The notes under the pieces were generated by a model, which saw nothing but the letters and a program-made list of their open reading frames with translations, was not told where the DNA came from and ran no database searches. The position numbers and the translations under genes are program-made. A DNA stretch of 64,000 bases from positions 704,001 to 768,000 of the forward strand of contig OY762209.1 in assembly GCA_963665295.1 (NCBI GenBank), given 5' to 3'. This DNA is from Syntrophorhabdaceae bacterium (GTDB lineage Bacteria > Desulfobacterota > Syntrophorhabdia > Syntrophorhabdales > Syntrophorhabdaceae). Of this stretch, positions 1 to 64,000 are shown piece by piece. Within the stretch, counting starts at the first letter, position 1. The number at the start of each line of letters is the position of its first letter.

Positions 1-1
1 G

Positions 2-697
2 GTGGAGTTTATCCAGTTCTCGCCCGTGGTGGAGCGTGGCGCCGACGCGTCGGGGATTGCAAAGGGTTTCAGGCTCGCAGGTCCGGCCGCTTTGAACGGA
101 GAGGAACAGATGACGGAGGTGACGCCGTGGTCCGTAACACCTTCGGAGTATGGCGATTTTCTTATTGATATCTACGAGGACTGGGTGCGTCACGACGTGG
201 GAGGCACCTTCGTGATGAACTTCGAGTGGGCCCTCAACGCGTGGATCGGCAACCCTTCGCCGGTCTGCGTCCATGGGGAAACCTGCGGCCGGTCGTTGAC
301 CATCGAGCACAACGGTGATGTCTATGCGTGCGATCACTGCGTCTACCCGCAATACAAGTTAGGCAACATCAGGACCCACAAACTGGCCCGGATGGCGGAA
401 AAGTCGGTCCGGACCGGGCTGGGAGCGGCCAAGAAGACCGCCCTGCCTGCGCGATGCAGGGAATGCGAGGTCCTCGCCGCCTGCCGGGGAGGATGTCCGA
501 AGCACCGGTTTGAAACGACTTATGACGGTGAGCCCGGTCTCCATTACCTTTGCGAGGGATACAAGAAGTTTTTCCTCCACATCCGGAAATACTGTCACGC
601 CATAACCCGGTTGCTTGAAAACGGGCTTCCCCCGTCCCGCATAATGGACGCTATGAAGGGACCTCTCGTGATCAGGAGGAAACAACATTGGAAATAA
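2..697 (+). CDS. Anaerobic sulfatase-maturating radical SAM/SPASM protein, C-terminal part (5' truncated by window)
   Basis: IQFSPVVE start; SPASM motifs C..GETCG, NGDVYACDH, CRECEVLAACRGGCPKHR, YLCEGY. Confidence 0.85.
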   Translation: MEFIQFSPVVERGADASGIAKGFRLAGPAALNGEEQMTEVTPWSVTPSEYGDFLIDIYEDWVRHDVGGTFVMNFEWALNAWIGNPSPVCVHGETCGRSLTIEHNGDVYACDHCVYPQYKLGNIRTHKLARMAEKSVRTGLGAAKKTALPARCRECEVLAACRGGCPKHRFETTYDGEPGLHYLCEGYKKFFLHIRKYCHAITRLLENGLPPSRIMDAMKGPLVIRRKQHWK

Positions 698-830
698 CGG
701 AAACCGCCGTGGGCCGGAAGATAAAGGAACGGAGGGACGCGGGCGGCATCGCGCTCTATGCAATCAGATACAGGTTTTAAAAGGAAAGGCATATATACCG
801 TACAACATCAAACCAAGGAGGAAAGGAACT

Positions 831-1502
831 ATGAAGCTCACAGCAAAAATGGTCGTGGTCATGGCGATAGGGCTTGCCCTGATGATAAGTGCGGGGTGCG
901 CATCGGGACCAAAGCATTCAGGGTTTCTCGGGGAATATACCCGGAACCTGCAACCCGGTCCCGAGGGCGGGGCGAAAGAGCTCTGGCTCAAGCCGGGCGT
1001 CAATTGGGCGAAGTACGATAAGCTGATGATCGACAGCGTTGTTTTCTTCGTTGCCGACGATTCGGAATACAAAGGTATCGATCCGCAATTCATGAAAGAG
1101 ATGGCGGATAAATTCAACCAGACCCTTATCGACACCCTGAAACCCAGCTACCCCATAGTCGGTGAGCCGGGACCCGATGTGGGCAGGATCCGTTTCGCCA
1201 TCACCGGTATCGAGCAAAGCAGGCCCGTTTTGAGCGGAATCACCACCATTGTTCCGGTAGGCCTTGCGATCAACGTGGTAAAGAGGGGCACGACAGGTAC
1301 GTGGACGGGCTCGGGTGCGACGAGCGCCGAGCTTATGGCGCTTGACTCAACGACCAACGACGTGATTGCGGTGGCGGCCGACCAGAAGTCGGCGGGCTTC
1401 ACCGAAAGGTTCACCAAATGGGGCTCGGCCGACGATGCTTTCAAGTTCTGGGCCGGAAGGATAAAGACGTTCCTGGATAGTTTTCGCCCGAATAAACAGT
1501 GA
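831..1502 (+). CDS. DUF3313-family lipoprotein
   Basis: Lipobox SAGC, SGFLGEY motif, RIRFAITG and AELMALDS blocks; RBS aaggaac upstream. Confidence 0.75.
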   Translation: MKLTAKMVVVMAIGLALMISAGCASGPKHSGFLGEYTRNLQPGPEGGAKELWLKPGVNWAKYDKLMIDSVVFFVADDSEYKGIDPQFMKEMADKFNQTLIDTLKPSYPIVGEPGPDVGRIRFAITGIEQSRPVLSGITTIVPVGLAINVVKRGTTGTWTGSGATSAELMALDSTTNDVIAVAADQKSAGFTERFTKWGSADDAFKFWAGRIKTFLDSFRPNKQ

Positions 1503-1762
1503 AAGGGGCCATGGAATATCCCATGCTGAAAAACCGGGAGGCGCGACACGAAGGAAGTGCGGAGGGCTCAATCCCTGTAAACAGGTAGCGGCCGGCGGAG
1601 AGTGCCGAAGACGCTCCGGGAGGGGGATTTTCCACCTCATGGTCTGCTGCGTAAAAAAAGCAATCTTGCGCTTTGCCGGGCCTTATGATACGCCTTTACA
1701 GAGCCGATAATACCCTGAACGTCCGGGCACGAAGGGTGCATCCGCAAGGGAGGGGAGAGAAC

Positions 1763-4700
1763 ATGACATATTTCACGAGAAAAAATCCGGGGATGATTAT
1801 GGGCGCATGGGCCGGCCTTTCCATCTTCCTTGTTTCGGCGTTCGCCTCCCCGTCTTTTGCCGCCCCCTACCAGGACACCATTGCCGAAGGGCGGGCCGCG
1901 GCAGCGGCGGTTATGGATTCCACCGGCGCCTCGTCTATCTCTTTGGCCCTTGTCGATGGGGAACAGGTGGTGTGGGCGGAGACCTTCGGCCTCGCAGACA
2001 GGGAGTCAAAGACCGCGCCCACCACGGACACCATGTACTGCATCGGCTCCACGAGCAAGCTGCTTGCCGCGGTGGCAGTCATCAAACTCGTGGACCAGAA
2101 GAAAGTGTCCCTTAACGCGCCCCTTACACGGTACATTCCATCCTTCTCCATGGCCGTTCCCGGATACCGCTACGGGCTTATCACCGTCAAGGACCTCCTG
2201 AACCACTCCGCAGGGTTCCCCGGCGGTGATTATCGCAACAGCGAGACCGCCTCCCCTGTGCCGGGCTATTCCGCCCAGGTGATGGAAACCCTCAAGGACC
2301 AGCGCCTGAAGCACCCGCCCGGCTTCATGAATGTCTACTGCAACGACTGTTTTACCCTGGTCGAACAGCTCGTCCTCGCCGTTACGGGCAAGACGTACGA
2401 CCGGTTCTTGGAGGACGATATTTTTGCCCCCCTCGGCATGACTCACAGCCGTTACCCCACCGATTACTTCACCGACGGCACCTTCGCGAACAGGTATTCC
2501 GGCGACACACGGCTTCCCCAGCTCTTTCTCAACGCCTTCGGTTCCGCAGGGCTCTATGCCACCCCCACGGATATGGCAAAGGTGGCCATGATGCTTATGA
2601 GAGAAGGCAAAATGGGCGGGACACAGTTCCTCTCAAAGGGCTCGGTCCGCCAGATGACCACGGACCAGACGACCTCGGATTTCAACCCCGTCAAGTCCTA
2701 TGGCTGGAGTTACGGCCTCGGCCTGGATGCGGTTCACCAGCCGGGATTGAAAGCAGTTCATAAACCGGGTTGGGCAAAAGCAGGGGATACCACCCTTTAC
2801 GCCTCGGAGATCATCCTCGTCCCCTCCGAAGGGTTGGCCGCAGTGGTCATGGGGGCTTCCGGCGCCTTCGGTTCGGATTCGGCCAAAATCATTGCCGAGA
2901 GGATATTACTTCGGGCCCTTGTGGAAAAGGGACGGATTCCGGCCATGCCCACGCCCTTAAGCCTCTCCCCCCTCCCGGTGAAGAAGCCCTCCGCAAGGCT
3001 CCTTGCAGCCATGAGCGGCTATTACGCGAGAAGCGGGGCCCTGTATAGGGTTGAGCCCGGGACGGACGACTCCCTTACCATCAGGGTATGGAACACGGGC
3101 GGGCAAGACTGGCAGGAATGGAAAAGCGCCCTCAAACTCCGTAACGACGGCCGCTTCGCGAGCGACGCCGACCCTGCCACCGCCTTTTCGTGCAAGACCG
3201 CAAAGGGGCGGCAGTACCTTGTGATGCGCTCCCTGCAGGGGTACAGCCATTACCAGGACGACTCCCTTTACGCCCAGAAGGTTGCAGGTGAAGGAGCCTT
3301 GCCCGCTCCATGGTCTGCCAGGATCGGACGCACATGGCTCATGACCAACGATAACCCCGAAGGCCCCCTCTGGAAGATCCCCGCCATGCGTTTGCGCACC
3401 GTGGATAACATGCTCTTCGCCGATTGTGTTCTGGGGTTCCAGGTCGTGGACCCCCATGTCAGCGACACACGGGCGGGTATGGTTCTCCTCATTCCCCAGG
3501 AGGCGGGCAGAGACCTTAACGACGTGGTTATCGACAGCAGGTCGGGAGAGGAATGGATACGCTACGGAAGCTACCTTTTCCGCCCTCTGGAGACGGTGAC
3601 AGCCTTGAGCGACGGGGACAACACGGTCACCATCGACGCGGACGGGCTTGCGCAGTGGCGCTCCCTCAACGTGGAAACATCGAAGAGACTGAATATCGTC
3701 ACGAACGGACGATGGCGGATCTACGACAGCGACCTCACGCAGGTAGACACGGGGGACGGCGCAAAGGCCGTGACCTTTGCCGCAGGCCGGTATTACCTGA
3801 TCTTTCACTCCGACGCCCTGGTCAGCCCTTCCGGCCTCACTGCGTTACAAACCATGATCGACAGGTCCGTGTCGGACGACGGCGTGCCCGGCGCCATCCT
3901 TGCCATCCGCAGGCCGGAGGGTACATGGGTAGGTGCGGCAGGAAAGGCGAGCCTCGCCTCGGGAGCGGCCATGACCCCCGACATGCAGGTCAGGCTTGCG
4001 AGCGTAACGAAATCCCTTACCTCCATCCTCGTCATGAAGCTCGTGGAGGCGAATATCCTGAGCCTCGACGACACGGTCGAGAAGTGGCTCCCCGGCCTCA
4101 TTCCGGACGGCTCCTTGATGACCGTGAAAATGCTCCTCTCCCACAAGGCGGGCGTCTACAATGTAACGGAGTTGACGCCTTTCTGGCTCAAGCTTCTTGA
4201 GAACCCCGGGAAAACCTGGGAGTCCTCCGAGATCCTGGACATGGTCCGCAGCCTGACCCCCAGGTTCACCCCGGGCACCGACTTTTCCTACACCAATACG
4301 GGCTACTATGTCCTGGGCATGATCGTGGAGGCGGCCACGGGAAAGACCCTGTCGGAAGAGAGTGAGAACCGGGTCTTCGCGCCTCACGGACTGACCCGGA
4401 CCCGCCTCGCCCGCAACGGTTTCATGGACGAGCCCCGAAGTCACGGACATACATGGCTGCCCACCACGGAGACAGTGGTGGACAACACGGACTGGAACCT
4501 GTCCTGGGACTGGACGGCAGGGGCCGCGGTTTCAACCGGCACGGACATGCTGAACCTCGCGACCGCCCTCTTTTCGGGCGCCATCGTAAGCCCGGTGACC
4601 CTGGAGCTTATGACCACGCCCTCAGAGCCGGGCGGGTACGGCCTGGGAATCGGCAAGACCACGGATACGAGCGTATTCAACGCCACTCTCATCGGCCACA

Positions 4701-4879
4701 CCGGTGAAAACCCCGGCACGGTGTCTTATTGGTATCACTTTCCGGACTATGATACGACCATATTCCTCGCCGTCAACAGGAGCGATACCAGGATCAGCGC
4801 AGAGACGAAGGTCCCGGTCGAGGCGAGCGTGATAGCCAGCCGTATTTTCAGGAACGCATGGGCCCTCGTCCGTCCCTGA
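1763..4879 (+). CDS. Secreted serine hydrolase with two beta-lactamase class C/AmpC-like domains
   Basis: Signal peptide; domain 1 GSTSK, LLNHSAG, YCN; domain 2 ASVTK, LLSHKAG, YTN, HTG; ATG 1763 follows gggaggggag. Confidence 0.85.
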   Translation: MTYFTRKNPGMIMGAWAGLSIFLVSAFASPSFAAPYQDTIAEGRAAAAAVMDSTGASSISLALVDGEQVVWAETFGLADRESKTAPTTDTMYCIGSTSKLLAAVAVIKLVDQKKVSLNAPLTRYIPSFSMAVPGYRYGLITVKDLLNHSAGFPGGDYRNSETASPVPGYSAQVMETLKDQRLKHPPGFMNVYCNDCFTLVEQLVLAVTGKTYDRFLEDDIFAPLGMTHSRYPTDYFTDGTFANRYSGDTRLPQLFLNAFGSAGLYATPTDMAKVAMMLMREGKMGGTQFLSKGSVRQMTTDQTTSDFNPVKSYGWSYGLGLDAVHQPGLKAVHKPGWAKAGDTTLYASEIILVPSEGLAAVVMGASGAFGSDSAKIIAERILLRALVEKGRIPAMPTPLSLSPLPVKKPSARLLAAMSGYYARSGALYRVEPGTDDSLTIRVWNTGGQDWQEWKSALKLRNDGRFASDADPATAFSCKTAKGRQYLVMRSLQGYSHYQDDSLYAQKVAGEGALPAPWSARIGRTWLMTNDNPEGPLWKIPAMRLRTVDNMLFADCVLGFQVVDPHVSDTRAGMVLLIPQEAGRDLNDVVIDSRSGEEWIRYGSYLFRPLETVTALSDGDNTVTIDADGLAQWRSLNVETSKRLNIVTNGRWRIYDSDLTQVDTGDGAKAVTFAAGRYYLIFHSDALVSPSGLTALQTMIDRSVSDDGVPGAILAIRRPEGTWVGAAGKASLASGAAMTPDMQVRLASVTKSLTSILVMKLVEANILSLDDTVEKWLPGLIPDGSLMTVKMLLSHKAGVYNVTELTPFWLKLLENPGKTWESSEILDMVRSLTPRFTPGTDFSYTNTGYYVLGMIVEAATGKTLSEESENRVFAPHGLTRTRLARNGFMDEPRSHGHTWLPTTETVVDNTDWNLSWDWTAGAAVSTGTDMLNLATALFSGAIVSPVTLELMTTPSEPGGYGLGIGKTTDTSVFNATLIGHTGENPGTVSYWYHFPDYDTTIFLAVNRSDTRISAETKVPVEASVIASRIFRNAWALVRP

Positions 4880-4922
4880 GGGTCCTTTTCTCCAGGGCGC
4901 GGCCTCTCCACCCGGGCAATCG

Positions 4923-5825
4923 TTACGTCTTCCCGGTCAAAGCGTGGGCGGGCATGGTCCTGTTTGATGACAGGGCGGCTCCCGCGTTGGTGATGGCGAT
5001 GATACCCGCAGCGACCTCGGCCGGGAAGGTGGCGACCGTTTTCGCGCACGCCCTCTCGGGACTCATGCCCGCGGCCATGAGGTCATAGACGGCCCTCGCC
5101 GTCATGCGCCTCACCATTTCTTCCCCGAGGCCCGTCACCCCTACCGCCCCTGCGGGACCTGCGTAGAACCCGCACCCTATCATGGCCGTGTCCCCCACCC
5201 TCCCGAGAAGCATGGGCGACGCCCCTCCCGTCGAGCTTGCCACGGCGAAGAAGCCTCTCCTGTCCATAGCAACCGCCCCCACGGTGTCGCAGAGAAAGGA
5301 ATCCCCAGGGACGGTATCGAAATTCCAGAGCTCTGCCGCATCATGACCCTTCCAGTGGGGGTATTCATCTTCCCATTGCCCTGCCCCCATGATCTTTCTG
5401 ATCCTCTCGTACCGGGAGCGCACCGCATCGGGAATGGGCCCCACGGCCTCGAAGCCCTCCTTTGCCGCGAAATTGGCCGCTCCCTTGCCCGAGAGGGCCA
5501 CATGGGGCGTGGTCGTGACCGCCCGCGCCACGAGAACGGGGTTTTTGATCCCCTCCATGGAGATTACTACGCCCACGTTCCCGCGGGAGTCCATCACCGC
5601 CGCATCCATTTCTCGGGTCACGCCGTCAAGACGGAGTACGGACCCCTTGCCCGCGTTAAATCTCCCGTCGTCCTCCATGATGCGGACCGCCCCGGTTACC
5701 GCGTCGAGGGCCGTGGCCCTGTCTTTGAGCATGGCAAACCCGAAGGCGCAGGCCCTCTCGCAGCCCTCCGTCAATATGTCCGGCGCGCCCGCGCCCCCAT
5801 GCACCACGATCCCATACTCTATCAT
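4923..5825 (-). CDS. Isoaspartyl peptidase/L-asparaginase (Ntn hydrolase)
   Basis: VHGGAG, FNAGKGS, EMDAAVM, DTVGAVA (nucleophile Thr), STGG, GRVGD, TGLGE. Confidence 0.9.
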   Translation of the reverse strand: MIEYGIVVHGGAGAPDILTEGCERACAFGFAMLKDRATALDAVTGAVRIMEDDGRFNAGKGSVLRLDGVTREMDAAVMDSRGNVGVVISMEGIKNPVLVARAVTTTPHVALSGKGAANFAAKEGFEAVGPIPDAVRSRYERIRKIMGAGQWEDEYPHWKGHDAAELWNFDTVPGDSFLCDTVGAVAMDRRGFFAVASSTGGASPMLLGRVGDTAMIGCGFYAGPAGAVGVTGLGEEMVRRMTARAVYDLMAAGMSPERACAKTVATFPAEVAAGIIAITNAGAALSSNRTMPAHALTGKT

Positions 5826-6157
5826 AGTCCCCTCCCTGTCGGTTGCCCGCGTGATATAAATGTTCTACATTCTCGCCGCATCCTTTTCAAGTGCTTCGGG
5901 GCGCGGACGCCGCGGTCCGCTCCGGTCCGGCGTCGGCGGATATTTTTCATTTTTTAAATTGCCTTTACATAATTCGAAGTATTTTTCAACCCTTCCCGCG
6001 GAGAAGTATGGGGGCGCATCGCTAATACGCGGAAATGGCTCACTATTCTTCCTCCGTATTCATGGCATATGATTTGCGAAGATATCAGTAAAAGCGGTTG
6101 CACCTGATTACCGGAAACCCCTTCAAAAAAGGGCATCTTTTCTTTTTGTGGTTGGCC

Positions 6158-7648
6158 ATGAGAATAAAGAATTCTGCCGAAGTGCAATACCTGGCGGACA
6201 CGGGAATAGAGAAGGGCTATTTCGCGTCCGGCGAGATCAACAGGCTTTTCCACCACGATATCTTTCCCTCTGAAGACACCTATGATCTGCTTTCCGAACC
6301 ACTCGACGTATCCGTAATAATGCGGGAGAAGGCTGATCTGCCCGAGGAGGGCTGGGACGAGCCCGGCAGGAATCCTCCCGATCAGCCGGATAACCTCATG
6401 TGGTCCTACCTGAAGGATATGGGGCGCCTATCGTGCCTTACCCTTGAAGAGGAGCGGGACATAGCGAAGAAGATAGAGGAACGGGAGAGGACGGCAAGGA
6501 ACATCCTCTTCGACCTGCCCCAGGCCGTCCATGAACTCGTCAAGATACGGTCCCGATTGGAAGAAGGGACCATGGACGCGGAAGATGTGGTCGATACCAT
6601 CGATACGGCGGACTGCACCCAGGAAGACAGGGAGAGGTTGACCGGGAAAGCTGTGGCCCTCATCGATACCATCGAAAATCTCCACCGCATGAAAGAGGAA
6701 ATGAGGGCCGCCCCCGTGGATGGGTTACAGGGGAAACGCCACGAGAACGCACTCCGGGCAATCGACCGTGAGGCGGAAGAGGCTTTCCTCAACCTCAGGC
6801 TGAGCAGAAAGATTTTCGATGTTATCATCGGGAGGATCGTGGAACGGATGAAATCCACGGAGCGGTCCGGGGCCGTCAGGGAGAGGTTGAAGGAGCTCAT
6901 AGAGATTGACAAGGAACTGAAACTTTTCAAGAACAGGCTCATTCAGGCAAACCTGAGACTCGTCATCAGCGTCGCCAAGAGGCACATAAACAAAGGGCTG
7001 TCACTTCTCGACCTTATTCAGGAGGGAAATATAGGCCTCATGCGGGCCGCGGATAAGTACGATTACCAGAAGGGTTGCAAGTTTTCCACCTATGCCACGT
7101 GGTGGATCAGGCTGGGCATGACCAGGGCGATTGCCGATAACACGCGGACCATCAGGATACCGGTCCACGTATATGAAACCATGAACAGGATAAGCAGGGT
7201 CCGTATGCTCCTCGTTCAGGAACTGGGGAGGGAGCCGAACCTCGTGGAGATTGCCCTGAAGACCGGCCTTCCCGTGGAGAAAGTCAGGAACACCATAAAA
7301 ATCTCCCATGATACGGCAAGGACGGTGTCCATTGAAACGCCGGTCGGCGATGAAGAGTCCACCCTCGCCGACTTTATCGCGGATTCTGAAGCCCCCTCTC
7401 CTTTTATGGAACTCGCGGGCCGGTGTCTCAGGGAAGAGGTGAAGAAGGTCTTGTCCACCCTTACCCCGAAAGAGGAAAAGATCATAAGGATGAGGCTCGG
7501 CATAGGCGAAAACACCGACCATACCCTGGAGGAGGTGGGCGATATCTTCGGACTTACCCGCGAGCGAATCCGTCAGATCGAGGTCAAGGCCCTGAAGAAG
7601 TTGAAACACCCCTCGAGGAAGTCGCTGCTGGAAAGCTTTCAGTACTGA
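6158..7648 (+). CDS. Sigma-70 family factor, RpoD-like paralogue
   Basis: Region 1.2 YLKDMG..LTLEEE, region 2 ANLRLVISVAK/DLIQEGNIGL/KFSTYATWWIR, RTIRIPVH, region 4 TLEEVG..TRERIRQIE; start codon uncertain. Confidence 0.9.
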   Translation: MRIKNSAEVQYLADTGIEKGYFASGEINRLFHHDIFPSEDTYDLLSEPLDVSVIMREKADLPEEGWDEPGRNPPDQPDNLMWSYLKDMGRLSCLTLEEERDIAKKIEERERTARNILFDLPQAVHELVKIRSRLEEGTMDAEDVVDTIDTADCTQEDRERLTGKAVALIDTIENLHRMKEEMRAAPVDGLQGKRHENALRAIDREAEEAFLNLRLSRKIFDVIIGRIVERMKSTERSGAVRERLKELIEIDKELKLFKNRLIQANLRLVISVAKRHINKGLSLLDLIQEGNIGLMRAADKYDYQKGCKFSTYATWWIRLGMTRAIADNTRTIRIPVHVYETMNRISRVRMLLVQELGREPNLVEIALKTGLPVEKVRNTIKISHDTARTVSIETPVGDEESTLADFIADSEAPSPFMELAGRCLREEVKKVLSTLTPKEEKIIRMRLGIGENTDHTLEEVGDIFGLTRERIRQIEVKALKKLKHPSRKSLLESFQY

Positions 7649-7853
7649 GTACCCCCAAACCGCCCCGGACACCATGCCTTATAGACCCCTCCCCCCGGGG
7701 CCGACGGTGACCGGCCGGGGAAGTTTTTCCTTGAAATAAGGCCGGAATTGATGGAAAATGGATGAAGGGCGCGAAGACGGGAAAAGGGGTCCCTTGCGGA
7801 AGACCGTTCGCAGGAATGGGGCCCGGTCGCCGATCTATGAGCACGGAGGTGTT

Positions 7854-8090
7854 ATGGACATATTTATCGAGTACTGCATGTCGTGAAATTTCCTTCCCCA
7901 GGCTTCCCGGGTGGAAGCCGAAGTAAAAGCAAAATATCCCCAGTCGAATATCAAACTGATGGAGAGCAGCGGCGGCGTCTTCGACGTGAAATGTGACGGC
8001 ACGCTGATCTACTCCAAACACCGGATCGAAGGGCACCGTTTCCCCGTGGAAGGTGAGATTACGGAGTTGATCGAAGGGAACAAAGGCTGA
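7854..8090 (+). CDS. SelW/SelT/SelH (Rdx family) selenoprotein, CxxU motif; missed by ORF track
   Basis: RBS ggaggt; translation MDIFIEYCMS-UGA(7884-7886)-NFLPQASRV...SSGGVFDVKCDGTLIYSK...RFP; frame stays open to TGA 8088; hairpin after the UGA; selA present in window. Confidence 0.88.
7901..7919 (+). promoter_or_regulatory. Putative bacterial SECIS hairpin
   Basis: ggcttcc-cgggt-ggaagcc, a perfect 7-bp stem with a G-containing loop starting 15 nt after the in-frame UGA. Confidence 0.65.
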
Positions 8091-9185
8091 CGCTTCAGGT
8101 AAGGGTGCAAGAAGAGGAGAAGAAGGGAGGACGGTTCAGTAACGCCGAGGGCCTGTCTCTCCTTTTGAACAACGGCCTCGGTCCGTTTTGGTCCGTAATG
8201 TCCCTCAAGAAGATGAGCGTCCGGTAGCCTTAGGGTTGTAAAGCCTCACCTGTTGAGGAGAGTTCCCGCGACATCGGGATTGAGAGCGGCGCTTTATTGA
8301 ATCCGGCCTCTCATGAGTGTTAAATCTCATGCCAACATTCCGTCGCTCTCGCGGCGTTTCACTTCGTTCCTCATACCCATGTGCGAAAAATAGTATAACC
8401 AGAGAACGTTTGCCTTGAAATGAGCGTCAAAGTAAGTGAAAATAGTCCAAAGGGTTGAAAACAGGTTAAATGCGGAAATATGTCCGTGGGAAGAAAACTC
8501 CGCCGCGGCGACGGGGCATATTGATGGGGTAGATATTGAGGCGTGTAGAATTGACTTTGTTCCTTATCGCGGCATTCCGACAAACGATAATCCAGACTTT
8601 TCTCCGGTTAAGGAACCTTCGGACCCAGGCCTCCGTGGAGGAGAAATCCGACAGGACATTATTCACACGTTCCGACCCGGCATCTTATGGCCTGAGGCGG
8701 GCCGCCGCATTATCAATTCACAAACAAAACAGAAGGGGGTGATGAAGCCGTTTCGAAGCGGTCTCGCATGAGGCCTGTTTGCAACGCGATGAGAAGACGA
8801 AGAATGAGAGCCGACCGAGGCATCGTCCAAAACCATATGGCGAAATATCGCCGGGGCGCACCCGGCCAGCCGACAGTATTGTGCAATACTTAAACAAAAT
8901 GGTTTTTCTTTCAAGGAGGTGTTAATGAAGAAGTGTTTACTCATAGCATTATTGACGGCAGTGTGTGTTGGGGCCATACTGACTTCAAGCGCTCAAGCGG
9001 GCAGGTTCTACTGGGACGCGTTTCCACCATGGCCAGCCTGCTGGGATACGAGCCTTAACCTTAAGGGTGTCACTTACGGCAACGGCCGGTACGTGGCTGT
9101 TGGGGAGATTGGCGCCACCTCTTGCGACATCGAAACCTCCCTAGACGGGATAACATGGACACAAAGGACGTGTCCTACCGGCCCA

Positions 9186-10268
9186 CTAGTGTAGTGTCTC
9201 AGTAACGCCTTTACAGCGATTCACTTTTTCAAGTATCTCCTCGGCCTTCCTGGTCCATACGAAGGGTTTGGGGTCTTCGTTGTTGCAGCGAATATATTCT
9301 TCGATGGCGGTCACCAGTTCCTGAACGCTTTTGAAGATGCCGCGACGAATTCTCTTTCGTGTGATCTCCCCGAACCAGCGCTCCACCAGGTTAAGCCACG
9401 ACGAGCTTGTGGGTGTAAAGTGGGGAACGAAACGGGGGTGTTTTTCGAGCCATGCTTTCACATTGGGGTGGGTATGAGTTCCGTAGTTGTCGAGAATCAT
9501 ATGGACATCGAGGCCCTTTGGCACCTGACGGTCTATGGTACGCAGGAACTTAAGAAATTCGGTATTTCTGTGGCGGGGATAGCAGGAGCCTATGACTTTT
9601 CCTTCCAGAACATTGAGGGCGGCAAAAAGACAGGTAGTGCCGTTCCTTTTGTAGTCGTGGGTCATCGTGCCGCAGCGCCCCTTCTTCATCGGTAATCCCG
9701 GCTGGGTCCGGTCCAGGGCCTGCACCTGGCTTTTCTCATCCACACAGAGTACCACCGCTTTGTCGGGAGGATTGAGATAGACGCCCACCACATCGGTCAG
9801 TTTCTCCACGAACTTCTTGTCTCTGGACAGCTTGAAAGTTTCTACCCGATGGGGCTGTAGTCCATGGGCATCCCAGATGCGCTGCACGGTGGCATGGCTC
9901 ACGCCCTTCTCCTTTGCCATGGTGCGGGTGGACCACTGAGTAGCATCTTTGGGAGTTGTATGGAGCGTGGCTTCCACGATGGTGCGCACTATCTCCGGGT
10001 TAAGGCGCCTTGAACTCGGCCCATGGGGTGCGTCCTCCGACAAACCGGAGGGGCCCTGTTCTCTGAAGCGGCCTACCCACAATATCACCGTAGGGCGGGA
10101 GGTATTGAGCCTCTTCGCTATGGCGTTATGGGACATCCCTTCTGCCGCGAGCAGGCAGATGCGGGAGCGTAGAACCACCCTTTGGGGAGTCTTCTTTGCT
10201 TTGACCCATGTTTCCAATGTCTTTCTCTGCTCTTCCGTCATGTCTAGCGTACTGGCTGGATTCCACAT
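9186..10268 (-). CDS. IS630 transposase
   Basis: HTH region, VDEKSQVQAL, HDYKRNGT, ILDNYGTH, SSWLNLVERWF; stop codon supplied by the target CTAG. Confidence 0.95.
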   Translation of the reverse strand: MWNPASTLDMTEEQRKTLETWVKAKKTPQRVVLRSRICLLAAEGMSHNAIAKRLNTSRPTVILWVGRFREQGPSGLSEDAPHGPSSRRLNPEIVRTIVEATLHTTPKDATQWSTRTMAKEKGVSHATVQRIWDAHGLQPHRVETFKLSRDKKFVEKLTDVVGVYLNPPDKAVVLCVDEKSQVQALDRTQPGLPMKKGRCGTMTHDYKRNGTTCLFAALNVLEGKVIGSCYPRHRNTEFLKFLRTIDRQVPKGLDVHMILDNYGTHTHPNVKAWLEKHPRFVPHFTPTSSSWLNLVERWFGEITRKRIRRGIFKSVQELVTAIEEYIRCNNEDPKPFVWTRKAEEILEKVNRCKGVTETLH

Positions 10269-10322
10269 GCACTATGATAGCATAGCCAAGGGTAATTGTA
10301 AAGCTATTAGTGAGACAGTACA
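9190..10322 (-). mobile_element. IS630-family element
   Basis: IRs tgtagtgtctca / tgagacagtaca; CTAG at 9186-9189 and 10323-10326. Confidence 0.92.
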
Positions 10323-12312
10323 CTAGCGGCGGTCGCATACGGGAACAACACCTATGTGGCGGTGGGGGGAGAGCATCAAGCAGCAATTTCCACGGATGGC
10401 GGTATAACATGGATATCGACGTCTTTGGCCATGCCGGTAAATTATCCCAAAGCTATCACGTTCGGCAATGGAATGTTCGTGGTAGTGGGTCTTGCAAGCA
10501 CCATCGCCACGTCTGTGGATGGGGTGACATGGGAGACCCGCCTCCCGGCTAACCATAACGCTTCGCTTTATGGTGTCACATACGGCAACGCCAAATTTGT
10601 GGCGGTGGGGGAAGGCGGCTCGATTATGGTCGCGAACGAGTCTGACTTGAACACCTGGCCATTGGTAAACACATCAACCGATGTTAGGCTACAGGGTGTG
10701 GCATTTGATCCGAACGCGGGTTTTATGGCTGTAGGCAATGTGTATTACAAGTCTGTGGACGGGCAGACGTGGACACGCATTGATTCCGAAAATGGAAAAG
10801 GGCAGTGGAATGGAAATGGAATTGCCCATGGGTATGACACCTGGGTACGTGCGGGGGGCTTTCTCTTTAGTTCCTATGATCAGGATGGCTTTACTTGGGA
10901 TACTGACGCTGGGATTGCGACCTTTAATGCCATCACATTCGGTAACAGTTCATTCGTGGCAGTGGGCGGGAGGACGATCGCCCGATCTCTGCCGCTGAGC
11001 CTCCTTACGGTCGTCAAGCCGGGCACGGGAACTGGGACAGTCACCGGCCCAGCAGCCTTCTCAGGCTCTCTCTCCGGCGTCAGCTGTGGGAGCACATGCA
11101 GCTACTTTTACCTTCCGAATCTGCCTGTCACTCTCACCGCCGTTGCGGACACCTGCTCCTACTTCGCAGGCTGGGCAGAGTGGACAGGGTGCGGCACCAA
11201 CAGCGGTTGCGCAATAACAATGCCTGCAACCGGCGAAGCGACCGTTACGGCCGCCTTCGAGTCTCTGGGGTGTCTAAACAAGCCGGTGAGGCTGGTGAGT
11301 ACGGGCCAGGGATACGACACTCTTCAGCAAGCATACGACGTAGCGATAAACGGGGACACCATCAAGGTGCAGAAGGTGGAGCCGTATCTAACGGGCAGTC
11401 TGATCGCGGACCGAAATATTGCGGTGATTCTCACCGGAGGGTACAACTACACTTATACCTCCAATGCAGGCTACATGACCACTCTTAAAGGCTCGGTACA
11501 GACACTACTCGGCGCTGTAACTGTCGGAAATTTCGCAATAACTAATTGATAAAGGGAGAAATATAATGAAAAGAACTTTCATCGCTTTAATATTGAGCTT
11601 ATCACTGATCGGCTTAAGCGACTTCAGCCTCCTCGCTGCGGATGGGGACCTTCTTGTAAACGGCAAAGTTGGAATTGGAACAACAGTGCCGGATTTGGCA
11701 TTGCATGTCAAGGGTCCGTCGTCCGGCATTTCGCTGGAAAGTACCTATGGTACCAATGCTAAATGGTGGATACTGCCGCTAACAAATGATGCCACGAAAC
11801 TCTTCCGAATCTATGATCCCGAGGCATCAGCGGATAGGTTGGACATTACTTCTTCCGGCAATGTTGGTATCGGAACCTCTACGCCCAGTCAGATACTGTC
11901 AATTCAAACAGGAGGCGGAGGGAGTTGGATGTCCGCAGGTGACTCAGTGAACTCGGCAACTCCAAGCCTTTTTGGTTCTTACGGAACAGGTGCGGCGGCC
12001 ATTTATACTCAGTCAACCTATCCGATCAGTTTCTATACGAATACAGTCGAACGAATGAGAATTGGCGCTACCGGTGGCTTATCATTCGGCCCAACGTACG
12101 CAACGACTGACCCGGGGAGCGGCAATGTAATAATAAGCGGTATCGTCGGCATCGGAACAACGAATCCGGTCTACCCGATTGATGTGGTCGGGGATATCCG
12201 TCTTACCGGCAACCTTATAGGCGGCTGCTGTGGCAATTCCGACGTTCGTTGGAAAAAAAACATCGAACCTATCGGAACGTGTCAATGAAAATGAGACACT
12301 TCCATCAGATAT

Positions 12313-13311
12313 TTAGTGTACCCCGCCATCGCTCGTTGATAATGGCTTATTGATCCAGACGGCGTCAGGCAGTGACGCCGGTTTCGGCATCCTCCCCTTG
12401 AACCGTTCCGGATGTTTTTCATACGCAGCCCGCAGTACGTCCGTACGACCTTCAATGATCCTCAACGCTCTTCCATAATGGACGTCCTCGGGGGTGAGAA
12501 GACCTATCCCCGAATGGTAATGCTCGGTATTGTACCAGGGGAAGAATGTCTGGCAAAAGGCCCGGGCATCCTCAATGGAGCCGAACCTTTGAGGGAACTC
12601 GGGCCGGTACTTCATGGTCTTGAACTGAGATTCGGAATAGGGGTTGTCATTACTGACCGAAGGCCTCGAATGGCTCTTGGTGACCCCGAGATCGGCCATG
12701 AGCAGGGCGACGGGTTTCGACGTCATACTCGACCCCCTGTCCGCATGGATCAGGAGCTTACCGGGCTCTATCATTTGCTTCTCGCAGGTCTCCGCGATCA
12801 GTTTGCGAGCAAGGGCGGCAAGTTCCCTGTGGGCCACCATCCACCCCACCACATAGCGGCTGTAGATGTCGAGGATCACATAGAGGTAGTAGTAGGTCCA
12901 TTTTACGGAACCCTTGAGCTTCGTGATATCCCAGCTCCACGCCTCGTTGGGCGCCTTCGCGAGGATCTCCGGTTTTGCGTACCGGGGACGGGAGACCTGC
13001 CTCCTCCTTTCTTTCAGCTCACCTTCTTCTTCAAGGATCCGGTACATGGTGCGCACTGAACAGAGATAGCTCTTCTCGTCCAGGAGGGCCGCGTAGATTT
13101 CCCGGGGTGCTTTATCGATGAAGCGGTCCGAATGAAGGATATCAAGTACATCGTTCCGTTCCCCGAAGGAGAGGGCCAAGGGAGAGAGACGGTTCAAAGG
13201 TTCCTTCTCTTTCGGATGCTGCCACCGGTAAAAGCCCGCACGGGATACGTCGAGGGCGTTGCAGGCAGGGCGGATACCCACTTCATGGGCAAGCGATTGC
13301 GTGATGTTCAT
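12313..13311 (-). CDS. IS3 transposase OrfB (DDE/rve)
   Basis: PNEAWSWDITKL, ILDIYSRYVVGW, IHADRGS, SNDNPYSESQFKTMK. Confidence 0.93.
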   Translation of the reverse strand: MNITQSLAHEVGIRPACNALDVSRAGFYRWQHPKEKEPLNRLSPLALSFGERNDVLDILHSDRFIDKAPREIYAALLDEKSYLCSVRTMYRILEEEGELKERRRQVSRPRYAKPEILAKAPNEAWSWDITKLKGSVKWTYYYLYVILDIYSRYVVGWMVAHRELAALARKLIAETCEKQMIEPGKLLIHADRGSSMTSKPVALLMADLGVTKSHSRPSVSNDNPYSESQFKTMKYRPEFPQRFGSIEDARAFCQTFFPWYNTEHYHSGIGLLTPEDVHYGRALRIIEGRTDVLRAAYEKHPERFKGRMPKPASLPDAVWINKPLSTSDGGVH

Positions 13312-13706
13312 GACTTCTCCTCGCTCGACCCCTTGAGCAGCTCGGCCACTTTTTTTTGGACCTCGATAATGAGCTCCGCCTGTTTCAGTTTATGGGTGAG
13401 CCTCGTGTTCTCCTTTTCCAGTTCGATGGTGCGACGGATAAGGGGATCAGGCTTTTGTGTGACGGGTCCTCTCTTTTTCGGGATGAGGCCCTGGTGAACC
13501 TGACGCCGCCATGAGGTGAGGCTCGATGAATAAAGTCCCTCTCTGCGCAGAAGCGCCCCTATCTCACCCTTCCCGGTACAGTTCTCCACCTCCTTGAGGA
13601 TACGGAGCTTGTACGCCGCGGTGAATTTCCGGCGAACTGCCTTTTCCGGTACTTCCGGATCGGGGACTACCCTTGGTGATGCCATGACTGATTTCTTTTC
13701 TTCCAC
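13308..13706 (-). CDS. IS3 OrfA (HTH)
   Basis: RRKFTAAYKLRIL..GALLRREGLYSS; ATGA overlap with OrfB; A8G run near 13349-13357 is a possible -1 frameshift site. Confidence 0.9.
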   Translation of the reverse strand: MEEKKSVMASPRVVPDPEVPEKAVRRKFTAAYKLRILKEVENCTGKGEIGALLRREGLYSSSLTSWRRQVHQGLIPKKRGPVTQKPDPLIRRTIELEKENTRLTHKLKQAELIIEVQKKVAELLKGSSEEKS

Positions 13707-14093
13707 GATCGTTCTTTCCTTCCCGCCCCCAAGAGTCTAAACTATTGGGTGGGAAGTGTCTCACTTATATTGGCACGGAGGGTATGAAGAACGCTATTTC
13801 TCTCATTCAGGGGTTGCAGGCCGTAAGGTTTGATTGGAAAGCCGACGAATTCAAGGCCAAACATTTCAGCAGCGGAAGGCAGATAGGTCTTATCGCACAG
13901 GACGTAGAGAAGACACTCCCTGAACTTGTCAAAACCGACAAGGAAGGATATAAGATGATATCATATGATAAGCTGACGGCTGTCCTTGTCGAGGTCCTCA
14001 AAGAACAGCAGCAGCAAATCAACACCCTGAAGGCAGAGATAGAAAAACTGAAGACCCGTTAATCCTTGTGATAGCTTTGGACGTTTAGCCTAC

Positions 14094-14130
14094 GAAAGGG
14101 GAGCGGGCAGCTATGCTTTGCTCCCCTTTC
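14094..14130 (+). terminator. Hairpin after the S74 gene, likely terminator
   Basis: gaaaggggagc...gctcccctttc inverted repeat; U-tract is short. Confidence 0.55.
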
Positions 14131-14365
14131 GCGACTTATCTGGAACACGGTCTCTCTGTCGCGAGAAAATCCGCTCCACCAGTTCGGGACCGCATCAGAT
14201 CGAGGAAACTATATGTGGAAGTGAAACAGGGCGACTGTCGCTGCCCGAATCTTCGCAGGGCCGCCATCCGCGTGCCAGATGTCCGGGAGCGTCCAGGTCT
14301 CTGTCCTGGAAAGTCTATTTCCGTGTCGTATCCGGAGGAGAATTCGGGATGTCCGACCGCCCTTC

Positions 14366-15166
14366 TTAACCCCTTTTCAGGATGTCCGCAAGGCGATGGG
14401 CTTCGGGGAAATAATGGTGCAATGCAAGGGCACCGAACACGGCGACTGCGAGGGTAGCGGCGAAAGGTATCCAGGTAGCCCTGAACACGCTGCCCATCCA
14501 GTCCTCGTCATCGATCAACCGGGTCTTCTTCACAAGAGACGCCGCAAGAAGCCCTTCAAAGGCCGCCTCGGACAGGATCATGGGGGCCTCGAAAATAACA
14601 TAGATGGCGCCCCCCAGAATCACCGCTACCACCACCGCCAAAACCACAAGGACCACGATCCCCGTCAGTCCGGCCTTATCTCCCAATGCATCCGTTGCCC
14701 CGTCAACGGCGTCGCCGATCACACCCGTGCCTACCGACGCCCCCTCTGCAACGGTGGACGCGGAGTCCCCGACGGCAATCGGCACGACCGGGTCAAAGGA
14801 AGCCGAAGCCCCTGCCCCGGAAAACAGTCCTCCTCCGCCGCGAAGAGGAGATGCGCTTTCACCGGGGGAGCCGCCGGAAGACAATGAGGGGCCCGGCAGC
14901 CAGTCAACGGCGCTCGATCTGTCCGTCCTTTTGGAGGAGACATAGAGAAGCCATAGCTTGACGCACAGGAAGAAGACGAGGTAAGAGAGCACCACGGTAG
15001 CCCCATATCTCAGGGCAAAATTGTTCACCTTCAGGACAAGAAGGAGTTTTGAGATCAGGATCCCGGAAAAGAGGGTGGCGAGGAGGATTACGGTCATGTG
15101 GAAACGCAATGCATACCGTCGGCGCAATTCCTTTTGAAACTTCTCTTTCTTTCCCCCAAACATCAT
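14366..15166 (-). CDS. Hypothetical multi-pass membrane protein with Gly/Ser-rich loop
   Basis: Hydrophobic segments; GGGGLFSGAGASASF motif; RBS gaggagg. Confidence 0.65.
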   Translation of the reverse strand: MMFGGKKEKFQKELRRRYALRFHMTVILLATLFSGILISKLLLVLKVNNFALRYGATVVLSYLVFFLCVKLWLLYVSSKRTDRSSAVDWLPGPSLSSGGSPGESASPLRGGGGLFSGAGASASFDPVVPIAVGDSASTVAEGASVGTGVIGDAVDGATDALGDKAGLTGIVVLVVLAVVVAVILGGAIYVIFEAPMILSEAAFEGLLAASLVKKTRLIDDEDWMGSVFRATWIPFAATLAVAVFGALALHHYFPEAHRLADILKRG

Positions 15167-15439
15167 CTTCCTCCTCAGGCCTTATGCCCGCCCCCGGAGG
15201 TGGGCCCCACGGTTACGGGAAGGAGCCGCCCGCAGGAAACGGGAGGCCCTGCTCACATGTTCAGTAAACATGCTATAGGAACGTCGTCGAAAAGGCAAGT
15301 CCTTCCCGGTCGTCCGGGGATGGTCCCGCAAAGGCGGCAGCGGGAACGCAGATATCCTCATGGAATTGACGACAGCATGTCGGCAGGAAAGAGTGGGGCA
15401 GGTCCGGTTGGGGGGGGATTGAAACCTGCCCCTGGGGGA

Positions 15440-15637
15440 TTACTCCTTTTTGACGTTTGCCGCAGAGGGGCCTTTCGGGCCGTTCACCACATCAAAGGTC
15501 ACCTTGTCTCCCTCAGCCAGACTCTTGAAACCGCTATCGGCAATGGCGGAATAGTGCACAAACACGTCCTTCCCGTCCTCTGCCGTAATGAAACCAAAAC
15601 CCTTTGCATCATTGAACCACTTCACAGTTCCGTTCAT
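15440..15637 (-). CDS. csp: Cold-shock protein
   Basis: [34 protein letters not shown]. Confidence 0.97.
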
Positions 15638-16146
15638 ATTATACTTACCTCTTTTCAGGATGTCGGAGCCTGCACCGCAAAGACGGGCAGGTTCCTTTAT
15701 ATCTGCAACCTAAGGCGTGTCCGCCCCCCAGTCAAGGGGCGGACGGGGCCAAGGCAAACTTTTCATGGTAGATATGGGTGTCCCGGAAGATTGAAAGGCC
15801 CGGTTGTTCCTGGCTGCCTGACGCGAGGAACAACCGGGATGAAGCTGATGAACCGCCGGACACGGCGCGGATTGCCGGCTACCGGCTACCGGGTCTGTCC
15901 TGCCGCGGTGACGATCGTCGTTCTGTTCTCCCCGAAGCCTCCCCGGCCATCCCGTCGGTCCTCATTGGGACACCTGACGTGAGGATATGACGGCGACTGG
16001 GCGTCACGGAACCACGCGGGCGAGCACCGCATGGCGGATTGGTCGAAGCAGGGATTGAATTGGGGTCTGGCGCAACACCTTGCCCTCTTTTTCATAAGGC
16101 CTCCTTTACCTTCACAGGTATCAAATGATGATGAGAGGAGTATCAC

Positions 16147-16485
16147 TTATGATTCCGGTGGCTTGTACGGTGCCTCCTGATAAACGATCTTTAGAGTTAC
16201 CGCCTTTTCCTCCAGGGAATAGAGGGGTTGGAACGGAATAGCGAGGCGGATCTCGGTCAACAAGGTTTCATATGACCAGGCGGCATTGTGTGAACCGGCG
16301 TCATGCCGGCAATTCGAACATGCGGAAAAGACGGCGCATGCCTGCCCGGCCCCCGAGCAGCAATAACAGGCAAGGCCCGCGGCCGCCTTCTGCTTCATGG
16401 CGCTGCACTGCGCCATGGGTCCCATAGGGTAGGAAAGGGTAAACATGAAGACTAAAATGATCGACAAGAAAGAGAGTCTTTTCAT
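16147..16485 (-). CDS. Small exported Cys-rich protein
   Basis: Signal peptide; ACYCC, CAVFSACSNC; ends KPPES; begins 2 nt after the thioredoxin gene. Confidence 0.55.
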   Translation of the reverse strand: MKRLSFLSIILVFMFTLSYPMGPMAQCSAMKQKAAAGLACYCCSGAGQACAVFSACSNCRHDAGSHNAAWSYETLLTEIRLAIPFQPLYSLEEKAVTLKIVYQEAPYKPPES

Positions 16486-16486
16486 C

Positions 16487-17032
16487 TCAAAAAAGCGACC
16501 CCGTCATTTTATCCAGTTGATCGGCGTTTATCTCGCCGATAATCTTGAAACTGAGAACGCCGTTCCGGTCGAGCACGTATGTGGTGGGGACGCCCGAAAC
16601 ACCATACCGTCTAGCAGTCGAAAGGCCCGGGTCGAGGAGGATCGGATAGGAAACATTCAGTTTTGCCACATATCTTTCCGCGACCTGCTTGTCCTCGCCC
16701 GCATTTATGGAAAAAGCTATGACTCCCCGGTCTTTATTTCTCCTGCAGAATGATTCGAGGATGTACATTTCCTTCACGCAGTACGAGCAGGAGCTGAGCC
16801 AGAAATGCAATAGTACGACTTTCCCTTTCAGGTCCGTCGGGATGGCCACGGTTTTCCCATCGAGACTGCTGAGGCGGACATCCGGCAGCCTGTCCCCGAC
16901 GGTCAGGCTTGCGGCGACCTTTCCCCTGGGAGTGACCGCAACGATGAGGCACACAAGCATCACCCCACCCAGAACCAGGACAAGGGCGGTGGGGAAGCCC
17001 CTCTTTCTTCCGGAATAAGCCCGTTTTTTCAT
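16487..17032 (-). CDS. TlpA/ResA-like membrane-anchored thiol-disulfide oxidoreductase
   Basis: N-terminal TM; GKVVLLHFWLSSCSYCVKE; YGVSGVPTTYVLDRNG. Confidence 0.9.
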   Translation of the reverse strand: MKKRAYSGRKRGFPTALVLVLGGVMLVCLIVAVTPRGKVAASLTVGDRLPDVRLSSLDGKTVAIPTDLKGKVVLLHFWLSSCSYCVKEMYILESFCRRNKDRGVIAFSINAGEDKQVAERYVAKLNVSYPILLDPGLSTARRYGVSGVPTTYVLDRNGVLSFKIIGEINADQLDKMTGSLF

Positions 17033-17090
17033 ATTTTCCCTATAATCATCGACGGGAAGTAAGTCAACGGCCCGGAGAAAAGACGGTTTC

Positions 17091-18233
17091 TCAGCCTTCG
17101 CCGCTCTCCTCGTTGACCGCTGTCTCCTCCCCGGCGCTGCCCCCGACCCACGCCTTCAGGAGGGTGTAAGCTACCGCGAGCACTACGGGGCCGATGAAAA
17201 GACCGATAATCCCGAAGGCGAGCAGGCCGCCGATGACCCCGGCAAAGATCATGACGAGAGGCATATCGGCCCCTTTTCTGATGAGAACGGGACGGATAAT
17301 GTTGTCGAGGGTCACCGCGAGGACCGCAAATACAAGGAGGATTGTCCCCCACAATACCCCGTCATTGGCGTAGACCCAGATCAGGGCGGGAATGAGCACC
17401 AGGGTCGGACCCGCCTGGGCCAGACAGAGCATGAACATCACCGCAGTGAGGATCGCCACGGCCGGGACCCCGGTTACGAGAAGACCGATACCCCCGATGG
17501 TAGCCTGCATGAGGGCCGTGACCACCACGCCCAGGGCCACGCCCCGGATTGCCTTCTCCGCGAGATACATAACCTCCACCCCGTGCCGCCCTGCCAGGCG
17601 GCGGGCAAAATTACGGATACCCAAGGATGCCGTCTCACCTCTGGCGTAGAATATGGCCGCAATAATCACCGTCAAAAAGAACTGAAGTACCACCATCCCC
17701 ACACTGCCTGCCCGGGCGATAAACCATTTGATGGTCTCCCGGGCATAGGGGGCGAGGTACGTAAACGCCTGCTCCGGGCCCGTGTGGGAAAGCTGTTTCC
17801 AAAGGTCCACAAGCTTCGGGCCGGCCAGAGGAACACCCCCGAGCCACCCGGGAGGCGGCGGCGCGGGTAAAGTCGAGAGCGACTTCAACCAGGCAAAACC
17901 ATCGTCGGCCCCCATGATAATGGCGGTAATGGCGAGGAGAACGGGTATGACGACCACCAGCAGGAGCGCAACCGTCATGATCATCACGGCGAGCCACCGT
18001 TTGTTCCTCAGCCGCCCCTGGAGCCTGAGGAGGACGGGCCAGGTAGTCACCACGATCATGCCTGCCCAGACGATCGAGCTGATGAAGGGACGCATAACCC
18101 ACCCCACGGCGCCGATGAGGACGGCTATGAAAAGGATCTGAAGGGTCGTGCGGGTTACGTCGTGAGACGGCGGAAGCGTTTCCGCAACTGTCTCCTTCGG
18201 GACATTGTCGGCATTCACACTGTTATTGTCCAT
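17091..18233 (-). CDS. AI-2E family transporter (YdiK-like)
   Basis: Multiple TMs; LDNIIRPVLI, GVIGGLLAFGIIGLFIGPVVLA. Confidence 0.9.
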   Translation of the reverse strand: MDNNSVNADNVPKETVAETLPPSHDVTRTTLQILFIAVLIGAVGWVMRPFISSIVWAGMIVVTTWPVLLRLQGRLRNKRWLAVMIMTVALLLVVVIPVLLAITAIIMGADDGFAWLKSLSTLPAPPPPGWLGGVPLAGPKLVDLWKQLSHTGPEQAFTYLAPYARETIKWFIARAGSVGMVVLQFFLTVIIAAIFYARGETASLGIRNFARRLAGRHGVEVMYLAEKAIRGVALGVVVTALMQATIGGIGLLVTGVPAVAILTAVMFMLCLAQAGPTLVLIPALIWVYANDGVLWGTILLVFAVLAVTLDNIIRPVLIRKGADMPLVMIFAGVIGGLLAFGIIGLFIGPVVLAVAYTLLKAWVGGSAGEETAVNEESGEG

Positions 18234-18763
18234 GATTTCTCCTCTTGGCGAAAGACCGCACCTCTACCGCCGTTTTACGGCCATGGGCCCTTCCGGGCAA
18301 CATGTGTATTATTCTGTTATTGCGCTGCCCCAATGTCAATAGAATTCCGCCGGGACGGGGCAGTGGGAAGATCGGGGAAGGGAAAACCCCTCCGTACTTT
18401 AAGGGGGCAATCCCAAACCGGGGTTCTACTCTTCCATGTACTTTTTGTCCGGGCACCTTCAACACGGTAAACTTCACCGCTGACACGGGAGTTACCAGGG
18501 TAATAATTATTCGGCCCGGTCCCCGGGACCCGGCTACCGTTCCCGGGAACCGGTCTTTGTGCGGACAATAGACTGGCATACATGGTAATCGACAGGCTCC
18601 CGTGTTATAGTATTAATGGGATTAATAGGATTAGATTAAACGTGATTCCCGGAGGCGAAGCGGCAATCCGGGATACAATCAGCCGTCGGTCGGGGAGGAC
18701 TCATGACGCCACGGTGTGTGTCACATCCCTGTTTTTGTTCCGAAATAACCAGGTGGAGGATAT

Positions 18764-20665
18764 ATGCAGTCTGACGATAAGAAGAAGCCCATGGAGGAAT
18801 TGAAGGACAGATTGCATTCTGTCTTCGGCACAGGGGCTCCGCAGCAAAAAGGAAAAGGGGGCTTGCCGCCCAAAACCCATTTCAGCATCTGGTATTTCCT
18901 GATTGCCATGCTTTTGATCATGTACCTGCAACAATACCTTTTCGCCCCCAAGGTGGAAATGATCCCCTACGGCGAGTTCAAGCAGAGCCTCGCCGTAGGA
19001 GGTGTGAGCAAATTGGTCATCGGCCCGGATCAGATCACGGGTAAGTTGAAAGGGAAAGATCAGAAACCGGAGAAGGACTTCACCACCGTCCGCGTCGACG
19101 ATCCCGGTCTGGTCAAGGAGCTTGACGAACGCAAGGTCGGGTACCAGGGACGATACGACAGCAAGTTCCTGAGCGGCATCCTTACCTGGATACTTCCCAT
19201 AGGGATTATGCTCCTCGTCTGGCGGTTCGCCATGAAGAAGATGGGGCCCGGCATGGGGGTCATGTCTTTCGGCAAAAGCAAGGCCAAGCTTTTTGCGGAA
19301 AGTGAGACCAAGGTCACTTTCGCTGATGTGGCGGGAATCGACGAAGCTAAGGAAGAACTACAGGAAGTGGTGGAATTCTTACGAAATCCGGGGAAATTTC
19401 AGAAGCTTGGCGGGAGAATCCCCAAAGGAGTGCTCCTCGTGGGTCCCCCGGGAACAGGAAAGACCCTGCTCGCCAAGGCCGTTGCAGGGGAGGCGAAAGT
19501 GCCTTTTTTCAGCATCAGCGGGTCCGAATTCGTGGAAATGTTCGTGGGCGTCGGGGCATCCCGTGTCCGCGACCTCTTTTCCCAGGCCACGGGGCAGGCC
19601 CCGTGCATCGTTTTCATCGATGAACTCGATGCGTTGGGCAAAGCCCGGGGGATGAATGTCTTCGGAGGAAACGACGAGCGGGAACAGACCCTGAACCAAC
19701 TCCTCGTGGAAATGGACGGCTTCGAATCGAACAAAGGGGTCATCATCATGGCCGCCACCAACCGGCCGGAGATCCTCGACCCGGCCCTGCTCAGGCCCGG
19801 AAGGTTCGACCGGCAGGTCCTGGTTGACCGCCCCGACATAAACGGGAGGGAGGCAATCCTTCGCATACACTCCGTGAACGTCACCCTGGGACCCGATGTG
19901 GACCTTCGGAAGATCGCCGCCCTCACCCCGGGCTTTGTGGGGGCCGATCTCGCCAACCTCGTAAACGAGGCCGCCCTGCTCGCAGCCCGAAAAAGCAAGG
20001 AAACGGTCGGGCCAAAGGAGTTCGATGAGGCTGTGGACCGGGTAGTGGGCGGACTGGAAAAGAGAAACCGGGTGATGAACCCCCAGGAGAAGGAGATCGT
20101 GGCCTTTCACGAGTCGGGTCACGCAATTGTGGCCGAATCCGTGGGACATGCCGACCCGGTACACAAGATATCGATCATCCCCCGGGGCATTGCGGCCCTC
20201 GGCTACACCCAGCAGCAACCCACGGAAGACCGTTACCTCCTCACCCGCACCGAACTGCTCGACCGGCTTGCCGTCTTCCTGGGAGGGAGGGTGGCGGAAG
20301 AACTGGTCTTCAGCGAAATATCGACGGGCGCCCAGAATGACCTGCAGCGCGCAACGGATATCGCCCGGTCCATGGTCACGGAATACGGCATGAGCGACCG
20401 CCTGGGTCTCGTTACCTACGAGCCGTCTCACCGGCCCATGTTCCCTCCCGAAGGGTACGCCTCAAATAAGACCTATAGTGAAACAAGGGCTACCCAGATT
20501 GACGAGGAGATCTCCCGGATGGTCGAAGAAGCCCATAAGAGGGTGCAGAAGATCCTCACGGATCGCAGAAAAATCCTCGATGACCTGGCCCACCTCCTGT
20601 CAAAAAATGAAATCGTGCAGGGCGAAGAGTTGAGGATGATGCTATCCGCATTCACCGCCGCCTGA
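18764..20665 (+). CDS. ftsH: ATP-dependent zinc metalloprotease FtsH
   Basis: Two TMs, [42 protein letters not shown]. Confidence 0.96.
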
Positions 20666-20835
20666 AAAGTGCCTTGTCCGCCCGGGGGGGGGCACCCCCG
20701 GCGGACAAGGCACTCCGGCCGGGCAATGCCTTCGGGGGCGTCCCGGTCCGGCCAGTTTCCCCTCCGGCTCACCCTAAGCATCCGCTACACCGCTGTTGTA
20801 AAAGACCTCTGCCTTCCCGCGGTCGGCGCCGCCCC

Positions 20836-21681
20836 TCAGCACCGTGCCGTTCCGATCACTTCCTCGCAGGGTATGACGATCCGGTCCTCTCCCGAGCGAA
20901 AATGCTCCGCAGTTTTCATGACGGTCACTCTTATTTTCGACGCGACTTCCTCCGGTATGCCGGTGAGCAACATCTGGAGACGGCCGCTTATGCCCACCAC
21001 CCTCTCCCAGTATTCCTCCGCGCTCTTCACTTCGAGAGCAACGGTCGTCCTCCTCGTCGTGATGTCTCGAAAACCGGCGTCGGAAAGGGCCTTTTCGAGG
21101 ACCCCCTCCGCCCCGAAGTCGAACCACATGGGCGCGCCGGGCACTGCGGCCGCGGGCCACAGGTCCCTCACGGTCTTCGCAACTATGCCTATCGTAAGGG
21201 CGCGGTCGGGCGTGCTCCACACGGAAAGGGCCAGCCAGCCTCCGTCCTTCCTGAGGACACGCTGCATCTCCAAAAGGGCCTTTGTCCGGTCCGTGGTATG
21301 CACGAGCCCGTGGTTACACAGGACCACGTCGAAGGAGTCGTCGGCAAAGGGCAGGGCCTCTGCATCCCCTTCCTGGAAAACGACGTTCGTGAGACCTCTC
21401 TCCCCGGCCTTCTTTCGTGCCAGCTCCACCATTCCCGGCGCAAGGTCCACTCCCGTCACGGTCCCGCCAGGGGCCACAAGGCGCGCTGCCATGAGGGCCG
21501 GGATGCCCGGGCCGCAGGCGACGTCGAGGACGTGCCTACCGGGCGCGAGTTGAGCGCCCTCGAGGAGCGGCGTCGCGCACATTTCGAAAACCCCGCTTCC
21601 GAACCTTTCATAATCGGACGCGGTCATACTGTAAACACGGCTCTCAATGATCTTGTATTGTGCAGGATCGAATGTGGTCAT
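20836..21681 (-). CDS. Class I SAM-dependent methyltransferase (UbiE-like)
   Basis: VLDVACGPG, GVDLAPGMV, GDAEALPFADDSFDVV; RBS ggggagg before ATG 21681. Confidence 0.88.
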   Translation of the reverse strand: MTTFDPAQYKIIESRVYSMTASDYERFGSGVFEMCATPLLEGAQLAPGRHVLDVACGPGIPALMAARLVAPGGTVTGVDLAPGMVELARKKAGERGLTNVVFQEGDAEALPFADDSFDVVLCNHGLVHTTDRTKALLEMQRVLRKDGGWLALSVWSTPDRALTIGIVAKTVRDLWPAAAVPGAPMWFDFGAEGVLEKALSDAGFRDITTRRTTVALEVKSAEEYWERVVGISGRLQMLLTGIPEEVASKIRVTVMKTAEHFRSGEDRIVIPCEEVIGTARC

Positions 21682-21734
21682 CGCGCTGCCTCCCCTTTTT
21701 TCCATAATGTATACCGGGCATGAAGCGCATGACA

Positions 21735-21752
21735 ATCACCCGAATGGGTGAT
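21735..21752. promoter_or_regulatory. Palindromic operator candidate ATCACCC-GAAT-GGGTGAT
   Basis: Perfect 7-4-7 palindrome between the PAS-LuxR gene end and the methyltransferase start. Confidence 0.5.
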
Positions 21753-21762
21753 AGGGCTACAA

Positions 21763-22449
21763 TTATATGAGGTTACGGGATGCCCACACCGCCGCCTGGG
21801 TCCGGTCGGTAACGCCCAGCTTTGAAAAGATATTCCGCACGTGGGTCTTCACCGTGTCGGGGCTGATGTCGAGAACGCGGGCCGTCTCCTTGTTGGAAAA
21901 ACCCCGTGCCATGAGCTTCAGGACCTCCTCTTCACGGGGGGTGAGGGTAATCTGCCCGCCGGCATCCGCCTCCCTTCCGCCTTCCCCGGCCCCTGCCGCG
22001 TTCAGGTCCCGGAGCGCCTCTTCGAGGGATTCCACATACCGCCTGCGCTGGTTCTCATCCTTTTTCTTGTCGTCGATGGGTATCAGGATTTCAAAAATGT
22101 GCTTGACGAGCCCCTGGGCGTCGAAGACGGGGTAGGCCCGGACTTCCGCATGCCGCCGCTCCTTGTTGGGAAGGTCGAGCCACCGCTCCATGACGCAAGG
22201 CTTTCCCGTGTCGGAAACGATCTTCAAAAGGCAGACCGGACAAGGGGTGTCCCGCCTGCGCCACACCTCGTAGCAGGGTTTTCCGATCATCCGGTCCAGG
22301 GGCTGTTCGACCTTTTCGGCCATAAGCCTGTTTGCCCAGAGGACCGTGTAGTCCTTGTTGAGGAGGTTGACGGCGATATCGGGGGCGTTCTCGAAGACCG
22401 CTTTGAAAAGATTCAATGAAGTGTCAAAAGAAAGAGTGCCCTCTCCCAT
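21763..22449 (-). CDS. PAS + LuxR-type HTH transcriptional regulator
   Basis: PAS with [40 protein letters not shown]. Confidence 0.9.
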
Positions 22450-22522
22450 CGTTCCCCCCTTCCTCTCACCGGTTTCCTATCCTGCCCGCCCATGGGCGAT
22501 GCAATTCCTGCTCAGGTCCTGC

Positions 22523-23125
22523 TCATTTCTTCCTTTCCCGTGCCATAAGTTCGATCTCGGAGGCAAGTTTCGCTTCGCACTCCGGACAAATGCCGTGGGA
22601 AAACATGACGCCCGAATGATTGCTTATGTATGATTCGATCTGCTCCCAGTAATTCGTGTCGTTTCGTATCTTCTTGCAATAGGAACAAATAGGGAGGAAA
22701 CCCCGCAGTTGTTTGATCTCAGCACTCCGGGCCTTCTCCAAAGCCTCCTGGGCTTCAATCCTTTCAGTCACATCGACGCAACTGCCGATATAGCCCTGAA
22801 ACCTGCCTTCACTGTCGGAGTAAGGCACGCCCCTGTCGAAAATCCAGCGGTAAGCCCCGTCATGCCGGCGAAGCCTGTAGATCATTTCGAAGATCTCCCT
22901 CGCAGCGAAATGTTCCGTGTATATCTTCAGGCATTGATCGAGGTCATCGGGATGGACCCCTTCCACCCAGCCGTTGCAGGTCTCCTGTTCCATTGTTCGC
23001 CCTGTAAAGGCCAGCCATGTCTCATTGAAGTAGTTACACTCCATCGTAACGGAGGAGCGCCAGATCATGATGGGCGCCTTTTCGACAAGTTGCCTGTATT
23101 CCTCATAACTAAGTTCCTCTTTCAC
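22523..23125 (-). CDS. PAS/PAC protein with C-terminal Cys motif
   Basis: VHPDD, YRLRRHDGAYRWI; LPICSYCKKIRND..FSHGICPEC. Confidence 0.85.
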   Translation of the reverse strand: MKEELSYEEYRQLVEKAPIMIWRSSVTMECNYFNETWLAFTGRTMEQETCNGWVEGVHPDDLDQCLKIYTEHFAAREIFEMIYRLRRHDGAYRWIFDRGVPYSDSEGRFQGYIGSCVDVTERIEAQEALEKARSAEIKQLRGFLPICSYCKKIRNDTNYWEQIESYISNHSGVMFSHGICPECEAKLASEIELMARERKK

Positions 23126-23238
23126 CGCCGCCTGCCTTGACCAAGTCTTATGGGCCGCCTGCCTGCCCTCGTCCGCCCTCCGGTTTCATCATAGCATCTC
23201 AGCCGCGCCGATTCAAGACGCCCCGGTAACGGGCAAGG

Positions 23239-24615
23239 CTACCGGGATTTGTCCTTCCCGGTCAGCACCCTTTCGCTCACGGTTTCCAGGCCTTCGTTCC
23301 TGACGCCCACGGGGAAGAGGGCTACGAGGATCATGCAGATGAAGCAGGGGATGGAAAAGACCACAAAGAACAGGCTGAAGCTGAACCCCGCCGTCTGCAC
23401 GAGGCCTCCTATGATGGGCCCTATGATGGAGCCCAGCCTCCCCACCGCGTACGCCCATCCGGCCCCGGTGGAACGGAAGCGGGTGGGATAGATTTCACCG
23501 GCCACCACGTGGAGCGCCGCGGGGACGCCCACCATGAAGACGCCTGTCGCCGCCCCCGCCATATAGAGGGACGCGGCGGAGGTGACAAAGCCGAAGAGTA
23601 TCACCGACAACCCTCCCACGAAAAAGCAGAAGCAGAGTCCCAGTTTCCGTCCGAAGGCGTCCATGAGGCAGCCGAGGAGCACTCCGCCCACTGCGGCCCC
23701 GAAGGCCTGCACAATGCCGTAGCTGTAGCTTTTCACCAGGGACAGCCCCGTATTGGCGAGAAGCGACGGGAGCCAGGTGGAGAGTCCGTAAAGGGCCAGC
23801 ATATTAAAGAGGTAAACGCCCCATATGAGGAGGGTCATAGTCCTGATGCCGGGCCGGAAAAGCTCTTTAAACCCCACATTGGCGAGGGTCCCCGACTGGG
23901 CGAAGCTGTCGTGGGTCCACGTGCAGGGCTCGAAGCAGGCCGCCCTCTCAACCTTTTGCAGTTCATCGATAGCCTCGGGATAGCGCTTCTTTCCCGCGAG
24001 AAAACGGACGGACTCCGGCAGGGTCGCCCTTATTACAGGGAGGAGAAAGAGGGGCAGTACCCCGATGAGGAATACGGCGCGCCACCCGAAACGGGGCACC
24101 ACGGCCATGGAAACGAGGCCCGCCACTACCCATCCCACGGTAAAGCCGCCCCCTACCACGGTGAGAAACCTCGCCCTGATCCTCGAGGGAGCGAACTCGC
24201 CCAGGAGGGTTACGGTGAGGGGAATGGCCCCGCCGATACCCAGACCCGACAGGAATCGGAGGACGCAGAATACCTTGAAGTCGGGGGCGAAATAGGCGGC
24301 CCCGTTGAATACGGAGAATACGGCCACGATAAGCAGGATGGCGTTCTTTCTTCCCAGGCGGTCCGACACCATGCCGAGACCGGCCGCGCCTATCATGAGA
24401 CCCAGGAAGCCGTAGGATATCATGGTCCCCGCTTCCAGGGGCGTAAGGTGCCACTCTTTGAGCGCAAGGGGCAGGATGTAGGCGATAATCTGGGAACTGT
24501 ATCCCGCGAAGATGGTTATCAACGTGCCGAGCACGAGGAGGCGCCCGTGGAACCGGCTGAATTTCAGGTTATCGAGCCATTCAAAAGCGCAGACCGGCCC
24601 ATCTTTTGCCCGCAT
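23239..24615 (-). CDS. MFS transporter, aromatic acid:H+ symporter-like
   Basis: SDRLGRK, EFAPSRIR, LPESVRFL, EIYPTRFRSTG. Confidence 0.9.
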   Translation of the reverse strand: MRAKDGPVCAFEWLDNLKFSRFHGRLLVLGTLITIFAGYSSQIIAYILPLALKEWHLTPLEAGTMISYGFLGLMIGAAGLGMVSDRLGRKNAILLIVAVFSVFNGAAYFAPDFKVFCVLRFLSGLGIGGAIPLTVTLLGEFAPSRIRARFLTVVGGGFTVGWVVAGLVSMAVVPRFGWRAVFLIGVLPLFLLPVIRATLPESVRFLAGKKRYPEAIDELQKVERAACFEPCTWTHDSFAQSGTLANVGFKELFRPGIRTMTLLIWGVYLFNMLALYGLSTWLPSLLANTGLSLVKSYSYGIVQAFGAAVGGVLLGCLMDAFGRKLGLCFCFFVGGLSVILFGFVTSAASLYMAGAATGVFMVGVPAALHVVAGEIYPTRFRSTGAGWAYAVGRLGSIIGPIIGGLVQTAGFSFSLFFVVFSIPCFICMILVALFPVGVRNEGLETVSERVLTGKDKSR

Positions 24616-24633
24616 AGCCGCGGCTCCCCGCCC

Positions 24634-26835
24634 CTACTCGCCCGCCCCTTGACCGGACCCGGCTATGCTGGTGAAGACGGCGGTGACGGTATAGGCCTTC
24701 TCCATGGGAATGGTACAGCCTCCTGTCCCCGGACAGAGGGTGGCGGGTTTCCAGCCGGAGAAGACGGAGCCTGTATCGGCGGTTGGGTGAAGGGTGACGG
24801 AACTGTGGAGAGGGAAGAGCCCGGAAGCGCTCTTGCAGGTCGAGCCGCAGTCAATGCCGACGGGGCTGCTATCGACCGTCCCGGAGCCGCCTTTGACCGC
24901 CTGTTTCTTCACGGTCAGTTTCTGAGGCCCCACGAAGACGGCCTGGATGGATTTCGCCTTGTCGGTGACGACCGTGCAATCTCCTGTCCCCGGACAGAGG
25001 GTGGCGGGTTTCCAGCCGGAGAAGACGGAGCCTGTATCGGCGGTTGGGTGAAGGGTGACCGAAGTCTGGAAGGAGTAAGGCCAGACGGCCTTGGCGCAGC
25101 CCGTGCCGCAGTCTATGCCGACGGGCGAGCTTACCACTCTCCCGTCGCCTTTATCCTTGTTCTGCTTCGATACGGTCAGTTTCTGAGGCCCCACGAAGAC
25201 GGCCTGGATGGATTTCGCTTTATCCATAACCACCGGACAATCCCCTGTCCCCGGACAGAGGGTGGCGGGTTTCCAGCCGGAGAAGACGGAGCCTGTCTTT
25301 GCCGTGGCGGAAAGGGTCACAGGAGTATCCCTGTAATATGAGTTCTTGCATGTCGCGCCGCCGGGCCCGCAATTGACGGTCTGGTCGTGGCTCTGTATCG
25401 TTCCGTCTCCCCCGTTCACTTTGGACCTCGACACGGTAAGGACGACCCGTTTCGTCGTGCTCGGGACAAAGGTCGCACGGACCGTGAGGTCTCCGGTGAC
25501 CGTGACCTTGCATGACGAGAGCGTGCCCTCGCATGCCCCCGACCAGTAATCGAAGGCGTAACCGCTTCCCGTGCTCGCCGTGAGGGTAACCTCCTGACCG
25601 CACGCGAAGCTGTGGCTCGCCGTGATGCAGCCGTCCCCGCAGGAGATGCCTGCCGGGTCGCTCGCGACGGTTCCCATGCCGCTCCCCGCCTTTGTCACGG
25701 TCAGGCTGCACGGGGGGAAAGTGGTAAAGTATGGAGCGTTTTGAGCCTTGTAGGCAACCAGGGTGTTTTTCGCGTTGGTGTTATACGCGAGGGCAAGGTC
25801 CCTCTGCACGGAAGGATTCACTATGGAAAACGAGGCGCCGTAGTTGGTTCCGTCGCTGTTCACTTCCTGGCCGTATATCCCCCCGCTATACCATGCCGTG
25901 AAGAACCTTCCGTTGCCGCTCTGATAAACCACGTCATTGGCAAAATCAACGGTCCAGGAAGGGACAATCACCTGATACGAACCGTTTAAGGTGCCGTCTG
26001 CGTTTACCAACTGACCCCACAGCTGATGGCCCGTGCCGCCGTAGACTTCCCAGATTACGAGAAACCTGGAGTTTACGGGGTCAAAAGCGATTGCGGGCGG
26101 GTAGAGATAGGCGCTCGAATCAAGGATCGTGAAGGGGCTCTTGAACACGGCCATATCGTCCGTTATGATGGTCCCCACCATGCTCATGGGAGGGTAAGAA
26201 CCACCATGGGTGAGGGCGGCGATAAGGAAGCGATGGTTGACGCTGTCATAGGCTATACCGGGAGTCTCCGCATAGCTTGCCCCGGGAATAGCAGTAAAAC
26301 TCTCTCCGTACAATGCCCCGTCGCCGTCTACAAACCGGCCCATCACGTTTATGGGCGATCCCTGTCCGAACACCACCAGGTATCTGCCGCTTGAAGGAGA
26401 GTATGCAATCTTGACGGTGGTCTGGTTGTCCGTGCTGTCCGTAATGGCTATCTCATCACCTGCAAGGGAGCCGTCGGATGACAGGATCCTCCCCCTTACG
26501 ACGAAATCTCCCACACCCGCGTTATATTCGGTCCAGGCCACGAGAAACCTGTCAAGCACCGTGTCATAGGCAACCGCGGGGTTGCTCGCGGAGGTGCTGG
26601 TTGTCACCTTAACGGCGCTTCCCACCGGGGTCGAGGAGGCGTCCACAAGACGGCACTCTATGCCGGTGTATTGCGTCTCCGAAGGGTCCAGGAGATTGTA
26701 TGCAGTCATGTACTGGTTATTTTTCGAGCCATACGAAGAAGCCATCGTATTGTAATAGGCATGAACCACCGGGACGAACGCGGCGAAGACCATGAACAGC
26801 GCCATAACTGCAAGAATCCTGTATATTCTCCTCAT
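24634..26835 (-). CDS. Secreted protein: N-terminal propeller-like repeats + four InlB B-repeat-like domains
   Basis: Signal peptide; AYDxxxxRFLV repeats; LTVxK..GxGTVxSxPxGIxCG and GSVFSGW units. Confidence 0.8.
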   Translation of the reverse strand: MRRIYRILAVMALFMVFAAFVPVVHAYYNTMASSYGSKNNQYMTAYNLLDPSETQYTGIECRLVDASSTPVGSAVKVTTSTSASNPAVAYDTVLDRFLVAWTEYNAGVGDFVVRGRILSSDGSLAGDEIAITDSTDNQTTVKIAYSPSSGRYLVVFGQGSPINVMGRFVDGDGALYGESFTAIPGASYAETPGIAYDSVNHRFLIAALTHGGSYPPMSMVGTIITDDMAVFKSPFTILDSSAYLYPPAIAFDPVNSRFLVIWEVYGGTGHQLWGQLVNADGTLNGSYQVIVPSWTVDFANDVVYQSGNGRFFTAWYSGGIYGQEVNSDGTNYGASFSIVNPSVQRDLALAYNTNAKNTLVAYKAQNAPYFTTFPPCSLTVTKAGSGMGTVASDPAGISCGDGCITASHSFACGQEVTLTASTGSGYAFDYWSGACEGTLSSCKVTVTGDLTVRATFVPSTTKRVVLTVSRSKVNGGDGTIQSHDQTVNCGPGGATCKNSYYRDTPVTLSATAKTGSVFSGWKPATLCPGTGDCPVVMDKAKSIQAVFVGPQKLTVSKQNKDKGDGRVVSSPVGIDCGTGCAKAVWPYSFQTSVTLHPTADTGSVFSGWKPATLCPGTGDCTVVTDKAKSIQAVFVGPQKLTVKKQAVKGGSGTVDSSPVGIDCGSTCKSASGLFPLHSSVTLHPTADTGSVFSGWKPATLCPGTGGCTIPMEKAYTVTAVFTSIAGSGQGAGE
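24721..25296. repeat. Near-identical intragenic repeats with 261-bp period
   Basis: cctgtccccggacagagggtggcgggtttccagccggagaagacggagcctgt at 24722, 24983 and 25244. Confidence 0.9.
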
Positions 26836-26975
26836 AAACCCTCCCTTTCCTTTTCTCCTTCATCCCAAAATGATTCTACGAAATCCGACTAAGCTTGTAA
26901 ACAACTTTTGGGGTCAGGGTTTAAAAGTGGGGGGAAACCTGCTATAATAGGTGGTCCTTCGGGGCAGGAAAGAAG

Positions 26976-27695
26976 ATGAAAGACCATGGCGACGCCCATA
27001 TGACCGACGATACCTTACACGACCGGGGATACTCCGTCTGGTTCGTGCTGGTGGTCGCGGTGTTCGTCACGTGCCTTATGACCGCGAATATTATCGCCGC
27101 AAAACTGATCTCCGTCTTCGGCATGGTCCTGCCCGCGGCCATCGTCATATTCCCCCTGAGCTACGTCTTCGGCGACGTGCTCACCGAGGTGTACGGGTAC
27201 CGCAGGGCGAGGCGGGTGATCTGGCTCGGCTTCCTCTGCAACCTCATCCTCGTGGCCGCCGTATGGGTGAGCGGCATGCTGCCTCCCGCGCCCTTCTGGG
27301 ACGGACAGGCCGCATATGAGCGCATCCTCGGCTGTACCCCGCGCATTCTCGGGGCGTCCTTCGTCGCGTACCTCGTGGGGGAATTCGCCAATTCCCTCGT
27401 TCTCGCAAAGATGAAAATCGCCACCAAAGGCCGCTGGCTCTGGATGCGGACCATCGGGTCCACTGTCGTGGGAGAAGGACTCGATTCCCTCGTCTTCATG
27501 ACCCTCGCCTTCCTGGGACACATGCCCGGCCCTGTGCTCGCCTCCGCCATAATGAGCCAGTGGTTGGTAAAATCGATCTATGAGGCGGCCATCACACCCA
27601 TTACCTATAAGGTCGTCTATTTCCTGAAAGAGAAGGAAGGTATCGATACGTACGACTACGATACCCGCTTCAACCCCCTTCTCCTTACCGAATAG
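26976..27695 (+). CDS. yhhQ: Queuosine precursor transporter (YhhQ/VUT family)
   Basis: FPLSYVFGDVLTEVYG, PRILGASFVAYLVGE, RTIGSTVVGEGLDS; adjacent to queC. Confidence 0.88.
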   Translation: MKDHGDAHMTDDTLHDRGYSVWFVLVVAVFVTCLMTANIIAAKLISVFGMVLPAAIVIFPLSYVFGDVLTEVYGYRRARRVIWLGFLCNLILVAAVWVSGMLPPAPFWDGQAAYERILGCTPRILGASFVAYLVGEFANSLVLAKMKIATKGRWLWMRTIGSTVVGEGLDSLVFMTLAFLGHMPGPVLASAIMSQWLVKSIYEAAITPITYKVVYFLKEKEGIDTYDYDTRFNPLLLTE

Positions 27696-27704
27696 GAGGA
27701 CTTT

Positions 27705-28409
27705 ATGGACGCCACCCTCGGCAAAGCCGCACAATGCCTCGTGATCCTGAGCGGAGGACAGGACTCAACCACCTGCCTCTATTGGGCTAAAGAACATTTC
27801 AAAGAGGTTTATACCCTCGCCTTCGATTATGGGCAGCGCCACCTGGTGGAGCTCAAATCGGCAGAGGCCGTCGCCCGTCTCGCCGGCGTAAAGGACCACG
27901 ATACCGTCAACATCAGGGGAATGATGGAAAGCACCAGTCCCCTTATCGATACGACCCGTCCCGTGGGCACCTATGGAGGCGTCGGGGAGCTTCCCGGCGG
28001 CATCGAGCCCACATTCATCCCCTGCCGGAATATCCTTTTCCTCACCATCGCCGCGAACCGCGCCGTGGTGAAGGGCATAAAGGACCTCGTCATAGGCGTG
28101 TCCGCCGTCGATTACGGAGGTTACCCCGACTGCCGTCCCGGGTTCATCAGGGGCATGCAGGAATCGTTAAGGGAAGGTCTCGAAATGGATATCACCATCC
28201 ACGCCCCCCTCATCACCCTGAGCAAGAAGGATGCGGTCCTTCTGGCCCTCACCCTGCCCGGGTGCATGGACGCATTGGCTCTGAGCCATACCTGCTACCA
28301 GGGCTCCCGCCCGCCGTGCGGCAAGTGCCACGCGTGCCTCCTCCGGGCGAAGGGCTTTCAGGAAGCGGGAGTGGAGGACCCCTTGATACGGTCCTTCAAC
28401 AAGGCGTAA
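27705..28409 (+). CDS. queC: 7-cyano-7-deazaguanine synthase
   Basis: LSGGQDSTT, FDYGQRH, PCRNILFL, GYPDCRP, TCY..PCGKCHACLLR. Confidence 0.95.
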   Translation: MDATLGKAAQCLVILSGGQDSTTCLYWAKEHFKEVYTLAFDYGQRHLVELKSAEAVARLAGVKDHDTVNIRGMMESTSPLIDTTRPVGTYGGVGELPGGIEPTFIPCRNILFLTIAANRAVVKGIKDLVIGVSAVDYGGYPDCRPGFIRGMQESLREGLEMDITIHAPLITLSKKDAVLLALTLPGCMDALALSHTCYQGSRPPCGKCHACLLRAKGFQEAGVEDPLIRSFNKA

Positions 28410-28687
28410 AGATCATCCGCAGCCCGGTCCCGGTCGAGGGAACCGTCATTCATGCCTTTCTCGTAAAGGGCGACGAATTCCCCGAGAGAGCCTTCAGCCT
28501 TCGCCCAGGCCCAGAGCTTGGTGAAATCCTCCGGAATGGAGAAATCGTTGCTTCCGAGGATAAAATTATGGCACTTTTCACAGACATAGGCTATGAGCGA
28601 ATAGGTCATGAGCGGCTTTTCAGGGTCATAGACATGCCAGCACGCGCCCATCGCCTCCGTAAGAAATCTGTCCCGTTGTTCCTTCAA
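28358..28687 (-). CDS. Hypothetical protein (CWH..CxxC)
   Basis: RBS aaggagg before a TTG start; follows the phosphatase gene. Confidence 0.55.
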   Translation of the reverse strand: MKEQRDRFLTEAMGACWHVYDPEKPLMTYSLIAYVCEKCHNFILGSNDFSIPEDFTKLWAWAKAEGSLGEFVALYEKGMNDGSLDRDRAADDLYALLKDRIKGSSTPAS

Positions 28688-28704
28688 TCAGAGCCTCCTT
28701 CGTA

Positions 28705-29337
28705 TCAAAAATCCTTGTAAACCCCAGGCGTGTCCGGCCCTTTCAGGTGGCACGTATCGTTGATGTAATGGAATACGTTCCCGTTGCCCTTTACCTCCAC
28801 GAGGGTTATGGAACAAGGGTCGCACCTCATGGTCCAGAAAAGGTTGTCCGGTGCTCCAAGAAGAGCGAGGGTAAGCACCTTGCAGACGACCCTGTGGCTC
28901 ACGATGACCAGATCGCCCTCCGTTGCCGCCATGGCGCTCTTAAGCCCCTTCCTGATCCTCCCCCTCACCTCACGGAGTGTCTCGCCCCCTTGGAGGCGCA
29001 GCTTCTGGGGCGCTTTTTCCCATGTCTCGTATGCCTCCGGCAGAAGGCTTCGGGCCTCGTCCACCGTAAGACCCTCCCACACGCCGAAGCTCATGTCGGT
29101 GAATTCCTCCGCCGCCATAACAGGACATCCCGTCACCCGGCCTATAGGCTCCGCCGTCTCACGGGCCCTCGCCAGGGGGCTTGAAACCACGCGCCCTATG
29201 GGCACGCTGTGAAAGGCCGCCCCTGTCTTCTCCGCCTGGGCGCGCCCCTTGCCATTCAAGGGAAGGTCGATCCTGCCACGGAAGACCGCCTCCCTGTTCC
29301 ATTCCGTTTCACCGTGCCTCACGAGATATATGCGCAT
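28705..29337 (-). CDS. Histidine phosphatase family protein
   Basis: LVRHGETEWN, SSPLARARETA, GGET, VSH. Confidence 0.92.
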   Translation of the reverse strand: MRIYLVRHGETEWNREAVFRGRIDLPLNGKGRAQAEKTGAAFHSVPIGRVVSSPLARARETAEPIGRVTGCPVMAAEEFTDMSFGVWEGLTVDEARSLLPEAYETWEKAPQKLRLQGGETLREVRGRIRKGLKSAMAATEGDLVIVSHRVVCKVLTLALLGAPDNLFWTMRCDPCSITLVEVKGNGNVFHYINDTCHLKGPDTPGVYKDF

Positions 29338-29355
29338 AATCGGGGAATTCCTTTA

Positions 29356-30936
29356 TCAGATATGACGAAAAGCGTTCCTGATCGTCTCCTCCCTCACAGG
29401 ACGGGTCGAAAGGGAGACCACATAAAAGACGATGAAGGCTATGGGTAGGGCGATCACCTGGGGATCGATCATGGACCACGGGAGGCCGAGAAGGGTATCA
29501 CAGCCAAAGAGCGCCTTGCTGAGGCCTATGGTCTTTGCCTCATTCTCGTGAACGAGGAGCATCCAGATGAGGGAACAAAAGAAACCGCAAAGAATACTCG
29601 CTTTTGCCGCCGCCTTGGTGCCCCTCTTCCAGTAGAGGGCGAAGAGGTAGGCGGGAATGAAAGTGGAGCCGCACAGGCTGAAGAAGAGGGCCGTTGCCAT
29701 GGCAATGCTCCCTTCCGGCAATATGAGCCCGAAGAAAAGGGTGGTGAAGATGCTGAATACGATGCCGAGCCTCGTGACGATCGTCGTTTCCGCCACCGAT
29801 TTCCCCTTGAGGAGGGCCTGTTCGAAGATGTCCCTGCTCAAAGATGTGCCGAGGGTATGAAACTGGCTGCTGTTCGCGCTCATGGCCGAGGCCATGAGGG
29901 TCACCAGGAAGAGGGCGACGAACCACGGGGGATAAAACCTCTCGATATAGAGAGGTATAATCTTGTCCACGTTCCCCTGTACCTCCTGGATGGCCAGTCC
30001 AAGGTAATTATTGTAGAAAAAGACGTTCGTGAGAGGCCCCACCATGAACGCGATCCCCGTGGTGAGGAGGATGAAGAGAGCGGTGAAGGGAATCGACCGG
30101 TTCAGCTCCCTGTCCGTCTTGAGGGTCATGAACCGAATATTGAGCTGGGGCTGTCCTATTACCCCGACCCCCACGCCCATGACCATGGTGGTAATGATAT
30201 ACCACCACAGGGGCGAGGCAAACTCAGGCATGGCGGTAAACCCCCGGTGGCCCGCTTCTTTAAGAAGCTCCGGCACGAGGGGCGCGAGGCTCGTCAGGGA
30301 CTTGTGGCCCATCATGACCCCTCCCGAGGCCGCATAGGTAGTGACACCGATCACCGCCATGACCACGATCATGATGATGCCCTGGAAGGCCGAAGTATAG
30401 AGGACCCCCTTGAGACCTCCCCATATGACGTAACATGCCGTAACGAGAAGAAATACCAGGTATGCCGTGGCGAAGGGCACGTTGAGATAGACCTCCATGA
30501 ACCGCGCAATGGCAATGAGGATGGCGGAGCTGTAGAGGGGCATGAAAATAAGAATGACAAGGGCGGAGAATCCTTGGACAAAACGCGACTCGTAGCGCCT
30601 CCCAAGCAGCTCGGGAAAGGTATGGGCATCCAGGGACTTGCCCATCTTCCTCGTCCTCTTTCCGAAGACGACGAAGGCCACGAAGACCCCAATCATGATG
30701 TTGAGAAAGGCGAGCCACATCATGTCGAAGCCGTAAAGGGCGCTCACCCCGCCGAAGCCTATGATGGCGGAGGTGCTTATGTAGGTGGAACCGTAACTCA
30801 GGGCCATGGTCACAGGGTGGACGGTCCTCCCCGCGAGAAGGTAATCGGACACCGTCGTGGTCCGCCTGTATCCCACGTAACTCAGGTAGATGGTGATTGC
30901 GAGGTAGAGGACGGTGAAGGTAATGAGGTAGGCCAT
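29356..30936 (-). CDS. Sodium:solute symporter
   Basis: DYLLAGR, STSAIIGFGG, GQPQLNIRF, ASAMS; many TMs. Confidence 0.9.
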   Translation of the reverse strand: MAYLITFTVLYLAITIYLSYVGYRRTTTVSDYLLAGRTVHPVTMALSYGSTYISTSAIIGFGGVSALYGFDMMWLAFLNIMIGVFVAFVVFGKRTRKMGKSLDAHTFPELLGRRYESRFVQGFSALVILIFMPLYSSAILIAIARFMEVYLNVPFATAYLVFLLVTACYVIWGGLKGVLYTSAFQGIIMIVVMAVIGVTTYAASGGVMMGHKSLTSLAPLVPELLKEAGHRGFTAMPEFASPLWWYIITTMVMGVGVGVIGQPQLNIRFMTLKTDRELNRSIPFTALFILLTTGIAFMVGPLTNVFFYNNYLGLAIQEVQGNVDKIIPLYIERFYPPWFVALFLVTLMASAMSANSSQFHTLGTSLSRDIFEQALLKGKSVAETTIVTRLGIVFSIFTTLFFGLILPEGSIAMATALFFSLCGSTFIPAYLFALYWKRGTKAAAKASILCGFFCSLIWMLLVHENEAKTIGLSKALFGCDTLLGLPWSMIDPQVIALPIAFIVFYVVSLSTRPVREETIRNAFRHI

Positions 30937-30939
30937 GGG

Positions 30940-31122
30940 TTAAGGCAGCTTCTCGATCAATTCGATTTCCTCTTTCTCCCAGCGGATCTCTTCCCTGTAG
31001 TCCCCTTCCTTTTCCTCGGTCCCCTTGTGCCAGCAGGCGATGCCGTAGGCAAGGCAGAAAAGCACCGAGCAAATGGTGAGAACATATCCCAGGGTTGTCC
31101 AGATATCCGCGAATCCAAGCAT
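30940..31122 (-). CDS. Small symporter accessory membrane protein
   Basis: MLG...YVLTICSVLFCLAYG..W; single TM directly upstream of the SSS gene. Confidence 0.75.
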   Translation of the reverse strand: MLGFADIWTTLGYVLTICSVLFCLAYGIACWHKGTEEKEGDYREEIRWEKEEIELIEKLP

Positions 31123-31236
31123 TGAGGTTGAATACACTTTATTGTTTTTGTTGCGGACTTGTCAATGCAAATTGCAGGGGTGATGCGCGGGAGAGCGGAT
31201 ACGGAGAGGGGGCCGTGACTTAAGCCCCCTTCGTGG

Positions 31237-31494
31237 CTAATTCGCCGCAGCGCTGGAAGCCTTCTTCTTTGCCTTCTTGCTCTTTTTCGCCTTCTTTGCT
31301 TTCTTCTTCGACTTCTTTGCCTTCTTGACAGTTTTTTCCGGGGCCGCCGTGTCCGAAGCGGTTACCTTCGCGGGCTCCGCCGCCGGAGCAGCAGCCGGAG
31401 CAGCCGGTGCCGCCTTCTCCTGAGTAAATCCTGCTGACGCGAAAACTACGGTAATAAGTATTGCAACGATAAAAACAAGTGCCTTCTTCATCAT
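31237..31494 (-). CDS. Small exported Ala/Pro- and Lys-rich protein
   Basis: RBS ggaggtg; signal peptide; APAAPA linker; KKAKK repeats. Confidence 0.75.
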   Translation of the reverse strand: MMKKALVFIVAILITVVFASAGFTQEKAAPAAPAAAPAAEPAKVTASDTAAPEKTVKKAKKSKKKAKKAKKSKKAKKKASSAAAN

Positions 31495-31673
31495 GTCACC
31501 TCCTCTCTTTTTTTAGACATTATAGCAGATTGTAAGCATAAGTACAGTCAAGAGTGTAGAAACAACCGAATCATCTATGAGCCCGATAGCGCCCGGGCTA
31601 TCGTCTGAGTCTTCACCATCAAACATGGAAGATTGCGTCTATTGACGCACGCCGCTCCCGACTGCCGACTGCC

Positions 31674-31895
31674 TCACTTCACGCTGTCCTTGGGCGGGCG
31701 GGCCATCCCCCTCATCACCATAAGCACGATGATCGCCCCTACTATGACGCCCGCGAAAGTGGAGAGGAAAATCGCCAGGGCCAGGGACGCCTCCGTTTTC
31801 CAGAAAAGGAAGGAAAGAGCCACGGGCGCTGCGTTCTGAACCGAGAATATGGTGACCAGACCTACGATAATTACGACGAGTATTACGGTGACCAT
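31674..31895 (-). CDS. LapA/DUF1049-like small membrane protein
   Basis: IFSVQNAAPVALSFLFW motif; RBS aaggagg. Confidence 0.75.
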   Translation of the reverse strand: MVTVILVVIIVGLVTIFSVQNAAPVALSFLFWKTEASLALAIFLSTFAGVIVGAIIVLMVMRGMARPPKDSVK

Positions 31896-32013
31896 CCGTC
31901 CTCCTTTATGGCGGCGAAAGCAAAGGGCAAACCGGGGCCCTCGCTGTACCATAAATATAAGTATACACCATGGCGGGCTCAAAACCTTTGAGGAAATATT
32001 TCGGGGGAAGTGG

Positions 32014-32045
32014 AAAAAAAGAAAGGGGCCCGAAGGCCCCTTTTT
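32014..32045. terminator. Rho-independent terminator, potentially bidirectional
   Basis: aaaaaaagaaaggggcc-cgaa-ggccccttttt just downstream of the SSS gene. Confidence 0.75.
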
Positions 32046-32054
32046 GATTCATGT

Positions 32055-33614
32055 TTACTTCTTTGCCGGGAACAGCTTGTCGAGGAGTTCCTTTGATGGC
32101 GGCTGTGTCATAAGGCTCACGCCGAAATAAAGGACCACGCATCCACCGACCAGAATCCACTCCATGGTGCCCATGCCGAGGAGTGCGGGTTTCCGTGCAA
32201 GCACTGCCCAGCCTCCCCACAGCGTGGCGATGGTGCCGTAAATTACTGTGCAGATGGCGCCCCACTTCGTCGCCCGTTTCCAGTAGTAGGAGACTGCGGT
32301 GATGAAGAAGAATATGGCTCCAAGCCCCATTGCTGCCAGACCCATGAAGACTGCCAGAAGCTCCGGCGGTTTCTTCAGCGTCCAGTAGAAGGGGAGGAAG
32401 AGAAAGAGGGCAATAAGGAAGTATCCGAGGTTAACCATTGACTTGTCCGATGTCTTGGGCGACCACAGTTTTATAATGTCTCTCGTCACGTTCGCGCTCA
32501 TGATGAAAACCAGGGCCGAAAGTGTGCCGAGAGCAGCCCCGATGAGACCGGTGAGGTACGCGGCAAGAAGACCGGAACCACCGATAGCCCAGGAGAGCAT
32601 GGGTGCGGCAAGGTCAGCGCCCCACTGCTTGTTCGCAAGCAGGTTCTGACCGAAAATTATCCTGGCCACAAGGCCGTTGCTTGAGCAGTCGAGCATGACG
32701 GGAACGCCCGCCGTCAGCCAGACGATGAAGCACAAGAGGATGAATTCCCTCTTGGACAACGATTTCATGCCGAGAAACCGGCTTACGTTGTGAGGGAAAC
32801 CGACTGCCATGGTGAAGAAAATAACAGGCGTCGCGGCGATACCCACCCAGCTTGAGAAGAGCTGGGTTATCCCAATTTTGGGAAGAGACGGGTTAATGAG
32901 CCCGATAAGGTTCGGGTCCTGTACGAACAGGTCCTGGGTTATCTTAGTAAAACCTCCGGCATAGACGATTGCCCATATGCCGAGAAGGGCTCCCACAAAT
33001 CCAAGGAACGCACCCTTCACCGCGATGAACCACTGGGTCCCCATGTACCCGCCAAGGACAAGGAACAGCCAGGCTATACAAACGCAGATCAGAAGGCACC
33101 AGACTGCAGGGAGACCGGTAACCGCGTACCACACGGCGCCTGCCGCCTTAAGCTGGCCTACTGAGTAAATAAAGAGAAAAAAGAGCATACTCGCAGCGAC
33201 CAGTGTCTGAAGCCCTCTTGATTCAAACCTTCTACCGATGGACTCGGATATTGTGGCAGCTCCCAGTTTAACCGCGAACTCCCTTGTCTTCGTGGCAGCA
33301 AGCCACACACAGGGGATAATGCCCAATAGAGTCCAGATGCCCGCAAACCACATTCCCGAAAACCCTACCTTATAGACAACTGCCGTGGAGCCACAGAAGG
33401 CCCACCCGGAGATGTAGGAACCCGTCAGCGCTAGCCCTGTGACCCACGGTCCTATATCCCTTTTACCTACAAGGTATTCGTCGAAAGACGCCCACTGTTT
33501 CTTTGCCATGATGCCGAGAAAAATTGCTACCGCCAATAAGCAGCCGACTCCTATTACGGACCAGAAGATCATGCTTGGCGTAGGTGATGGGATGTTCAGA
33601 TATTGCGGATTCAT
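32055..33614 (-). CDS. Sodium:solute symporter (PutP/PanF-like)
   Basis: EYLVGKR, SYISGWAFCG, GFPHNVSRF; many TMs. Confidence 0.88.
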   Translation of the reverse strand: MNPQYLNIPSPTPSMIFWSVIGVGCLLAVAIFLGIMAKKQWASFDEYLVGKRDIGPWVTGLALTGSYISGWAFCGSTAVVYKVGFSGMWFAGIWTLLGIIPCVWLAATKTREFAVKLGAATISESIGRRFESRGLQTLVAASMLFFLFIYSVGQLKAAGAVWYAVTGLPAVWCLLICVCIAWLFLVLGGYMGTQWFIAVKGAFLGFVGALLGIWAIVYAGGFTKITQDLFVQDPNLIGLINPSLPKIGITQLFSSWVGIAATPVIFFTMAVGFPHNVSRFLGMKSLSKREFILLCFIVWLTAGVPVMLDCSSNGLVARIIFGQNLLANKQWGADLAAPMLSWAIGGSGLLAAYLTGLIGAALGTLSALVFIMSANVTRDIIKLWSPKTSDKSMVNLGYFLIALFLFLPFYWTLKKPPELLAVFMGLAAMGLGAIFFFITAVSYYWKRATKWGAICTVIYGTIATLWGGWAVLARKPALLGMGTMEWILVGGCVVLYFGVSLMTQPPSKELLDKLFPAKK

Positions 33615-33718
33615 TTATCCCACCCCCGCGCGATCAACCATGTGCCTATTACCGTCATGAAGAACGTGCCGACCATTATTCCACCCCAAACATACCAGGC
33701 TGTCATATCAGGCTGCAT
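33611..33718 (-). CDS. 35-aa single-TM peptide, probable SSS accessory subunit
   Basis: RBS ggggagg; MQPDMTAWYVWGGIMVGTFFMTVIGTWLIARGWDK; ATGA overlap with the SSS start. Confidence 0.7.
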   Translation of the reverse strand: MQPDMTAWYVWGGIMVGTFFMTVIGTWLIARGWDK

Positions 33719-34200
33719 AAATAACCTCCCCTTTTTGTTTTTTTCGCAAAAAACGAACCTGTGATCTCACCCCCTTTCTGCTTTTTATTTGATTAAACGA
33801 ACACTTCTGAAACCCAACATAGTAAAAGAGTAGTCTTTGTCGAAAATCCTTTACTATCAAAACCCCCAATCCCCCAGTGTATCTTATAGTTATGTATAGT
33901 TTTATCTCAGAAAATGTCAACAACAAAATTGAGTTCAAGGGCCTGATTTACTTCGTTATTCAAAACAAGTTGTTGATTGTATTGGAAAAATAGTACTTCT
34001 CAAATTTGTATACAGTATCAACTAATTCCTGCATCCAGCCCCGTCAAACAAGCCTAAACCCCCGTCTGAAGCCGTCAAAAGCCCACACTGTATCCAGAAA
34101 AAGAGGCGCCGGGAAGGAGCCCCAAAGGCCCGAGCCGGACGGTCTGTTACTCCCCGTCCGGTGGTGTGCTGTGCCGTGGAATGATGCGACGATGCAAGCC

Positions 34201-34326
34201 GAATCCGGTCGAAGTCTTTCGCAAATCTAGGCAACAAGCGAGAGATCCCGCAAGCGTACTATTTCGTACGCTGAGGACAGGTCTCGCGCAGGCAACGACG
34301 AGTTGCGGAAGAATCCGACCGGATTC
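34201..34326. repeat. Palindromic REP/MITE-like element
   Basis: Terminal IR gaatccggtcg / cgaccggattc; central agcgtac...gtacgct. Confidence 0.5.
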
Positions 34327-37300
34327 AAAGGCGAACGGAGATGATTTTGGATATACCTTCCTCTTCCATAGTCACCCCATAAATCGTATCGGAGGCTTCC
34401 ATGGTGATCCTGTTGTGGGTGATAAAGACTATCTGGGTCTTCGCACTCATTCCCCTTACGATCTCCATGAGGGACATGAGGTTCGCGTCGTCGAGGGGCG
34501 CGTCGATTTCATCCATGAGCACGAAAGGGCTCGGTCTCGTATCGATGAGAGACAGAAGAAACGAGAGGGAGATGAGGGCCTTCTCGCCGCCTGAAAGCTG
34601 CTCCATCCTCGCCACTTTCTTTCCCGGGGGCTGGACGTACATGTCGATCCCGTCGGTCTCATGATTGTAGTGGAGATAGCCCTTGCCCCCTTTGAACAGG
34701 GTCTCCGTGAACCGTTTGAAGGCGGTGTTCACCGTTTCAAAGGTCTCGAAGAAGATCTCCTTCGTCACGTTCTCGATTTTTGCGATGGTCTTCTTCAGGG
34801 AATCGGCGGCGTTCTTCAGGTCTTCCTTCTGCTGTTCCAGGAAGGATATTCTTTCCTTCAGTTCGAGGTACTCTTTCTCGGCCCGGAAATTGACCTCTCC
34901 GATGGCCTCGATTTCCTTCGTGATCTTTTCCCGCTCCGTCTCGAAATCGGTGCCCCCGGGCGTGTTGAGGTCCGCCGGGTCCTCTATGCCGTGGCCGTCT
35001 TTCAATCTCTCGTCCACGATGTTTCTCTTTTCCATGAGCACGAGTATCTCTTTTTCCACGCCATCGGTCCTCGCCCTTATCCGTCCCATTTCTTTGGACA
35101 GGGCCTCGCTCTTCTCCTCGAGGGCGCTCCTTTCCATGTGGATGTTCCCCGAGGTCGCCTTCAGTTCCTCGTACCGGTGGACCTGCTTTTCCAGGGCCTC
35201 CTTCAGGTCGAGGTATCCCTGCTCCAGGGCCGCCTTCTTTTCCGTCCTCTCTCCTGCCCGGGCCCCTGCTTCCTCCACCCTTTTCAGGATGTGGGTTTTC
35301 TCGTTGGCCAGGTTTCCCGCAAGGGATTTCTTCCTTTCCCCTTCCTGGACGAGGGACCTGATGAGGTTCTTCTTTCTCTCGATGCCGAGGCTCGCCTGAT
35401 GCCACCCCGAGAGGGTATCGTCATGCACCTTTTTTACGGAATCGACCTTTTCCTTCAGGGATGCCATGGCCTTCTCGATTTTTTCCTTTTCGGCCCCGTG
35501 CACCGCCTGGTCGGCGAGAAGCTCCTCCCTGGAAGGTCCGGCCGTTGCCTCATCATGGAAATCGACCTTCGTTTCAAGCTCGTAAAGTCGCTCCCTCACG
35601 GTCCTCAGCTCCGTTTCTATGGCTACCGCCTCCCGTTCGAGGCCGTGAATCCTTTTCTCCTTCCCTTCCCTTCTTGCCGTCGCGTCCCTCAGGCGCGTCT
35701 CCGACCGGGCCCGGCCCGCCTCGACGTCTTTCAGTGTGGCCGACTCTGCGTCCAGGGTCCCGGTAATCTCCTTCAATTCCTTTTCGGCCTTGACCCTCTC
35801 CCTGTAGCTCTTGAGATCGACCTTTTTCGCCTCTTTCTCTCTGAGGATAAAGCCCCTCGAATCGACGCACGCGCCATTATTGATGAATATGCCGTGCTCG
35901 CCCCCGTGTATCCGGTGGAGGGCCTCTTCCACGGTCTCCACCCATTTTACTTCCATGCGGATATCGTGTTCATTGCGCCTGAATATGCCCTGGGGCGGGA
36001 AAAAGATGTAGTTGCCCTCATGTTTCCCCACTGCCCCGGCGATGGCTCCCACGTCGTTTTCCGTGAGCACGTAATATTCCATTTCCTTGAAGAAGAAACG
36101 TTCGAGGGCCTTCTCCGCGTTCTCCGCGACCCTTACCACATCGATGAGCTTGCTCCTGTTGAGGGGGTTTTCTTCCCGCACACCCTGAAGGCTTCGCATC
36201 TGGCGTATGAATTCCTCTTTCCCTCTTCTGGCGCCTTTCAGTTGCTCGATCCTGTTCCTCTTCTGCTGGAACGCGGCAAGGGCCTCCTCCTTTTCCTTGA
36301 GGGCGGACTGCTCCTCCAACGCGATGGCCTGTCTTTCACTTCTCTCCTTTTCGAGGGTTTCTTTCAGCGCCCCGTGTTTGTCCTCCAGGGCCTCCAGCTT
36401 CTCCCCGAGCCTCGCGAGCTCGGCTTGCCTTCTTTCTTCTCTCTTCTTTCTTTCAGTCTCTATGCGCTCTATTTCGGCAAGACCGTTCTTTATCTCCGTG
36501 AGCCTGCTCATGGAGACGAAAAGGGTGACCCGCTCTTCTTCTATCTTCTTCTGCAGTCCCTCAAGCTCTTCCTTCAACGCCGAGACTGCGCCTTTTATGC
36601 GACCTTCCTCATCTTCTTCCTTTTTTAAGAGCCCTTCTTCCTCCGCTTTCTTCACTTCCAGGGCGCTCGCCTCGCGGCCGAGGCCCGCAATCCGGCCTTC
36701 GAGGTCCGCCTTCTGCTTCATCAGTTGGGCCTTCTCGGCCATGAGCCTCGTTTCCTCTTCTTTCAGGTACTCTATTTCGAGGAGCCTCGCCTCCATGTCC
36801 TTTTCCTGGCCCTTTATATCGACCTCAAGCTTTCTCACCGCCTGATCGACGAGAGAAAATTCCTCTTCCTTCAACTCCTGCTCGGCCTTGAGGTTCCTCG
36901 CTTCTTCCTCCTTCTTGTCCATCTCCTTCTTAAGGTCGATCCCACGCTCCTCAACCTTGCCGATCCTCTTCGTGAGCTTCTGGAACCCGTCCACGAGTAT
37001 CCACTTTTCGACCTCGCTCAACCGTTCCGCAAGGACCCGGTATTCCTTCCACCTTTCCCATTCCTGCTCGGCCTTTTCGAAGCCCTTCCCTACCTCGCGG
37101 TATACGTCCTCCACCCTCTCCAGGTTGAGGGCCACCTCTTCAAGGCGCGTGCCCGCGTCTCTCTTCTTTTCCTCGAACCGTGTGACCCCGCTCGTCTCCT
37201 CGACGACGATCTTTCTCTCCTGGGGCTTCATCTGGATGAAATATTCGATCTTTCCCTGTTCTATTATGGCGTAGGAGTTCGTGCCGATGCCCGTGCCTAG

Positions 37301-37663
37301 GAAGAAATCCAGCACGTCCTTGAGCCTCACCACCCGGCCGTTGAGATAGTATTCGTTGATGCCGTCCCTGTAGATGCGCCGCTTGACTGCGGTCTCCACG
37401 CCGTCGTCAACGAACTCGATGGCCACTTCTCCCACGTTCACGGGTCTTTTCCCGTTGCTGCCGTGGAAGATCACGTCGCCCATGTCCTTGATTCTCAGGG
37501 ATTTGGTGCCCCTCTCTCCCAAGGCCCACACCACGGCGTCGACTACGTTGCTCTTGCCGCAGCCGTTGGGACCCACGATAGACGTAACACCTTCTGCGAA
37601 ATTGAATACGGTTCTGTTGAGAAAGGATTTGAAGCCGAAAAGCTCCAGCCTTGAAAGTCTCAT
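34325..37663 (-). CDS. smc: Chromosome segregation protein SMC
   Basis: FGFKSF, GPNGCGKSN, long coiled coils, LSGGE, MDEIDAPLD, ITHN. Confidence 0.93.
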   Translation of the reverse strand: MRLSRLELFGFKSFLNRTVFNFAEGVTSIVGPNGCGKSNVVDAVVWALGERGTKSLRIKDMGDVIFHGSNGKRPVNVGEVAIEFVDDGVETAVKRRIYRDGINEYYLNGRVVRLKDVLDFFLGTGIGTNSYAIIEQGKIEYFIQMKPQERKIVVEETSGVTRFEEKKRDAGTRLEEVALNLERVEDVYREVGKGFEKAEQEWERWKEYRVLAERLSEVEKWILVDGFQKLTKRIGKVEERGIDLKKEMDKKEEEARNLKAEQELKEEEFSLVDQAVRKLEVDIKGQEKDMEARLLEIEYLKEEETRLMAEKAQLMKQKADLEGRIAGLGREASALEVKKAEEEGLLKKEEDEEGRIKGAVSALKEELEGLQKKIEEERVTLFVSMSRLTEIKNGLAEIERIETERKKREERRQAELARLGEKLEALEDKHGALKETLEKERSERQAIALEEQSALKEKEEALAAFQQKRNRIEQLKGARRGKEEFIRQMRSLQGVREENPLNRSKLIDVVRVAENAEKALERFFFKEMEYYVLTENDVGAIAGAVGKHEGNYIFFPPQGIFRRNEHDIRMEVKWVETVEEALHRIHGGEHGIFINNGACVDSRGFILREKEAKKVDLKSYRERVKAEKELKEITGTLDAESATLKDVEAGRARSETRLRDATARREGKEKRIHGLEREAVAIETELRTVRERLYELETKVDFHDEATAGPSREELLADQAVHGAEKEKIEKAMASLKEKVDSVKKVHDDTLSGWHQASLGIERKKNLIRSLVQEGERKKSLAGNLANEKTHILKRVEEAGARAGERTEKKAALEQGYLDLKEALEKQVHRYEELKATSGNIHMERSALEEKSEALSKEMGRIRARTDGVEKEILVLMEKRNIVDERLKDGHGIEDPADLNTPGGTDFETEREKITKEIEAIGEVNFRAEKEYLELKERISFLEQQKEDLKNAADSLKKTIAKIENVTKEIFFETFETVNTAFKRFTETLFKGGKGYLHYNHETDGIDMYVQPPGKKVARMEQLSGGEKALISLSFLLSLIDTRPSPFVLMDEIDAPLDDANLMSLMEIVRGMSAKTQIVFITHNRITMEASDTIYGVTMEEEGISKIISVRL

Positions 37664-39057
37664 TTAATCGAGTCTATTGCCTCGCGTATGCGCTTTTCCA
37701 CGGCCTCTTTTCCCAGAATGGCGATAACCTCGAATATGCCGGGGCTCACGGTCCTGCCTGTCAGGGCGACCCTGATGGGCTGGGCCACGCCCACGAGTTT
37801 CTTGTTCTCTTCTTTGGCGATCCGTTCCACGAGGATCCGCTGCTCTTCCACGTCGAGGGACGGGAGGGCCTCGAACCCGGCAAGGAAGCTCACAAGAACG
37901 GGCTTCGTTTCCGCGGTGAGGAACTTGGCCTTTGCCGCCTCGTCGTACTCCACCTTATCGGTAAAATAGATCGAGGCCATCCCCGCCATCTCCTTCAGGG
38001 TCTTTGCCCTTTCCTTGAGGTTGGCCACCACGGATATAAGCTTGGCCCGATCGGCCTGTACATCGATCCCCATTTCCCTGAGGAAGGGCGTGAGTCTCTC
38101 CGCCACGGTAGCTTCGGGCAGGGTCTTCATATAGTGGCCGTTGAGCCAGGTAAGTTTGTCCATGTCAAAGATCGACGGCGACTTGCCCACGTTCCCGAGA
38201 TCGAAAAACTCCATCATCTCTTCCCGGGAGAATATCTCCTGGTCCCCGTAAGCCCAGCCGAGTCTCGCCAGATAGTTCATGAAGGCCTCCGGATGAAACC
38301 CGTCGTCCTTGTAGTCGATAAGGTTCGTCGCCCCGTGCCTCTTCGAGAGCCTGGCTTTGTCCTTACCGTGGATAAGGGGCATGTGGCCGAAACGAGGTAT
38401 GGGGTATCCCAGGGCCTCGTAGATCACGATCTGCCTCGGGGTGTTGTTGATGTGGTCATCGCCCCTCAGAATATGGGTAATCCCCATAAGGGCGTCGTCC
38501 ACCACCACGGTAAAGTTGTAGGTGGGCGTGTTGTCGGTCCGGAAGATCACGAGGTCGTCAAGCTCCTCCGCCTGAAAGCTGATCGGTCCCCGGATAAGGT
38601 CATCAAAGGTGATCGTGCCCGTTATGGGCGTTTTAAAGCGTATCACAAAGGGCCTGCCGTCATCCGGCGACGGGGCCGCATCCCTGCACGTCCTGTCATA
38701 GGCGGGTTTCTTCCCCTGTCCCATGGCGATCTTCCGTTTTTCCTCAAGCTCCTCCGACGTGCAGTAACACTTGTAGGCGCGGCCTTCGTCAAGAAGCTTG
38801 TACGCAAGCTCCCTGTAGAGGTCCATTCTGTCTTTCTGATAATATGGTCCCTCGTCCCAGTCGATGCCGAGCCATTCCATGCCGTCCAGAATGGCCTTCA
38901 CATACTCATCTTTCGACCTCTCCACATCCGTATCTTCTATCCGGAGCACGAAGACCCCCTTGTTGTGCCGGGCAAAAAGCCAGTTGAAAAGGGCCGTTCT
39001 CGCCCCCCCTATGTGGAGATTTCCTGTGGGACTCGGTGCAAACCTTGTTTTAACCAT
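37660..39057 (-). CDS. gltX: Glutamate--tRNA ligase
   Basis: RFAPSPTGNLHIGG, LRIEDTD, RLSKRHGA. Confidence 0.96.
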   Translation of the reverse strand: MVKTRFAPSPTGNLHIGGARTALFNWLFARHNKGVFVLRIEDTDVERSKDEYVKAILDGMEWLGIDWDEGPYYQKDRMDLYRELAYKLLDEGRAYKCYCTSEELEEKRKIAMGQGKKPAYDRTCRDAAPSPDDGRPFVIRFKTPITGTITFDDLIRGPISFQAEELDDLVIFRTDNTPTYNFTVVVDDALMGITHILRGDDHINNTPRQIVIYEALGYPIPRFGHMPLIHGKDKARLSKRHGATNLIDYKDDGFHPEAFMNYLARLGWAYGDQEIFSREEMMEFFDLGNVGKSPSIFDMDKLTWLNGHYMKTLPEATVAERLTPFLREMGIDVQADRAKLISVVANLKERAKTLKEMAGMASIYFTDKVEYDEAAKAKFLTAETKPVLVSFLAGFEALPSLDVEEQRILVERIAKEENKKLVGVAQPIRVALTGRTVSPGIFEVIAILGKEAVEKRIREAIDSIK

Positions 39058-39411
39058 AATTATTCCCTCCGATCAGACTCCTGTGATTATAATCCGAAAA
39101 CAGCGGATAATTCAATGATTAAGGTCCCGGCCCCCTTTGCAGGGAACCGGCGCGGCAGGTCCCGGCCCGCCCCCCAATTATACTACCGCCCCGATCCTTT
39201 CAAACCGATCCCCCGGTAGCGCCGCGCCCGGAAAGCGGGCATGGGTGGCTATGGACCTGTCAACCAGAATCGCGGACCTTTCCTCCCGGCCGCTTTCCGG
39301 TATTATCATTGAATAAACGGTTCTTGTGTGATAGAAATAAGTGAGATAGATAGAGGTTATAATGAAATGCCGCGACACACTCACAGGAATAAATCAAGGC
39401 GGGTATAAGAG

Positions 39412-40803
39412 ATGAACCAACTTCTCCGGAAGATACCGAAAGTCGACGAAGTGCTCAAGGCCCCGGGATGGGCCGAACTGGTGGATACCTATCCGGAAAT
39501 CCCGGCCAAGGAAGCTCTCAGGACCTTTCTCGACCAGCTCCGGTCCGGCATACGGGAGGGCACGGTCGCCTCGATCCCCCCGATAGACGCCATCGTCGGA
39601 GAGGTCCGCCGGATGGTCGTTCGCGAGACGTCACCCTCTTTGAAAAGGGTCATCAACGGCACGGGCGTCATCATCCATACGAACCTCGGAAGGTCCCTCC
39701 TTGCCCGGGAAGCGGTGGAAGCCATTACCAACGCGGCCACAAATTACGTGAACCTCGAATATGACCTCGGCGAAGGGACAAGGGGCAACAGGTACGAGCA
39801 TTGCACCTCCGTGCTGAAGAAACTCACGGGCTGCGAGAGCGCCCTCGTGGTGAACAACAACGCAGGAGCCGTTTTCCTCGTGCTCAACACCCTGGCCGAA
39901 GGCAAAAAGGTCATCATTTCGAGAGGTGAACTCGTTGAAATCGGGGGCTCTTTCAGGATCCCCGACGTGATGAAGAAGAGCGGCGCCATACTCACCGAAG
40001 TGGGCACCACCAACAGGACCTACAAGCAGGACTATGAGCGCGCCATGGGCGAAGGGGCCGGTCTTCTTATGAAGGCCCATACCAGCAACTACAGGATCAA
40101 GGGCTTCGTCCGGGAGATCCTTGTGGAAGAACTGGTCGCCCTCGGGAGGGATTACAGCGTCCCCACCTATTTCGACGCGGGAAGCGGGCTTCTCTTCTCC
40201 ATGAGCGGGTTGAGTTCTCACGATGAGCCCGTTATCGTGGAAGACCTCGCGAAAGGCATCGATATTATTTCCTTCAGCGGCGACAAGCTGCCGGGCGCAC
40301 CACAGGCAGGCATCATAGTGGGCAAGACGGAATACATCGACGCCATGAAGAGGAACCCCCTTGCGCGGGCCTTAAGGGCCGACAAACTCACCCTCGCCGG
40401 GCTCGAAGCCACCCTGCTCCTCTACCTCGACGAAAAGAAAGCGAAAACCGCCATACCTACCCTCAAAATGCTCTTTGAAGACAAGGAAGCGCTGAAGAAG
40501 AAAGCCGTCCGCATGGTGCGGATATTGAAAGGCCACTCCCCCGACTGCGCGGTGTCCGTCGCAGAGATGGCTTCCGAGGTGGGAGGCGGGACCATGCCCG
40601 ATGTGTCCATACCCTCCTTCGGCATTACCCTGAAACCTGCCCGGCTGAGCGCCCGGCAGTTCGAGGAGCGGCTGAGACGGCTCGAAATCCCCGTTATCGG
40701 CCGGATCGAAAAAGACGCTTTTCTTATCGATATGAGAACTATCCGGAAAAGCGACGAAGAGGCACTTATCTCCGGGATCGAAACCGCCCTCGCGAATGAA
40801 TAA
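39412..40803 (+). CDS. selA: L-seryl-tRNA(Sec) selenium transferase
   Basis: VINGTGVIIHTNLGRS, VNNNAGA, SRGELVEIGGSFRIPD, EVGTTN, FSGDKL. Confidence 0.96.
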   Translation: MNQLLRKIPKVDEVLKAPGWAELVDTYPEIPAKEALRTFLDQLRSGIREGTVASIPPIDAIVGEVRRMVVRETSPSLKRVINGTGVIIHTNLGRSLLAREAVEAITNAATNYVNLEYDLGEGTRGNRYEHCTSVLKKLTGCESALVVNNNAGAVFLVLNTLAEGKKVIISRGELVEIGGSFRIPDVMKKSGAILTEVGTTNRTYKQDYERAMGEGAGLLMKAHTSNYRIKGFVREILVEELVALGRDYSVPTYFDAGSGLLFSMSGLSSHDEPVIVEDLAKGIDIISFSGDKLPGAPQAGIIVGKTEYIDAMKRNPLARALRADKLTLAGLEATLLLYLDEKKAKTAIPTLKMLFEDKEALKKKAVRMVRILKGHSPDCAVSVAEMASEVGGGTMPDVSIPSFGITLKPARLSARQFEERLRRLEIPVIGRIEKDAFLIDMRTIRKSDEEALISGIETALANE

Positions 40804-41758
40804 GAAGTTCAGTATCATCGTTGACGAGACCGGCAAACGGCTCGACCTCTTTCTCTCCGAAAGGCTCTCCCTCACGAGGACAAAGGTGAAGGCCATGATA
40901 GAAGGGGGGCATGTGCTCCTCGACGGCAAAGCGCCCAAACCTTCCGCCAAACTCAGAAGCGGCGCCGGCCTCACGGGTGAGATACCCGCGGAGGAACCCC
41001 TCTCCCTCACTCCCGAGGCCATACCCCTCGACGTGCTCTATGAAGACGAGCATATCCTCGCGGTCAACAAACCCGGGGACATGGTGGTGCACCCCTCCTT
41101 CGGCCACAAAGGGGGCACCCTGGTGAACGCCATTCTCGCGTATCTCGGTGAAGCCCGCTCCGCAATCACCGGCCCGGCGACGGCAAGGGAAGATCTTCCA
41201 CCGGACTCCTCCGCGTCCACGGCGCCGGAGTGGCCGAGACCGGGCATCGTGCACCGCCTCGACAAGGGCACCACGGGGGTTATCCTTATTGCGAAGAATA
41301 CGAAGACCCAGGAGACGCTCTCCTCCCTCTTCAAAGACCGCGCCGTGAGAAAGACTTACAGGGCCGTGGTCGAGGGCACAGTGAAGAACAACGAGGGGAC
41401 CATAGAGGGCCGGATAGGCCGGCACCCGGTGGAGAGGAAAAAGATGGCGGTAGTGAAGGAACGGGGCAGAGAGGCGACGACGGGCTACAAGGTCTTAAAG
41501 AGGCTCAAGGATTTCACTTACGTGGAGGCATACCCCAAAACGGGAAGGACCCACCAGATCAGGGTGCACCTCGCCCACATAGGCCACCCCATCGTGGGAG
41601 ACGACGCGTACGGGAAGAAGGCCCGTAACCTCGCGTCACGACCCCTTCTCCACGCATACGCCATCACCTTCAACCACCCCGTGAACGGGAAAGGGGTCGC
41701 CATCACCGCCCCCGTGCCGGAGGACATATTGGAGTTCATTGCCGCCCATGAAATTTGA
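40796..41758 (+). CDS. rluD: RluA/RluD-family pseudouridine synthase
   Basis: S4 domain, VNKPG, HRLDKGTTG, TGRTHQIRVH; followed by pgeF. Confidence 0.88.
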   Translation: MNKKFSIIVDETGKRLDLFLSERLSLTRTKVKAMIEGGHVLLDGKAPKPSAKLRSGAGLTGEIPAEEPLSLTPEAIPLDVLYEDEHILAVNKPGDMVVHPSFGHKGGTLVNAILAYLGEARSAITGPATAREDLPPDSSASTAPEWPRPGIVHRLDKGTTGVILIAKNTKTQETLSSLFKDRAVRKTYRAVVEGTVKNNEGTIEGRIGRHPVERKKMAVVKERGREATTGYKVLKRLKDFTYVEAYPKTGRTHQIRVHLAHIGHPIVGDDAYGKKARNLASRPLLHAYAITFNHPVNGKGVAITAPVPEDILEFIAAHEI

Positions 41759-42455
41759 GCTGAGAAAAAAAGGCGACTGGTCCTACTATTATATGCCCTG
41801 GCTCGAGCAAAGGGGCATTGCCCACGGCTTCTTTACCGGCCTTACCCCTTCCCACAGGATGGAGGGGCAACAGAGGCAGGACTTCCTCGATGCCTTCTCC
41901 CTTCGGGATCTGGTGATCATGGCCCAGGAGCACGGCGACCGGGTCCACGTGGTGGAAAAGGGCGAACGCCCGACCTCCGGCGACGGCATCATCCTCCGGG
42001 AAAAAGGGGTGGCCGGCATCATCAAGACGGCGGATTGCCTTCCCGTCATATTGGCCGAACCCGACCATCCCATGGTGGCCGTGGTCCACGCGGGGTGGCG
42101 CGGCACGGCGCTCAGGATCGTGGGAAAGGCCGTGGCGCGCATGGCGGAACTCGGGGTGGAGAGGAAGAAGATCGTAGCCCTTTTGGGCCCCGCCATAGGA
42201 CCGTGCTGCTATGAGATACAAAAGGACGTGAGAGACATCTTTATCAGAGAAGGATTCTCCTCAAGGGTTGTTCGTGAGGAAAAGGGTCGCCTCACCCTCG
42301 ACATAAAGGAGGCAAATAGGGAGGCCCTGGGGGCGGAAGGAGTGGAGACCATATTCGACGCGGGCCTCTGCACGCTTTGCACGGGCGGCCTCTTTCATTC
42401 CTTTCGAGGGGGCGAGCCGGACAAGCGGCAGATAAACTTTGTCTCTCTTCCGTGA
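41748..42455 (+). CDS. pgeF: PgeF/YfiH-family protein
   Basis: QEHG, TADCLPV, HAGWRG, GPAIGPCCYE, CT..FHSFR. Confidence 0.88.
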   Translation: MKFELRKKGDWSYYYMPWLEQRGIAHGFFTGLTPSHRMEGQQRQDFLDAFSLRDLVIMAQEHGDRVHVVEKGERPTSGDGIILREKGVAGIIKTADCLPVILAEPDHPMVAVVHAGWRGTALRIVGKAVARMAELGVERKKIVALLGPAIGPCCYEIQKDVRDIFIREGFSSRVVREEKGRLTLDIKEANREALGAEGVETIFDAGLCTLCTGGLFHSFRGGEPDKRQINFVSLP

Positions 42456-42478
42456 TAGAGGTATAATTATAGGGAATT

Positions 42479-44611
42479 ATGAAGAAATATAAGAAAGACC
42501 TCGTCGTCCTCGCCATTACAGCGGCGGTCTTTGCCTTTCTCATCTACCTCGAAACCCAGCTCCCTTTCTTCAAGAGGTTTATCCCTGTAGGGGAAAACAA
42601 ACTCATCATCATCATTTTCAACATCAACATGCTCCTCATCCTCCTCTTCCTTTTCCTCTTTTCCAGGGCCCTCATCAAGACCTACATAGAAAAGAAACGG
42701 GGTATATGGGGCTCGGGCCTCAAGGTGAAGCTCATCGCCACCCTTCTGTGCGTCTCCCTCATCCCCTCCTTCACCCTTTTCATCCTCGCCACGGGCTTTT
42801 TCAACATAAGCATGGACAAATGGTTCAGCCAGAGAATAGAGGATACCGTGGGCAATGCCCTGGAACTTTCCCGGTTCTATTACAACGACCTGTTTCAGCG
42901 GTACGACAAGACAAGCGACCTCATAGCCCGCGACATCAACCGGAGAAGACTCCTCAACAATGACCGGGAGTTGACCGCGTATATCAACAGGAGCCTCGTG
43001 ACCCACCTCCTCGGGTATGTGGCGATCTACGACCTTTCAGGGGACATGATCATTGCGAGCGACGACATCAATAAGGAGATACAGCCCAAGCTTTCGGAAA
43101 AAGCGAAGCTTTTCGCCAGGGGTGGTCCTATGCGGTCTATCGTGCCCATGAAGGAAGGGGAACTCTTCGTTGCGGGCAGGCAGATCATCGATGAAAGCGG
43201 GGACCCCCAGGCCGTCCTGCTCGTGGGGGATATCATCAAGGTGCACGGGACGGAGCGCATCCAGGAAATCGCCTCCGCCCACAAGGAGTTCAACGAGTCG
43301 AGGCCCCTCAAGAAGATCCTGAAGTACGGGTTTATCGTCCCCCTGTCCCTCATTACCATTATGACCATATTCTTCTCCGTCTGGGTCGGCACGAAGATGG
43401 CGACGGAGATCACCACCCCCATCCAACGGGTAAAGGAAGGGGCGTCCATTATCGCCAGGGGCAAGTTCGACATCAACCTCGACGACAAGGGCAAGGACGA
43501 GATCAGCACCCTGGTTACGGCCTTCAACACCATGGCGAGGGAACTGCAGATCACGAAGAACGAGATAGAGGAGAAGAGGCGGTACATAGAGGTAATACTC
43601 GATAACGTGGCCACGGGCATCATATCCACCGATAAGAAAGGCGTAATACTCCTCCTCAACACCGCGGCCCGGAACATCCTGGGCATAGACAGCGAGATGG
43701 GGGAAGGGACCCCCCTCAAGGATATCTTCGGCGCGGACTTCAAACCCGTCCTGAAATCGTTCCTTAAGGAGATAAAGGACGCCCACGGCCGGAGTGTGAC
43801 CCAGGAGATGAAACTCAGGGTGAAAAGAGAGGTTACCTACCTCAGGGCATCCCTCACGGTCCTCAAGGACCCGGAGGACAAGACCGAAGGGTTCATCATC
43901 ACCTTCGACGACATCACCCACATCGTGAGGGCCGAGAAACTCGCGACCTGGAGGGAAGTGGCGAGAAAGCTGACCCATGAGATCAAAAATCCCCTCACTC
44001 CCATCATGCTCTCCGCGGAAAGGATCAGGCGGAAGCTGCTGCCCCGCGCGGGGGATGACGACAAAGGGGTCCTCGACGAGACGACCTCCGTGATCATCCG
44101 GTCCGTCCAGGATATCAAGGGGATCGTGAACGAGCTTACGAAACTGACCCACAGCTCTCAGACCAAGACCCTCGAAGACATCAACTCCATAGTGGACGAA
44201 ACCATCGCCCTTTACAGGCACCTTTACCAGAACATTACCTTCGAAGTGGAAAAGGGGCGGACACCCCCCTTCAAACTCGACCGGGACGGGATAAAACGGG
44301 CCCTCATCAACCTCATCACCAACTCCGTGAAGGCCCTTGACGCTGCGGGCGGCGTCATTGTCGTCACCACCCACTACGACAGGCCGAGCAGGTCCGGCAT
44401 AATAGAAGTGGCGGACACAGGCAAAGGCATCCCCGACGAGGACAAGGTCCGGGTCTTCGACCCGTATTTCACAAAGGACAAGGACGGCACCGGCCTGGGC
44501 CTCGCCATCGTCCATTCCATCATACTGGAGCACCACGGAAGGATCTTCGTGGAGGATAATATCCCGAAAGGGACCAGATTCATCATAGAACTCCCCATCA
44601 TCGAAACCTGA
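42479..44611 (+). CDS. NtrY-like HAMP/PAS sensor histidine kinase
   Basis: TMs, HAMP DEISTLVTAFNTM, WREVARKLTHEIKNPLTPI, DTGKG, GTGLGL. Confidence 0.9.
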   Translation: MKKYKKDLVVLAITAAVFAFLIYLETQLPFFKRFIPVGENKLIIIIFNINMLLILLFLFLFSRALIKTYIEKKRGIWGSGLKVKLIATLLCVSLIPSFTLFILATGFFNISMDKWFSQRIEDTVGNALELSRFYYNDLFQRYDKTSDLIARDINRRRLLNNDRELTAYINRSLVTHLLGYVAIYDLSGDMIIASDDINKEIQPKLSEKAKLFARGGPMRSIVPMKEGELFVAGRQIIDESGDPQAVLLVGDIIKVHGTERIQEIASAHKEFNESRPLKKILKYGFIVPLSLITIMTIFFSVWVGTKMATEITTPIQRVKEGASIIARGKFDINLDDKGKDEISTLVTAFNTMARELQITKNEIEEKRRYIEVILDNVATGIISTDKKGVILLLNTAARNILGIDSEMGEGTPLKDIFGADFKPVLKSFLKEIKDAHGRSVTQEMKLRVKREVTYLRASLTVLKDPEDKTEGFIITFDDITHIVRAEKLATWREVARKLTHEIKNPLTPIMLSAERIRRKLLPRAGDDDKGVLDETTSVIIRSVQDIKGIVNELTKLTHSSQTKTLEDINSIVDETIALYRHLYQNITFEVEKGRTPPFKLDRDGIKRALINLITNSVKALDAAGGVIVVTTHYDRPSRSGIIEVADTGKGIPDEDKVRVFDPYFTKDKDGTGLGLAIVHSIILEHHGRIFVEDNIPKGTRFIIELPIIET

Positions 44612-44730
44612 TGTCGGGGCGTATTCTGCCCCGGTCTACGGGGCGGGATTCCGCCCGGGACGCTCTCCTGCCTGGCTATCCCCGTCCAGGGCTCCTATTC
44701 ATTGCCCTTGAAATATGGTATACTTACTTC

Positions 44731-45177
44731 ATGAAGACCGTTTCCACAAACAGGAAGGCGTATCACGAGTACCATATCGAGGAGAAATTCGAGGCGGGGA
44801 TCGCCCTTACCGGAACAGAGGTGAAGTCCTTGAGAGAGGGCAAGGCCAACCTGAAAGAGAGTTACGCGAAGATCACGAATGGTGAGCTTTTTCTGGTAAA
44901 CGCCCACATAAGTCCTTACACCTGCGGCAATATGTTCAACCACGAGCCGAAGAGGACGCGGAAGCTCCTCATGCATAAGAGGGAGATCCACAGGCTTATG
45001 GGCAAGGTCAAGGAGCGGGGTTACACGCTGGTGCCGCTTTCCATTTACTTTAACGAAAAAAACAAGGCAAAACTGGAATTTGGCCTTGGAAAAGGTAAGA
45101 CCCTTTACGATAAGCGCGAGGCGATCAAGCGCAAAGATGATAGAAGGGCTACCGACAGAGAATTGAGATCAAGATAA
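44731..45177 (+). CDS. smpB: SsrA-binding protein
   Basis: NRKAYHEY, EAGIALTGTEVKSLR, RKLLMHKREI, GKTLYDKR. Confidence 0.97.
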   Translation: MKTVSTNRKAYHEYHIEEKFEAGIALTGTEVKSLREGKANLKESYAKITNGELFLVNAHISPYTCGNMFNHEPKRTRKLLMHKREIHRLMGKVKERGYTLVPLSIYFNEKNKAKLEFGLGKGKTLYDKREAIKRKDDRRATDRELRSR

Positions 45178-45178
45178 A

Positions 45179-45532
45179 GGGGGCGATTGGTTTCGACAGA
45201 GTTGTAAGAGTCAAGGAGGCATGCCGGGTTTTCTGCCGACCCGTAAAAAAGGCGGAACTAAACACAACTGCAGACTCTCACGAGTACGCACTAGCTGCCT
45301 AGAGCAGCTACGTCATCCGGACTTTCTTCCTGCTTTAAGTCCGAGTATGGCGTCATCTAAGTAGGATAGTCTTTCCAGACACCTATAAGGAAAGGCGAAA
45401 TTTAATAGGCATGGGTGGGGTCGAACCTGTCAGTGGGTGCTTTCCCATCCGAGATTAAATCGCTGACTAAGCATGTAGGCTTTTTGGTTGCTTCTTCTTT
45501 GGACGCGGGTTCGATTCCCGCCGCCTCCACCA
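45179..45532 (+). ncRNA. ssrA: tmRNA; tag reading frame ADSHEYALAA* at 45270-45302
   Basis: 5' GGGGGCG..GGTTTCGAC; 3' GCGGGTTCGATTCCCGCCGCCTCCACCA; immediately after smpB. Confidence 0.96.
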
Positions 45533-45534
45533 TT

Positions 45535-46752
45535 TTACCTTTTATTTTCGGTATCTTCCGCACGATGATCTCGTGCGATTTCGTGCGAAGCCAATTTGAC
45601 GACCTTCCCTTCGAGAAGGTTCTTCCTGGTTGCCACTTCCATCTTTGCGTACTTGTCCACGCTGTCCATCCTGGCCCAGTCACCCGCTTCTTTGAGATCG
45701 GACTTGGAAAGACCGTACACGTTCAATAGCTGGCTCGCGCGGCTATGCTTCGTGCCGCTGTAAAGGTCTATATTTTCCCCCGCTACTTTGCAGGCTGCAT
45801 CCCAGAGCCTTTGTAAGGTCCGGGCGGTGTATCGCTTGCCCCTCTTTCTTCCACGGACCGAGACGAACATGTACGGGCTGATAATTCCATGTTCTCTTTG
45901 CTTCTCGGCTTCCACTCTTGTCCATGGTTCGAAAGCCGATACCATCGGGATCAGGTGTACCTGCTTGTCCTTGGTCCTGGTAATTTCCTGATAGTTGGAT
46001 ATGCCGCGCCAAATCTTAAAGACCCCATCTTCGAAGTCTTCCTTATAGAGCGCCATGGCCTCACCCGGCCTTCTCAGATGATACTTGAGAAACCAGAATA
46101 TCGGCTGATCCTCAACGGGAATAGCCTTAATGATCCGGTCCTGTCTGTCCTCGGGAAGCCACCGAATCACGGGGTCCACGATCTGGAAATCCTTTCGCTC
46201 GGGAAATGGGGGGATAGCCGGTATCCTTCGGGCCTTCCATGCGTACTTTAGGCAGGCATGAAGGCAGTAGATAACGTTCAGTTTTCCTTTGCCTACCCGG
46301 TTGATGGAGGACATGAGTTCCATAAGGGTGTCAAACTGGATTTCGTGAAGTTGAATCAGCTTCTTTTCAAAAAATGGCTTCAGGTGCTTGTTGATACTTC
46401 CCTTGTAGTCTTTGTAGGTAGCAGGGCTCAGCGTGGATTTGACGGCTTCAAGCCACGACTCCAGGTACGGGATGACATCCGTCTCATTGTGGGTGTACTT
46501 CTCCAGGCGAAAGCACCTATTTTCCTGGTCCCCCTGCATGGCGGACAGAAGCTTCTCGGCCAGGGCAAACCCCATGTCTCGTCCGCGATCATCGATGGCT
46601 TTGCGCATGGGCTGGCCCCGGTAAAACCAGATTTTATACGTGCGACGGTGAGGAGAATGGTACCATGACACGTAATACCGCCCTGACTTCTTGTCGAAGC
46701 CTATCAACCCTTTCATACAGATAGCGTATATTGAGGTCTCGTGCGATGTCAA
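45535..46752 (-). CDS. Tyrosine recombinase/integrase
   Basis: LSPATYKDY core-binding region, LRRPGEA, TRTKD, LYSGTKHS, GDW..SVDKY; RBS aaggagg before TTG. Confidence 0.88.
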   Translation of the reverse strand: MTSHETSIYAICMKGLIGFDKKSGRYYVSWYHSPHRRTYKIWFYRGQPMRKAIDDRGRDMGFALAEKLLSAMQGDQENRCFRLEKYTHNETDVIPYLESWLEAVKSTLSPATYKDYKGSINKHLKPFFEKKLIQLHEIQFDTLMELMSSINRVGKGKLNVIYCLHACLKYAWKARRIPAIPPFPERKDFQIVDPVIRWLPEDRQDRIIKAIPVEDQPIFWFLKYHLRRPGEAMALYKEDFEDGVFKIWRGISNYQEITRTKDKQVHLIPMVSAFEPWTRVEAEKQREHGIISPYMFVSVRGRKRGKRYTARTLQRLWDAACKVAGENIDLYSGTKHSRASQLLNVYGLSKSDLKEAGDWARMDSVDKYAKMEVATRKNLLEGKVVKLASHEIARDHRAEDTENKR

Positions 46753-47468
46753 GCTGCCCTCCTTTCCCCTTGCTCGAAGACGCAGCTTTGGAGAGCAATA
46801 ACAAAAAGGAAGGTTTCCGCTTCCCGCTTCATAAACGAACCGCCGCCCTCCTGATCATAGATGCGCTTTTCGTTCATACCGTCCCCCTTCTGAACGGAGA
46901 TTTAGGGGTATTTCCCCTTAAAAAACTTTCTTTCCTTCACAAAGCCTGGGGAAAGAAAGGGGAAGGGCATCCGGAATTAAGCGGCTGACTCCATGCATCC
47001 GGACATGACGGATACCTCCGGCGTGCCGGGTGCCAAGAGGCAAACCTTAATGGAGCGATTCAGTGCAAAGACTGAGACGGGCGCATGTGCTGACGGCGGC
47101 GGAGATTTACTCGAACCCGCAAGTTGGTCCGATATGAACTGTGGGACGGGCAGACTCAGAATCGGATCTGCCGAATGGTTGAGCGTGAGAAAGGTATCCG
47201 ATTCCTATCGATTCGCGTGTTTGTGGACCGCATAGAAAGCACCATCAGGGCGAGGATGGACTCACCTATAAGTCTACCCCACGGCCTTTTGCCTTTTATC
47301 CACCATTACCACAAGAAAGCGAGACAGGTACGATATCTGGAGTGCGTAAGAGACTTTCGCAAAAACGCCAGAAATGAGTATAATCTTATTGGCGGGTTAG
47401 GCAACGAAAAAACATGCGGAAAATGCTAATGGTTATTGCGCGGAAAAGCCAACAAGAAAATTGCATTT

Positions 47469-48275
47469 TTACAGTCTTATAAATCTTGGCTCGCCGACTT
47501 GATCTGCGGGAAAATGAGTACAAGGCCTCTGTAATACGCTCAATCGCTTATGCGGCGTTAGCTGCCCCAGATTGCCTTCATATGATAAATAGACGACATC
47601 AAAGATTGATTTAGTCCAACCGGTCACAAGATCAACAGCAAGACCGACTGCCGTGGATGCCACAACGCCATTAGCCCAAACCACCTGCGGGTTGTTTCCC
47701 GCATCACCATAACGCTTAGCCTCGATGGCAAGCTTTTTCTCAGACAGATATCCCATACACCACATGCAGGGACCACCCGGGATCGAAGCAATAATCTGGC
47801 CGCTGGCGATAGGCGGTTGGGGATCTGCCCGGTTAACATCAATTCCAACGTCTATGTATGGCGTGAGGTGCCGGCGGCTGAACGCTTCGAGTTCTTGCCG
47901 TCCTTTGAATCCGTCCACGCAGCCGAAGATAATATCGCAACCCCTAAGAGCTGCAGGATCATTTTGCCACCAGTCTCGAATCATGAGCACGTGAGCCTTT
48001 GGCTGCAGTCCGCGTATGAGTTTCCTTGCGCTCGCGACCTTTGGTGTCTTCTTTGCGACGTCCCTTACGGTTGCACCGACGAGCCGATTCAGGTTTGTTT
48101 CCTCGACCCGGTCTGGATCACAGAGAACATACTTGTTGAACCCCACGTGGGCCAGCTGCTGCACAATATGCGAACCGCCACCGCCAAGGCCCACTACTCC
48201 AACAACGCAGTTGGCGATTTTTGTCTGCGCACCTTCACCCAAGAACGACTGACGGTCATAACGATCTTCATGCAT
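47469..48275 (-). CDS. ThiF/E1-like ubiquitin-activating enzyme
   Basis: RYDRQ, VVGLGGGGS, DPDRVEETNLNRL, FGCVD..R, PYIDVG, GPCMWC. Confidence 0.9.
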   Translation of the reverse strand: MHEDRYDRQSFLGEGAQTKIANCVVGVVGLGGGGSHIVQQLAHVGFNKYVLCDPDRVEETNLNRLVGATVRDVAKKTPKVASARKLIRGLQPKAHVLMIRDWWQNDPAALRGCDIIFGCVDGFKGRQELEAFSRRHLTPYIDVGIDVNRADPQPPIASGQIIASIPGGPCMWCMGYLSEKKLAIEAKRYGDAGNNPQVVWANGVVASTAVGLAVDLVTGWTKSIFDVVYLSYEGNLGQLTPHKRLSVLQRPCTHFPADQVGEPRFIRL

Positions 48276-48789
48276 AAATGCCGCCCCCAAATGTTTGATT
48301 ATCAAGCGGATAACCGACTATGGTTACTTTCGTGACCCGCCGTGGAGAGACCTGTTTTGTCGGCCATATCAGCCCGGCGACACTGTTGAAACTGAAGACC
48401 ATCGCCCCGTGCACCGCATTCCCGCCAAGGTTATGGAATGAGGGTATTAACTTGCCAAGTTCACGACGATCAATCCTGCTGAAACTCGGCGGCCCCGAGT
48501 GTTCGTGTCGATGGACGTGAAGAATGCCCTCTTTTGTGGACAGGCTGTGTTCCATGGCATTTCGGATCGCAGCCGAGTTTATTCTTGCTCCGACGTAAGG
48601 GTCATTTATGTACTGTGTATCGGGTACGGAGAGATAATCGGTTACAAGAAGGAGGATACCTCCTTTGTCAAGAACGCTCCGCCGTGTAAACATAAACCCA
48701 ACACGTTCATGGGCAAAGGGATGCGGGCGGTCGAGATCTGCTCGCATCCCATCATAGACCAATCTTGTCATTTTTGCGTGGATCAGCAT
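48268..48789 (-). CDS. JAB/MPN metallopeptidase (Ubl-processing)
   Basis: HERVGF (catalytic Glu) and HRH..SRID (HxH..SxxD) motif. Confidence 0.8.
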   Translation of the reverse strand: MLIHAKMTRLVYDGMRADLDRPHPFAHERVGFMFTRRSVLDKGGILLLVTDYLSVPDTQYINDPYVGARINSAAIRNAMEHSLSTKEGILHVHRHEHSGPPSFSRIDRRELGKLIPSFHNLGGNAVHGAMVFSFNSVAGLIWPTKQVSPRRVTKVTIVGYPLDNQTFGGGIYA

Positions 48790-49133
48790 GTCAAACCTCT
48801 CAGGTGTGCGGCCACCATCTGTGAAAGCCTTCGATCAGTCGGCTGCAACTGCCAAGAAAAAGCATGCCATGCCCGATCCAGAATCCATGCTCCACGAACA
48901 TTCCAGTTCAGGGGTTTTCCAGACTGAACCAGTTCGGAAAAATATAGGCGTGAGTTGTAGCCTTCCCTTTGGTTGGGGCACAGCAAGACATCGACTGTTG
49001 CCGGCAGACAGTTGGGCGGCAGTTTAAGCCCTGCAATCAAGAAATAGTCATAGGTTCCCTCTTGAGCATACTTGACCCCAGGAAACATGCTCTTGAGTTC
49101 GCTAATCTCATCTTCTGGAAAAGTCGTACCCAT
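48783..49133 (-). CDS. Prokaryotic E2-like protein
   Basis: LKLP..VDVLL.P..GY..LYFS..AWHAFSW pattern resembles Prok-E2 family E; position between Ubl and JAB. Confidence 0.65.
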   Translation of the reverse strand: MGTTFPEDEISELKSMFPGVKYAQEGTYDYFLIAGLKLPPNCLPATVDVLLCPNQREGYNSRLYFSELVQSGKPLNWNVRGAWILDRAWHAFSWQLQPTDRRLSQMVAAHLRGLTC

Positions 49134-49142
49134 TTTGCCCTC

Positions 49143-49391
49143 TCACGATGATGAACCATCTTTCGGGTGGCTGATGAAGGTCTCCCCGCCCTTTATTGTG
49201 ATTCGTCCATCATCGGGCAATGGCTCGAACTTACCCTCAATCACCTGATCGAGATCATAGGCAAGCGGGATGCCAGCCAAGGTCTTGATGGCCGTGACGG
49301 TCTGATGGCCCCGGTGAATCGTGTACTGTTTGCTGTCTACTATGATTGTTACCTGGCTCTGCCCAGGCTGCCCATTTTCGTTTTGCATCAT
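49143..49391 (-). CDS. Ubiquitin-like (multi-ubiquitin domain) protein
   Basis: Beta-grasp pattern VTIIVDSKQY..TVTAIKTLAG..DD..ITIKGGETFIS; C-terminus KDG-SSS; RBS aaggag. Confidence 0.78.
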   Translation of the reverse strand: MMQNENGQPGQSQVTIIVDSKQYTIHRGHQTVTAIKTLAGIPLAYDLDQVIEGKFEPLPDDGRITIKGGETFISHPKDGSSS

Positions 49392-49545
49392 GATTCTCCT
49401 TTAGACTTAAGATAAGGGTCTTTACGACAACCTCTTTCCCTTCTATCCTCTATAGCCCAAAACTTTTTGTTTTTTTCCATGGCAAAAAGCGGGAAGTTGC
49501 GAGCACTATATATAAAGGAGGATGATCATGAGATGAGGAAGAAGA

Positions 49546-50265
49546 ATGAATAACGAGCTAGTCGAAAAACTGAAAGAGGTAGACTGGGACAGATTTATCC
49601 TCGAATTGGCACGTTTCGCATCGAAAAGGATCGAAAGGCTTTCCTGGAAACATGCCCGTATTCCAAAAGGTCTAACGGCCGATGGAATAGCCTTGCAAGC
49701 GATCGAAAAAGTGTTTGACGAAGAAAGGCGCTGGGACCCACAAAAAGATCCTGATCTCATGAAGTATTTGAAGTCAACCGTGAATAGCTTGATAAGTAAG
49801 CTTTACAAATCGAAAGAGTATCAAATTACGGAGCGATTTGAAGAAGGAGAGGACGGTGAGGACTTAATCCCATTACCAGCTGATTCGGACAGTCCCCATT
49901 CTGTAGCAATTCTTGGGCAGCCAATTGCCAACCCCGAACAGATATTACTAAAAAAAGAGGAAGAACAGCAGGCCAAGGAAATGACAGACAAGTTCCTTGA
50001 ATCTCTCGAAGACGATGAGGAGCTCGGAGAGATTGTGTTGTGCCTGCTTGAGGACATCACAAAACCCGCAGACATCGCTCAAGAACTGGGAGTCGAGGTG
50101 GAGGAGATCTATACGCGAAGGAAAAGGTTAATAAGACGCTATGGAGAATTCAAAAATATTATAAAGAAAGAAGGTATTCAATGGAGGCCAAAAACGGAAA
50201 AGGAGGGAGGTACTCAAAGTGCGTCGAGAATTTTTTTGACTTTCTCGGGGACGCCGAAGGATTGA
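49546..50265 (+). CDS. ECF-like sigma-domain protein
   Basis: Region-2-like ADGIALQAIEKV...RRWDP..LMKYL; region-4-like PADIAQELGVEVEEIYTRRKRL. Confidence 0.65.
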   Translation: MNNELVEKLKEVDWDRFILELARFASKRIERLSWKHARIPKGLTADGIALQAIEKVFDEERRWDPQKDPDLMKYLKSTVNSLISKLYKSKEYQITERFEEGEDGEDLIPLPADSDSPHSVAILGQPIANPEQILLKKEEEQQAKEMTDKFLESLEDDEELGEIVLCLLEDITKPADIAQELGVEVEEIYTRRKRLIRRYGEFKNIIKKEGIQWRPKTEKEGGTQSASRIFLTFSGTPKD

Positions 50266-50651
50266 GCGATGAGGACCTGACAAAGGACCTCCTTGCGGAG
50301 GGAATCGATCCCGAAGCGTTGCTTGCACGGGGCAGACTTATTGTGGAGACAAAACTGAAGGAGGCGAAATTATCTTGGAAAAGGAGGGCGCGCGAAAGAA
50401 TAGAATCGTTTGAACGGACAATATCTTCCGCAAAAATCGACATTCCTAATAGTCCTTCAGATGCTATGCTCAAGATTAGGGGGTTGCTCGGGAGCATCCC
50501 TGAAGGAAGCAGAATGCGTTATGCTCAATTTTATAGCAAAATGGACAAGCTTACAGAAGGGGAAGCTATATCAGTGTATCAAGACTTGCAAAAGCTAAAA
50601 CTCCTTGATGACGGAAACGAGGGGATAAGCGATGATCACTCGGGAAGCTAA
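50181..50651 (+). CDS. Hypothetical helical protein, candidate anti-sigma or peptidase substrate
   Basis: Overlaps both the sigma-like and IrrE genes; no recognisable motif. Confidence 0.6.
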   Translation: MEAKNGKGGRYSKCVENFFDFLGDAEGLSDEDLTKDLLAEGIDPEALLARGRLIVETKLKEAKLSWKRRARERIESFERTISSAKIDIPNSPSDAMLKIRGLLGSIPEGSRMRYAQFYSKMDKLTEGEAISVYQDLQKLKLLDDGNEGISDDHSGS

Positions 50652-51411
50652 TTGCCGCTCTGCCGTTTCAAAGGCGCGAGAGATTATTGGAGCACTGTTT
50701 ATCGAAGAACCTAAGGACATCGATATCGTTGCTATCGCCGCCGAAAGAGGCGCCTTCGTAAGGGAGGACCTCTTAGGCGGCGCTGATGGTCGATTAACCG
50801 TTTTTGGAACAAACGGTATCATCACCGTAAAAGCAGACATCCCCGAACAAGGGAAGAAACGGTTTGTGGTGGCTCACGAACTGGGGCATTTTGAGTTGCA
50901 CCGTGAAAACTTTGCGACCGTAAACTGCACAGAGATAGACTTTTATCAGTGGAGCAAGAACAAACCCATTGAGGTAGAAGCTAATCATTTCGCAAGCGAA
51001 GTCTTGATGCCTGAGCCGATCTTCAAAAGTAAGATAAGAAAAAAGAAGCTCTCGAAAGACCTCCTGCTTTCTTTGGCAAACGAATTTCAAACCTCTCTGA
51101 CTGCCACAGCTATCCGTTACCTTGCTTTTGGAACAGAGTACGCACTCGTAGTGTCAAAAGACTCACGAATCACTTGGTTCATAAAAGGTCGTGACTTTCC
51201 TTTCTTTATAAACACCATCGGCAACGTTCACCCCGAATCTCTTGCGTATGAGTTCTTTAAAGGAAGAGATCTTCCAGATGATTTCTTTTCAGTTTCTGCA
51301 ATAGGCTGGGTCGATAATCCTCGGATGAAGAACAGGGAGATACTGGAGCTCGCCATACCGTTACCAAGCTATAATGAAGTTTTGAGCTTCCTTTACGGAA
51401 CGTGTCAATGA
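50632..51411 (+). CDS. ImmA/IrrE-family metallopeptidase; last residues replaced by IS3 (native end YVDPDDSD*, stop at 52930-52932)
   Basis: RFVVAHELGH, EVEANHFASEVLMP, FQTSLTATAIR. Confidence 0.88.
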   Translation: MITREANCRSAVSKAREIIGALFIEEPKDIDIVAIAAERGAFVREDLLGGADGRLTVFGTNGIITVKADIPEQGKKRFVVAHELGHFELHRENFATVNCTEIDFYQWSKNKPIEVEANHFASEVLMPEPIFKSKIRKKKLSKDLLLSLANEFQTSLTATAIRYLAFGTEYALVVSKDSRITWFIKGRDFPFFINTIGNVHPESLAYEFFKGRDLPDDFFSVSAIGWVDNPRMKNREILELAIPLPSYNEVLSFLYGTCQ

Positions 51412-51435
51412 AAATGAGACACTTCCATCAGATAT

Positions 51436-52434
51436 TTAGTGTACCCCGCCATCGCTCGTTGATAATGGCTTATTGATCCAGACGGCGTCAGGCAGTGACG
51501 CCGGTTTCGGCATCCTCCCCTTGAACCGTTCCGGATGTTTTTCATACGCAGCCCGCAGTACGTCCGTACGACCTTCAATGATCCTCAACGCTCTTCCATA
51601 ATGGACGTCCTCGGGGGTGAGAAGACCTATCCCCGAATGGTAATGCTCGGTATTGTACCAGGGGAAGAATGTCTGGCAAAAGGCCCGGGCATCCTCAATG
51701 GAGCCGAACCTTTGAGGGAACTCGGGCCGGTACTTCATGGTCTTGAACTGAGATTCGGAATAGGGGTTGTCATTACTGACCGAAGGCCTCGAATGGCTCT
51801 TGGTGACCCCGAGATCGGCCATGAGCAGGGCGACGGGTTTCGACGTCATACTCGACCCCCTGTCCGCATGGATCAGGAGCTTACCGGGCTCTATCATTTG
51901 CTTCTCGCAGGTCTCCGCGATCAGTTTGCGAGCAAGGGCGGCAAGTTCCCTGTGGGCCACCATCCACCCCACCACATAGCGGCTGTAGATGTCGAGGATC
52001 ACATAGAGGTAGTAGTAGGTCCATTTTACGGAACCCTTGAGCTTCGTGATATCCCAGCTCCACGCCTCGTTGGGCGCCTTCGCGAGGATCTCCGGTTTTG
52101 CGTACCGGGGACGGGAGACCTGCCTCCTCCTTTCTTTCAGCTCACCTTCTTCTTCAAGGATCCGGTACATGGTGCGCACTGAACAGAGATAGCTCTTCTC
52201 GTCCAGGAGGGCCGCGTAGATTTCCCGGGGTGCTTTATCGATGAAGCGGTCCGAATGAAGGATATCAAGTACATCGTTCCGTTCCCCGAAGGAGAGGGCC
52301 AAGGGAGAGAGACGGTTCAAAGGTTCCTTCTCTTTCGGATGCTGCCACCGGTAAAAGCCCGCACGGGATACGTCGAGGGCGTTGCAGGCAGGGCGGATAC
52401 CCACTTCATGGGCAAGCGATTGCGTGATGTTCAT
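51436..52434 (-). CDS. IS3 transposase OrfB
   Basis: Protein identical to 12313..13311. Confidence 0.93.
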   Translation of the reverse strand: MNITQSLAHEVGIRPACNALDVSRAGFYRWQHPKEKEPLNRLSPLALSFGERNDVLDILHSDRFIDKAPREIYAALLDEKSYLCSVRTMYRILEEEGELKERRRQVSRPRYAKPEILAKAPNEAWSWDITKLKGSVKWTYYYLYVILDIYSRYVVGWMVAHRELAALARKLIAETCEKQMIEPGKLLIHADRGSSMTSKPVALLMADLGVTKSHSRPSVSNDNPYSESQFKTMKYRPEFPQRFGSIEDARAFCQTFFPWYNTEHYHSGIGLLTPEDVHYGRALRIIEGRTDVLRAAYEKHPERFKGRMPKPASLPDAVWINKPLSTSDGGVH

Positions 52435-52829
52435 GACTTCTCCTCGCTCGACCCCTTGAGCAGCTCGGCCACTTTTTTTTGGACCTCGATAATGAGCTCC
52501 GCCTGTTTCAGTTTATGGGTGAGCCTCGTGTTCTCCTTTTCCAGTTCGATGGTGCGACGGATAAGGGGATCAGGCTTTTGTGTGACGGGTCCTCTCTTTT
52601 TCGGGATGAGGCCCTGGTGAACCTGACGCCGCCATGAGGTGAGGCTCGATGAATAAAGTCCCTCTCTGCGCAGAAGCGCCCCTATCTCACCCTTCCCGGT
52701 ACAGTTCTCCACCTCCTTGAGGATACGGAGCTTGTACGCCGCGGTGAATTTCCGGCGAACTGCCTTTTCCGGTACTTCCGGATCGGGGACTACCCTTGGT
52801 GATGCCATGACTGATTTCTTTTCTTCCAC
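52431..52829 (-). CDS. IS3 OrfA
   Basis: Protein identical to 13308..13706. Confidence 0.9.
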   Translation of the reverse strand: MEEKKSVMASPRVVPDPEVPEKAVRRKFTAAYKLRILKEVENCTGKGEIGALLRREGLYSSSLTSWRRQVHQGLIPKKRGPVTQKPDPLIRRTIELEKENTRLTHKLKQAELIIEVQKKVAELLKGSSEEKS

Positions 52830-52948
52830 GATCGTTCTTTCCTTCCCGCCCCCAAGAGTCTAAACTATTGGGTGGGAAGTGTCTCACTTATATTGGCACG
52901 GAGGGTATGTGGACCCCGATGATTCCGACTGATTTAGTTTTTCCCAGT

Positions 52949-53148
52949 AGGGTAGTAGGATCATTCCCCGACGGGAACTCGGCGCTTATGCTCGTGGCGG
53001 CCCGCTTACGACACATCGCAGGGACCAAATGGGGAATGAGCCAGTACCTGAAGATGGACCGCCTTAAAGGCGATACCGCTGAAGGGATACAGATATAACC
53101 GGATGGATGGGATTGCCATGAAAAGTGCGAAAAAGTATTGACAGTATC
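52949..53148 (+). pseudogene. IS256-family remnant: transposase C-terminus plus right end
   Basis: RVVGSFPDGNSALMLVAARLRHIAGTKWG..YL, followed by IR-like aaagtgcgaaaaagtattgacagtatc. Confidence 0.7.
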
Positions 53149-53482
53149 ACCTTCATTAATAGACCTGCGGTGCAGCTTGTAGCTGGCCGACATCGCAGAC
53201 TACATTCCCCTCGTCGGAGGGCTTCCCGTTATTCCAACCTTGCCCCACTCGTTCATTGTCCTCCCTTTCTATTCTATATTCAAGCCCATGAATGCGAGAC
53301 GACATCACGAAATGCGGTTTGGAAGCAATCATCCTCGCGAAGGCACCAGATAGCATTTCAAGAAATTGGAGGCAGGTCTCTTTCCATGAGGTATCTGCCA
53401 TTTACGGTCTCCATCGCCGTTTACGTGTTTCAGCGCAACGAAGCCAACAACATCCGGGTCTCTCGTTGGCACCACCCTACCT

Positions 53483-54271
53483 TCAAATAGTGGGCACCGG
53501 AATACGACTGAGGGGAATATTCATGGCTCCGTTTGTACAATATCCTTTTTCGGAGATTTCCTTGAGTCTCAGCGTCGACTCTTTGTCGCAAAGTCGAATA
53601 AGATAATTGAGGAGGTTATCTTGTGAACTATCGCCCTTGCCATACACAATAATGCAGTTTGATGGAAGATATGTGTCTCTGAAAATGGGCAGTGTCCTGC
53701 TATTATAATGGCCATGGTTATCAAGATCGTGGTCTGACACGAGGCAGACTGTTCGTGCAACGTTTCGCCTGTCCCGGTTAAGGCTTTCTATAATACACAG
53801 CCATCCATATTTTTCTGGAGGAATCTCCTGAGGGCAATTTCGAAAAAGAGAGGCCCCGCTCTGTGGGAATTCGACGTTATAGATGGATGGGTCCGATGTA
53901 GGTCGGACTTGACACTGGACTATTCCGCTCGCTGACACCAAATCACCACGGACTTCCTTTGTATTCGTATCTACGCCTATGATCAAGTCGAACGAGGACA
54001 AATATAGCATGAGATCGGCCTCGTTAGGGATAACCTGATCGTGTATGCGGGTGAGAACCTTTTCCTTTCCTGATTGGCCGATATAGTGCGTTTGAGAGAA
54101 AAGCACGGCAGGCTTGACCGTGCTATCGTCATAGGCAATGCCACCCTCAATCGTCATCTTCTCGCGGTCGTAATGGAAGGCTTTTATGGGCACAGGATAT
54201 CCGACTATGGCAGTGTGTAGCCTTGGTTTCTTGGCGGGATTGCGGTTCTTGTGTTTCTTGCTTCGCCCCAT
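53483..54271 (-). CDS. Hypothetical protein, possible RNase H-like fold
   Basis: 262-aa ORF; IIGVDTN and LVSDHD acidic strand-end motifs. Confidence 0.6.
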   Translation of the reverse strand: MGRSKKHKNRNPAKKPRLHTAIVGYPVPIKAFHYDREKMTIEGGIAYDDSTVKPAVLFSQTHYIGQSGKEKVLTRIHDQVIPNEADLMLYLSSFDLIIGVDTNTKEVRGDLVSASGIVQCQVRPTSDPSIYNVEFPQSGASLFRNCPQEIPPEKYGWLCIIESLNRDRRNVARTVCLVSDHDLDNHGHYNSRTLPIFRDTYLPSNCIIVYGKGDSSQDNLLNYLIRLCDKESTLRLKEISEKGYCTNGAMNIPLSRIPVPTI

Positions 54272-54369
54272 GCAAGCACCCCTTGTTTGTCTTGGTCATA
54301 AACTCAGCGAGCGGTTCCACTGGCTTGTTGTGCCATCAACTTGCATAAATACGGGATCATCTGACCTAG

Positions 54370-55587
54370 TGTCACGTCACTCATCTAATGTCGGATAAAG
54401 TCGCCTAAGTTTCACCCGCGCATCCTTAGTAGTAAATTGCCAGTTCACCTTTGCGTTGAGATTGTCGCGATGGGCCTGCCAGGCAGACACGGCGGAGTGG
54501 ACCTCGGCGAGAGTGTCGATCCGGCGACTCAGGCATTGATGAATGAGCACGTTAAGCTCAATCTCCGCCATATTGAGCCAGCTTCCATGTTTGGGAGTAT
54601 AGACGAATTCAAAGCGGTCCCAGATGCGTTTGGCCTCTTCGGGAGAAAAGGCTTCATAAAGAGAGCCGGGTTTATGGGTGTTCAGGTTATCCATGACAAG
54701 GGTGATCCTTTTGGCCTTTCCATACCGTCCTGAAAGTTCCCGGATGAACTCCGCCCAGTCGCGCTTCGTTCTCCTTTCCGATACCTTGGTCAGGCGCGTG
54801 CCCGCCAATGGTTCGTTGGCCATAAATACGGTACAGACGCCACATCGCTCGTATTCGTAGTCGTGACGCTCGAGCCGTCCCGGAGCGCGGGGAATCGGGG
54901 TACGCGTTTCTTTGATCAGTTGTCTTGGGGTTTCATCCATACAGACCACCGGGAATCTTTTATCATACGGGCGTTTATATACATCGAGTACGTTCTCCAT
55001 GGCGGCGACGAAATCAGCATTGCCCTCCGGTGGAATGACCCATCCTTGCTGCTTCCAGGGTTTTGTTTCGTTTTTTTAAAACCCGACGCACGGTTTCATA
55101 GGAGATATTCTCGATATAATTGAGCGCTACGGCCCGGTTCGCGAGCATACGCAAGGTCCACCTCGCAAAACCTTCTGGTGGTTCGCTACAGCTCAAGGCA
55201 ATGAGGTGGGCCTCGAAATCGCCATCCGCCTTCTTCTCGTAGACTCGCTCTGCTTTGTGTCCGGTAAGGGCAGTCTCAAGTCCTTCTTCCACGAATCGCT
55301 TTTTTACTCTATCTATCTTACGCATGCTGATTCGCAACACTGCCGATATATCCTCGTTCTTCATCGGGTGGTCCTGGAACCGGCCCTGATCGCAATTGAG
55401 AAGAACCAGCGCATTGAGCACCTTTTGGGCTTTATGATTTCCTTTTTGCACCACGCCTTCAAGTTCCTTTCGCTCTTCTTTTTCGAGCACCACCCTATAT
55501 TTTATCATTCGGACCTCCCCATGGTGAAATTTAACCCTTGAGGAGATTCTATATCATACTATACGACATTACAAGTGTGATGTGACA
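54370..55587 (-). mobile_element. IS630-family element, two-ORF type
   Basis: IRs tgtcacgtcac / gtgatgtgaca; CTAG at 54366-54369 and 55588-55591. Confidence 0.92.
54377..55508 (-). CDS. IS630 transposase, split by a probable programmed -1 frameshift
   Basis: HTH ORF 55014-55508; TTTAAAAAAAC near 55070-55080 shifts into KNETKPW...VVCMDE..VMDNLNTH..HGSWLNMAEIE. Confidence 0.88.
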
Positions 55588-56258
55588 CTAGAAACACATT
55601 CAAGTTCTTATCAATATACTCCGTTCTCGATTTGTATTCCTTGGCCAATCGCATGCCCTGTCTACTTGCGGCTTTGAAAGCTCTTTGCATAGCTGCAGCG
55701 TTTTCTTCAAGGTCCCACCATATGTCTTCGATATCTACCCACTGGTATCCGTCGTTGAATGCTAACCTGATGAAGGTTTTGTGTGTATTTATATGTCGAA
55801 GTTCAGTATCGTCATTCAGTACTCTTAGGACGCGCTTCAACGGAGTAATGGAAACGTTTACCGTTTTGCGCAAAGAAGCCAATGCTTTCTGCTGTTGGCT
55901 GGGATCCCTCAACATTCTCTTTGTCGTTTTGCTAACCTCTCCGGATAATGACGCGAGAAACGAGAATAATCTCTCTGCAAGCTCGTAAGACGACGTATGG
56001 TAATTTTGGAGCTGGTAGTGCAGACGTAGAATGGAATGCAAGTCCTTCAAATTGCTCATACCTCTTTCGAACTCACTTACGGAGAATTTGAGCCGTATGA
56101 GGGCATGGCCCAACTCCCCCCAATGAGCCATTACCCCTTCCTCAGGCTGTATTTCACGGTAATGGACTTTCAGAATATGAGGCATGTCAACGTTCTCGAT
56201 CAAGATTAATATTCATTGTGCCATTGAATGCGGTATATCAAATATTCCACCCAACGTT

Positions 56259-57113
56259 TCAGGTATGACGTGGTTCAATTCCTATGCCCTTTTTAGTGAG
56301 TAGCGTTTTGCTCTTGTTGAAGTAATATACTGCTTTATCAAAGGCTTCACCGGGGAATAAATAGTCTCTGCTGAGAAAGGCGCCATTGGACCATAATTTA
56401 AGGAGATCCCTCTGTACAACGATTGTTGCCAACCTCAGGTGCTCAAAAGACCTGCCATTGGACAACGGGTCTGCAAGGCGCATAGAGAATCCTTGTTGTA
56501 AGTGCGGTCTAAGCCAGTCAGCTGGCTTTAGTCTTAGATCTTTGACTATGGCGATGCCAGCAACGCTACGAGGATAGGCTATTAAATAGAGGAATCCCGT
56601 ACTGTCTTCAATGCTGGAACCATCGAATGCATTATTGCTATCATGATACGCAAACCACAATGCTGTTTGAATGTGGTCGACCACGTCTATCCAACGGGTT
56701 TTTAGGCCGTAATGCTGGGCAAGGGCCTCTCGCTCTTCATCCGTGCCAATAGGATCAAAGGTGGGCGCAATAGCGTTGATTACATCGTTGATCCATGTTT
56801 GGTTGGCGTTAATCTGTAAATGTGTTTTGCACCCACGATATAATGAAGGAATAAGTGGATGATTTTTTGTCTGGCCTCTTAGCAGAAAATCCGTGTCCAT
56901 CGTATGCAAGTGGTACTTGAGGCTTCCTATAGCCAACATCAGACCCCTATAATCATAGATGTTTAGGACCGCCCTCTCGGTAGACCGATTGGAGTAATTA
57001 CCCCAATTTCGCTTCACCAGTTCGGTTACTATGGTTTTGTCGATTATGCCTTTGATTCTCCGTTTCTGTGACGCTGAAAGCCAAGGCAGCTCAGCAGTGG
57101 GCATTACGGACAC
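56259..57113 (-). CDS. FRG domain protein
   Basis: LLRGQ..PLIPSLYR, ALAQHYGLKTRWIDV..ALWFA, RPHLQQG, LFP. Confidence 0.85.
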   Translation of the reverse strand: MSVMPTAELPWLSASQKRRIKGIIDKTIVTELVKRNWGNYSNRSTERAVLNIYDYRGLMLAIGSLKYHLHTMDTDFLLRGQTKNHPLIPSLYRGCKTHLQINANQTWINDVINAIAPTFDPIGTDEEREALAQHYGLKTRWIDVVDHIQTALWFAYHDSNNAFDGSSIEDSTGFLYLIAYPRSVAGIAIVKDLRLKPADWLRPHLQQGFSMRLADPLSNGRSFEHLRLATIVVQRDLLKLWSNGAFLSRDYLFPGEAFDKAVYYFNKSKTLLTKKGIGIEPRHT

Positions 57114-57457
57114 TCATCAAATTATCCATTCTTCGCCTTCACGATGGGATGAAGTATCTACTGCATTTAAAACATATTCTGTCCCGAGTGCTTTGAAAAT
57201 GCAAGAGGAATTCTTTGGATCGTGCCAACAAATACCGTCTGAAAGCGAGCTTCACCTATTGAGGGCTAAAAACCCAACTTCAGGGAGTAAGTCACCGAAA
57301 TATGCCTGGCCAGAGTTCTGTACCACAAAACATGATACCCCTTGCGTCCCAAAATTCAGTTCAAGTTATTAATTCTATTTTCTTTTCCTCCTCACAAATG
57401 ATACATTTAAACTTGATCTTGAAGGGGGAGATTCATAATGCGTATCCAGGGGGTAAT

Positions 57458-57658
57458 ATGGCACAGCCGAGAGTTTCCACGCACAGCAAGCACGTCACGG
57501 TACGGCTCACCGAAAAGGAATTAGCTCTCATGGAGAAATACTGCGCCGAAAATGATCTGACCGGAAGCGAATACCTGAGAACCCTCTTGCGCATTCATCT
57601 TGGAATTGCCGAAGACATGCGCATCGTTGCCAAGCTGAAACCTCGTCCAAAAGAATAA
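57458..57658 (+). CDS. Ribbon-helix-helix (CopG/MobC-like) DNA-binding protein
   Basis: KHVTVRLTEKELALMEKYC..LTGSEYLRTLL; RBS aggggg. Confidence 0.75.
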   Translation: MAQPRVSTHSKHVTVRLTEKELALMEKYCAENDLTGSEYLRTLLRIHLGIAEDMRIVAKLKPRPKE

Positions 57659-57803
57659 TTAAATTAAGACTATAAATCCTTAGTCATGGGTTTGTCTTCC
57701 ATAGAAGATTTCTTTTTATTCTCATGCTTATAAGCGTATTATCTATGTATACAATAATTGTACTACATTAAGTAGTACCAACATACCATGCGTAATTTTT
57801 TTC

Positions 57804-57832
57804 TTGACATCTTTTTCTTATTCAAGTACAGT
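57804..57832 (+). promoter_or_regulatory. Sigma-70 promoter of the transfer operon
   Basis: TTGACA-17 bp-TACAGT. Confidence 0.6.
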
Positions 57833-57897
57833 TTGCTCAGCTAGACGATCCGCACCAAGAGACGCAAGTGCTTTTCCGTCACCTGAAGGGGGATGAT

Positions 57898-58422
57898 GTG
57901 ATAAGCCTGGTATCGAAACGACAACGTAACATTCTGCTCACCATGACCGCAGGGGTGGCATTGACGCTCCTGTCGGCACCGGTAAGCAAGCTCCCCAAAT
58001 CCTATTACCTGAATATAAGTCCGAGTGTGCCCCTTGGCATCTATAGGTTGACCTCACCCGTCAATCTTACTGCAGGAGACCTGGTCATCTTTGACCCGCC
58101 TCAAGAGGCACACCCTTATCTCTACGGTCGCCGTTGGCTCCCCGAGGGCTGGCCCCTCATCAAGTATATTGGAGCACTCCAGGGGGACACATACTCCCTG
58201 AAAAATGACTCTTTCTTTGTTAACAGCAAGTATATCGGCCCGGTCTACGACCAGGACGACGAAGGCAGAATACTCCCCAAAATCATAGGTGCCCACACAG
58301 TTGAGTCGGGGATGTTCCTGCCCGTCTCCCCTTATTCCCGCTCTTTCGACGGAAGATACTTCGGCACGGTTCCAGTTAACTCCATCAAAGGCAAAGCATC
58401 TCCCCTCTGGCTTTATTATTAA
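57898..58422 (+). CDS. traF: S26 signal peptidase, TraF-like pilin maturase
   Basis: NISPSVPLGIY, PLIKYIGA..GD, SFDGRYFG; start uncertain. Confidence 0.85.
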   Translation: MISLVSKRQRNILLTMTAGVALTLLSAPVSKLPKSYYLNISPSVPLGIYRLTSPVNLTAGDLVIFDPPQEAHPYLYGRRWLPEGWPLIKYIGALQGDTYSLKNDSFFVNSKYIGPVYDQDDEGRILPKIIGAHTVESGMFLPVSPYSRSFDGRYFGTVPVNSIKGKASPLWLYY

Positions 58423-58431
58423 AGGTAACTC

Positions 58432-59016
58432 ATGCTCCCGGTATTTGTATTGACCGGCGTTATCGGTCTATCTACGCTCTTTGGCACCTGTGGCCCCGAG
58501 GTCCATCCCTCTACTACTCAAGCAATCATTGAAGTAGAGAGCAAGGGCAATCCCCTCGCCATCCACGACAACGACACCGGAGTATCCTATTCCCCTTCCA
58601 CCCGGACTCAGGCCCTGGAGATCGCAACCAGGCTCTTGAGCCGCCGTCATTCCATAGACATCGGCCTCATGCAGGTCAACTCATGGCACTTGAGAAAGAA
58701 AAAGATCGACTGCGAGAGCCTCTTCGACCCCTGCTTCAACATCAGAACCGGGACGGAGATCCTCGCGGCCTTCTACCGTAAACATAGAGAAAAGAGCCCT
58801 TCTGATCCTCCTGATCTTACCCTTCTTAAATCCCTTTCCTCCTATAATACCGGCACTCCATATAAAGGCACCCGCTACATCACGAAGATCCTCAAGAAAG
58901 CCCGCTCCGCAGACCACGTACCCACCGCTCAAAATACCCGTCTCGTCTCAACCCGCACAATTCCATGTCAGCTGCACAATGCAATCACCTATTACCGTAA
59001 GGAGAGTGCCAAATGA
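58432..59016 (+). CDS. VirB1-like lytic transglycosylase
   Basis: AIIEVESKGNP, SIDIGLMQVNS, FDPCFNI, LSSYNTG. Confidence 0.88.
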   Translation: MLPVFVLTGVIGLSTLFGTCGPEVHPSTTQAIIEVESKGNPLAIHDNDTGVSYSPSTRTQALEIATRLLSRRHSIDIGLMQVNSWHLRKKKIDCESLFDPCFNIRTGTEILAAFYRKHREKSPSDPPDLTLLKSLSSYNTGTPYKGTRYITKILKKARSADHVPTAQNTRLVSTRTIPCQLHNAITYYRKESAK

Positions 59017-59978
59017 GCCATGACAATGTCCGGGATCTTCACACGGACACCCACATCCGCCGTCTTTTACAGATGCTTGGTACCGCCCTCGGGTCTCACA
59101 TCACTACCCTTCTCCAAGAGCCCTCGGTAGTGGAACTTATGCTCAACCCCGATGGCCATCTCTGGGTGGATCGTCTGGGTACCGGCAGATCGAATACCGG
59201 CTACACGGTAAGTCCCGCCGACGCTCAGCGTGTAATAGAGCTTGTCGCCAGTTCCACGGGATCGGTGTGCAGCGCCGATCAGCCCATGGTTTCGGCGGAA
59301 CTCCCCGGCAGTGGGAACCGTTTCCAGGGGATGCTACCACCCATTACTTCCACTCCTGTTTTCACCATCAGGAAGAAGGCCCTCATAGTCTTCACCCTGG
59401 ATGATTACGCCAAGGACGGCATCATATCTGAGTCCCAGAAAGAGAAGATCATTGAAGCAGTACAGCATAAGCACAACATCTTGATCGTAGGCGGCACAGG
59501 CTCAGGGAAGACCACCCTCGCCAATGCCGTCCTTAATGAAGTCTCGAAGACCCTGGACCGCTGCATCATTATCGAGGATACCTTGGAGCTTCAGTGCACT
59601 GCCCCGGATACCGTGTTCCTGAGATCACGGGACCATGTCTCCATGAACGACCTTTTGAAGGCCACCATGAGGCTGAGACCGGACCGGATCATAGTCGGGG
59701 AAGTGAGAGGCCCCGAGGCCTTAACCCTCCTCAAAGCCTGGAACACGGGCCACCCGGGAGGTGTGGCCACGGTCCATGCCAATAGTGCCAGAGGAGGGCT
59801 TACCCGCCTTGAACAACTCATACAGGAAGCAATACCCACACCGCAGAAGGCGCTTATCGCCGAGGCGGTGAATATCGTCATCTTCATCGAGCGTTACCGT
59901 CACAGTAGACGGGTCAAAGAAATCGTCGAAGTGACGGGCTTCACGGACGGCGAATACGCCATCCGGAATCTACTTTAA
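59013..59978 (+). CDS. trbB: P-type conjugative transfer ATPase TrbB
   Basis: MLNPDG, GGTGSGKTT, IIEDTLEL, RLRPDRIIVGEVRG, AWNTGHPGG. Confidence 0.93.
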   Translation: MSHDNVRDLHTDTHIRRLLQMLGTALGSHITTLLQEPSVVELMLNPDGHLWVDRLGTGRSNTGYTVSPADAQRVIELVASSTGSVCSADQPMVSAELPGSGNRFQGMLPPITSTPVFTIRKKALIVFTLDDYAKDGIISESQKEKIIEAVQHKHNILIVGGTGSGKTTLANAVLNEVSKTLDRCIIIEDTLELQCTAPDTVFLRSRDHVSMNDLLKATMRLRPDRIIVGEVRGPEALTLLKAWNTGHPGGVATVHANSARGGLTRLEQLIQEAIPTPQKALIAEAVNIVIFIERYRHSRRVKEIVEVTGFTDGEYAIRNLL

Positions 59979-59990
59979 GGAGGTTTTGCT

Positions 59991-60308
59991 ATGAAGCATC
60001 AAACAGTCTTACCGGTTCTGTTGATCCTGGCAGTATTCCTTTTGCTGCCCGCCCTCGCCCACGCGTCAGGTTCCGGTCTCCCGTGGGAGAGCCCGCTTCA
60101 GAAGATTCTTGATTCCATCTCGGGGCCTGTCGCCAAGATCGCCGGTGTCATCGCCATCTGCCTGACCGGCCTTGGCCTTGCCTTCGGGGAAGGAGGAGGG
60201 CTCATGAGAAAGTGCCTGGGTATCGTCTTTGGTTTAAGCATCGCCTTCTCCGCGAGCAGCTTCGGTCTCTCCTTCTTCGGCTTCGCGGGCGGCTGCCTCA
60301 TGAGGTAG
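59991..60308 (+). CDS. trbC: TrbC/VirB2 pilin
   Basis: GLPWESPLQKILDSISGPVA..GLAFGE. Confidence 0.92.
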   Translation: MKHQTVLPVLLILAVFLLLPALAHASGSGLPWESPLQKILDSISGPVAKIAGVIAICLTGLGLAFGEGGGLMRKCLGIVFGLSIAFSASSFGLSFFGFAGGCLMR

Positions 60309-60311
60309 ACC

Positions 60312-60560
60312 ATGGAAGGACATGAGATTCCACTTCACAGGGCATTGACGGAACAGATCCTCATGGGAGGAGTGCCCCGGCCTATTGCGATTCTCAATGG
60401 AACAATAGGGGCGGCTTTTGGGATAGGACTCCACTCCTTCTATGTGATCCCGTTTTGTCTCTTTGTGCATGTCGCAGCGGTTGTCATGACCAAGCGCGAT
60501 CCCCAGTTCTTCGACTGTTTCAGACGGCATATCAAACAGAAGCCTTACTACGGAACGTAA
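60312..60560 (+). CDS. trbD: TrbD/VirB3
   Basis: PLHRALTE.IL.GGVPR, KRDPQF. Confidence 0.9.
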   Translation: MEGHEIPLHRALTEQILMGGVPRPIAILNGTIGAAFGIGLHSFYVIPFCLFVHVAAVVMTKRDPQFFDCFRRHIKQKPYYGT

Positions 60561-60570
60561 TGGAGGTACT

Positions 60571-63000
60571 ATGCTGAATCTTAGAGAATATCACAAGAAG
60601 CCGGACAAGCTTTCAGATTATCTCGTGTGGGCGGCATTGGTCGACAAGGGGGTGGTCCTCAACAAGGACGGCTCACTCATGAGATCCTACATCTTCAGAG
60701 GCCCGGACCTGGACAGCGCCACGCCCGCCGAACTTGTCTCAATCACAGCCCGTCTGAACAATGCAATCAAGCGCCTCTCCGGAGGGTGGGCCATCTATAC
60801 CGAGGCGCAAAGGATACGAAGCCAGGACTACCCGGAGTCGGAGTTCCCCGACCCGGTGACGCTTATGATCGAGGAAGAAAGGAGAGCCTTCTTCTCTGTG
60901 GGCAATCACTACGAGAGCCTTTACTACTTCACTCTTCTCTTTCTCCCTCCTCCTGAGCAGCACCAGAAGATAGAAAAGGCCTTTATCGAAAGAGGCAGGG
61001 GTTACGAAAAAGAGCAGGAGACATACCAGGCTCATCTAAAGACCTTCCTTACGGAATCCGACAGAATCTATTCTCTCCTCTCGGAGATCCTCCCCGAGGC
61101 GAGACCGCTTACGGATTCGGAGACGCTCACTTACCTGCATAGCTGTGTATCTCCGAAGCGCCATCCGGTGAGGGCCCCCGAGATACCCATGTATCTCGAT
61201 GCCCTCTTGGCGGACACACCTTTAGTTTCTGGCTTTGAGCCCCGACTGGGGGAACATCACCTGAGGGTTGTATCGATTATGGGCTTTCCCGGAATGACTG
61301 TACCGGGGATCATGGATAATCTCAACAAGCTCAACTTCGAGTACCGATGGGTGACCAGGTTCCTGCCCCTAGACAAACGGGAGGCCCTCACCGAAATCGG
61401 CAGATACCGACGCCAGTGGTGGGCCAAGAGAAAGGGGATCATGACCCTCATCAAAGAAACCGTCACTCAGACGGAAAGCGCCATGGTGGATAGTGACGCC
61501 ATGAACAAGGCGTCGGATGCCGACGCCGCGTTACAGGAAGTGGCAGATGACGCGGTGAGCTACGGATACTATACCGCGTCCATTGTCGTGTGGGATAAAG
61601 ATTCTCTCTTAGTACAAAAGAAGGTCCGGGCTCTTGAGAAAACCATCAACAGCCTCGGCTTCACGGTAATCAATGAGACTCTCAATGCCGTGGACGCCTG
61701 GTTCGGGAGCCTCCCGGGACTCTGCCGGGCGAACGTGAGAAGGCCCCTCTTAAGTTCTCTGAATCTATCACACATATTTCCCTTGTCGGCGGTGTGGGCA
61801 GGTCCGGAGATGAATGCCCATCTTAACGCCTCGGTCCTCATGCACACACAGACGACAGGGAACACACCCTTCCGTCTCAACCTTCACGTCGATGATGTGG
61901 GGCATACCATGATAGTAGGACCGACAGGATCGGGGAAATCGGTACTCCTTGCTATCCTCGCAGCACAGTTCCGGAGGTACCCGGAGTCCCAGGTCTACTT
62001 CTTCGACAAGGATGGGTCGATCAAAGCGCTCACGGCGGGAGTAGGAGGGGATTTCTACGACCTCGCCGCCGAGACATCGGGAGCGTTGTCCTTTCAACCC
62101 CTGGCCGTAATAGACAACGAGCTTGAGATGTCCTGGGCGGCGGAGTGGGTTTATGACTTCCTGAGAGCGGAGAACGTGGAAGTCAATCCTGATGTGAAAA
62201 AGGCGGTATGGACGGCCTTGAAGTCTCTCTCCTCGTCTCCTCCTGAAGAGCGAACCATCACCGGGCTTACCCTCCTTCTCCAAGACGCCCGGCTGAGGCA
62301 GGCGTTAGAACCTGCGACCCTGAACGGCTCCTTTGGCCGTCTCTTCGATGCAACCCATGACACCCTCTCCTATGGCCGCTGGCAGGTCTTCGAGATGGCG
62401 AAGCTCATGGAGACGAAGGCGGCGGTTCCTCCTGCCCTTTCTTATCTCTTCCATAGGCTTGAACAAAGGTTTGATGGCTCTCCTTCAATCCTCTTCCTTG
62501 ATGAATGCTGGCTCTTCCTGGACAACCCTATATTTGCGGCAAAAATCAGGGAGTGGCTCAAGGTACTGAGGAAGGCGAATGTGGCGGTAGTCTTTGCCAC
62601 CCAGTCCTTGCAGGACGTGGAGAACAGTTCCATTGCGAGTGTCATAAAGGAGTCCTGTCCCACGAAGATTTATCTCCCCAACTCGAATGCCTTGGATGAG
62701 CGGATGGCGGCTATTTATCGTGGCTATGGGCTCAACGACCGCGAAATAGAGATCATCGCCACGGCCACTCCGAAGAGACAGTACTACTACAAGTCGGGTG
62801 CAGGGTCCAGGCTCTTCGAGCTTGCCCTCGGACCCATGGCCCTCGCCTATTGCGGGTCGAGCACCCCGGAAGACCGTAAGATGGTAAGCGTGATCCAGGC
62901 AGGGAGCGGGGACTTTAACGACGAATGGTTGAGATACAAGAACCTCGAAGGAACTTCACCCTTCTTCGAGAAATCTTCACATGTAAAGGAGGCAGTATGA
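60571..63000 (+). CDS. trbE: TrbE/VirB4 ATPase
   Basis: VLNKDGS, RGPDLDSA, DVGHTMIVGPTGSGKS, LDECW, FATQSL. Confidence 0.95.
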   Translation: MLNLREYHKKPDKLSDYLVWAALVDKGVVLNKDGSLMRSYIFRGPDLDSATPAELVSITARLNNAIKRLSGGWAIYTEAQRIRSQDYPESEFPDPVTLMIEEERRAFFSVGNHYESLYYFTLLFLPPPEQHQKIEKAFIERGRGYEKEQETYQAHLKTFLTESDRIYSLLSEILPEARPLTDSETLTYLHSCVSPKRHPVRAPEIPMYLDALLADTPLVSGFEPRLGEHHLRVVSIMGFPGMTVPGIMDNLNKLNFEYRWVTRFLPLDKREALTEIGRYRRQWWAKRKGIMTLIKETVTQTESAMVDSDAMNKASDADAALQEVADDAVSYGYYTASIVVWDKDSLLVQKKVRALEKTINSLGFTVINETLNAVDAWFGSLPGLCRANVRRPLLSSLNLSHIFPLSAVWAGPEMNAHLNASVLMHTQTTGNTPFRLNLHVDDVGHTMIVGPTGSGKSVLLAILAAQFRRYPESQVYFFDKDGSIKALTAGVGGDFYDLAAETSGALSFQPLAVIDNELEMSWAAEWVYDFLRAENVEVNPDVKKAVWTALKSLSSSPPEERTITGLTLLLQDARLRQALEPATLNGSFGRLFDATHDTLSYGRWQVFEMAKLMETKAAVPPALSYLFHRLEQRFDGSPSILFLDECWLFLDNPIFAAKIREWLKVLRKANVAVVFATQSLQDVENSSIASVIKESCPTKIYLPNSNALDERMAAIYRGYGLNDREIEIIATATPKRQYYYKSGAGSRLFELALGPMALAYCGSSTPEDRKMVSVIQAGSGDFNDEWLRYKNLEGTSPFFEKSSHVKEAV

Positions 63001-63709
63001 AGAAGATTCAACGGAAGCACCTTTTCATCGGCATCGGTTTACTCTCGGTAATGCTCTTGTGTTCTTCTCCTTGTCCAGCCTTCCTGGGCTTCGGCGACAT
63101 TGTCTTCGACCCCTCGGTCTGGGCGCAGACGGTCATGAACTATGTCAAGGAAGTCCAGACGGCGATCAACACCACCAAGCAGGTCGAGAATCAACTTCAA
63201 AGCCTCCAGAATGAGGCGCAGAACCTTACCCGCATGGATCAAGGCACCGCAGCGGCCACGATGTCCCGGATTCAGAGCAGCCTTTCCCAGCTTACCCAGA
63301 TGAGAAGCAACATGCGGGGCATTACCATGGACTATTCAAAGCTTCAGACCGCGTGGGACGGCGTCTACAAGAACTTCGGCGCCTATAACGGCATGTCAGG
63401 TAAGGATTACGCCACCCAGGCGCAGAAGATCACGGAGCAGAGTAACAACGCGAGTTATGACGCCATGAAGGCACAGGGTCTTGCAGCACAGTTGGGCGAC
63501 GACACCACCAATCTCAACAACCTTCTCAGGGCCTCGAACAACGCCGGGGGTGCAGTCGCCGCAACCCAGGCGGGCAACCAGATCGCGGGCATGACGGTGC
63601 AGCAACTCATGAGGCTTGAACAGGTCATGGCCACGAGTTACAGGGCGCAGTCGTCATACTTTGCGGCGGAGGCGCAGAAAAAAGCAATGGCGGATGCTGA
63701 TTCGGCTAG
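62997..63709 (+). pseudogene. trbJ: TrbJ, interrupted near its C-terminus by IS630
   Basis: Signal peptide, IVFDPS, QVENQLQSL, GAVAATQAGNQ; IS begins after CTAG 63706-63709. Confidence 0.8.
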
Positions 63710-64000
63710 TGTCACATCACACTTGTAATGTCGTATAGTATGATATAGAATCTCCTCAAGGGTTAAATTTCACCATGGGGAGGTCCGAATGATAAAATAT
63801 AGGGTGGTGCTCGAAAAAGAAGAGCGAAAGGAACTTGAAGGCGTGGTGCAAAAAGGAAATCATAAAGCCCAAAAGGTGCTCAATGCGCTGGTTCTTCTCA
63901 ATTGCGATCAGGGCCGGTTCCAGGACCACCCGATGAAGAACGAGGATATATCGGCAGTGTTGCGAATCAGCATGCGTAAGATAGATAGAGTAAAAAAGCG
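63710..64000 (+). mobile_element. IS630-family element, partial; second copy of 54370-55587 in opposite orientation
   Basis: Starts tgtcacatcacacttgtaatg; reverse complement of the 55587 end of the other copy. Confidence 0.92.

Follow-up and report, generated by a model that had tools for sequence, protein, structure and literature searches.

The four small genes described here raise the question of which ubiquitin-like conjugation system they form, and through which residues their ubiquitin-like protein (Ubl) would be handed on. They lie in the order Ubl-E2-JAB-E1 on the minus strand of the window, that is, the whole stretch of 64,000 nucleotides that was analysed (Table 1). A preliminary description had reported a 9-nt gap between Ubl and E2 followed by overlaps of 7 nt (E2/JAB) and 8 nt (JAB/E1); the coordinates agree, and the motifs that it quoted (CMWC, KRYGDAG and RPCTH in E1; LLCP, a terminal Cys and AFSW in E2) are all found in the translations. 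The four genes and their spacing are confirmed as real. Contigs of two public runs span 47146-51425 with zero differing letters; they may come from the source sample itself, so that they give no independent support.

A contig search with single proteins found nothing, and an alignment-based search retrieved the related loci. They were fetched by E1 alone, and the counts over loci given below concern the best 80 of 260. The same four unfused genes stand in the same order in 71 of these best 80, and since E1 was the only bait, the four-gene operon is not a chance arrangement. Elsewhere among the best 80, JAB and E1 are fused in five loci, E2 and JAB in one, and three loci are incomplete, near contig ends. 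Ubl-E2 fusions are rare but exist among relatives.

Table 1. Features of the conjugation operon, its divergent regulator and the carrying element (window positions unless stated).
Feature	Position	Strand	Description
Left attachment repeat of the ICE	45507..45536	+	At the 3' end of the tmRNA (45179-45532)
Right repeat partner	G000:C1:812996-813025		Outside the window; 30/30 bases identical
Tyrosine integrase of the ICE	45535..46752	-	Pfam Phage_integrase, Phage_int_SAM_3
E1 (BubD-like)	47469..48275	-	268 aa from its ATG; adenylation domain only; Pfam ThiF; predicted catalytic Tyr189 and Zn site Cys170, Cys173, Cys252, His254
JAB/JAMM peptidase (BubC-like)	48268..48789	-	173 aa; Glu28, His91, His93, Ser104, Asp107, family-specific His95; alignable with the BubC region in four BubCD controls; Prok-JAB lead from Atlas
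E2 (BubB-like)	48783..49133	-	116 aa; predicted catalytic Ser93, without His at +2
Ubl (BubA-like)	49143..49391	-	82 aa; one predicted beta-grasp domain; ends KDGSSS; predicted working end Ser82 (or Ser81); Pfam Multi_ubiq E 7e-4, under cut-off; family profile matches BubA domains, Type I-like operons; tail statistics
Divergent promoter region	49392..49545	.	18-bp near-palindrome at 49471-49488, putative role
Sigma-70/ECF-like protein	49546..50265	+	239 aa; TIGR02937 E 6e-6, under cut-off
Helical partner, candidate anti-sigma	50181..50651	+	156 aa; CapH slot; no HTH found
CapP-type M78 metallopeptidase	50632..51411	+	259 aa; PADLOC capP E 2e-59; Pfam Peptidase_M78

Judged by its proteins, the operon is of the Bub lineage and not of the Bil one. 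The top PDB match of E1 by sequence is BubCD (E 2e-15, and 2.5e-22 in a profile search), which is also the best fold match of its model (E 3e-19, versus 4e-17 for ThiF). The fold margin of BubCD over ThiF is small. PDB sequence and profile searches with E2 and Ubl gave no credible match, and the E2 link is structural: its model matches BubB 9eav_D with Z 12.5 and rmsd 3.2 over 114 aligned residues, the next Z being 7.3, and Foldseek with the same model reached BubB only at E 4.6e-3. A profile alignment of E2 with Type I BubB has a probability of 96% and puts Ser93 on the Ser of WSRH. The structure and profile comparison with Bub that had been proposed thus places E1 and E2 nearest BubCD and BubB. 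The earlier view, that Ubl, E2, JAB and E1 form a conjugation operon whose class has been described before, is right. The same description had found the gene order to match both BilABCD and Bub. For BilABCD (Types I and II; bioRxiv 10.1101/2023.09.26.559546, 10.1101/2023.09.04.556158) this holds for four separate genes in the same order and for nothing further, because its three-part E1 (IAD, AAD and a CYS domain with the catalytic Cys), its Cys E2 and its Gly-ended Ubl are absent here. PADLOC returned no Bil-named match; its library gave no specific match for a known Bub control either.

Two types of Bub operon have been described by Ye et al. (bioRxiv 10.1101/2024.11.21.623953), and the present one is neither of them but an uncatalogued side branch, because BubE was not found, the four genes are separate and the E1s group in a clade of their own, in a quick tree where long branches meet. 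The suggestion of a distinct variant is in this respect upheld. Type I (6E.1; BubAB, BubCD and BubE of Citrobacter sp. RHBSTW-00271; PDB 9EA4, 9EA8, 9EAE, 9EAV) has the same gene order, a minimal E1 with a loop Tyr and no loop Cys, the same E2 fold and Ser, the JAB motif, the +10 tail length (see below), the CapP linkage and a mobile element at a stable-RNA gene. It differs by BubE, by the BubAB and BubCD fusions where four genes are seen here, and by a Gly-ended instead of a Ser-ended Ubl; such fusions are not constant among the controls. Its E2 has His and Asp helpers, both missing here, and the E1 studied here differs in its second zinc pair (Cys-x-His) and its P-loop (GLGGGGSH), besides its separate clade. 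Type II (6E.2; BubA, BubBD and BubE of E. coli ZDHYS365) shares the Ser-ended Ubl and the Tyr/Ser chemistry, but it has an E2-E1 fusion, BubE, usually no JAB and a tail two residues shorter. The Type II E2 profile failed to align with that of our E2 (probability 0.1%), and the E1s are distant on the tree.

According to Ye et al., all Bub operons have bubE (DUF6527). PF20137 (BubE) was not found in the source genome (G000, 98% complete), nor in 400 other genomes sampled from the phylum of the window, where a search for the E2 also found none. A profile built on four control BubE proteins found nothing in the ORFs of the best 80 of 260 loci (80 of 80 covered), in the window span or in the source genome; the same profile recovered 12 control ORFs, three of which were its own seeds. 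A BubE gene is present in 5 of 50 locus genomes, and the three that could be placed sit in separate Bub operons. A search of viral contigs with control BubCD found nothing, and in the literature searched, no description of a Bub branch without BubE or with a Ser end was found.

By which end would this Ubl be conjugated? We counted tail positions from the E-x-F anchor of the last strand in 76 distinct Ubls, from the best 80 of 260 loci as chosen by E1. At +10, 73 of the 76 have Ser and three Ala; at +9 there are 65 Ser, 10 Ala and one Gly. The tail stops at +10 in 71/76 and never earlier. This position is that of Gly229 in the Citrobacter BubA, a protein with the same P-K-D at +4 to +6 and an end fixed by Edman sequencing (Ye et al.), and Gly occupies it in none of the 76. 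Among 12 Type I-like control Ubls, eight have Gly at +10, three Gly at +9 and one a Ser end at +9, while Type II controls have a Ser end in 8/8, with tails that end at +8. The Type II BubA of E. coli, which ends in Ser (Table S2 of Ye et al.), was conjugated in vitro without peptidase. Two natural Ubl-E2 fusions retain GSS at the joint. We consider that the working form of this Ubl would very probably end in Ser; that the last Ser itself is the working end is somewhat favoured, a one-residue cap seems unlikely and a two-residue cap more doubtful still.

The preliminary description had proposed instead that JAB trims SSS and exposes a Gly; on such a reading the same Tyr/Ser chemistry would proceed via Gly79. 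Gly is indeed the commonest residue at +7 (56/76) and +8 (45/76) in Ubls from the best 80 loci, JAB has been shown to trim to a Gly in both Bil and Type I Bub, and pro-UFM1, which loses a Ser-Cys cap after Gly, offers a precedent. Yet in the same set 12 of the 76 lack Gly at every position from +7 to +10 (10 have none in the whole tail) and none ends at Gly; no control Ubl ends at +7; and the presumed cap is constant in length and conserved in its final residue, whereas the caps published for Type II BilA are variable, with up to nine residues. The trimming of SSS is not supported, the conserved final Ser of fixed-length tails being in register with Gly229 of BubA, and conjugation via Gly79 appears improbable. 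Many relatives may have a capped Gly, because Gly is common at +7/+8, the tails of Type II stop at +8 and pro-UFM1 carries its cap. Two side questions were also considered. All four TCN codons are used for tail Ser, and a test by codons of whether the terminal Ser arose more than once was abandoned, as no AGY occurs at +9/+10 and the pattern shows free third positions only. The idea that a Ser end is accommodated by the GLGGGG P-loop was rejected, since the Ser-ended Type II keeps GxGGTG like Gly-ended systems.

Concerning the transfer of this Ser-ended Ubl, the earlier statement that the E1 loop has no Cys is right for 79 of the best 80 loci, but it overlooked the invariant Tyr of KRYG and left the chemistry open. 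Tyr189 is present in 119/119 E1 homologs and in 80/80 of the best 80 locus E1s. It lies two columns off the Type I Tyr, beside a gap, in the alignment with controls, and residues 189-193 of the model have pLDDT below 50. On the E2 side, 129 of the 130 relatives retain Ser93. Because Tyr189 is invariant, the loop has no Cys and Ser93 is conserved and aligned with the catalytic Ser of BubB, Tyr/Ser oxyester chemistry is very likely for this operon. Mutants of the matching Tyr and Ser abolish conjugation in both Bub types (Ye et al.). In the alignments, the E2 family has not kept the His and Asp by which the serine of Type I BubB is activated: position +2 of the Ser holds Gln in 40, Lys in 31, Arg in 26 and Asn in 17 (n=130), and the Asp column falls on a gap.

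These missing helpers and the inexact Tyr alignment would also fit a direct hand-over, in which E1 adenylates the Ubl and passes it straight to E2 or the target, Tyr189 or Ser93 being structural and not a covalent carrier; moreover, the covalent oxyesters of Bub appear to have been deduced from structures and mutants rather than trapped (Ye et al.). We nevertheless regard a direct hand-over as quite unlikely, given that both residues are invariant or nearly so over many phyla and that either Bub type loses conjugation when the corresponding residues are mutated.

On the other hand, the BilABCD gene order could point to a thioester pathway via Cys252 (or Cys113) of E1 and Cys52 of E2. Among the E1s of the best 80 loci, Cys252 is present in 80/80 and Cys113 in 75/80, and Cys52 is common in E2s (97/130; Cys42, 88/130). 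But this E1 has neither the IAD nor the CYS domain of BilD, and Cys252, the Cys of RPCTH noted earlier as the only one after the loop, pairs with His254, which is invariant, across from CxxC, at a place where the BubD controls carry a second CxxC. It is best read as a zinc ligand, a role that the C-terminal cysteines of BilD also serve. Cys52 is missing in 33/130 E2s and two of the 130 have no Cys at all; from this alignment the E2 cysteines, including those of LLCP and the terminus that had been proposed as nucleophiles, are too weakly conserved to be catalytic, and Ser93 is favoured. A thioester route is thus very unlikely. Least credible is a ThiS/ThiF-like sulfur-carrier or small-molecule pathway without protein conjugation, suggested by the ThiF fold and ThiF-like size of E1, since the Ubl has no terminal Gly-Gly, a BubB-like E2 is found by ORF profiles in 80/81 loci and no biosynthetic neighbour recurs, whereas CapP does in 59 of the same 81.

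We propose, as the probable explanation of the whole, a stripped-down, BubE-less Bub branch. The E1 homodimer would adenylate the C-terminal Ser of the Ubl, most likely the last encoded residue, so that no trimming would be needed here; Tyr189 in the mobile crossover loop would accept the Ubl as an oxyester and hand it on to Ser93 of E2, which would ligate it to a target lysine with no E3. JAB would remove conjugates in place of BubE, and trim the Ubl in those few relatives where it is extended or fused to E2. Its Glu, His-x-His and Ser-x-x-Asp residues are kept in 72-74 of 74 proteins from the best 80 of 260 loci; a Pfam search of the JAB protein gave no match. The steps from adenylation to ligation, like the activation of CapP by ssDNA considered next, have been shown only in relatives; what is shown for this operon is its genes, their conservation, the fold matches, the register of the tail and the context.

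Divergent from the operon are a probable sigma factor, a partner and CapP, the last in 59/81 loci. A CapP peptidase divergent from its operon recalls CapH + CapP (Lau et al., bioRxiv 10.1101/2022.04.27.489752), but in the partner here no HTH could be detected, and the prediction is that it binds the sigma protein. Pfam gave no match for the partner and no HTH in it or in 12 other partner genes, whereas 16 CapH-slot genes match HTH_3. A CapH-type HTH profile gave at best E 0.006 over 18 partners and E 1 for that of the window; a very diverged HTH may be present. The partner has weak similarity to partners of other sigma loci, and Atlas gave only unnamed clusters below 0.9. Some same-slot relatives of the sigma protein match Pfam Sigma70_r2/r4. 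Just one of the 59 CapP loci has both a sigma and an HTH gene next to CapP, a count that is partly circular as the sigma profile was seeded from the same loci. Complex prediction supports sigma-partner binding: the score is 0.76 versus 0.25 for the best control, a mark reached by 51/78 solved pairs and 2/108 mismatched pairs, and runs agree in at least 87% of contacts with partner pLDDT of at least 71. Binding of this kind would mean an activator-release switch rather than repressor cleavage. Probably, ssDNA would activate CapP, CapP would cut the 156-aa partner, and the freed sigma factor would let the operon be expressed; we lean slightly towards such a release by CapP cleavage. A sigma-70-family gene lies beside capH/capP in 24 CBASS systems (Lau et al.); no paper on a CapP-cut anti-sigma was found in the literature. 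The near-palindrome between the divergent genes did not appear in 100 shuffles of the window and recurs in only one other of the best 80 loci (L026, with a closely related sigma); a sigma-70 promoter scan stayed at chance level.

The operon had been described as carried on a conjugative element, and this is confirmed from the sequence: the integrase adjoins the tmRNA 3' end, the 30-bp direct repeats lie about 63.5 kb apart, and the ICE has Trb genes (T4SS), a MobF relaxase and a TraD coupling protein. Inducible phage or stress defence on an ICE is the likely role, the chances of an antiphage role as such being about even; phage protection by any Bub operon was not found in the literature. We hold only tentatively the fuller picture of a third Bub type of many phyla, missed by current profiles, in which a minimal four-protein cascade would carry a Ser-ended Ubl via Tyr/Ser oxyesters with an E2 lacking both known helper sets, a JAB eraser, sigma release by a protease on ssDNA and inducible phage defence.

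The operon class and its chemistry are already published. Bub operons have no known target or phenotype, and BubE erased conjugates on co-expression (Ye et al.), an erasing protease from which a BubE-less version spares the conjugates. For phage tests it may be important to clone the regulator alongside the operon, should native expression depend on ssDNA and the private sigma factor. Among cultured bacteria, Sphingobium herbicidovorans carries the whole operon on pSHV1, and one protein of Geotalea daltonii FRC-32 matches the Ubl. A C-terminal glycine is called obligatory for ubiquitin-like conjugation in the literature. The conserved Ser end of a widespread branch and the Ser end that had gone unremarked in Type II BubA allow a direct test of this rule, and with little material: four proteins of 82 to 268 aa and point mutants.

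Re-reading of the sequence bore out what the preliminary description had claimed for the operon: four minus-strand ORFs, with their lengths, a 9-nt gap and overlaps of 7 and 8 nt. E1 is the sole product passing the Pfam cut-off (ThiF, E 6e-29), Ubl gives a Multi_ubiq match below it (E 7e-4), and the search of the window proteins returned no Pfam, NCBIfam or credible PADLOC match for E2 and JAB. Relatives were collected by scanning representative genomes with an E1 alignment, the best 80 of 260 being taken from many phyla and their loci called with our own ORF profiles. The same four separate genes occur in 71 of these 80 loci, and the others hold a JAB-E1 fusion (5), an E2-JAB fusion (1) or an incomplete set (3). 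The Ubl-E2-JAB-E1 unit is thus a conserved operon.

We analyzed the Ubl C-terminus by counting residues from the E-x-F anchor in the last strand. The E1-chosen loci (best 80 of 260) gave 79 Ubls, 76 of them distinct once duplicates were merged and that of the window counted in; these 76 stop exactly at +10 in 71 cases, later in five and never earlier. The residue is Ser in 73 and Ala in 3 at +10, and Ser in 65, Ala in 10 and Gly in 1 at +9; 45 have Gly at +8 (others Ala, Ser, Cys, Gln, Lys or Thr) and 56 at +7, and ten lack a tail Gly altogether. A second set of 64 (68 minus the own protein and three unanchored matches), whose profile favours such tails, is concordant (Ser 58, Ala 6 at the end). 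Among Type I Bub controls, the end of Citrobacter BubA was fixed at Gly229 by Edman sequencing (10.1101/2024.11.21.623953); according to Table S2 of that preprint, Gly229 falls at +10, with P-K-D at +4 to +6 as in the window family. Twelve Type I-like control Ubls have Gly at +10 (8) or +9 (3), or a Ser end at +9 (1). Type II controls (8 of 8) have a terminal Ser at +8, as does the tested E. coli BubA (Table S2, 10.1101/2024.11.21.623953), which made conjugates with just BubBD and ATP; no remark on this Ser end was noticed in the preprint text. The window Ubl carries Ser at +8, +9 and +10, so that any register observed in the controls yields a Ser end.

The earlier proposal that JAB removes SSS to expose a Gly could draw on the frequent Gly at +7 and +8 and on pro-UFM1, which sheds a Ser-Cys cap (PMC10648299). 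However, only the +7 register, found in no control, gives the window Ubl a Gly end, and the proposal is not supported by the Ser or Ala found at +10 in all 76 Ubls, the stop at this position in 71 and the placing of BubA Gly229 there as well; we now hold it unlikely. By analogy with E. aridi BilA (10.1101/2023.09.26.559546), a one-residue cap is possible. Elsewhere, at the fetched locus L140 (G818:C16:126000-132500), a three-domain Ubl ending HEDS, without Gly, adjoins a JAB-E1 fusion outside the window's E1 clade and represents another Ser-ended branch.

Citrobacter BubCD is the best solved relative of E1 by sequence (E 2e-15) and by profile, and also the top Foldseek match of its model (pLDDT 91; E 3e-19), with ThiF near at 4e-17. 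The absence of Cys from the loop, noted from the outset, extends to 79 of 80 E1s (best 80 of 260). This loop, which we take to be the crossover loop, holds Tyr189 (KRYG motif), invariant in 119 homologs and the same 80 locus E1s. Tyr189 lies in a low-confidence part of the model, a situation recalling that of BubCD Tyr370, whose loop is disordered (10.1101/2024.11.21.623953). In an alignment with four controls it stands two columns off their loop Tyr, beside a gap; it shares the loop of the Type I Tyr, the same column not being proven. Cys252 pairs with an invariant His254 at the site of the second CxxC of Type I controls, and together with Cys170 and Cys173 they would form a predicted zinc site, in support of which the BilD zinc site can be cited (10.1101/2023.09.26.559546).

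The E2-like identity stood up to structure comparison, the model (pLDDT 82) matching BubB with Z 12.5 (rmsd 3.2, 114 residues), while the runner-up among 48,161 chains had Z 7.3. Its profile aligned with 8 Type I-like BubB (probability 96%), Ser93 falling on the catalytic WSRH Ser, and gave no alignment with 7 Type II BubB. The window-family E2 lacks His(+2) and Asp, the helpers of Type I BubB; His110 (112/130) and Arg62 (117/130) are candidates for this role. A non-covalent role of the Tyr or the Ser is quite unlikely. Ser93 is kept in 129 of 130 members, compared with 97 for Cys52, 88 for Cys42 and 9 for the terminal Cys, and two members have no Cys at all; Bil-like thioesters are very unlikely, and a sulfur-carrier role is less probable still. 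JAB retains Glu28, His91, His93, Ser104 and Asp107, presumably a JAMM motif, in 72-74 of 74 sequences; the same residues align with BubC, which makes zinc peptidase activity probable.

The reading that we favour, and consider likely, is that E1 would adenylate the Ser end of Ubl, which would be loaded on Tyr189 and passed to Ser93 of E2, each time as an oxyester, before ligation to a target lysine. JAB would act as an eraser of conjugates, and the operon would be induced by CapP-dependent release of sigma.

Three genes are divergent from Ubl: one sigma-like, one of 156 aa and one for CapP (PADLOC E 2e-59). In 81 loci (window plus best 80 of 260; sigma profile seeded from these same loci), we found CapP with HTH in 41, CapP with sigma in 17, all three in 1, sigma alone in 4, HTH alone in 6, none in 10 and no Ubl in 2. 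Pfam and HTH-profile checks detected no HTH in partners from sigma loci. Complex prediction gave sigma and its partner a score of 0.76, the best control having 0.25; 51 of 78 solved pairs and 2 of 108 mismatched ones came up to this mark. Contact agreement between runs was at least 87% and partner pLDDT at least 71. This modelling supports binding of the partner to the sigma-like protein. Partner residues 9-63 contact N- and C-terminal parts of sigma, contacts that would resemble those of an anti-sigma, as we presume the partner to be. In the available part of 10.1101/2022.04.27.489752, a sigma gene stands beside capH/capP in 24 CBASS systems and is not studied further. Our literature searches did not return a protease-gated sigma switch; the capH naming in the sigma loci of Lau et al. 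could bear on its novelty. An 18-bp intergenic palindrome recurs in L026 only (best 80 of 260 loci). Inverted GTGACA...TGTCAC pairs, unlike this palindrome, were seen by eye between sigma and Ubl genes in loci L007, L010, L029 and L067 and are possible sigma-specific promoter elements. Upstream of Ubl, loci L013, L018 and L023 have a sigma-like gene, then two larger recurring genes, with no recognisable partner or CapP.

The operon lies 2 kb within an element that has the tmRNA 3' end as its insertion site and is bounded by a 30-bp direct repeat with copies about 63.5 kb apart. The conjugative setting first proposed is confirmed by an integrase, Trb genes, a MobF relaxase and TraD; with its BREX cluster, the element is an ICE with defence cargo. 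E2 was not found in 400 other genomes sampled in the window's phylum, as expected of patchy mobile cargo. PDC-S02 and PDC-S57 candidates lie near the BREX cluster, and the IS630 copies may impair transfer. Low-GC ORFs adjoining the FRG-domain gene (53483-54271 and 55559-56203) had no family match. The second 332 + 132 aa pair is an IS3-type transposase pair, probably multi-copy given its much higher read depth. Between operon and integrase, short stretches at 46900-47171 are common to other contigs of the same runs, which suggests related elements in the same samples.

Features of the element and of the window (G000, genome of the window; C1, its contig; L141-L143, fetched loci)
Feature	Position	Strand	Remark
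Ubl	window 49143-49391	minus	
E2	window 48783-49133	minus	
JAB	window 48268-48789	minus	
E1	window 47469-48275	minus	
BREX cluster BrxP, BrxC-PglY, PglZ, BrxL	G000:C1 about 791190-801434 (L142:6190-16434)	minus	strong PADLOC matches; same ICE
IS630 copies	L141:1789-2917, L141:13908-15036		between trbJ and trbL; just past traD
1868-aa ORF with KaiC-like region	L143:2140-7743		near right end of ICE
FRG-domain protein	window 56259-57113		PADLOC PDC-S15 matches
Two ORF pairs, identical lengths (332 + 132 aa)	window 12313-13706 and 51436-52829		

BubE was not found in the window's genome, and a profile built from controls, which recovers BubE in the controls, returned nothing from the ORFs of the 80 loci (best 80 of 260). 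Five of 50 locus genomes searched contain BubE, and the three that could be placed are in Type I or II operons of their own. On two plasmids (loci L085 and L087), Bub operons have Ubl and E2 unfused, with a gene for a phosphotransferase placed between those for E1 and BubE; E2 ends WFSWH there and the Ubl Gly is at +9. The system class was rightly called already described, class and chemistry being published; a BubE-less, unfused, Ser-ended branch did not appear in our literature searches (the Bub comparison rests on the preprint version). According to two reports, no Bub operon has protected E. coli against phage (10.1101/2024.11.21.623953; PMC13373217). The context suggests a role in defence or stress response, the weakest part of our reading. 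Since all Bub operons are stated to have bubE (10.1101/2024.11.21.623953), the operon, judged from its sequences, is outside both defined Bub types, though it would work like one.
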